A DNA stretch of 64,000 nucleotides from Orbicella franksi (Eukaryota), in assembly GCA_964199315.1 (NCBI GenBank), contig OZ116707.1, positions 7,750,001 through 7,814,000 on the forward strand. Reading direction: 5' to 3'. The notes under the pieces are model-generated. The model was not told the DNA's origin, made no database searches, and was given only the letters and a program-made list of their open reading frames with translations. This document shows, in pieces, positions 1 to 64,000 of the stretch. Numbering within the stretch: the first letter of the stretch is position 1; each line of letters begins with the position of its first letter. The position numbers were made by a program, and so were the translations under genes.

Positions 1-2013
1 TTTTTCATTTGAGTGAGTGGCGATCATGATTTCTATTAGAGAGTGGTCTGTTTTGTATCCAGTGGCGATATTAGGAGATTTAACATTACACATTAAGTTT
101 TGCGTGACAAGAAAGAAATCCAAACGACATTGAATTCTGGGTGTTTGCGCCACCACATATATCTGCAGTTGTCCGGGTTTAGGATTCGCCATGCGTCCAC
201 TAAATCAAGTTCAGCACAAAGCTCTTTTAATGTTTTAACCGATTCTGCATGTGTTCTAGCGATTCTGCCCTTTTTATCTACATCCAGGTTCAAAACCAAA
301 TTGAAGTCCCCTCCAATTATTACATTGTCGCACTCAAAATCATTTAGATGGTCAAAAAAAAATCGAAAAGAAGTTAGGATCATCCTCGTTAGGCGCGTAG
401 TGTGGCTATGGTTACACATTTTTTATCTGTTGTGATATCACAGATAATAAATCTGCCGTTGAGATCCACCTATGTTCGTTCAAGTTGAAAATCAAAGTTG
501 TTATTGAATAGAATAGCGACGCCTCCTTTAGTACTGGTGCAGCAGCTAAAAATTGTTTTGTATCCCCGTTCAGCAGACCATACAGGGATTGTTATTTCTG
601 AGCAGTGTACTTCTTGAAGCATGTAAATTGAAAACTTTTTCCTTCTGAGCCAATCAAACATTTCCTATCTTCTTAGTCTATCCCCGAGTCCTCTCACATT
701 AAGAGAACCTATTTTAAGATCCGTAAACAAAACAGAGAAGAAAACATTGGAAGAAAAACCATGCAGAAAAAGTAAGCTAATGTTATTTTGGTTATTATAG
801 CAGAACATGATGTTTGTGTTTTTAAACAAACAAAATACATGCAAGAAAGGCGACAAAAAGCACATATAAAAGCACACGTAAAAAGGTTCCATTGTCAGTT
901 TGAGTCCCAGCAGAGTTGACTGTCGTAATCATAATAACAGGTAGATGGGTCAACTCATTAGTCTTTGCGATCAATTTGCACACGCTTTTTTTTTAAAAAA
1001 ATAATAGTCACTTAGAGAGAAGAGGGAAAGGAGGAAATTAATTTAAGTAGGCTGGGATATTCTTATAATCGTATTTTTCGTTATTTATTAGAAGATATCG
1101 TCCAACTACCTTCACGTTTGGATGCTCTTGGGTTTCCCTTGCCTTCATCATCGCCTTGATTAACACTTTTCTTTCATCTTGTATTGCCTTCGCGAAATCT
1201 TTGGTAATGTAGGCATCAGGGTAGTTTTCTGAATGCTTTATCTTACCTCTTTTGCTCCAGATTTCGTTCCTGTCTTCACGGCTGATAAAGCGGGCAATGA
1301 TCGGCCTGGATCTGTTCTCAATTTTCTTACCCACCCTGTGAACTGCATGGAATTTTATGTTCGATGCATCCAAGCCCATTTTGTTCTGAATTACACCACA
1401 AATCAGAGCTTTGCAATCCTCGCCTTTGAGCTCTGTGATATTGTTGAAACGTAGGTTTTCTCGTCAGGTGTACTGTTCTAGCTTGATGTTTTCTTCTCTT
1501 GCGGATTCCAATTTCTTTTCCAGCTGTGCTACTTTCATTCTGAGATTTTCCAGACCATCCTTCATGTCCTTTGTGTTTTCCTTCAACTTTTCCTTCAGCG
1601 TGTCCACCTCGCTTTGTGTAAAACTCACGCCTTCTTTCAATGATGTTACTTCGCTTTTCATCTCTTCAATCTCATGTTTAAATTCCTGTCTGAGTTTGTC
1701 GAAGTCGGCACCTAAGCTGACGAAGCCGGCTTCCATTGCTTTGATTAGAGTCGATAGAGCTTTTGATGTCTTCGTGGACTCCTTCTTCGTTCATCGTGTC
1801 GGACTCGCTGTGAGTCAAAGAATTTTATCCTCTCTGTTTTCTTTTTTTGCTTCTCTTATTTGCCATAAGAAAGATATTTTGCATTTCCTGAACTTGAAAT
1901 AAGCAATCAGTAATTGATTTAACTGTTACTTGCTTTGAGAACTGACATGAGCGCCCATACTTGGAGGAGCATTAGAAGTTGCGTCTGTACGCCATGCTGC
2001 CGCATGCACTCTG
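1..2013 (-). mobile_element. Tx1/L1-like non-LTR retrotransposon, 5' part (ORF1 and APE endonuclease N-terminus), disrupted; runs off the window start
   Basis: ORF fragments 1464-1736 and 1038-1379 (coiled coil, then FHAVHRVG...PIIARF...ITKDF, L1-ORF1-like); 470-661 (YMLQEVH) and 93-419 (IIGGDFN...DLVDAWR), which are APE motifs. Near-identical uninterrupted counterpart of 46556-46963 plus 51210-52814. Confidence 0.88.
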
Positions 2014-3382
2014 ACATTTTCATCTTTATGGTTATATTCTATTTGCTATTTATTTCTACAGCAAAGTGTCATCTAGGTAAACTGAGACTACCTTTTATTG
2101 CATTTTAATTCCAGATGATGACCAATGTGACGATGAAGTGTCATCTCAAGGTGACAATGAAGTGTTATCTCAAATGTTTTGTGGCCTTCATCAACAAAGT
2201 AAGTATTTTGGCTTTTTAGCATCAGTATTTTGCTCTAATGTTGTTTACCTAGTAAACGAAGTTTACTGTAAGTCATTACTTTGTCTTCAACCTCTATATG
2301 TGTATCAAAGACTATATTTCTGTTCATGTTCCAAAACACAAATGGTGATTATTGAGATGACCTTTTATCTGCAACTGTCTTACATTTTCTGTAAATGCTT
2401 CATTACTCTCTGAATGAAATCTGTTTTACTGTCACTACACGTATGTCAAATCAAGCTGTTCTGTCACACCATTCAACAATTTTGCTCTGATCTCATCTGC
2501 AGACTCTTCTTGTCAGCAAATGAGGAAAGTGTACCATAAGTTATTAGTTTTTGTTAAACTTCTGTTCATGTGTAAAGAATCTATATTTACAAAATGTTAC
2601 ATTTTCATCTTTATGGTTATATTCAATTTGCTACTCATTTCTACAGCAAAGTGTCATCTAGGTAAACTGAGACTACCTTTTATTGCATCTTAATTCCAGA
2701 TGATGACCAACGTGATGATGAAGTGTCATCTCAAGGTGACAATGAAGTGTCATCTCAAATGTTTTATGGCCTTCATCAACAAAGTAAGTATTTTGGCTTT
2801 TTAGCATCAGTATTTTGCTCTAATGTTGTTTACCTAGTAAACGAAGTCTACTGTAAGTCATTACTTTGTCTTCAACCTCTATATGTGTATCAAAGACTAT
2901 TTCTGTTCATGTTCCAAAAGACAAATGGTGATTATTGAGATGACCTTTTATCTGCAACTGTCTTACATTTTCTGTAAATGCTTCATTACCCTCAGAATGA
3001 ACTCTGTTTTACTGTCACTACATGTATGTCAACTCAAGCTGTTCTGTCACACCATTCAACAATTTTGCTCTGATCTCATCTGCAGACTCTTCTTGTCAGC
3101 AAATGAGGAAAGTGTACCGTAAGTTATTAGTTTTTGTTAAACTTCTGTACACGTGTAAAGAATCTATATTTACAAGATGTTACATTTTCATCTTTATGGT
3201 TATATTCAATTTGCTACTTATTTCTACAGCAAAGTGTCATCTAGGTAAACTGAGACTAACTTTTATTGCATCTTAATTCCAGATGATGACCAAGGTGATG
3301 ATGAAGTGTCATCTCAAGGTGACAATGAAGTGTCATCTCAAATGTTTTATGGTCTTCATCAACAAAGTATTTTGGCTTTTTA
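2014..3382 (+). repeat. ~584-bp tandem repeat (2 full units plus a partial third) containing candidate small exons
   Basis: Unit starts (acattttcatctttatggttata) at 2014, 2599 and 3182. Each unit has ag|15 nt|gt and ccag|84 nt|gtaagt blocks (2115-2198, 2700-2783). Confidence 0.9.
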
Positions 3383-4568
3383 GGCCCGGTTCAAATGTCA
3401 AACTTTACATGTGCTGAACCTAATACCAATTTGGGTCGACCCAAATAATTAAGTTTGACAGTTGATTCAAACGTTGCACCTAATTAAGTTGAACTTAATA
3501 TTGTTAAGGTGAGCTTGACTCTACTGCGGTCAGCGGTTGTTGCTTATCAAAATGGTGGAAAAAATTGCGGGAAAGACAAACTGTGAAAATGAAGACCTTG
3601 CTTTTCTTGCAAGTGCAATCAAAGAGGGTAGAAGAAGGCGCATCAAGATACCGTTAGCATTAAATAACCTCGTTGCCAGGAGAAGACAAGTTTAGAATTT
3701 GGCTTGCCTTCTATTGCTGCTTATTTCTCAAAGGAACATTACAGTTCCTTGTGCAGTTCGTTCTTGTCATCGGCTAACAAGAAATACTGGCTGGTGGGAA
3801 AATGTTACCAACACCTATTCAGAGGCAAGGTTTAAGAAAACGTTCAGAGTATCCTGGGGCAGCTGTGGGTTTCCAGGAAATTCACACAAAGCAGTTATTT
3901 TTAAATCAACTGACCTTTGGACCCGTATCCAAGAAGGCCTAATTCTAGTAATTGGAAAACCTGCAGGAGATGTAACTGTTCCACCACCTATAGCGGGGGA
4001 CTCTGCATTCCCTCGACGAACATGGTTAACGAAACCATACACTTATGCAGTCCTCGCACCCCAGCAACGTAACTTTAATTACCGCTTAAGCAGAGCCCGT
4101 ATGGTTACAGAGGGTGCTTATGGACAACTCGAGGGTAGGTGGAGGGTGCTACTCCGAAAATGTGAAAGCAGTCAAGATACTGTGCACATTATGACATTGG
4201 CATGCATGGTTCTCCACAATATATGTATTGCATGTGGAGATGCAATTTCAAAAAAGCTCAACTTGAGTTTGGATGCAAATGGTCAAAAGAGATATCGAGA
4301 AGATATAAGAAAGCTGTTGGAAATGAGAAATTCTTCAAGCATCAGGGATTCGTCACAGGAGACAAATAAAGTCAGGAATGCACTTTGTGAGAAACTATGG
4401 ATTGAGAAGGAAACTGGCAAAGTGTGTTAAATCAAATTAAATGTATTATTTTCACCGAATTATTTTGACATGATTGTATCAAATGCAAGACTGAATAAGG
4501 ATTGTGAACCTGACAACCTTCAATCTCACCAAGCTAAACCTTACAACTAGAATAACATTACTTAAAAC
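3383..4568 (+). mobile_element. PIF/Harbinger transposon, internally deleted (left end and DDE_Tnp_4-type transposase relic)
   Basis: Begins ggcccggttcaaa right after TTA inside the tandem repeat. ORF 3699-4430 has IAGDSAFP...WLTKPY...NFNYRLSRARMVTEGAYGQLEGRWRVL...ACMVLHNIC, typical of the Harbinger transposase C-terminus; the middle of the catalytic domain is missing. Confidence 0.85.
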
Positions 4569-4575
4569 CCTTTAA

Positions 4576-5100
4576 AGGAGAACGGAAGGCTACAGGGTAT
4601 AATTTTTGAAATGATCTGAAATTGTAGAAAGAACATAAATTACAAAGAATCGCCTGAAAAAAGTTCGTATTTCAGTGCAAATCAAATAGAAAACTAAGAG
4701 AATTCGCCGGAATTGAACATCTGCCATTTTGTTAGCATTCTCTTCCGGTTACTTCCAAATAAGGATTACCGTCCGCCATCTCGTGACGTCAAAGCGCTCA
4801 TGCTTTCTTTCCTACTTTGCGTGCTCGCCTCCACGTGCTATGTTTTGGTGTTTTCGCCATTCATTAGTCGTGATTAGTTGCGGAAATTTGCAGCTATATT
4901 GTGTATAGTTTGGGACAACAGAATGCTTGATAATACAGTTACAAAATATGGCTGAGTTTGAAGCCTATTCCTTCGAACCCATACGAAATTTCTCGGATTC
5001 TGATGGAGAAAATACAGCTGACGGCCAGAACGAGCTTGCAAGGAGGGGAAATACCTCTTGGTGTAATTGCGAGCATTGTGAAAACTGGGAAAATCAGCAG
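4576..5100 (+). mobile_element. Kolobok-type transposon left arm with the N-terminus of its Cys-rich second ORF (P2X7 C-terminal-like), truncated by the island
   Basis: Starts aggagaacggaagg immediately after TTAA (4572-4575); the duplicated copy at 59301-59305 has the same TTAA followed by different sequence. ORF MAEFEAYSFEP...RRGNTSWCNCEHC loses family similarity at ~5100. Confidence 0.7.
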
Positions 5101-5391
5101 TGGGAAGGTAGGGTGGGCGGGGCCGGGGTCGGAGCGACCAATGAGAGAGAGACTGGAACTGAGAAGTGGGGAACCAATGGCCGCTCGCAAGCTTGTTTTT
5201 GTTGGCACGGGTGACACCAGAGATGTTTATTTTCAATCCCAAAACACCTACATTTCCTACTTTGGTTTTGAACTTCTGGTAAGGGAGTGGGATTGGTATT
5301 ACCAGTGTCACTAGCGTCACTGGTCGGACAAGTTTCGTCACCCAAAGGTCGAGGTTGAGATTGGGGTTTAAGTTCAGGTTTGGGCGAAGGA

Positions 5392-6330
5392 CTATCTAGT
5401 GTCAAATTGTAATTGAATTGATTGATTTGATTGATTTGTTGGTATTGGAGGGAGGGAGATGAGACTGGGACTGAGCGGGTTATGAGGGTCGAACCCACGC
5501 CCCGTCTCCACGCCTAGGTCCAGACCTAGTTCGAGGTTGAGTTCTGTGAAGAGACTTGAGCAGAGGAGGGGAGATTGGTACGAGCATTGGATATCGAAGA
5601 TGGTCATGTGATTGTTAGGATAGGAAGGGTTAAAATGTAACTCGAACTTGAAACCGGAATCAATGTTTAAGTAGGGGATAGTGTTGGTAAGGCATTCTAT
5701 CTTTGAAAAGTTTAGTCAACCAGAATTTGATGTCTTTTATAGGGCTGGTTAGAGTTGGAGGTAAGCAGACTGTTGCAGTGATTGTCATGGATAGGACTTC
5801 TTGCGCTAAAGTATCAGCGTAAATTAGAGGTCCTAACATTTGGTGTAACTTATGTACAAAGTCGTACATGACCTGGTGAAATTCAAGCCACATGTTACTT
5901 GATATGGGTATGGGTAAAGTATTCCAAGGAGTGTATTGGTTATCATCACGACGGGTAATTGGGCCATGAACACGTGAGGACCGATTACCCCCACCCGATC
6001 TCCCTTAGGACAGAAAATGGTATTCAAGAATTGAGGCCCTAGGAGTAAGAGGTTACCAGGTAACCCGAGAAGTCCCTTGAAAGAGATACAAATCTCTTTC
6101 AACCTGTTCCAGAAATAGGTAATCGCCCACAACAGTTCGTTCAAGTGATTTATCTCCCCCAAATTGTCGGAGGTGAGAGATGTAGAGGCTAAAAGGTCCG
6201 TGTACAAATTGGGTCCGAATATCCTACCCACGGATTGGGGGTTGACTTTATAACCCGTGACGTACTCCATCCCCTTGGCGAGGTCGTCGACAGTTATTCT
6301 TTGACTGTTGTTGTTGTTGTTGACCTTTCG
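5392..6330 (-). pseudogene. Frameshifted ORF fragments, probable 3' continuation of island gene A
   Basis: ORF 5833-6270 is in the same frame as 6355-7401, separated by two stops; overlapping ORFs 5660-5893 and 5392-5607 follow. No recognisable domain. Confidence 0.4.
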
Positions 6331-6354
6331 TAAATTTGTTTATGACGTAAGGTC

Positions 6355-8375
6355 TCAGGGTGTGAAAGACGCCCGAGGTAACCTGAGTCCCGTCTGACAA
6401 TTGTCAGAAAAAGGGGGGGTGAGGGAATAACTATCTTTCCTACTGGCGATGGTTATATATTCCAAATACTTATCCTCCTCATCGGGTAGAAGAGGATTCA
6501 CGTGAACACATCCCCCCTCGCTTCCTCTATTCTTCTTACTCCCCTCGGGATCGTTTTTCATCCTTTCCCAATCCCCGAGAGTTTGTTCAACGATAGCCTG
6601 GAAAGGTATTTGAGGAATGGTGGTACGGGGTTCGTAATGATAAATTCGTTGATTCCTGGAAATACTGAATTCAAAATCTGTAGCCCCTTCTAAAAACCTG
6701 AGTTTAGTTTCGGGTCTAAGCTGTCGGGGTCTCCCTTGGCGATCTAAAAGGCCCATAAAAGGAAATAAACGAAAAGAAGTATTGAATCCAATTTTGGGAT
6801 TGACCCATTCCCCCGAAGAGTCCATGACGAGTTTATCCTTATCTCCCCTTCCCACTGGTTTATTGTATGACATTTTCTGTGTTCTCCAGGGGTTACTATA
6901 GTATCTCGAATCGTCCCCGTGACGACGACGACGACTACTACTACTACTACTACCCTCCCTGTCGTAGTCCTCGATATCACCTCCCATGAGGATCATTTCT
7001 AGAATCGAAATCTTCCCACTATACACGTCAAGCTTATCGGCCTTTAATAAGGCTTCGAGTTTACTATTCTTAAATCTTTTGTCTAAGTCATTACGGTTCC
7101 AATCCATTCCCCCTTTCTCCTTAATGGACAACAAGAGGTGAGACAGGGGATTGACTGGTTCTTCCGAGACTAGACTACTAAATGTTATCAAGCCAAAACG
7201 TCCAATATTCCAGTCAAGGGTAGGGACATCTCCTTTGCCTCCTTGCAAGCAAAACACTCCGGGAACTATTCTCTTCTTCTGTATCCCCATGTTGTTATTA
7301 CAAGTCGACACATTCATAATGTCACCTTTGTGAAATTCTTTCGTGACAGAATGTACGACAAATACCGGCCTGTTGGGGTACTGGCAGTAAACCTCCCACA
7401 TTTTGGAAGCGATAATTTTACCCCTGTTGGTTACCTCGTCGGGATGAACTATAAATTTAACTCTGTCATTAGATTCGTAACTACAATTGCCTATTGCCTT
7501 GACACATAACCTTGGGCAACCGGTTCTTCCTTGAGGGTGGTGGTAGATTGACGATGAGAAAAGTCTTGTTTATTCGTGGCATAGTGATGGTCGTGACTAC
7601 CACCAGTACCATCATCACTGTTATCACCACTACCGCTGTCCTTGTCTTGATATTTTACGAGGGGTAACCCTTCAATGTCTGAAACGAGATATATTAAAAA
7701 CAATCAATATAAATATAAATATAAACATAAATATAAATAAGTGGAATGAAATGAAACGAAATAATAAAATCGAATAAAATGAGATGAAAAATTAATAATT
7801 AAACTGAATAAAGTTAATAACTTACCACAGAGTGTAGAACTTGTTTTCACCCCCCTCGAATCACGATAGGACACACTCCCCGTTTATCTGAACAGGTGTA
7901 ACTTCTACACTCTCCCCACTACCCACGATCTCGAAGTCTTTCTTCCAACTCATATCGGAACTGTTGAGGTTGTTGACAGGTACAAACACTCCCAAGGTAT
8001 CTCCGTGGTACATGTATTGAAACTGGTTATTTTTCCAGGCACTAATTGAAAAATAGATAAATAGACGATTATTATTATTATTATTATTAATCATAAACCA
8101 AACTAAATCAAATAACTAAATAATTAACTAATCAAACGAATCAATCAATCAATCTACTAATCGACTTACTCTTTCAATCTTCTATTCAAGTGGACCTGGA
8201 TGAGTACTTTTCTCATTCTCTTTTTGGGTTCAGCTTTGGATTTTGTAACTCTACCACCACTCGCGCTGCCATTACCGCCATTACTACGAGGTACTTGGGC
8301 CAAGGACTGTTTCCCTTTCTTAATAACTTCTTGTCCCTTTCTGCTCACTAAGTTCGGTGTAAATTTCCTGACCAT
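6355..8375 (-). CDS. Island gene A: spliced hypothetical protein (exons 8375-8170, 8041-7826, 7678 onward), with at least two frame disruptions
   Basis: Intron 8169-8042 (GTAAGT...ttttcaattAG) joins MVRKF...RRLK-D-AWKNNQF in frame. Intron 7825-7679 is GTAAGT...cgtttcAG. A 348-aa open segment lies at 6355-7401. Confidence 0.65.
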
Positions 8376-8493
8376 GATTACGATGTTAAGATTATTTTAA
8401 CTTCTTGCAGTCTTCTCTTAAAGTCTTGTCTTCTAGATGTACACGGTACAAACTCCCATTCGATTTGAGACCAAACTCGAAACACGTACCCTC

Positions 8494-9040
8494 TATATAA
8501 TCGTGAGAGACCTGTGCGCGCGGGTTAAGCTACTTTAAAAATGACATCATTAAAACCCCTAATTTTAGAAAACCCGTCATCGGACTATTTTAAACGACCA
8601 ATCACTGTTGAGACCCCTCGTCATGTGACCATCGATGAACCAATCACCGACCTTAACGTCATATCGACAGAACTAAATATAACCGACCAATCATCGTCGA
8701 GATCATCATCGTGTTAATTTAAACCAACCAATCATCGTAAAACTCGTCATCGGACTATTTCAAACCACCAATCACCGTCGACATCCTCCCCACGTGATCA
8801 CCTGACTTTGACCCACCTTGATCGACCTTGACGTCATATCGGACCATCGAGGTAAATATAACCAACCAATCACCGACCTTGACGTCATATCGGACCATCA
8901 CACCATCACACCATCCCGCTAAATATAACCAACCAATCAAATCCACGAACCATTATGTCACTTTCACGTGAACTTTTCCCCTGGGCCAATCACCTTTCGC
9001 TTTCACTTCCAACTTCCTCTTCCCTTTCCCCTTATAAGAA
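8494..9040. promoter_or_regulatory. Bidirectional promoter/enhancer array: 8 CCAATCA boxes, 2 perfect TGACGTCA, 2 CACGTG, TATA-like motifs at both ends
   Basis: CCAAT at 8598, 8640, 8687, 8728, 8768, 8866, 8933 and 8986; TGACGTCA at 8829 and 8880; CACGTG at 8791 and 8965; TATATAA at 8494 and TTATAA at 9032; lies between divergent genes A and B. Confidence 0.75.
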
Positions 9041-9306
9041 CATCGACATGACGAATTGTGATGTTTATAGCTACTCACGGGGTCGGTGACATCAAGACCG
9101 TGAGGGGACTGGGACCTAGTTTGGAGTGTATAAGAGCAGCAACCACAACCTCAATCAACCATTCCATCAATCGACCAGACCGATCGAAGACAGCCGAGAA
9201 GGACAAGAGCCAGAGCCAAGAGCCAGAGCCAGAACTCTGAACAGAAACCAGAAGCCAGAACTCTGAACAGAAACTCAACTTCCTAGACTTGATCAAAAGG
9301 GGAAAC

Positions 9307-10006
9307 ATGGCCACGCCGAGTGAGTGAAACTTAACTAAATTTATACTTGTGTGCTTTTGTACTTGTGTACTTTTATAATTTTGTACTTATACTTTTCTAC
9401 TTTTACTTTTGTTATAGGAAAAATCGAGACTACTGAGGTGTTTGAAGAATTGGTGAAAAAACAAAGAGAAGACTTGTTAAAGATGATTGAAATAGAATCA
9501 TCCCTATTGGAATACGAAGAACTTAAAGACTTTTTTACAATAGAAACAATTAACAGATGGTTAAGAAGAGAAGAAAAATTGAAGAAATTCAAAATTATGT
9601 TAAACGAATACGAATAGTACCCCCATACCGACTATCCGATTTTGATAAGAAAACGGTTATTAGGGTATTAATGAGGGGGACAGAGAACTATAGAAATTTT
9701 AAGAATAATATATTACGAACAGAATATTGCACATCTGAACAGGCTTTCAAATACTTATGTTATAGTATTAGTGACATGTGGAGAAATGAATCTATACATA
9801 GGGTTTTTGGAAACCACACTATTAATTTAATGGTAATGTCTATAGCTATACTCTTTTTGGAGAATTACAAACTCATTCCCGACGTTTCGGAAATATCACA
9901 ATGTAGAAATGAAATACTAAACTGGTTACAAGAAGATATACACAAATCTCTCCTTCGAGGTTATAATAAAACCGTAGAGAACGTATGTACACCGATGTCA
10001 GATTAG
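9307..10006 (+). CDS. Island gene B: spliced hypothetical, predicted helical protein (exons 9307-9319 and 9418-10006), one frameshift near 9560-9580
   Basis: Intron 9320-9417 (GTGAGT...ttttgttatAG) joins MATP-R-KIETTEVF in frame. Overlapping ORFs 9351-9617 and 9557-10006. AATAAA at 10044. Confidence 0.65.
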
Positions 10007-10754
10007 TTTAAAAACATGTAAATAGTTTAATAGAGAATTGATAAATAAAGAAAGAAATAAATGAATATATGAATGAATGAGTTTTTATTTTTAGAAATGA
10101 TTTGCGTGTATTTTTAAAGATTACACCCATTATCATACAAGTAAAAACACTTCAATTATTACCCCACAAGCTATTATACTTATTTTTCCAAAGTATAAAC
10201 GTAATTAAAAGTCTCCAAAGTAGTATAACCCCTTTAGTCGTAGTACTCGTGACTCGAATGGGCCGAAAGTTAGGCTCGAATGAAATTGATGGGATAAAAA
10301 TAGACTTTATATCATCAAGATGCGCATGCATACGAATTATTAAAGAACATTACATCATTACATCATCTAAATCTAAATTTAGAAACATATTTCATTTTTA
10401 CACCATAAAAAGAATTAGGTGTAACTGTATCTTAGCAACGATCATAATATTTTGATTCGTGCATCATTCTTACATCATTTTTCTATTTTAAAGTCACCTT
10501 GAACAAACTTCGAAAGACTTCCTATGGTCAAGGTACAAATTCCTGTGACCGTATAAGGAGGTAAACATTACGTGTAATTACAAAAATAGCTACTCACGTG
10601 GTCATTGACATCATAACCGCGAGAGACTAGGATCTAGTTTATAATGTATAAAGGAGTAGCGAAGTTCTAGCTAATAACCATTTACTCTCGAGCGAGCTAC
10701 TGTATACATCTCTAAAAGAGAAGAGAAGAGAACAGAGAATAGAGAACAGAAAAC

Positions 10755-11372
10755 ATGTCTAGAACCGCCGAGACCATTGAGACCATTAAGACTACTGAAA
10801 CCAGAGACAACAACTACAACCGAGACTACTTCTGGTAAGAATAAGTAAATTAGAATCGATAAATTTTATAATAATAATAATAATAATAGTATTAGTAATA
10901 TGAGAATTGAGATTTGATTTAATTTTTTTTTTTTTAAATTCCAGAAACGCTTAAAAAGAGAAAGAATTCTCATCTGGGGCAGGAAAAAGAAGAAAAAGAG
11001 AAGAATGAAAACAAAAGAAGGAAATTAGATCCCTCTGAGACTGACAAGGACAAGAAAGAAGAGGGAGAACTGGATGACGATGACGACGGTGATGACGAAA
11101 TCATTGATCCACCAAAGGCATGGGTAGAGGAGTTATGGGATAGACCCGATATCCTCAAAAAATTCCATGACGGAAGGAAAAATATCGAAGATCATATAAA
11201 TCATATGATAAACCAAGTAGTCCTTGACTTCGACTTTGTTGTCGTTCACACTACATTTCTTTTCTATTCCATGCAGTTCGAGCAGAGTGAAAATTTCTTC
11301 ACGGATGATATGCAAGGCAACCTATATGTACAATTGAGTAAATATAGACTGCAATATTTTGGAGATGGATGA
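10755..11372 (+). CDS. Island gene D: spliced hypothetical protein with an NLS-like KRRK and an acidic tract; start uncertain
   Basis: Intron 10835-10944 (GTAAGA...poly-T aaattccAG). Exon 10945-11372 is open without an early ATG, so the ORF track misses it: ...NKRRKLDPSETDKDKKEEGELDDDDDGDDEIIDPPKAWVEELW... The ATG at 10755 is out of frame with the spliced exon. Confidence 0.5.
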
Positions 11373-12556
11373 ACAATTTGAGTCCAAGAGATTGTGTAGA
11401 TCTATTTTTTTTGCGAGAAAGATATGCTGTCCAATTTTGTCAAAAAGCTGGATGCATGGTGGCTGGTGATATAGATTTTTTTTGCTCCTAGAAATGAGAG
11501 ATTTAAACAAAGTGACATCAAAACTTGAATTATGGAGAAGAGAATGCTTGATACTTGTCAACATAAGTATGTTCTGTAATAATTGCAAAAATCTATTAGC
11601 CGAGACATGTCTGCAATCCTTTTGAATATCACTGCATTGCTAGTGAGACTAGCACAAACGATTACCAACATATATAGGAATAAAATACCGTGATTTTTGT
11701 TTCCAAGAAAGAAAATTATTGTTATTTTACTTGCATGCACTACAATATGTACTATCCTTGTATTGCACCAAGTTGGGGACTTTTTTCTACAGTTGACTAA
11801 AGGTCCACTTTTTTCAGGCTGGAGGTATCATAAGACTTAAAAGGACAGGCATTTCAAACATTAAGTGATCATTTATCCCAGAAATAAGATCTAGCAGGCC
11901 ACATTAGGTTTGTGAAAGGGGTTTCAGGTTAGAAGCTACATGTATATGAAAGGAAAGCCTTTCCTGTCAAGAACACTGTTAAATAGATAGGTCTTTGACA
12001 TTGGGCCAGAGCCTCCTTGTATAAAACTTTGTGACTCCCTTCCTCCTTCCCATAGACGTAGTTCTATAGAAAAAAAAGCCTTATAAATTGTAAATAAAAA
12101 CATTCCCTTCACTTCAGGTTCATGATTGAAACAAAACTATCTGAAATCATTCTTATAATATTGAAGGAAATACTTTTTTTCTATAGATTTCCTGTTTACC
12201 TGCAAGCTACAATCAAGCTGTTTATGTTTGACTTAGCTTAAAGTAAACAAGATTTTGCCAATATCCATGTCTCACTTAAACTGTCTATCACCCTTGCCTA
12301 ATATCTTTCTTTTTCAAAAGTAGATATACAAAATAAACAAAAAAAGCAGCACAATAAGATTTGGAGTTAATCCTGATTTTTAAAAGCCAATCGAAATCAT
12401 GGTTCTCGGAGTAAAAAACACGCCATACAGGGGACTGGCACTAGTAAGTTGTGACGTCAACCCGCTATCTTGGCGATAACATGCAACAAAACACAACAAA
12501 GAAATATAGCGAGTTACGCGTGTTCTCCAGTTTTTCGGTCTTCTTCTTCTTCCAAA

Positions 12557-13902
12557 ATGTCAGACGGCAACTCTAATTCCGAAAGGAGCTACAATTCTGA
12601 TGATTCAGAGTACAATTTTATCCCTGGCCACGTCAACATTGGCGATATTGAAGTCCAAGACGATGAAAATTTAGGCGAAGAGCACATTTCCCAGCCAGAC
12701 CCAGACAACTACAAACCCTATGAGGACGAGCCGATAGCAACTGAAGGGTTGCTTTCAGAATACAAAAAAAGACAAAAAACGCAAGTTGAGTTCAAGCGAA
12801 AGCTCCAGGATTGTTACGATGGGAAACAACTCCTAAATTTCTGGTGAGTCAGACCTAGGGTGTAGTGTTTTCTGTACTGTTTGTTGTTTTTTACATTGAT
12901 TAGTCAAGGCCTACTAACCACTGGTTCCTCTACAGGTGCAAATGTGGTGCATGTAGTGCGGAGAATCTGCAGAACCTGAATGAATTCCAGTGCTGCATGG
13001 CAATAGAAGAGTGCGTGGAGTGTCTATCTAGTGAAATGGTAATCGACAAAGTGGGCACAAAGCTGAACTGTGTTACACAGCATCCCAGATTCAGCCAAGT
13101 TTGCCTGCAAAAGTGGAGTTTGCGGTTGGCTGCTGATAAATACAAGACAAGAAATAAGACGAAGTATCGTCAGACTGGAACAGAAAACAGGTAAATAGAA
13201 ACTGTTTTATTAATTTGCCTGTTTGTACTCACTGAGACTAACACTATTCTGATTGTGAAAATATTGAACTTTGTATGCTGTCCAAATTCTTGCACACTGC
13301 ACTTTTGCATGTTTGTTGGCTTGTGTTCCTTTAAAACCTTTTTAGTCCACTTCTAGTTGTTACAAATTCTCCACTAAGATATACCTCATTATAATTATGT
13401 TGATCTCATCAATTTTACTTCCAGATTGAGTACATTTTCCCACAAAAATATTTGGAAAACTTTAATTAGGATTTGTCTCAGAAATTTTATTGCATTAAAT
13501 TTATGGACAGATATTGGACAGAGTTGTCAGAAAATTTTCCATGCATGTCCATGCATGCATGCACTCTATCCAGAAAAATATCTCTTTCTACTGTACATAC
13601 ATATTTATATCCAAGAAACAAAACTGAGCTGGATACAAGTATTTTTTAATATAAATCATACAAAATACAAAATGAGCTAGAATGTAGAATTCTCTGTTGT
13701 GACACTACCCTTTCATCTAAATATTTTTTTTCATAATAGGTTTCTGCGAGGTATTTCCTATCGAAAATTTACTCGCCTTGTCCACGGATACTTAGGTGGG
13801 AGGAGGATACCTTTGCCTGCATGCACATACCATGCAATAAGAACAACATTTCCAGAGGAGAAATCTTCATATGCTGGATTTGAAACTGAAGATTTTGAAT
13901 GA
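12557..13902 (+). CDS. Kolobok second protein (Cys-rich, P2X7 C-terminal-like), 3 exons: 12557-12843, 12936-13190, 13740-13902
   Basis: Canonical GT-AG introns join in frame: ...NF-W-CKCGACS...QCC...CVTQHPRFSQVCL...EN-R-FLRGISYRKFTRLVHGYLGGRRIPLPAC. Confidence 0.8.
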
Positions 13903-14429
13903 TGGACAGCTCATAGACATTAATTGAACATTGTTTCATAGTTAAATAAATTGGAATATTTATATCTCGGAAGTTCTCATTTTGCTTCATCTAGATTCCC
14001 TTCTGATTTTTTGCACATGTGGTCACATTTGTGTCCTTTTATAGGCTGCTGGTGTGTGGAACAGTAGCGGGGCTTTCCTTTAGTGGCCTGTGGTGGCTGC
14101 TGGATTCCATGAGTCTCTACAACTTAAAACAAATGATGTTTGTGTGATAAGCCATGCATTTAACTGGGATTCAGGGGATAATAAAGTGAGCCATTGAAGT
14201 CTTAAAAGTTTGATTTCTTATTGGCAAATAGGAAAACCAAAATTTTGGAATTATATTCTTAAGGTATTTCATTATAGCATCTTTGTCACTGGCAGACAAG
14301 GCATTTAAAATTCAACCCATTTTCCATGGTATTCAGTATAAAGCATTTCTTCATCAGACTAGAAAAGAACAGTGAGAGTGATATGTCAAAGAACATAACA
14401 CACCGACCCTGACTAGGGTTGAATGGTAC

Positions 14430-15410
14430 TTTTTGTACTTTATTGAAATTACCAGGTGTTATCGGGGGCACATCTTTGACTGTCTTTCCTTTCGTTTCTG
14501 CCCTCTTAACAATAGCCTCCTCCCATGATTGCCTTTCCAACATTGTATTCATAGGTGGGGGATTCATGTCACTCAATTCCCGCATGGCAACCCCAAGCTG
14601 GCCTTTTTCCTGAGATTCAATATATGTTTGGTAGATATCCTCCACATAATCTGCAATAATAATAGGACACACCTCTTATTTAGTGGTCAAGGAAAAAAAA
14701 AATTCAGAAAATAATTCATACTTTTAGCAGAATTCTGGTGGTTCAGGTCATGTACAACACCTTTATTTTAATCTACATGTAGATATATATTTTACCATAG
14801 GTGGGCTCCACTTTCACATCACGCGCAGTGGCCTTGCCATTTTTAAATTTTGGCTACACCACTTTCACTTGCTCTGTGCCATCTCCATTTTTTTTCACTT
14901 CTCTCAACAGGTTGAGATTGAAATATAAAGCAGCAATGATGTGCCTTTCAAAAAAGAGCAAACAAAAATGAGAATGTGCTGAGATTTCAGATAAAATGAA
15001 TGCATTTAAAGCCTGGCATTTCACTATAGAAGAGAGTCAATTTCCTTCATCACTGGCCAATCCTTGTAAGAAGGTGAGCATGCAATGTCTATAATTCTGG
15101 TTTTGGTACATAAGTAATCCGTTGCTATTAATCCAGACAATTTATTTGTCACTCCCATTACTCTAATTCAGTTTATTGTCTATTTATGAAAAGGATTGAT
15201 TGGACAACCAACCTGCAATACATTCCTATAAATGAGAAGGCTATCATTTTTGGTGCAAACTGGTTAAGTGTAGAGTGAAAGCCCTCCAAGCAGCTGGTTT
15301 GTGCCTTAGGCGAGGCCTGTTTTGTCCCACTGACCAGGGCAGCATTGTTCAGGGCAGAGTACATTTTCTCATAACTGGGAAATCTATGACAATAAATAAG
15401 CAACTCTGTT
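14430..15410 (-). mobile_element. Kolobok transposase C-terminal exons, decayed, convergent with the Cys-rich ORF
   Basis: TSCLEGFHSTLNQFAPKMIAFSFIGMYCR (15173-15403); HIIAALYFNLNL...PKFKNG...VEPTY (~14780-14940); DYVEDIY (~14650). Confidence 0.7.
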
Positions 15411-17210
15411 AATATTTTGCATACACACTTAATCAGTGGAGCCCTCTATCACTTGCTTTGTTATCTCAAAGTGCACTTTCTTATCACTTCCATGGAGAGG
15501 GTGGGGGGTAAGTGGATATTTCAAGGAACTACATCATGTACATGATCACAATTTATTGAACATATGAAATAAATTTCAGTTAATCAACAACTCTTGTTTC
15601 TAGTTTGAGCTATGTGCTTTGCTAATCATCCGTTCATCGACCTTGGATGGCCTCACATGAGAATCCTGAAAACCAGCCAATCAGAGTGAACTTTAGCATC
15701 TTGATACGTGCTTGCTAAATTTGGCCAGTGTCTTTTGCTCTCACACGAGATAAACTACAGTGCGACATTTTGTCCAGAATATTTTCTATTCACATATTCC
15801 CTCTTCTACTTCGCCCATCATCTGGAAAGTGGTAAACCCAGCCAGAATCTAGCCGGCGTAATTGCAGGGCTCATTGATCTTGCATTCTGCACGGTGTTTT
15901 GAACGCATTATAAACCAAACAGGTCTTGACAACATGCCACCGACTTGCCGAGCAAGGAACACTTCCACGTTGGCTGACCCCGGTTATTTACCTGCAGACC
16001 TCGAACTTGGGAGACAAAATGTTAAAGATTTGCGATCTTTGTGCAGCCGGCTCAACCTTGCAATGACCGGCAGACGTGCTGCCCTGATTAATCGTATCGA
16101 TGAGGCACGGCAAAACACAGGAAACCTTTCTGGCACTCCGCCCCCTATTCAAGATGGCGGCGAGCACATGGCGAACCAAAATGCTCTTGAACTGCAGTTC
16201 CAACAACTCCAGCGTCAAGTCCGAGAGCTACTAGATCGGGAATCGCCACGAGATGGGCTTTTGTCAGCCACACAACTGACCCAAGTACAATCCATCGTAC
16301 AAGGGTCATTAAACGAGGCGATAGAAAAAGCCACAGTTTGTGCTTTCGGTAGCTTGCCTCCACTAGCTCCCAATCCAGCCACCCCTGCAGGAGAATCCTC
16401 TGTGGATGTTACACCAACTTCTTCAGCAGCATCCACAAGCAATAGCCTACCCGAATCACAAGACCTGGAAATTGCTCTAGATCTGCAATAGACACAGCAA
16501 TGGATTCCGCCCACGAGCTGCCGGCCAAACTGGTCAAGGAGATCCCCACTGATGAGTTCATGGAACTATCTAAATTGCTTCCCAAGAACTTTAACCTTTT
16601 AAATCTGTCCCAGGATGAGCCGCTTACCTTAACTGTGGAAAATTCAGTCATTAAAGTAAATAAGGCCAAAACTACAATAATAAGTGACATCCCGGAGTGG
16701 ACGATGGTGTTTAGTGCCTACATGGGTGTTCTAATGAGCAAGTTCCCACACCGTGCCTCTGAGTTACTAGAATATATGTCTCTCATTTGCTATTCTGCTA
16801 GATACCATAAGGGGTTAGGCTGGTGTGTGTATGACATAAAGTTCCGGCAGAAGGCTGCCACTAACAAGTCATTGAAAAGGTCAACCATTGATAGTCAATT
16901 ATGGCTCAAAACCTTCACAGTTGCACCTTCACTTCTAAAGGAAGACGTTGGGGTTTTCCAGTCAGGACCCTCATCGTCAAGTACCTCTAGGGGGACTGAA
17001 AAACATACTTGTCACCACTTCAACAGGGGGGATCCCTGTGCCAGAACCGCTTGCATCTATGCCCACAAATGTAACAGGTCTGGGTGTGAGAAAGATCATC
17101 CCAGGATCAAGTGCCCAAACATGACCCGCCTAGATTAGCTCAGCTATCCGCGGGCATGTTACAATTGTAATTTTAATTTCATAACAAATAAAATGTATGT
17201 ATGTATGTAA

Positions 17211-17254
17211 CTGCAGACAGTACTGTTTCGGCCTTCTGGGCCTCATCAGTGCAG
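17211..17254 (-). ncRNA. Type I hammerhead ribozyme, copy 1
   Basis: Minus strand reads CUGCA-CUGAUGA-GGCC(CAGAA)GGCC-GAAA-CAGUACUGUC-UGCAG: complete core, stems I-III and a GUC cleavage triplet. Confidence 0.9.
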
Positions 17255-17452
17255 TGCTGAAGACTAGGATGGAGGTTAAGCTTAAAAAGCCGCCCCAAAT
17301 GCTACACATGTGGTAGTATCTAAGCCGTTACCAGAGTGCTCAAACTAGCGAGCTAGTGAGCATGCGCAATTGCAACAGTAACGACTCATCCCAGTAGAGT
17401 GCTCAAACTGAACATGAAAGCAGAGCTTTGTATGCCAGCGAGCTATATCTAA

Positions 17453-17496
17453 CTGCAGACAGTACTGTTTCGGCCTTCTGGGCCTCATCAGTGCAG
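17453..17496 (-). ncRNA. Type I hammerhead ribozyme, copy 2
   Basis: Identical 44-nt motif, 242 bp from copy 1. Confidence 0.9.
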
Positions 17497-17540
17497 TGCT
17501 GAAGACTAGGATGGAGGTTAAGCTTAAAAAGCCGCCCCAA

Positions 17541-17566
17541 TGTATGTATGTATGTATGTATGTATG

Positions 17567-17596
<30 letters not shown>
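17541..17596. repeat. (GTAT)n microsatellite
   Basis: About 14 perfect tetramer copies; shorter GTAT runs occur at ~17194, ~17857 and ~42901. Confidence 0.95.
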
Positions 17597-17597
<1 letters not shown>

Positions 17598-19439
17598 CTA
17601 TGGTACAGAAAAACAATCTTCCCCAAGGGTGGGAAAGTCACCTCCTGAGCACCAAAGCACCTGCCACCGAGAAAACCAAAACCAAAACCAATTCATAAAA
17701 CATGTAAATGACAATTTTATAATTAGTTAACATAAGTCAATTGTAAATATGTAAATAGCAATTTCTATTTTAATTTTTCGTTGTCAAATATTTTGTTGCT
17801 CGGAAATATTAGCTGGTCAAGCTACTCTGAAATTCAAGCTTAAATAAAGTTTATTTATGTATGTATGGTGTAGTTACTCCTGTCAATGTAGAAAGGTTAC
17901 ATCAGGCCTTATCCAATCATCCTGAAAGGGAATTTGTCAACAAACTGTGTTCAGACGTGAGGGAGGGGGTTAGGATAGGTTACTCTGGTCATAGATCCCC
18001 ACGCTTTTCAAATAACTTACCTACTGCTTCTTTAAATCCTGAGGTGGTTACAGCAAATTTAAATGATGAGGTTTTAAAAGGGCGTACCATGGGCCCTTTT
18101 TCCACACCCTTTTTTAAAAATTTTCAAGTTTCGCCTATTGGTCTTGTTCCCAAAAAACATTCCGACAAATTCCGAACCATATTTCATTTATCCTACCCTA
18201 AGTCTGGGACCTCTAGCATCAATTATTTTATTGAAAAGGATGATTTCTCCCTCCAATATATTATTATTGACAACACCATCACAGCAGTTCAAAACTTTGG
18301 CCACGGCTGCTACATGGCAAAAACAGACAGAGTCTGCTTTTTGCCTCATTCCACTCCATCCAGATGACTGGGAACTTCTGGGGATGTTCTGGAATGGGCA
18401 GTATTATTTCGACAAGGTACTGCCATTTGGGCTTCGCTCTGCCCCATACATTTTTAACCAATTGTCTGATGCCATCAAGTGGATTTTACTCGACAAATGT
18501 TCCATTTCCTTTGTCGGCCACATCTTGGATGATTTCCTCATAGTGGAACCACCCTGTCCTACCCCTCCGCTGGATTCACTTTGCCGGGCAAGTCTGTCAA
18601 GTATGATCTCGACCTTCAAAACTCTGAACATTCCTATCTCTGCATCCAAAACCGAGGGGCCTTCTCAAATTATTCAGTTCATGGGTATCATACTAGATCC
18701 TGGGAAAATGGAGGCAAGGCTACCCGATGATAAGGTAGAGAGGATCAAGTCTGCTCTCTCCAATTTCCAATCCCGGCGGTCAACAACCCTGCAAGAACTT
18801 CAATCACCAGATAGGTACCCTTAATTTTGCTTGCAAGGTAATAGCTCTTGGGTGCCCCTTCCTACAACGGATAATTCACCTTACCAGAGGTGTTAAGAAA
18901 CCCCATTATCATATAAAGCTAACCACAGGTTTCTACAAGGACATTGAAATGTGAAAGATGTTCATGGACCAGTGGAACGGTATAGGACTATTCCTATCCC
19001 CTCTGTGGGAAAACTCCGACACCCTCTCCTTGTTCACAGATGCGTCTGGCTCCCTGGGTTATAGGGTTTTTTCCAAAAAAGATGCTTTCAGGGACAGTGG
19101 CTACCATCTCAACAACTAGGCCAGCCAGGGATCAGCATTCTCTGGCAAGAACTATATGTAATTAACTTTGCATGCCACTTGTGTGGGGGGCCCTTTGGAC
19201 ATCCAAGCGTATTCAGTTCTATTGTGATAATCAGGGTGTAGTTGAGGTCATCAATTCCCGTCGATCCAAAGTTCCCCGGGTAATGGACTTGGTAAGAGAC
19301 CTAACACTCTGCACCCTGCGGTATAACTTTTATTTTCAAGCAGTGCATGTCCCTGGGATCAATAACAACATTGCAGACTCTCTTTCTCGTTTCCAGATGG
19401 AACGCTTCCACCAGCTAGCACCCCACACCAAGACGAAAT

Positions 19440-20140
19440 CCCAAGACGAAATTCAGGGAGCCGAGAAGCAAGAAGAATCTATAGAGTGCCCAGGAACTAC
19501 CTTCTCAAGGGCAGGAGAGCTCGATAAAGTAAGTTAAGAGAATTTAATAACAACACAGAGATGTCTTGGTCATAAACTAGTGTGCGAGGCCAGTGCTGCC
19601 TTTTGTTAAAGGTGTGTCACATCAGTGCCCCCACTGACAACTGAGGTTCTTTCACAAGGGAGGGCTCTTAGATCCAGTAAGAAGTCAACACAGTTTAGTG
19701 AAGCTCAACGGTGGTATTTAGAAAGCAAATTTAAAGTTGGACAAGAAACAGGACTGAAACTTGATCCAGTGGATGTGGTGCGTGACATGCGTTATGCGCA
19801 GAGCCAGCAGGGGGCAAAATTGTTCACAGTGGATGAATTCTTGACCGCACAGCAAATTCAGTCGTATTTTTCAAGAAGAGCCTCCAAACTGCGGCACTCA
19901 CATTCGGACGACCCAGAATCTGAACAAGACGAAGACGTTATGGCAGCTGAAGAGGAACTCTTGCACGAAAATGTGCACATGGTGGTCTTAGATGAGGTGG
20001 CACTGAGACACCCAATTGTTTTTGATGTTTTCAATCTGTGTGACATGCATGGTTCAGGTAAACTGCAGCAGCTGAGTGTAGCCATGCTCTGTTCGATTTG
20101 TGAACATTTTGATATTGACGTAGGAAACATCAAAGGATGA
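19440..20140 (+). pseudogene. C-terminal fragment of an uncharacterised, probably transposon-borne protein
   Basis: ORF 19625-20140 (...YLESKFKVGQETG...FLTAQQIQSYFSRR...). Abuts the truncated Ngaro element; family not assigned. Confidence 0.3.
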
Positions 20141-22918
20141 CGGAAAGCTCCCTACTTGTCCTTACTTGGAGAGTTTCTCGAGTCATGCGATTGTCACCAT
20201 AGTCCCTGCTTATGACTGGCCACCATTATTATTGTGACTTATTGACCCGGGAGTACCATTTATTTCTAAATTTGAGGAGTGGTTCTAAAGATATTATCCT
20301 AATACAGGTTTTAGCCTCCCCTAAGAACTCGTCAGAAGCCTCGTTTTTACGTTTTCGTTTCTCTGAGCTGGTAACTTTGTATCAAGCTTATACCATTTTG
20401 CTTTAAGACAGTTGACCTGATTGTTAACAGTGCAAGATCATTTACCACTGCGAAAAAATCTCTTGAATTTTGCGGCAGCCGTTTGTGACTCGCTGTCTTA
20501 ATATAGTGATGTTTACAGTCGTTCAAGAGAATCCTGGCAACAATAAGGACTTAGAAGATTTACATGTGCTACATGAAGGTCAGGTGGTATTTTTGGAAAG
20601 TAATCCTCCAGTCCAATCCTCCTTACCAGCATCCAGATGTCTCGCGATCATGTTCTTAGGCAATTTTGGCCTGTGATAAAGTTCAGTAGTTATGATTAAA
20701 TCTCCGGTACGTTAAACTTTCTTTCTGTTTCTTTGCTTTGGTTTTGATTCACAAGAGATATTAACATTTCAGAAAAGCACCAAACGGATTTCGAGTCGCA
20801 TGTAAGCCTGACCAGGGGGGGGAGGGGGGAGGGGGCCATGCAAAAATGACCTCGAATATCTTTGCCACATTATCCAATTTTAACAAATTGAACAAGTGAG
20901 GGATTCGAAACCCTAAGACCGCACGTGACGCACATACCACCAACGATTTGAGAACAACTGCAGGTGGTCATTTTTTAGTTGTTATTGTCATGTGATACCA
21001 CACTCTAGGATCACACGACCACCGCATAAAAATAGCAGATCTAGGTTCTTCATTTCAGCATAATGAGAGTTTGTATACTTATTTCACAAGATTCTTTATC
21101 AATTAGTCTCAAAGCATTATGATGTCAAACGATATAATAAATATATTTTGATGAATACAATTTGCGAAAAGCGATTTGTCAATTTTCGTCATGCCATCTC
21201 ACCACTGTCACACCCAGTGTAATGCTGCTGAGTAAATCAAGCCATGTATGTGGATGGTAAGTCAAAACCTATATGTTGTTTTAAAATCTGAGAAGAAAAC
21301 CTTCTACTTGGCAATACCATTGTTTTAATGAGAACACGAAACACCTTGCAGCACACGAAATAGACCTTAGATGGAATAAATTTAATATTCACAAATTTCC
21401 GCTTCACTCAACAATAGTTACGTACTCATAAACAAGTTAGCACTCCTTTTCAGCGTAAAAAATATTACTTTCGATAAAATTACCCAAAGAAGATAAAGAA
21501 TAACTACAAATCATTTAAATGGGAGAAAGGGTCGCATTCAGGCTAAAATTCCAACTGTTGTTTAGGTTATCTCTTGTATTCATGAAGACAACTGTAAGTT
21601 CAAAGGTCATAAACTTCAAGCGAGTACCGTAAATATTTTCCGTCGTCTAAATTCGCAGTTTCAGTTGCCCGAAAATTTTAATTCACAGAACTATAGAGTA
21701 AGCCTTACTCTTTCTATAGAATACCATCTTTACAGCGGAATCCATGTGCCAGGTAGGGAGTTTTGCTGTTGAAATTTGCCAAAATCGAGCTTTCTGATAA
21801 TGCTGTTTAGGAGGGTAAATTTGAAAATTTATAAAAAATTCAGGTTTGAATCTTTTCCAATTCTAATAACAATACTTTGTAAAGGAAGGGTCATTGAATT
21901 GTGTAATATCAAAATAGTTTTGATATTTGTTTTAGTTTTCTTACACAAGTCACAAATACCAAGCACATTTTTCAGTGGTTCGAGGGCTTCTCCAAGGGTG
22001 AAAATTAAAAAATCGCTTTACTTGAAAAATATAAATCCAAATGAACAAAAAGTTGTATTTTCTGAAATAGTTTCCAGAGGGCTTTCTTGTGAAAAAGTTT
22101 GAGGGAATTCGCTTTTTGCATTTTGCACACCTATCCATAGTATTTACAGGAAGTCACTCTTAAGTATGTTACTTATCTGAAACGAAATATAGAAACTAAA
22201 TACCTCGCTTAGGTTTGTTTATGCCGATTGGAACAGTCTGCCCGTCCAGTAATACATACTTGAGATCATAATTCACAATTTACACTTTTTTATATTGTTA
22301 CTGTTCTTTGCAAGTTCTGTTAAGGTTCGTCAAAATAAACACGGGAATGGGGATGAAGTGCTCCTCTCGTCACACTCTTGCCCCCATAGACTCGATTTTC
22401 GGAGGCCAACTCCCTCCTCTCTACCCAGGAATGTTTACAGTGGCCCTGGGTGAAGGCCTACTCCCTTTTCTCCATCCACTGTCTACATCTCCTTGGGCTG
22501 TAGGTTTTGTTTTCTTGACACTCCAGGGGTTCATGGGGCTAAAATATTAACTGAGCACTCTGTCACCCACTTCCCCATTTTCAGTCACACAAAGTTGTTG
22601 TTGTCCTTATTTACCACCTGACCTAATTCCTTCAATTTGACCATCATCTTGTCTTGGTAGGACTTCCAGTACAAATGAATGGTTGGAAACAGTTTCTCCT
22701 GAGGGGGAAAACCTTTATCAAACTTGTTGCCTAATTTAATCACATAAATCCTGATTAGCTTTCAGTAATTTAATAATCAATAGCAAAGAATCTCCCAGAC
22801 GATCCTTTGGGTATTTCATTTCTGAAAGGCCTGCTATTTGAAATATTAAACAACTAGTACAAGATGATTTGCATTTGATTATTATAGTTGAAATTGAAGC
22901 ATAAATATATGATCTTTC

Positions 22919-23215
22919 TGGAGGTGCAGTGGCCTCATGGTTAGTGCACTTGACTGTGGAGCGGGTGGTCTGGGTGTGAGCCTTGGCAGGGGACATTGTG
23001 TTGTGTTCTTGGGCGAGACACTACTCTCACAGTACCTCTCTCTAGCCAGGTGTATAAATGGGTATCAGCAAATTTAATGCTGGGGGGCAAACCTATGAAG
23101 GACTAGCATTCCATCCAGGGGGAGTAGAAATACTCCAAATAACTTCATGCTACTGAAACTGGGATAAGCTCTGGGCTGATGAACCACTTGGCTCGTATAC
23201 AGAATTTACCTAATT
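22919..23215 (+). mobile_element. tRNA-derived SINE, decayed
   Basis: A-box-like tggcctcatggttag and degenerate B-box ggtgtgagcc, followed by a ~250-bp non-tRNA body. Confidence 0.7.
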
Positions 23216-23479
23216 ACCTATATGATCTTTCAAATATTCACCTGTATTCCTCCACACCCGCCACACCAACAACCATAGCTTTATTTGCATTGCCATAGTG
23301 ATTACAGTGTTGCAGAAGCTTATTTTCTTAAACAATAATGAAGTGGAAAATAACAAATACAATTAAACTGAACAGTTTTGATGTGATAATATTAAGCTAT
23401 CACATAATTCAAAACATGAAGATATAAATTTAATCAATAGTAAATTAACTAAATAATTAGAAGAATTCATCAATATTTT

Positions 23480-24110
23480 GATAGTTTCTGTAATGTTGGT
23501 TAGTTGAACATTAGGCAGTTGTAAGAAATTTAATTAAAGAAGGTTTCCCTTAATGTCAAGTATTTTGGGCCGTGCAAGAGAAAGTGAATTTTGTCTGGAA
23601 GATTAGTTGCCATGCATACCTGGCATATTCTTTTTTCGTGAGGGATTTGTTCATATCTGCCTATTTTGATCATCAGTTTGTGATTACCAGTTCTCAACTT
23701 TACTAGAGCTTTCCTTTCAGTTTGTTTGCTTGTATGATCAAGATAGTGGGGAGGCTTAAAAATTTTGTAAAATTCTACCTTCTCAGAGTGTTGTACAGCA
23801 TTCTCCCAGAAGGAAATATACTCTTGTTTCATACGACTGAAGTAGTGATTGATCTTGTTTTCACCTAAAGTGTCCAGATTAAAATTATTTAGATTATAAA
23901 AGTCAACTATATTCATGAGATTAGAGTAAAAACTTCTTCCAACTGAGTGGAGATCTACAGACATCAGGACATCAGGATATAGAATATAGTTGAGAATGTG
24001 TTTATTCATGTTAATAATCGGCTCTCTTATATGACTCCACTGGTTTTGTGGGTTAAATGCGGTGTCATTACTGCTGTCACGTACAGTATCTCCACCCATT
24101 TGACCGATTG
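23480..24110 (-). mobile_element. Non-LTR retrotransposon ORF2 3' relic
   Basis: ORF 23530-24099 has HYLD...RKALVKLRTGNHKLMIKIGRY...ICQVC...HFLLH, typical of a LINE C-terminal CCHC region. Confidence 0.65.
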
Positions 24111-24150
24111 GAAAATGGTTAGGTGTCAGAACAGGCTTATGGGCTTATGG

Positions 24151-25195
24151 GTCATCACTGACAGTGGTGAGTAGTCTTCAATTCAATAGGCCTTCCACCC
24201 CAATGAAGCAGGTTTCAAGCACCTCTGTCACATCTACATTGCTTAAAATAGCTGAGATAGCTTGTTTTGCAGCCTTTATCATGGTCTCAAAGACTCCTCC
24301 TTAGTCCTCTTGTCACTCAACATCATCCTGGGCCAACCTGATCTTGCTGCCATTCTTGTGAATAGATTTAAGAAACCTGTGGTGTCTTGGGCTATGGCCA
24401 TTTCTGAATGACAACAGTGCATTTGAGGATAAAGGAAGAGACACAAGTATCTCTTTCTTTGAACCCGTCCACACCCTTGGATTGTCAAGTATGGCCCAAC
24501 AAAGTCTGTAGTGCAAATCGTGAACAGTCTGTAAGTCATCTCTAAGCAAAACTGTGGTAGGGGAGCCATCTGCTGTTTAGCATGATGTACTAGGAAGTGT
24601 CGCTTACATTTGTAACAGTTTTGTATACATCTCTTCAACTGACAACTATGGATTCCATGGTACTTTTCACAAAGGTGGTTAAGATTGTAATTTACACCTA
24701 CTTGACGATGAACTGTGTTATGGGATGTTTCTTTGGTAAAATGATTGGGAACTTGATTTCTCTCGCGAGGCCCTCTGATCGACAAAGTGTTGTGTTGGGT
24801 TATAGAATGTCTGCATCTAACAATGGCGTGAGAGGCAACAGATGATTTCTCGTGCACAGCTCTTTTCCTACAGTGAACGCTATGATCTCTTCACTATATT
24901 CCTCTTGTTATGCTTCTTTGATGATTTCTAATTTGGTCCCTGTTAGTTCATCTGGCATCAGTTCTTCCTTGATACATTGATCACTAAGAACTTTCCAGTT
25001 CTTGATAAACCGTTTGACCCAACTCCTCAAAAGACATGAAATCTAATACCTTTTGACTGTGTACAGCAGTGTCAACATTCACAGGAAATTGATGGTCTGT
25101 GATCTCCTGTCTCCTGCTAATCACTGTTTATACTAGCTTTACTTTTGTTTACTGTGGAGCATTTTGGTGAGCATTCATGCTTTTGAAACAGACAG
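24151..25195 (-). mobile_element. BEL/Pao LTR retrotransposon integrase relic, copy 1
   Basis: H..H / CYKC zinc finger, QQMAPLP, TDFVGP, GFLNLFTRMAARSGWP..MLSD; duplicated at 59460-60480. Confidence 0.8.
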
Positions 25196-25204
25196 CACTG
25201 AGCA

Positions 25205-25555
25205 CAACAACATGTTCCTTTCAAGGTTGTATTAAAGGCTACCATGAGTATAAGGATATCTGGGATGCAGTTGTTGAAGTTCTGGATTGTGAGGTAAGAC
25301 CTTACGTTTGAAGGATGTGATTAGTTTTCATCAAGTGAATGATGTCACATATGTTTCTGCAGCACAAGCTAATAACCCACACGAAACTCATGCTGTTGCT
25401 GTTAAGCAAGTTTAATGCCAGGAAGGGAACCAAGAGATCGTGGGTCATGTGCCATTGACACTTTCATGTGTGTTTCACTTGTTTTTAAGGCACAGAGGAA
25501 AAATTTCGGTTGAAGTGGCTGGCAAATGGAGAAACAAGGGCATTGGGCTGGGAAT
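25205..25555 (+). pseudogene. HIRAN-like domain relic
   Basis: Fragments IKGYHEYKDIW, NPHETHAVAVK, IVGHVPLTLS and GKWRNKGIGL resemble ORF 56518-56934. Confidence 0.55.
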
Positions 25556-26330
25556 AATAATAATAATAATTTATTTCTAGCGCATTACATTAAAAAATCT
25601 CAATGCTCTTACAGAATAAAAATGAGAAAAACAATAACGAAACCAATATAAGGAAAATATATTAAATTACAATGGATGATAAAATACTAAAATTCATTAT
25701 AGAAATACTAAAGATCATTATTAAACAAAAATGTTTTAAGTTTAGTTTTAAACGTATCCACTGATGGGGCACTTCTCACATCAAGTGGGAGGCTATTCCA
25801 CAGTGCTGGCGCACAAGATGAAAAAGTGTGTCCCCCATAGGTCTTTGTCCTAAACACCGGTATGTGCAGTCGCAGGTGATCATTATTTGAACAAAGACAC
25901 CTTAGCAGTTGACGAAGATTAATAAGTTCCGCCAAGTAACAGGGTGCTAAACCGTTTAAAATTTTGTAAGTAAAAAGTAAAATCTTAAAAATGAAATGCT
26001 TGCGCACGGGCAGCCAGTGAAGGTTGCGGAGGATTGGCATGATGTGATCCACTCTCCTTGTTTTTGTAACCAGCCAGGTGGCTGAGTTCTGAACACATTG
26101 AATTTTTCGAGATTTCCTTGTCAGGGAGACCATGCAAGAGACTGTTACAGTAGTCCAGTTTACAGGACACAAAGGTGTGAACCAATTTTTCTGTACTTGG
26201 TTGGTCAAGCTACTGACGAATATTTCCAATACGCTTTAGAGCAAATGAAGCAGATTTGCAAAAATTGCTTACATGCATGGACATCGTTAAGCACTGGTCG
26301 AGAGTGACCCAAGAACCTGGGCATTCACGC
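25556..26330 (-). mobile_element. L2/CR1-group LINE 3' fragment
   Basis: FVSCKLDYCNSLLHGLP, HIMPILRNLHWLPVR, FSSCAPALWNSLP; (TTA)n tail at ~25556-25570. Confidence 0.8.
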
Positions 26331-26879
26331 TTGTCTTGACCTCAGAACCAGCAATATTCACCGCGGCTATAGGTTGATGCTGAAGATAACGAGATAAAAA
26401 ATGCAAAATTTCAGTTTTCAATTGTGGTTACTTAAGCCTTTTACCACAAGAAGCATTCAAAAATAAAGAAGTAAATACAACTAAGAGACAGAGGATAGAG
26501 CGGATCTGGAGATGTGTTGATAGTGTCAGTGTCTGCATTTATAATGAGCTGTTAACTGTAAAGTTGTTCTACTGTCACAGGATTGAAAGATTTTCATCCT
26601 TGTTGGTCTGTCTTTTATTGATCTTCATTATTTTTGTTTTATTATTGTTTTAGTGATCTTCATTATATTGCGTTATATTACAAATTTGGACTTCTATATT
26701 GTGTTCATTATAACAAGGATTTCATTATATTGAGGTTCTGTTCCATAAATTTTACTCTAACTTTGGCCGGGCTTGAGAATATTATTCATTATACTGAGGA
26801 CTTTGTTGTATAAAGGTTTGTTAAATCTAGGTTCCACTGTATATCAATAATTAATCTTATATTATTATATATTGAGCTA

Positions 26880-27870
26880 AAGAGACGAAAAAATCAAGAA
26901 AACAAAATACAACAACAAGAGTGGGCTAAATTCATGTTCAGAATTGAGCACTCTACAATAATCCACAATGGAAAATTCAGCACTGCTTATTGTACAAAGA
27001 ATATTCCTCTCCTATCACAGAATGACTTCTTGCAACGCCTAATTGAAAAAAGCGAGCAGTTTCTACGAAGAATGTGCTGGAAAGCTTACTTCTTCCTCAA
27101 CCCTGGTACTTCTACCTCCTCCAAAGACACATACGGCTTCAAGTCTACCAAGAACCCCACTCCAATTGATGAGCTAAAGGAATTTGAAGACAACATGCTA
27201 AAGATGGTGCAATTGTCAAAATTCAAACAAGTTAACGACTCTTTTCTAAACAAGCTCAATGATGACGCTGAACGCATTAAAAAGGAAACCAAACTACTCA
27301 TTGCCACTGACAAAACAAGCCGACCTGCCAACTAATCAACCCCACTAAATCCAAGTTAAGCAAAATCAGCAAAGAAATCCTTGACAGAGTCAACAGCAAA
27401 ATGACAAGAGCATCCAAATTCAACCAATAGAAAAACTACCTCCATGATCAAGTGGTTCGTAGAATTCTACCCCTCCATCAGCCAAGACCTTCTGAACAGA
27501 GCACTTGACTTTGCCTCAGCCTACAACAACATCACAAACGACAAACAAAACATCATCATACATGCTAAAAATTTAATCCCAATACACAAACAACAAACAT
27601 GGCATTACTATGGGTAGGTACGACAGCGCTGAGGTAAGTGAGATAGTAGGAAGTTTCTTGCTTTCCCAATGACAAAACCTTGATGTCAACATCAGACTCT
27701 TAGCCATTACAACAGCTCAAGTAAGAGATGTAATCTCTGTCTCAAAGAGAAACTTTTAATCATCTGTCGACCTGATCTGTCATCACTTAACAAACGTAAC
27801 AAACTTGTATCTTCTTGCCACCACAGAAACAAAGCGTCCCTACGTAACAACTAAACATTTAAAGATTTAA
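26880..27870 (+). mobile_element. Penelope-like element, 5' part with internal deletions
   Basis: LIEKSEQFLRRMCWKAYFFL...GFKSTKNP...IATDKT; duplicated at ~60850-61470. Confidence 0.75.
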
Positions 27871-27944
27871 ATTCTCCGCACCAGTTCTTATGTAACCTTC
27901 CATGGTATTTAACTGATAGTTATGAATATTCTTGTCATTAAAAT

Positions 27945-27983
27945 CCCCGGAAGAGTGAGCGATCACAAAACAGGCTTGTCAGG
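27945..27983 (+). ncRNA. Degenerate type I hammerhead ribozyme in a Penelope terminal repeat
   Basis: cc-CGGAAGA-gtga(gcga)tcac-AAAA-caggcttgtc-aggat: stems intact, core mutated from CUGAAGA and GAAA. Confidence 0.55.
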
Positions 27984-28129
27984 ATGAAAGTGTAGTTCTT
28001 TCTATTTTCAATATATATTGTGCTCTACTTTATTGTATCAAGCACTGTACTATGGGAAAATCGAAAGACAGACTTTCTATATATAATATATATGCTAGGC
28101 TTAAAAAACAAGAACTAGCTCTTGTTCAT

Positions 28130-29423
28130 ATGTTTTGACATTTGTGAGTTTCATTCCTTAATAACCGAGAAGTTGCTTTCTAAAGCGTTTGACTTTGCCT
28201 CTAAGTACTGCCAAATAACCAGCCATGAGCATGAGATCATCCTGCATGGAAGAAGAAATCAGCAAACAATCAATTTGATGTCACCATGGGATCATTTGAT
28301 GGAGCTGAAACATGTAAATTGGTTGGATGCTACCTTTTGTCTCTCCTCACCAAGAAGTATGGCCAAAACATCGGCTTATACCGAGACGACGGACTGGCAG
28401 CCTTCAAAGTTAATTCACGAGAAATAGAAAAGATCAAAAAAGGGATATGCAAAGTCTTCGGTGATGAGTTGAAGATCACAGTCAAAGCAAACACCCCCAG
28501 GTCAATTTCTTAGACATCATGCTTGACCTCAGAAGTGAGAAATTCTACCCTTACATAAGAGGGCAACATCCCATTATATGTCCATAAAGAATCCAACCAC
28601 CCACCATCCATCCTCAAGAACATTCCTGAATCTATTAACAAAAGGCTATCTGAAATATTGAATATAGAATGCTTCGATAGTGCTAAAGGCATTTATCAGG
28701 AAGCACTTGACAAAAGTGGCTACCGCTATAATCTCTCTTTCACACCGAGCCAGGCATCCCACCCACAGAATACTTGACAAAGAAATATCTTGTGGTTTAA
28801 CCAGCCATTTAGGAAGAGCATGGCAACAAGCATCGGAAAATGTTTCCTTTTACTTATTGATAAACATTTCCCTAAATCTAACCCCATTCATAAAATTTTT
28901 AACCGTGACACATTAAAATTAAGCTACAGCTGCATGGGTAACATCAAAACAATAACATCTAATCATAACAAAACTGAAATTAACAAATTCACATGCACCA
29001 ACAATCAAAAGAAGAACTGTAATTGCCAGAAACCCAACTCATGCCCTATGGATGGACACTGTAATGCGGAAAATGAATTCATCACTACAATCATGAAGGA
29101 AACATAATTCGGACTTTGTGACACTACTTTTAAATTAAGATACAGGTACTATATATATTCGTAATGAGCAGTACAAACATGCTACCGAGCTTAGTAAGTA
29201 CATGTGGAGCCTAAAAGATCAGAAAATTGCATATGACACTAAATGGCAGAAAGTAAAACAAGCTAGGTCCTATTTGAATGTAGCTAAGAGATGTAATTTG
29301 TGTTTGTGGGAGAAATTTTTCATATTATGCAGGCCAGAAACATCAAATCTCAACAGCAGAAATGAACTCGCATCGGGTTGTAGACATGCTAGGAAATTTC
29401 TACTGAAAAACGTCCTTATTTAG
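28130..29423 (+). mobile_element. Penelope-like element, RT C-terminus and GIY-YIG region, decayed
   Basis: [14 protein letters not shown]...GLYRDDGL; [10 protein letters not shown]; [12 protein letters not shown]...[13 protein letters not shown]. Confidence 0.85.
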
Positions 29424-29870
29424 TTAGTGATGAGGATCACATGTGAACCAAACTCTTGTGATAATTCACTTTGACCAGGTAAGTTAATAAATATCATATC
29501 ATTGTCCTTTCGGCTTCGGCTCTGAACTTGGCAGGAGTAGCGGAGCGCTGTATATTTAGTATTATCCGAATGAGCGCATTTCTTGTGGTAAGCATTCTTC
29601 GAATAGCGGTGGCACTGGTAAACTTCAAGTATCGATCAATAGACCAGTTGGGGTGTGCTGTTGCTTTATTTAATAAAAATAATTGAACATGAAAATATAC
29701 TCGTTCATTTTAATAAGAAATGCAGTTAAGGTCTTCCCTTACTGAACTCAAACGTTAACAGTTGAAGTTAGAGTATATAAAAAATTATTTAGAATACAAA
29801 ATCATCAATTTAAAACTTTAGTTTACATGTGGCGTTGACAAAAATCCATGATATTTTTTGTTGCAAACAG

Positions 29871-30780
29871 AATACTCAAGAAACAGAATTCAAGAAGTTC
29901 CTGATGGCTGTCCATGCCAGTAATGTAGAAGAACTTCAATATTACAATGTTGCAGTAATTTACAACAAAGAATGTACAGAGTTCAATGTGCAGGAGGTTA
30001 TGGAGGGGAAGCTACATTATGTACAAGTGGCATTCTGGTTTGACACAAGAGAAAAGAAAGCACAAGGTAATTTCAGTTTGTAAATTACAAATAAAATAGC
30101 TCTTTTACATCTCTCTCGAAAATGGGAGCTTACCCTCCCCCATAGAAAGAAAAAAATCAGAAATTAAAACCTCTACAAAAGATGCTGTTAAAAGTATGTT
30201 CAAAATACCCTATTTCCTAAATATAAATGTATTTGTTGCTTGACTGCCCCCTAATAAGAAAGCATTATTACCACTTGTAGTGATTTTTAGAGCCATCTGC
30301 TACTGATTCTTTCTTCCTTCCTTTTTGACAAAAGTGTCGCAATTGTCTCATGGACAGAGATTTAAAAATTATCTAACAGCTGACTCGGAAACATAAATTG
30401 TTTAACAGGGCACCTCCTCGAGAACAGCCTTACGCCACTCCTCATTGGCCATTGGGTCGCAGAGGGACAAGTCACAGGAAGATGCTGCCAATCACAGAAT
30501 GCAAACACATCAAACGTTTTTTCCTGCAAAGGCATTGATATGGGAAGAATTCCTGTGGAGCTGGTAGCCACAATAATAGAGAAGTTCAGCTTTGAAAGCC
30601 AGTGGGTTTTAGACCTAACTAACACAATTGGTAAGTCACACTACGGTGGTGGTTCACTTAAATATCTAGGGTTTCAACTTATTTGATGTAGGCTCAGTTT
30701 TCATCACTAAGAGTGCCGTTAAGTCTACAAGAAACTGTTTACGATTCCTTGGGAAGGAGACTTCAGGGAACACTTTGTGA
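29871..30780 (+). CDS. Spliced fragment resembling a beta-class N6/N4 amino-DNA-methyltransferase with a degenerate SAM-binding motif; exons 29871-30066, 30409-30630, 30692-30780
   Basis: The three exons splice in frame with GT-AG introns and give FWFDTREKKAQGHLLENSLTPLLIGHW...SNVF...RIPVELVATIIEKFSFESQWVLDLTNTIGSVFITKSAVKSTRNCL. By eye this follows the W.K...E.IL / KP.EL...I...S..GD.VLD.F.GSG....A....R pattern. Confidence 0.55.
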
Positions 30781-30839
30781 CCTTTTTTGCCTGTATTTTT
30801 GCATACAAATGATGTTAAAATTTAAAAGAAGAAAGAAAC

Positions 30840-30982
30840 TTGTGGTGCCGTGACCTAAAGGTAGACATGAGGAGAAATGGCTACACATGGGGAGAATTGC
30901 AACGACTGGCTCAGGACCATGATGACTGGAGGGTGCTTATTAGTGGCCTTTGCCCCAGAAGGGGCTACAGGCAATGATGATA
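30840..30982 (+). mobile_element. RTE-clade LINE extreme 3' end
   Basis: Translates ...DMRRNGYTWGELQRLAQDHDDWRVLISGLCPRRG, followed by a gatgat-type tail. Confidence 0.55.
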
Positions 30983-33293
30983 AAAACTTCGGTTCTGTTA
31001 GTTTCCATTTGCCGTGAAGGTGAGGACTAAAAGTGAAGGTGAGTTATCTGTTATTTTCTTTACTTTTTTTACATACAAAGGACTTAAAAAGTTTCATCAT
31101 TTTGAATTTAGAAGTGTTGTTACGATTAACTTAATGTCTTTATGCATTTTAACCTTTATAAACTTATGTCTGTTTGTACTAGCGTAAAAACAGCTGCAAG
31201 CAATAGTGAAAGAGCCAGTTCGCTGCAGATGGTAAGAAAACATTCTGCTTCCTTTGAAGCATTCCGTTCAACTTTTACTTTTTGTTACTGAGTATTTTCC
31301 ATCATTATTTCAATCATATTTGTTTTGTTACGTTCTGTTTTAAGCTTATTGTCTTTTGTTTCTTTGCTTTGAATTTTGAAAAACTGTTGCCCGAGCATCC
31401 CCTTACTGGTAGTCTGAAGTTTCTTTCACCCTCTCACTTTTGTTCTTGTTGTTATGCAGCATTATATCTCTAAATTATTGTTTACTAGAAATTAAAGGTA
31501 GCAATCTATTTTTCCACCACCAGGATGAAGCAGAGGGATATGATGGTAAGACATTCCTCGCATTCATGTTTCTTTGCTTGACTTTTGTTTATCTTACATG
31601 GGTATTCAATGTGTGTAGAGAAGTTTAAGCTTATATTACAACGAACACTTTTTCTATTCATGTGTGCAGAACCCCAAAGTCCACCACCGGACAGACAAAG
31701 AATGAGTGAGTATTCTGTGATTGTTACTTAAGCTTATATTAAGGTTAGGATAAGTGTGAAGGCTTGATGCTCAGCTCTGACACGTTCTAAAAACTGGCCC
31801 AATCATGTAATACTTCAAGCTCCATGAAATTTTGTCTTGTTATCCTGTGATAAAATCTGACAATTATCTCTGCTGCTTGGCAGGAAAACAAGTGAAAGGA
31901 AAAAAAAGTCAAATTGATTATTATCAACAGTTATAATACATTACAATCATTGCCAGCAAGTCATTGAAAGAAAGTTTGCTGACTCATTATGTTGACAGGA
32001 CAAAAACAATTTTAATGTTGTTGACTTACCAGGCTTTTTACTTGTTGTATTATATATTAATTAACAATGATTGTCAACCAGTAGAAAGAGACCATAGTTG
32101 AAATGGGGTGTGAATTGCAAAGGGAAGTATGAACATTGTACATGTAGTAAAATTTGAATTTGTGCAAATGTATATCTACCTGCAGGTTTGAACAAGGGGT
32201 CTGTTAATTGTGCTGTGAAGTTATTTTTGTTGGTAAACTTTTCCAACCAGTTTGACTTAATTAATAGTCTTTTTGAGTTTGATTTTTCTAGATGAAGGTA
32301 GGGGCTGTAGATCATAAACATGCAACACTGTCAAAATCAAACTGGTTTGTTATAAAGTTGAAGCCAAAGGTACATTTTGTAAGCACAACGGGGCTGTTAT
32401 AATGTACTGATCTTACCTCTCCAAGCCGACAGGCAGGTCAACCTTACATGGACAGTGACTTAATCGAAGTGCAAAAGGACATGTTGTTTTACAGAAAATG
32501 TATGACCTCGAAAAACAGAGCCATTACAATTGCACTTTCCATGAAGTTTTGAAAAACGCATACCTAATTTTACTCCGCAAGCTGTGCTGAAATCAATGCT
32601 GCAGGCATCGGTTTGAACTTGTGTCCATAGTCTCAAGTCAGTCTGACAACTGGGTATGTACTTAGCTGTCCAACGTGACACAATCCTTAAAGTGCATGGA
32701 ATTTCCCAAAGCTGAGTGGGTTTATTGCCTTGGCAGAAGCTTCCATTATTGTCGTGAGGGGGGGCTGATATGTGCAGAGTGGTACCTGACCCCTGGTGCG
32801 AGGGGGAGATTTCAAGGCACTTTACTTTGCTGTCATTAAGTTATGCTTGCAAAGAGCTTTTATCTGATATGATGACAGTTAAGCCTGAATTCATCCACAG
32901 GTGGCCCAGAGATTCTAGTGTCATTTTCTTTTTGCACTAGATGAAGTGTGGAGTGCAGAACTTGGTAAGCACTGCTTACATGACCCTATTAGGCACCAAG
33001 TGTTATTGGGCTGTTCGGACCTGGTTTTCAAAACATCAGATATATATAAATTACAATAATGAGAGTTAAGTCTTAAAACAGATCAAAGAGGGACGGGTAA
33101 TTAACGTTCTGTATATAATAGCCATGCATTCTAAAAATCCCCTTTAGCTACTTGTTCCAGCTTGGAATTGCATAACCACCAGTGAAATTCCTCTGAGAGA
33201 AAAGGGGCCATAACAATAAATTTATGACAATTCTATTGTGCAAAATTATTCTCCAAAAATATAATTACAGTGCAATTTTGGAACTCTTCACAG

Positions 33294-33506
33294 GATGCTT
33301 CAAATGTGAGGGAGTAGGACACCTATCCTATGTGTGCCCCTCAAGGGAGGAAGGTAAAAAGCTGTTAAAAAGTCCCCTTTTGGACCTCGTTGATAACAGA
33401 CAAATATAATAATGATTCTCTTTTGTACTTTTTCACAGACACGCATTTGGGTTGCTTTAGGTGTGGCGGCTGGGGGCACAAAAAGTATTTGTGCCCCTCC
33501 AGGAGA
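33294..33506 (+). CDS. Two small exons, each encoding a CCHC zinc knuckle (33294-33353 and 33439-33506)
   Basis: CFKCEGVGHLSYVC and CFRCGGWGHKKYLC (CX2CX4HX4C), joined in frame across an 85-bp GT-AG intron. Confidence 0.65.
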
Positions 33507-33589
33507 GTAAAAAAATCTGAGAAAAAAGGTATTACCCTTTTCATCAAACAAACAAACAGCAGATTCGTTGCCTTTTTGACCTTTCTTAG

Positions 33590-33780
33590 TTGCTTTGGAG
33601 TTGCTTGAAAAGTCTGAAGTTGAAACAAACAATGTATTGAGTGAGGACGACGCCATAACTTTAAATAGGGTCTGCGACGTGCTTTGAGGGTACAGTATCT
33701 CTATTTTCCTGAGGAGTTTAAGAGTCACTTTCGAATGACGAGGCAAGCTGTTCACTTGCACGGTCATGCCCACATTAAAT
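33590..33780 (+). mobile_element. Harbinger transposase N-terminal relic
   Basis: YLYFPEEFKSHFRMTRQAV matches the F..HFRMSR pattern of Harbinger/HARBI1-type transposases. Confidence 0.5.
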
Positions 33781-34281
33781 GTAGCACTACTTACTAAAGC
33801 TTGTCATGGCCAATCCACTGCAATAATGTTGTCAGATAGAAAACTTGAAGATCAAAGCTATGTTGAGTTCAATTTTCAGGCACGAAGAAACTGGGCCTGA
33901 GCAGGAATGGTCGAATGGAACAGAATTATCCGGTTATTCCGATTCTCCAGAATTTTAGGCCAACCTCGTGAACTCCCAAAATATCGGTGTAAAATTTCGG
34001 AAAATGTCTGTTCCATTTTGCCCCCTACACAAAATTTCCACAATATTTCGTCAAATGGAAAGCGCCTGTTGTTTCCGATGCACCCTCATGTGCAGGGAAA
34101 CAAAACCCCTCTGAAATTCCAATGTGCCATACACACTCTATCAAAAATGGCTTGTTTCAATTGGCTGTAGCTTAGGAACAAAACTCCCCTGGTATTGGAA
34201 AGTGGTGAGACCTGACTTGTTGTTTTATGTTCACTGTATGATTTTTCACGAATTTTTGAACAAAACATCTTAGGTTTAGAC

Positions 34282-35330
34282 ATGGCTTCTGGCAGAATTG
34301 ATGAAAGTTAAGTTTCATCTGATGAAGAGTGAAAAGTCTTCGCTGGTTTTACTATTGAAGAAATTGACGATATCCAACAAGCTCTTCAACCATGGCAAGA
34401 ACATAACGTGCTTCGCAATTTGGATGGTGACATCGAAGACTTAATTCGACCTATGGCGGCATTTAAGAAGGGGAAGCGATTCTGTTGAGCTATACGCTAT
34501 CAAGGAAGAAGAAAAAGGCAATGAAGAAAGTAGTAATGAAGAATCTGCGCCTGAAGAAAACTGGCCAAGCGCTCTTCAGTGGTCTAGTACATTGCGGGAA
34601 ATAAATGTTAAACAATTTTGATTTGCTATGAACTGGCCAGAGATCTCAGAGACAATGGAACTGCCAATATATTTATTGACGATGTCTTTATAGTAGTATA
34701 TATTGACGAAATTGTCCAGTTGACTGTTGCGTGCGCTCGTTCCAAAGGGGATTGGATATTCACAACTCGAGTGGAAATTTCAGCGTATCTTGGACTGAAC
34801 ATTCTTATTGGAATCCATGAACCTCCTCAGCTGGCAATGTACTGGGATTATGATGAGTTTTTGGAGTGGAAGGCTTCAAGAAAACGATCCCAAAGCACTG
34901 CTTCATCACTCTGGGGACATATTTAGATCTTGTTAACCCGACCGCAGAAGACGGAAACCATTTCCAGTACCTCGGTTGGAGCAGAAGGTTACCAGTCATC
35001 TTGCCACCAATAATCTAATAAGGCAGTGGATAACAGAATGAGGAAAAATTTATGAGCTTATATGTGACTTGAAAAAAAAGCTACTAAGGCAATGCGTAGT
35101 CCAGATATCATCGGTTTGCCGAGGCATACACTCCCAAGGAAAACATTAGTGGCCATTTTCTGGGAAAATGGAGGGCGGGAAAAAAGCTTGTGTCATGTAT
35201 GCGAAAGTTGACAGAAAGAGGAATGAAGGCCGCATCTTCCAAACGTCCTACGCGTGCAAACAGTGTGGCTGGCGTTTGTTTATGTTGCCAAATGTGTGGT
35301 GAACAATCGTGTTTTGCCGAGTAGCATAGT
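34282..35330 (+). mobile_element. piggyBac-like transposase relic, internally deleted
   Basis: IDEIVQLTV...EISAYLGLNILIGIHEPPQLAMYW (DDE_Tnp_1_7-like) and a decayed Cys-rich tail (TSYACKQC). Confidence 0.65.
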
Positions 35331-36079
35331 GGTAATTTTTAACGATTAGAACCTCTTAGTGTTGTGCTACAGTTATTTTAGAACTATTTGTGATCTTAGT
35401 GTTATTTTATCGTGAAAACTATGTCAGTCGTTTTGCCTACATGACCGAAGTTGTTTTGCCAATGCGATTTGAGTCGATTTGCCAACATTTTTGTGTGAAG
35501 ATTATCACCACTGCCCACAGGGAACAGAGGACAGGAGTTGTATTTGACCATATTTCCAGTTAAATTCACCGTAAAATTGTTGCGCAAATCAATTTGTTGT
35601 TGAGTTAAAAAGATTTCAACAGACGTGTAACATGATATATGTTAAGTGGAATCCGATTTTTCAAATTACTTTTTGGAGATTTTGAGAAATCGGGGGTAAA
35701 ATTAGTGTTCGACTGAGGAGAGGAAACGACTTAACGCTCCAGTTATTGGGAGGTTTGAGAAATGGGGATTCCCCACAGTTTGATATATCGATCCTCTGCT
35801 TCCTGTCCAGTTATGCCATTTAGAGAAAGGAAGAATTTTATACAGTTTAGTTAAGTAGGCACACAGATATATCGTTTCAAGTTAACGGTGAAGTTTAATT
35901 CTCTGTTGTTTTGGTACGTGACAAGTTCCTGTTGGTAGTATTCAAGTTTATTAGCCCGTTTGTTGAGACAGAGCGTTCAGGATAGCCGTGCCGTTGATGT
36001 CGAATACTCTTCTGAAAAACAGTGCTATAATTATTGTAAGCCTAATTGTCAATTTTTGATAAGTATGAATGAATATTTA

Positions 36080-63560: not shown

Positions 63561-64000
63561 GAGCTCCTGCCTGAGAGCATTGAGAATCTTGCGACAGCGA
63601 CTATTTTGGCACATTGCTCATATTTTGCCTCAAGATACCCTTTGGTGACCTGATTTCAAAAATCATAATTTTAAGTTTCAGCACTTTTTTGTTTTTGAAA
63701 ACAATGCGAAAGTTTGAAAATGCGGTCAAAGTGCGTTTTCCACACAAAAGAATTTACCAAATAACACAGAAAGACGGGGCGTTGGTAAATTCTTGAAATT
63801 CAGTCAATTGCTGTTAAATTTTGCTCAGATATTGAATAGCTATTCCTCTTTACAGTTAAAGTTAAAAGATATGTCAAATGCTCTATTATTTTAAGTTTCA
63901 AGCCATTCAAAAAACACTTCCGTCGACCTATTAACGAGCGGCAAAATATTGGCTATTTTTGACTGGATAAAACTCTTTCTGGTACCTAATTATTTCAGAA

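Follow-up and report, generated by a model that had tools for sequence, protein, structure and literature searches.

Within the window, by which we mean the whole 64,000-nt stretch of Orbicella franksi DNA that was analysed, two direct repeats (17204–17298 and 17446–17540) are spaced 242 bp apart and agree over 95 nt with one mismatch; they contain an exact 91-bp match (17208–17298 and 17450–17540), just as the original prediction of ~90-bp repeats at this spacing had it. On the minus strand each repeat carries the motif ACUGCA-CUGAUGA-GGCC(CAGAA)GGCC-GAA-ACAGUACUGU-C / UGCAGU, with a stem I of 6 bp, a stem II of 4 bp, a GUC cleavage triplet and every core base intact, and the two predicted cuts delimit a 242-nt monomer (17457..17216; Table 1). 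Both motifs match the Rfam model Hammerhead_HH9 under its cut-off of 52 (25.8 bits, E 5e-4; 22.9 bits, E 4e-3). At gathering score Rfam gave zero matches in the window, and its miRNA matches below gathering arise from the ATGT repeat. The pair had been described as two identical, complete type I hammerheads: the type holds for both, with identity limited to the core and proximal stems, and the downstream copy has lost its distal stem I to flanking DNA (fold -15.6 versus -19.0 kcal/mol). The further label of minimal hammerhead had to be withdrawn; the canonical type I definition (PMC4209133) accommodates the 6-bp helix I, the 4-bp helix II and the short palindrome of helix III, and neither the shortened helix I without a defined loop 1 nor the missing helix III of the minimal, Penelope-like element (PLE) type is found here.

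An internal loop and a distal stem I are predicted, and the HH9 model aligns over its full length, which bears on a loop 1–loop 2 contact. The stem III palindrome is unfolded alone (0 kcal/mol) and reaches -13.4 kcal/mol as a 10-bp duplex, and stem III is not formed in the circular fold. The folding energy of the monomer is unremarkable (z -1.22); the minimum-energy fold of the locus transcript is a double hammerhead. In silico, cleavage of the locus hammerheads as a dimer is plausible. Since a related monomer of Acropora millepora is cut efficiently in vitro (PMC7229834), dimers may not be required. The unit is predicted, on its sequence, to self-cleave and circularise. Metazoan non-LTR retrozymes bear a type I hammerhead in each of at least two consecutive units, measure 150–450 bp with a G+C content under 50%, are non-coding and lack LTRs. 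The 242-nt unit agrees on all these points (G+C 0.48; PBS and PPT received no specific search), and with its dispersed copies and a close published relative it upholds the proposed class of non-LTR retrozyme. The claim that there is no ORF stands insofar as the unit is non-coding; a 68-codon ATG frame, the longest there, is present on the circularised minus strand, with no evidence of its use.

The insertion is nested within other mobile elements. The outermost host, 15545..19431, is a degenerate retrotransposon which we take to be DIRS-like, and copy L083 of this element presents an empty site, without the insertion at 17117–17594. Inside it lies a LINE 3' end with 215 candidates in the genome, the same tail being present in 14 of 14 copies inspected. 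The GTAT repeats that had been noted on both sides of the unit do exist, as ATGT repeats at 17193–17207 and 17540–17596 (14.2 copies), but they are the tail of the host LINE end: because LINE copies share this tail and L083 has an empty site, the flanking repeats are the target and not part of the retrozyme unit. These copy comparisons place the retrozyme within the ATGT tail of a LINE end, which in turn lies inside the DIRS-like element. Another insertion in the latter, about 190 bp long (17676–17865), missing from L083 and with an AT-rich tail at its end, is probably a further LINE or SINE 3' end. Elsewhere in the window one 24-bp tandem unit occurs at four places within 2123–3341 and 52924–53558, which suggests two copies of one repeat element.

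Table 1. Features of the retrozyme insertion and its hosts (positions in the window)
Feature	Position	Strand	Basis or remark
Outer host: degenerate, presumably DIRS-like retrotransposon	15545..19431	+	SAP, RVT_1 and RVT_3 frames (Pfam)
3' end of high-copy LINE with ATGT tail (host, outside retrozyme)	17115..17207	+	RVT_1 upstream in copy L089, E 3.7e-26
Remainder of LINE ATGT tail, split off by retrozyme insertion	17541..17596	+	Repeat and copy comparison
Retrozyme insertion	17208..17540	-	333 bp: partial unit of 83 nt, truncated 5' and starting at unit position 160, then a complete unit and 8 nt past last cleavage site
242-nt monomer between two predicted cleavage sites	17216..17457	-	G+C 0.48
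Upstream type I hammerhead	17452..17497	-	Predicted cut 17458/17457; distal stem I reaches about 17509 and 17443
Downstream type I hammerhead	17210..17255	-	Predicted cut 17216/17215; flank in place of distal stem I
Hairpin H1 (unit +15 to +60)	17398..17443	-	GCUC/GAGC stem, 2-nt 3' bulge, upper stem, trailing ACU; begins 6 nt past the family's fixed 3' end
Hairpin H2 (unit +97 to +123)	17335..17361	-	Same GCUC/GAGC bulged motif as H1
Fixed 3' end of retrozyme family (UGCAGUUA)	17208..17215	-	Putative reverse-transcription start site

A 34-nt core of the unit has 126 exact matches in the 497-Mb genome (G000) and a reversed control has none, so the matches are not due to chance; exact internal unit junctions number 47. 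DNA search returned 78 matches of 91–100% identity from the 40 of 140 candidates that were scored. The family is dispersed over 15 large contigs, with the longest array, of about 11 units, on C8, and variants are shared array-wide among the units of one array. Most other copies lie in TA tracts beside PLEs. Metazoan non-LTR retrozymes are mobile, with target duplications, when present, of more than 4 bp; such duplications flank L024 (14 bp) and L017 (9 bp), and none is discernible at the window copy, which lies inside a microsatellite. Loci were picked by score, and the junction and family counts given here are therefore no random sample. One unit on C3 has exactly the sequence of the window unit, and the commoner subfamily departs from it at five sites, which marks the insertion as recent; we read the window copy as a recent 1.3-unit insertion from a younger subfamily.

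An autonomous element sharing this hammerhead was sought in twenty regions around single or widely spaced cores; all proved to be truncated retrozymes, one of them of a diverged subfamily. A variant core from polyA reads, followed as another lead to such an element, reached two loci, both retrozyme relatives. A second retrozyme subfamily of about 85% identity is present at L068 (G000:C1:43105100-43110100), where the upper stem of H1 covaries and resembles the Acropora unit, and at L057-L058 (G000:C2:18.59-18.60 Mb) the same truncated retrozyme recurs in each of three tandem segmental repeats of 5 kb.

The ends of the copies are markedly asymmetric. Among 71 distinct 3' junctions at the fetched loci, 59 fall 5–8 nt past the cleavage site (57 at +8, one at +7 and one at +5), seven are mutated near the end and five are internal. 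A TA-type microsatellite follows 51 of the 59, and 27 of them carry extra GTTA units, from one to nine; the 5' ends, by contrast, are scattered over the unit, and one copy (L040) has an inverted 5' copy. Such ends are what target-primed reverse transcription should leave when it begins internally on RNA that runs unbroken across the cut site; a start of this internal kind has been demonstrated for the PLE Poseidon (PMC11167929). Copying would pass the cut site after 8 nt, and a cut linear monomer would yield those 8 nt only, from which we deduce that the productive template is a circle or an uncut multimer; of the two we somewhat favour the circle. GTTA runs at the 3' end (nine extra units at L062, four each at L044 and L076) fit slippage on a GUUAG start, and similar short reiterations are seen at ends of Hydra-type PLEs (L148, L161). 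At L099, L131, L060 and other loci, TA microsatellites are sinks with nested Neptune, Hydra and retrozyme insertions.

The fixed 3' end of the retrozyme lies 6 nt before H1, and H1 and H2 share their form with a hairpin in the tails of Hydra-type PLEs: GCUC, an upper stem of 3–5 bp whose sequence varies among families, a 2-nt bulge, GAGC and then RCU. This hairpin was seen beside the ends of nine of ten Hydra-type families, the tenth being known from a short-ended copy only, and the upper stems differ in sequence between families yet pair. When the stem requirement was lifted, the 2-nt-bulge register was the only one in which typical family sequences paired; five matches located elsewhere than in these tails lacked this pattern. 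Matches to the motif in the window are only two, H1 and H2 themselves; 100,000 shuffles of the monomer gave 31 sequences with one motif and none with two, a post hoc figure, the motif having been defined after both elements were seen. Pair probabilities on the circle are 0.84 for H1 and 0.99 for H2, single-hairpin z-scores range from -0.2 to -2.8, and folding energy alone lends the hairpins weak support.

The position of the hairpin relative to the ends is likewise shared. Hydra copies end 3–9 nt before hairpin 1, and those of family b mostly 3 nt before hairpin 2 (long-end figures of families a and c were dropped because the reference ran into the microsatellite, and families e, h and i gave no counts). 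Two hairpins stand ahead of the start codon in the full Hydra junctions (L156, L170, L185, L186). The corresponding retrozyme ends before the second hairpin were predicted, and one such copy was found (L189), ending at the base of H2. Among six published Hydra consensi (File S7 of PMC8557442), three, from coral and sea cucumber, contain the exact motif (Hydra-2_Amil, Hydra-1_Ajap, where it occurs twice, and Hydra-2_Ajap), two contain a variant and one stops before the tail. Hydra-clade elements are defined by a reverse transcriptase with a C-terminal GIY-YIG domain and by RWK, DKT and CxCX5C (PMC8557442). The last three are present in the Hydra ORFs of this genome, in which long-frame Hydra-type elements are numerous; the helper candidates L169, L170 and L185 qualify as autonomous Hydra-clade PLEs, and the retrozyme has no such ORF. 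Beyond the hairpins, the fetched loci yielded no Hydra family with homology to the retrozyme; the two share their target and a cis element that is equally spaced from the 3' end in both. At L169 and L060 retrozyme 5' ends are joined straight to a Hydra tail with no TA repeat between, and at L169 a 711-codon Hydra frame is followed by almost exactly one retrozyme turn, through template switch or nested insertion.

Together, these observations make it likely, in our judgement, that the window holds a recent 1.3-unit copy of a published stony-coral non-LTR retrozyme, copied into AT-rich microsatellites by a Hydra-clade Penelope-like reverse transcriptase-endonuclease. Tandem copies would be transcribed and cut after GUC, as demonstrated for the A. 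millepora relative, and the monomer would be ligated into a circle, as demonstrated for relatives. A Hydra protein would then bind the bulged GCUC/GAGC hairpin that the retrozyme is observed to share with Hydra 5' UTRs, nick (TA)n DNA and begin reverse transcription about 6 nt upstream of H1, with occasional slippage adding GTTA, a course that would account for the observed end, target and repeats. Copying straight across the cleavage site, with variable stops, would leave the 0.2 to about 11 units that are observed. Several points weigh against this reading: Neptune elements use the same TA tracts, so that a shared location cannot tell the helpers apart; copies hardly ever end at H2 (a single case); of the six published Hydra consensi two show only variants of the motif and one stops before the tail; L140/L142 (below) lacks the motif; and hammerhead cleavage was dispensable for insertion in the one PLE tested in vitro (PMC11167929). 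Evenly balanced, to our minds, is the broader proposal that the bulged hairpin is a template-selection RNA element of Hydra-clade reverse transcriptases that sets the start a few bases upstream and is conserved from corals to sea cucumbers. Coral retrozymes would then be minimal parasites made of a hammerhead and two hairpins, the start 8 nt past the cut would render only a circle copyable, and slippage on GUUAG would amount to telomerase-like repeat addition.

An alternative that concerns the copying step only, and is compatible with a Hydra helper, is that the template is the uncut linear tandem transcript and circles are a by-product; we regard this as possible, if somewhat doubtful. The Poseidon protein uses unprocessed RNA in vitro (PMC11167929), and long genomic arrays could template multimers. 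Against it, relatives accumulate as circles (PMC7229834), and 5' ends are in excess at one full turn (+4 to +14), with 16 of 85 rows, some of them spurious, versus 3.9 expected, an excess inflated by AT microhomology with the target. Ends at the cleavage site +/-1 make up four rows versus 0.7 expected (p about 0.006, uncorrected), in a set of 85 that still contains about 10 internal or duplicate rows. Two 8-nt stubs stop exactly at the cleavage site, both at one locus, the only one that the stub search gave. The 5'-end excesses and the stubs hint, weakly, at cut RNA in vivo and lean towards cleavage and circles.

RNA runs containing the retrozyme include coral metagenomes, and contigs from two runs (X8, X9) close into a 242-nt cycle, a graph that tandem DNA or read-through gives as well; these contigs carry the alleles of the other subfamily, and their depth, with a probable DNA run as reference, is not raised over that of the LINE end and is no evidence of expression. 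Raw polyA reads are few (6 and 39), have no start or end peak and come partly from L077 (G000:C1:17502495 region), a diverged retrozyme copy with its second hammerhead inverted. As L077 is the origin of most hammerhead-bearing polyA reads in X22 and X24, it probably lies within an mRNA.

Unlikely, in our estimation, is mobilisation of the same retrozyme by Neptune or any Penelope-like enzyme, with the hairpins as relics of a Hydra ancestor or in another role, such as promoter, DNA-level endonuclease site or RNA stability. Neptune-type elements are abundant, with many long open frames and a CX5CxxC linker, target the TA tracts that the retrozyme also occupies and are frequently found beside its copies, and the tail of Drosophila Penelope is needed for DNA recognition by the endonuclease (cited in PMC11167929). 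Against such a helper, none of four Neptune-type families carries the motif (0/4), the spacing from fixed end to hairpin in the retrozyme matches Hydra ends, and the Acropora relative keeps both hairpins with changed loops. Neptune elements that had seemed to carry the motif proved to have tails without it, the motif belonging to adjacent Hydra ends. The motif was not found in the more diverged family L140/L142 either (45% identity), a PLE-like 3' end whose hammerhead core leads directly into GAAT-type repeats. In the Neptune families of L119, L132 and L126, two 3' ends lie about 75–100 nt apart without the Hydra hairpin, and Neptune families may have a start signal of their own.

That the retrozyme is a SINE-like passenger of the LINE whose tail holds the window copy is very improbable: its location within that 3' tail is what speaks for it, but the retrozyme is antisense to the LINE, has no 3' sequence in common with it, and has most of its other copies in TA tracts beside PLEs. 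A DNA-level satellite or local duplication with a hammerhead-like motif arisen by chance, to which the tandem arrays and the Rfam scores under gathering might point, is scarcely credible against dispersal over 15 contigs, fixed 3' and variable 5' ends, target duplications, an intact core and near identity to a published retrozyme.

As an element the retrozyme is unexceptional and has been published before; what is new is a testable lead on the helper, namely the common hairpin and the tie to Hydra. Neither was found in the literature searched, and Repbase entries, subscription papers and supplements (for example the coral alignments in Fig. S2 of PMC7229834) may hold them. A review of 2020 states that animal retrozymes show no conserved motif indicating a helper transposon (PMC7761336), and the single Penelope-like enzyme so far examined in vitro initiates internally, from a signal that is undefined (PMC11167929). 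The retrozyme and the Hydra clade have in common a covarying hairpin of 27 nt whose distance from the start site is constant; it names a helper, and a single purified protein with a handful of RNA mutants would suffice to test both helper and start signal. The hairpin could also serve as a short tag steering a chosen circular RNA into TA repeats.

The original prediction had left open whether the family is described. By sequence it is already in print, as the predicted 243-nt retrozyme of Pseudodiploria strigosa (Cervera et al., 2016; PMC4918200, Additional file 11), which shows about 8 differences in 243 nt from the window monomer (about seven substitutions and one indel, read by eye from reassembled PDF fragments) and has the same hammerhead, both hairpins and the same numbering from the cleavage site. 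In the available parts of that source it appears as a predicted fold only, without analysis of ends, targets or helper; compared with this entry, the window copy belongs to a younger subfamily, five diagnostic changes away from the commoner one in G000. The 229-nt unit of A. digitifera (PMC4918200, Additional file 11) has the same core and both hairpins, with changed loops. Acropora non-LTR retrozymes of 220–245 nt (Cervera and de la Pena, 2020; PMC7229834) resemble the window unit in size, canonical type I hammerhead, tandem organisation and G+C under 50%. For A. millepora, cleavage and linear and circular RNA have been demonstrated and PLEs proposed as helpers, whereas for the window sequence cleavage and circles are predictions, and copy number is far lower here, at 126 exact cores versus 1508 canonical motifs in Acropora retrozymes (PMC7229834). 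Xenopus retrozymes derived from PLE pseudo-LTRs (Li et al., bioRxiv 10.64898/2026.07.22.740005) have the general PLE origin and helper model in common with ours, but the case there, in the portions of the preprint consulted, is built on sequence homology in frogs, with other organisms unexamined according to its authors and no cis element proposed; cleavage was found in only one of nine elements tested.

Hydra-clade PLEs (Craig et al., 2021; PMC8557442) are like the retrozyme in their type I hammerhead, (TA)n target, 5' truncation, inverted 5' copies and two hairpins next to the 3' ends. The retrozyme differs from them in having no ORF and, among the fetched families, no alignable sequence beyond the hairpins, and in the distance from cut site to 3' end, which is 8 nt in the retrozyme and about 40–50 nt in Hydra. 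Poseidon of Anolis (Frangieh et al., 2024; PMC11167929) likewise starts internally downstream of a hammerhead, has two start sites bounding its tail and uses AT-rich targets; it belongs to another clade, its start lies in an AC-rich stem-loop, and its binding element has been narrowed, in the available text, only to a 172-nt region.

Follow-up and report, generated by a model that had tools for sequence, protein, structure and literature searches.

A probable two-exon relic in a coral genome and its remote kinship to PF01555-type amino-methyltransferases

The window analysed here, a stretch of 64,000 nucleotides (C10:7750001-7814000) within a 497-Mb coral genome, contains two consecutive exons of a methylase-like gene, preceded by fragments of a transposon-like element and followed by the beginning of an intron (Table 1; C-numbered loci are contigs of the same genome). 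Both exons are still open, and their splice signals are intact. Exon 1 stands behind an AG at 29869-70 that follows a pyrimidine run (preceding letters ...ttttttgttgcaaacag), and it ends in the donor CAAG/GTAA, with G/GT at 30066/67 in phase 1. Exon 2 is bounded by the acceptor ...gtttaacag/ and the donor ATTG/GTAAGT. Encoded in exon 2 are the variable loop, the helix ahead of the SAM-binding strand (PVELVATIIEKFSF), strand 1, which reads WVLDL, and TNTI-G, the degenerate first half of motif I. Judging from the family alignment, exon 1 would lie midway in the methylase-like domain, past the motif IV position and ahead of the variable region; its pairwise alignment with P0028, a protein of Ptychodera, gives no match. 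The motif strings listed in the original prediction, namely SNVF, RIPVELVATIIEKFSFESQWVLD, LTNTIG, and GS..A.K..RNC, are all present in the window pieces.

Table 1. Features of the locus (positions within the window) and further copies of the family in the same genome (positions on contigs).
Feature	Position	Strand	Description
Transposon-like element fragments	27456-29450	+	left part of the 3.4-kb duplicated block; no Pfam match
Remnant of ancestral intron upstream of exon 1	29453-29870	+	shared with P8
Exon 1 relic	29871-30066	+	65 codons plus 1 base; phase-1 donor
Intron 1	30067-30408	+	342 nt, GT..AG, in-frame stops
Exon 2 relic	30409-30630	+	phase 1 at both ends
Retained start of intron 2	30631-30830	+	contains the proposed exon 3 (30692-30780); homology to the sister copy stops at 30830
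Unrelated 45-aa ORF remnant	30840-30977	+	just past the end of homology; no Pfam match
P2 (sister copy)	C10:7.824 Mb		44 kb downstream; exon 2 82% identical in amino acids; true exon 3 present, frameshifted
P8	C10:2505083-2507352 (L036 4083-6352)		decayed paralog closest to the window copy
P3	C10:4.82 Mb		stop in one exon; donor AT, acceptor TT
P4 = P5	C7:16.495 Mb, C9:4.995 Mb		four methylase-like exons, open, with GT-AG
P6	C10:7.335 Mb		in-frame stops
P7	C9:5.297 Mb		second subfamily; open, GT-AG
L019	C10:2.236 Mb		second subfamily
P9	C10:6944029-6948562 (L037 3029-7562)	-	third, divergent subfamily, with a stop; exon 2 about 24% identical to P4

Similarity searches of the coral genome place exon 1 in seven other positions and exon 2 in six others (E 4e-34 to 2e-12 for the latter), and the family is a low-copy one. 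The identity of exon 1 to its paralogs amounts to 92%, 60%, 53%, and 46%, with 88% and 69% in a frameshifted copy. When the distant copies are compared with the window, the alignment is confined to the exons, and the introns are unalignable. By this pattern of sequence conservation, exons 1 and 2 are real, far beyond chance open reading frames, and they are kept in at least eight other loci of the genome.

Three exons joined in frame had been proposed for this locus. The pieces exist and do join in frame, and the first two are conserved; the third, which continues the frame and has a TGA at its end, is intron 2 sequence. It falls inside intron 2 of the sister copy P2 and of the annotated model P0002 (L021), and across it P2 differs from the window by a 53-bp indel and a 1-bp indel. 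In P0002, a 117-aa model annotated at the orthologue of the sister copy in another assembly, exon 2 is spliced to an exon located about 700 bp downstream, which reads G-G-I-S-A-G-I-A-A-K-R-N-V-V-C-L... (family type G-[GS]-I-S-A-G-I-A-A-K-R-N-V-V-C-L). The nearest public record, GCA_002042975.1, is one that we take to be Orbicella faveolata. An exon of the same type also follows exon 2 in P3, P4, P7, and the Ptychodera gene, always behind a phase-1 intron that splits the motif I glycine, and it is absent from the whole 64-kb window. The score of the proposed exon 3 peptide against this true exon 3 is equalled by 20-70% of shuffles. On these sequence comparisons the proposed exon 3 is spurious and not a family exon, and its GS...A.K..RNC motif is a product of chance. 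The possibility that it arose by duplication of the true exon 3 and then decayed was rejected as well, as both the peptide and the DNA scores lie within the range of shuffles. Contigs from two RNA runs, derived from other individuals, carry a G inserted after 30690 and a C>G change at 30693; this polymorphism coincides with the acceptor of the proposed exon.

Upstream family exons were found neither in the window nor upstream of the sister copy P2. Instead, the exons are adjoined by fragments of an element present in at least 150 copies, and the locus does lie amid decayed transposons, as the original prediction stated. Element fragments and exons together form the block 27456-30830, which aligns with C10:7821295-7825157 at about 86%. 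From 29453 onward the sequence is shared with P8 (blastn of window 29453-30373 against L036 5701-6655, 86.8% over 961 bp), which is free of the element, and this places the transposon junction near 29450. Remnants of the element's ORF extend over 28119-29423 and finish with its C-terminal tail, and a genome search with the peptide encoded at 28778-29104 scored at least 150 matches; copies of the element often form inverted pairs. An intact copy (L033:1991-4141) carries a 716-aa ORF and none of the family exons; this ORF has no match in Pfam at E 0.01. Its sequence includes a reverse-transcriptase-like motif (YRDDGL), the string NPPF, a Cys-rich stretch, and, as its tail, Y-I-G-L-T...R...H, which resembles GIY-YIG endonucleases. 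The NPPF string was considered as the missing motif IV and discarded, because it belongs to the 716-aa ORF of a high-copy element. On the other side of the locus, the 45-aa ORF remnant may be the C-terminal tail of a retrotransposon ORF2 protein.

Nucleotide identity between the window and the sister copy P2 is 94.9% in exon 1, 90.1% in exon 2, and 93.5% in intron 1. The dN/dS ratio between the two copies, 0.48 on 31 changes, is indistinguishable from neutral, and a value below 1 could leave room for some past constraint. Sequencing runs in which the stretch occurs are labelled coral metagenome. RNA-labelled runs contain about 0.3-0.47 of the words of the stretch, and their coverage of introns and transposon is as even as that of exons. 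The splice junctions that had been predicted are not borne out in the contigs assembled from these runs (metatranscriptome contigs, which drop rare isoforms): splice joints over the locus number zero, and both exon 2 junctions are crossed unspliced, by contigs spanning 30282-30475 and 30572-30795. Two polyA raw-read runs yielded 0 reads, a result that counts as a test only if coral transcripts are present in those runs. The suspicion that this copy is inactive fits what is found, as both ends of the gene are missing and no splicing is seen in the RNA-run contigs.

The remaining copies show various states of preservation. P8 has a ParB-like exon interrupted by a stop, two more exons upstream, and an exon 1 with a frameshift, whose first half is 93% identical; exon 2 was sought at this locus and not found. 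The P4 and P5 loci (C7:16486000-16500050 and C9:4990740-5005000) are identical at about 100% over more than 14 kb on different contigs, which would reflect a segmental duplication of very recent date or else a duplicate introduced by assembly. Other paralogs sit in ordinary multi-exon genes free of the element.

Outside this genome, a profile built from exon 2 of seven copies (A1) was searched against 1.84 billion protein representatives and retrieved 32 short proteins, all of at most 204 aa and mostly unspliced ORF calls on genomic contigs, with no full-length annotated homologue among the 32. Two of them, P0028 (194 aa, Ptychodera flava) and P0029, were matched at E 2.5e-4 and E 3e-4, respectively; a search with P0028 as the query returned solely P0028 itself. 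Two phase-1 intron positions are common to the coral genes and the Ptychodera gene of P0028, which makes a recent bacterial transfer into the coral unlikely, and a recent horizontal gain of the kind known from the bdelloid N4CMT, with which the original prediction had drawn a parallel, is hence improbable here. Upstream of the P0028 gene, L022:4212-4964 holds a long ORF with D-V-E-L-N-P-G-P, a 2A-type ribosome-skipping signature, followed by a coiled-coil-like region; this is probably ORF1 of a non-LTR retrotransposon. On the contig of the family member P0032, nearby called genes (L035:7466-7675, 10494-11363) match THAP and, weakly, a herpesvirus-type alkaline exonuclease (Viral_alk_exo), and with such neighbours this copy may be of viral or mobile surroundings.

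The kinship with amino-methyltransferases is visible only through intermediates. Exons 1 and 2 and the proposed exon 3 of the window give no match to PF01555 at E values up to 10 and no direct match elsewhere in Pfam, so that the HMM check suggested with the original prediction came out negative. No match was obtained for the window peptides in PHROGs and NCBIfam, and single paralog exons gave no usable match in these collections or in Pfam. A profile search of the PDB with the exon 2 alignment returned nothing, and a search of ESM Atlas with window exon 2 gave no usable match. P0028 and P0029, in turn, are matched by PF01555 at 42.2 and 28.7 bits (cut-off 26.7) over profile positions 125-217. 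P0028 also matches phrog_67, annotated as 'DNA methyltransferase' (E 1.2e-12), the solved beta-class enzymes 2zie, DpnA, an N4-cytosine methylase, and M.MboIIA, and, by tblastn, 250 phage DNA methylases. In hhalign comparisons, A1 aligns with P0028 over the whole exon (97% probability, E 9.5e-11), and five spliced family models align with eight phage methylases at 98.5% and E 4e-15. The window clade (window, P3, and P4) aligned with the same eight methylases at 83.9%, E 7.8e-6, and a score of 41.2; the best of the controls, one reversed and 20 column-shuffled, scored 20.8. This match spans 31 columns only (template 183-213), at the helix before the SAM-binding strand, and pairs PVELVATIIEKFSFESQWVLD with HPTQKPV.L...LI......GD.VLD. 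The profile-profile check thus supports what had been proposed from motifs.

Further agreement comes from the genome itself, since a PF01555 scan of all 497 Mb gave three weak matches, and all three fall on family members. In the spliced models the SAM-binding unit stands at the C-terminal end, as it does in permuted beta-class enzymes, and the N-terminal half aligns with phage methylases at low confidence only. An AF2 model of P0028, built on a 15-row alignment, reached pLDDT 48.7, too poor for confirmation of the fold. From these profile links we conclude that an amino-methyltransferase-like domain of the permuted, beta-class PF01555 type is the source of exons 1 and 2, the homology being real and remote, carried by profiles and intermediate sequences. 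The likeness claimed for the locus consequently stands for exons 1 and 2, by profile-profile and transitive links, and falls for the GS...A.K..RNC string, whose scores lie within those of shuffles.

What the family has kept of the enzyme differs between the two halves of the domain. In the window, motif I (F-x-G-x-G) and strand 2 are incomplete, the sequence reading LDLTNTI-G and then stopping, because the exon that carries the remainder is absent. The degeneracy of motif I, noticed in the original prediction, extends over the window clade (LDLT-x-x-x-G); the motif is kept in P7 (LDLCSGAG-SAAVA...VVEKE) and in P0028 (LDACCGTG-SAVIAA...GIDLD). A regular-expression search for (D/N/S)PP(Y/F/W) in all plus-strand frames upstream in the window, as well as in the paralog and Ptychodera loci, located this motif in no family exon, in line with the earlier failure to find a DPPY or SPPY exon upstream. 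Candidate strand-4 positions read EFPK in P7, AEFPEE in Ptychodera, KLEE in P4, and HLQN in P3, an assignment that is uncertain because the N-terminal half aligns with phage enzymes at low confidence.

The apparently open members (C7:16.495 Mb = C9:4.995 Mb, and C9:5.297 Mb) retain the SAM-binding half. If functional, they are more likely to be binding or regulatory pseudo-enzymes than DNA methylases. Full-length paralogs possess in addition an upstream exon with E-[LV]-[IL]-G-G-x-H-R-R, which is missing from the window. ESM Atlas features of this exon point to DUF6551/ParB_N (0.91-0.93), and Pfam, PDB, tblastn against phages, and a genome scan with PF02195 were all negative for it; its AF2 model, at pLDDT 40.4, is too poor for a fold search. 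A ParB-like N-terminal domain in full-length members, which would recall the ParB-methyltransferase fusions of phages and plasmids (ParB/Srx fold with a G-x-x-R/H-R helix cap), is therefore treated here as a lead.

In our opinion, the window probably contains a non-functional relic, namely two consecutive internal exons of a low-copy coral family whose C-terminal domain descends from PF01555-type bacterial or phage methyltransferases. A plausible course of events would begin with the disruption of a W-type gene on the same chromosome upstream of exon 1, near 29450. The block 27456-30830 would then have been duplicated 44 kb away, and the window copy would have lost, or never received, everything past 30830, exon 3 included. 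With no start, no catalytic region, and half a SAM-binding loop, the window piece cannot make a methyltransferase, and we expect it to do nothing.

Three other explanations deserve consideration. The exons could belong to a short expressed gene, in which exons 1 and 2 plus the proposed exon 3 or another cryptic exon encode a truncated methylase-like protein or a regulatory transcript, that is, a domesticated fragment. Open exons with consensus splice sites, the dN/dS of 0.48 against the sister copy, the 117-aa model annotated at that copy's orthologue, and the presence of the stretch's words in RNA-labelled runs (about 0.3-0.47) are all compatible with this. Nevertheless, no start codon or upstream exon is at hand, the RNA contigs run evenly over introns, transposon, and exons with no joint, and the exons are conserved no better than the intron. 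The proposed exon 3, moreover, is unconserved in the sister copy and has a 1-bp insertion polymorphism at its acceptor. We consider such a gene unlikely, and the domestication raised in the original prediction does not suit a duplicate truncated at both its 5' and 3' ends and devoid of splicing evidence. It is still less probable that the resemblance to methyltransferases is due to chance or to a generic helix-strand unit in an unrelated animal family. That the window and coral exons alone give no Pfam match, that the catalytic motif is absent, that the hhalign match of the window clade spans just 31 columns, and that structure prediction failed (pLDDT 48.7) would all be expected in that case. 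Against it stand the chain of significant profile links from A1 through P0028 and P0029 to PF01555, the shuffled and reversed controls (at most 20.8 versus 41.2), and the location of the three best PF01555 matches in 497 Mb on family members. The order and location of the matched elements are also as they should be, the C-terminal end carrying the helix, strand 1, and G-x-G-S...A...R-N-x-V.

Least probable of all, and hardly credible in our view, is that the exons are cargo of the flanking transposon, a methylase-like module such as the MT domain of DIRS1. The joint duplication of element fragment and exons in one 3.4-kb block and the NPPF string in the element's intact ORF copies gave this idea some appeal. 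The numbers speak against it, since the element has at least 150 copies compared with 8 and 7 matches for exons 1 and 2, fewer than ten in each case, and the notion of a transposon-carried homologue fails on this disproportion. The intact 716-aa ORF copy is devoid of such exons, P8 (C10:2.507 Mb) has the sequence from 29453 on but not the element, and the other paralogs occupy ordinary multi-exon genes free of it. DIRS1 MT domains, for their part, are PCIF1-derived and belong to a different group (PMC4738411).

Returning to the relic of a methyltransferase-derived family, the window locus is an ordinary pseudogene fragment, of little importance in itself. A wider reading can be proposed tentatively, as a possibility that we rate slightly below an even chance. 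The fragment may be a fossil of an old metazoan family, represented in corals and a hemichordate by genes with two shared phase-1 introns, that arose from a phage or bacterial beta-class DNA amino-methyltransferase, possibly one fused to a ParB-like domain. The members that look intact (C7:16.495 Mb, C9:5.297 Mb, and the Ptychodera gene encoding P0028) would have exchanged DPPY for other residues and kept the SAM pocket, becoming putative pseudo-enzymes that bind SAM or DNA, or else enzymes of altered chemistry. If true, an intron-bearing, multi-copy family of a coral and a hemichordate would constitute a second, older, and independent animal lineage of the PF01555 fold. The lost catalytic motif would make it a candidate example of how a DNA-modification enzyme of prokaryotes became a protein that binds chromatin or nucleic acids without catalysis, and reports of 6mA or 4mC writers in marine invertebrates should be checked at the level of motifs. 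We regard the family as a moderately interesting animal variant of a known enzyme fold, not previously described as far as our literature search shows; this search, directed at a cnidarian, hemichordate, or other animal PF01555 family, found no relevant description. A survey of eukaryotic adenine methylases by Iyer et al. lists no animal clade of the PF01555 type (PMC4738411).

Compared with known systems, the family shares with PF01555 beta-class enzymes (Vibrio phage VH-8 DNA methylase, TTHA0409 2zie, DpnA 5hek, and M.MboIIA 1g60) the helix before strand 1, strand 1 itself (hydrophobic-VLD), and the SAM-binding end G-x-G-S...A...R-x-x-V-G/C-hydrophobic-E/D, C-terminal in the domain. In contrast to these bacterial and phage enzymes, it consists of animal genes with several introns and without (D/N/S)PP(Y/F/W); in the window clade motif I is degenerate, and the window copy represents the middle of the domain only. 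The closest parallel among animals is the bdelloid N4CMT, as both are of the PF01555 type, contain introns, and reside in animal genomes, and P0028 weakly matches the N4CMT structure 8s9m (E 0.016). N4CMT is an active enzyme in which the catalytic motifs are preserved and a chromodomain is present (PMC8885841, PMC10406627), and Rodriguez et al. described the bdelloid N6_N4 methylase as restricted to bdelloids and without homologues in eukaryotes (PMC8885841). The present family, unlike N4CMT, is found in a coral and a hemichordate, whose genes share intron positions; its catalytic motif is lost, and the parts examined contain no chromodomain.

Disrupted active-site motifs are also known from METTL14 and similar methyltransferase paralogs (Iyer et al., PMC4738411). 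Like METTL14, the family would retain a methyltransferase fold with a degenerate strand-4 catalytic motif, although the METTL14 clade belongs to MT-A70 and not to PF01555. By way of functional speculation, this likeness suggests a structural or binding role for the family. The MT domain of DIRS1, which derives from PCIF1 and is part of an intronless RT/RNase H/tyrosine-recombinase polyprotein of a repeated element (PMC4738411), resembles the window copy in being an inactive methylase-like domain among animal repeats; the coral family differs from it in that its exons are split by conserved introns, its members are low-copy multi-exon genes, and its relatives match PF01555.
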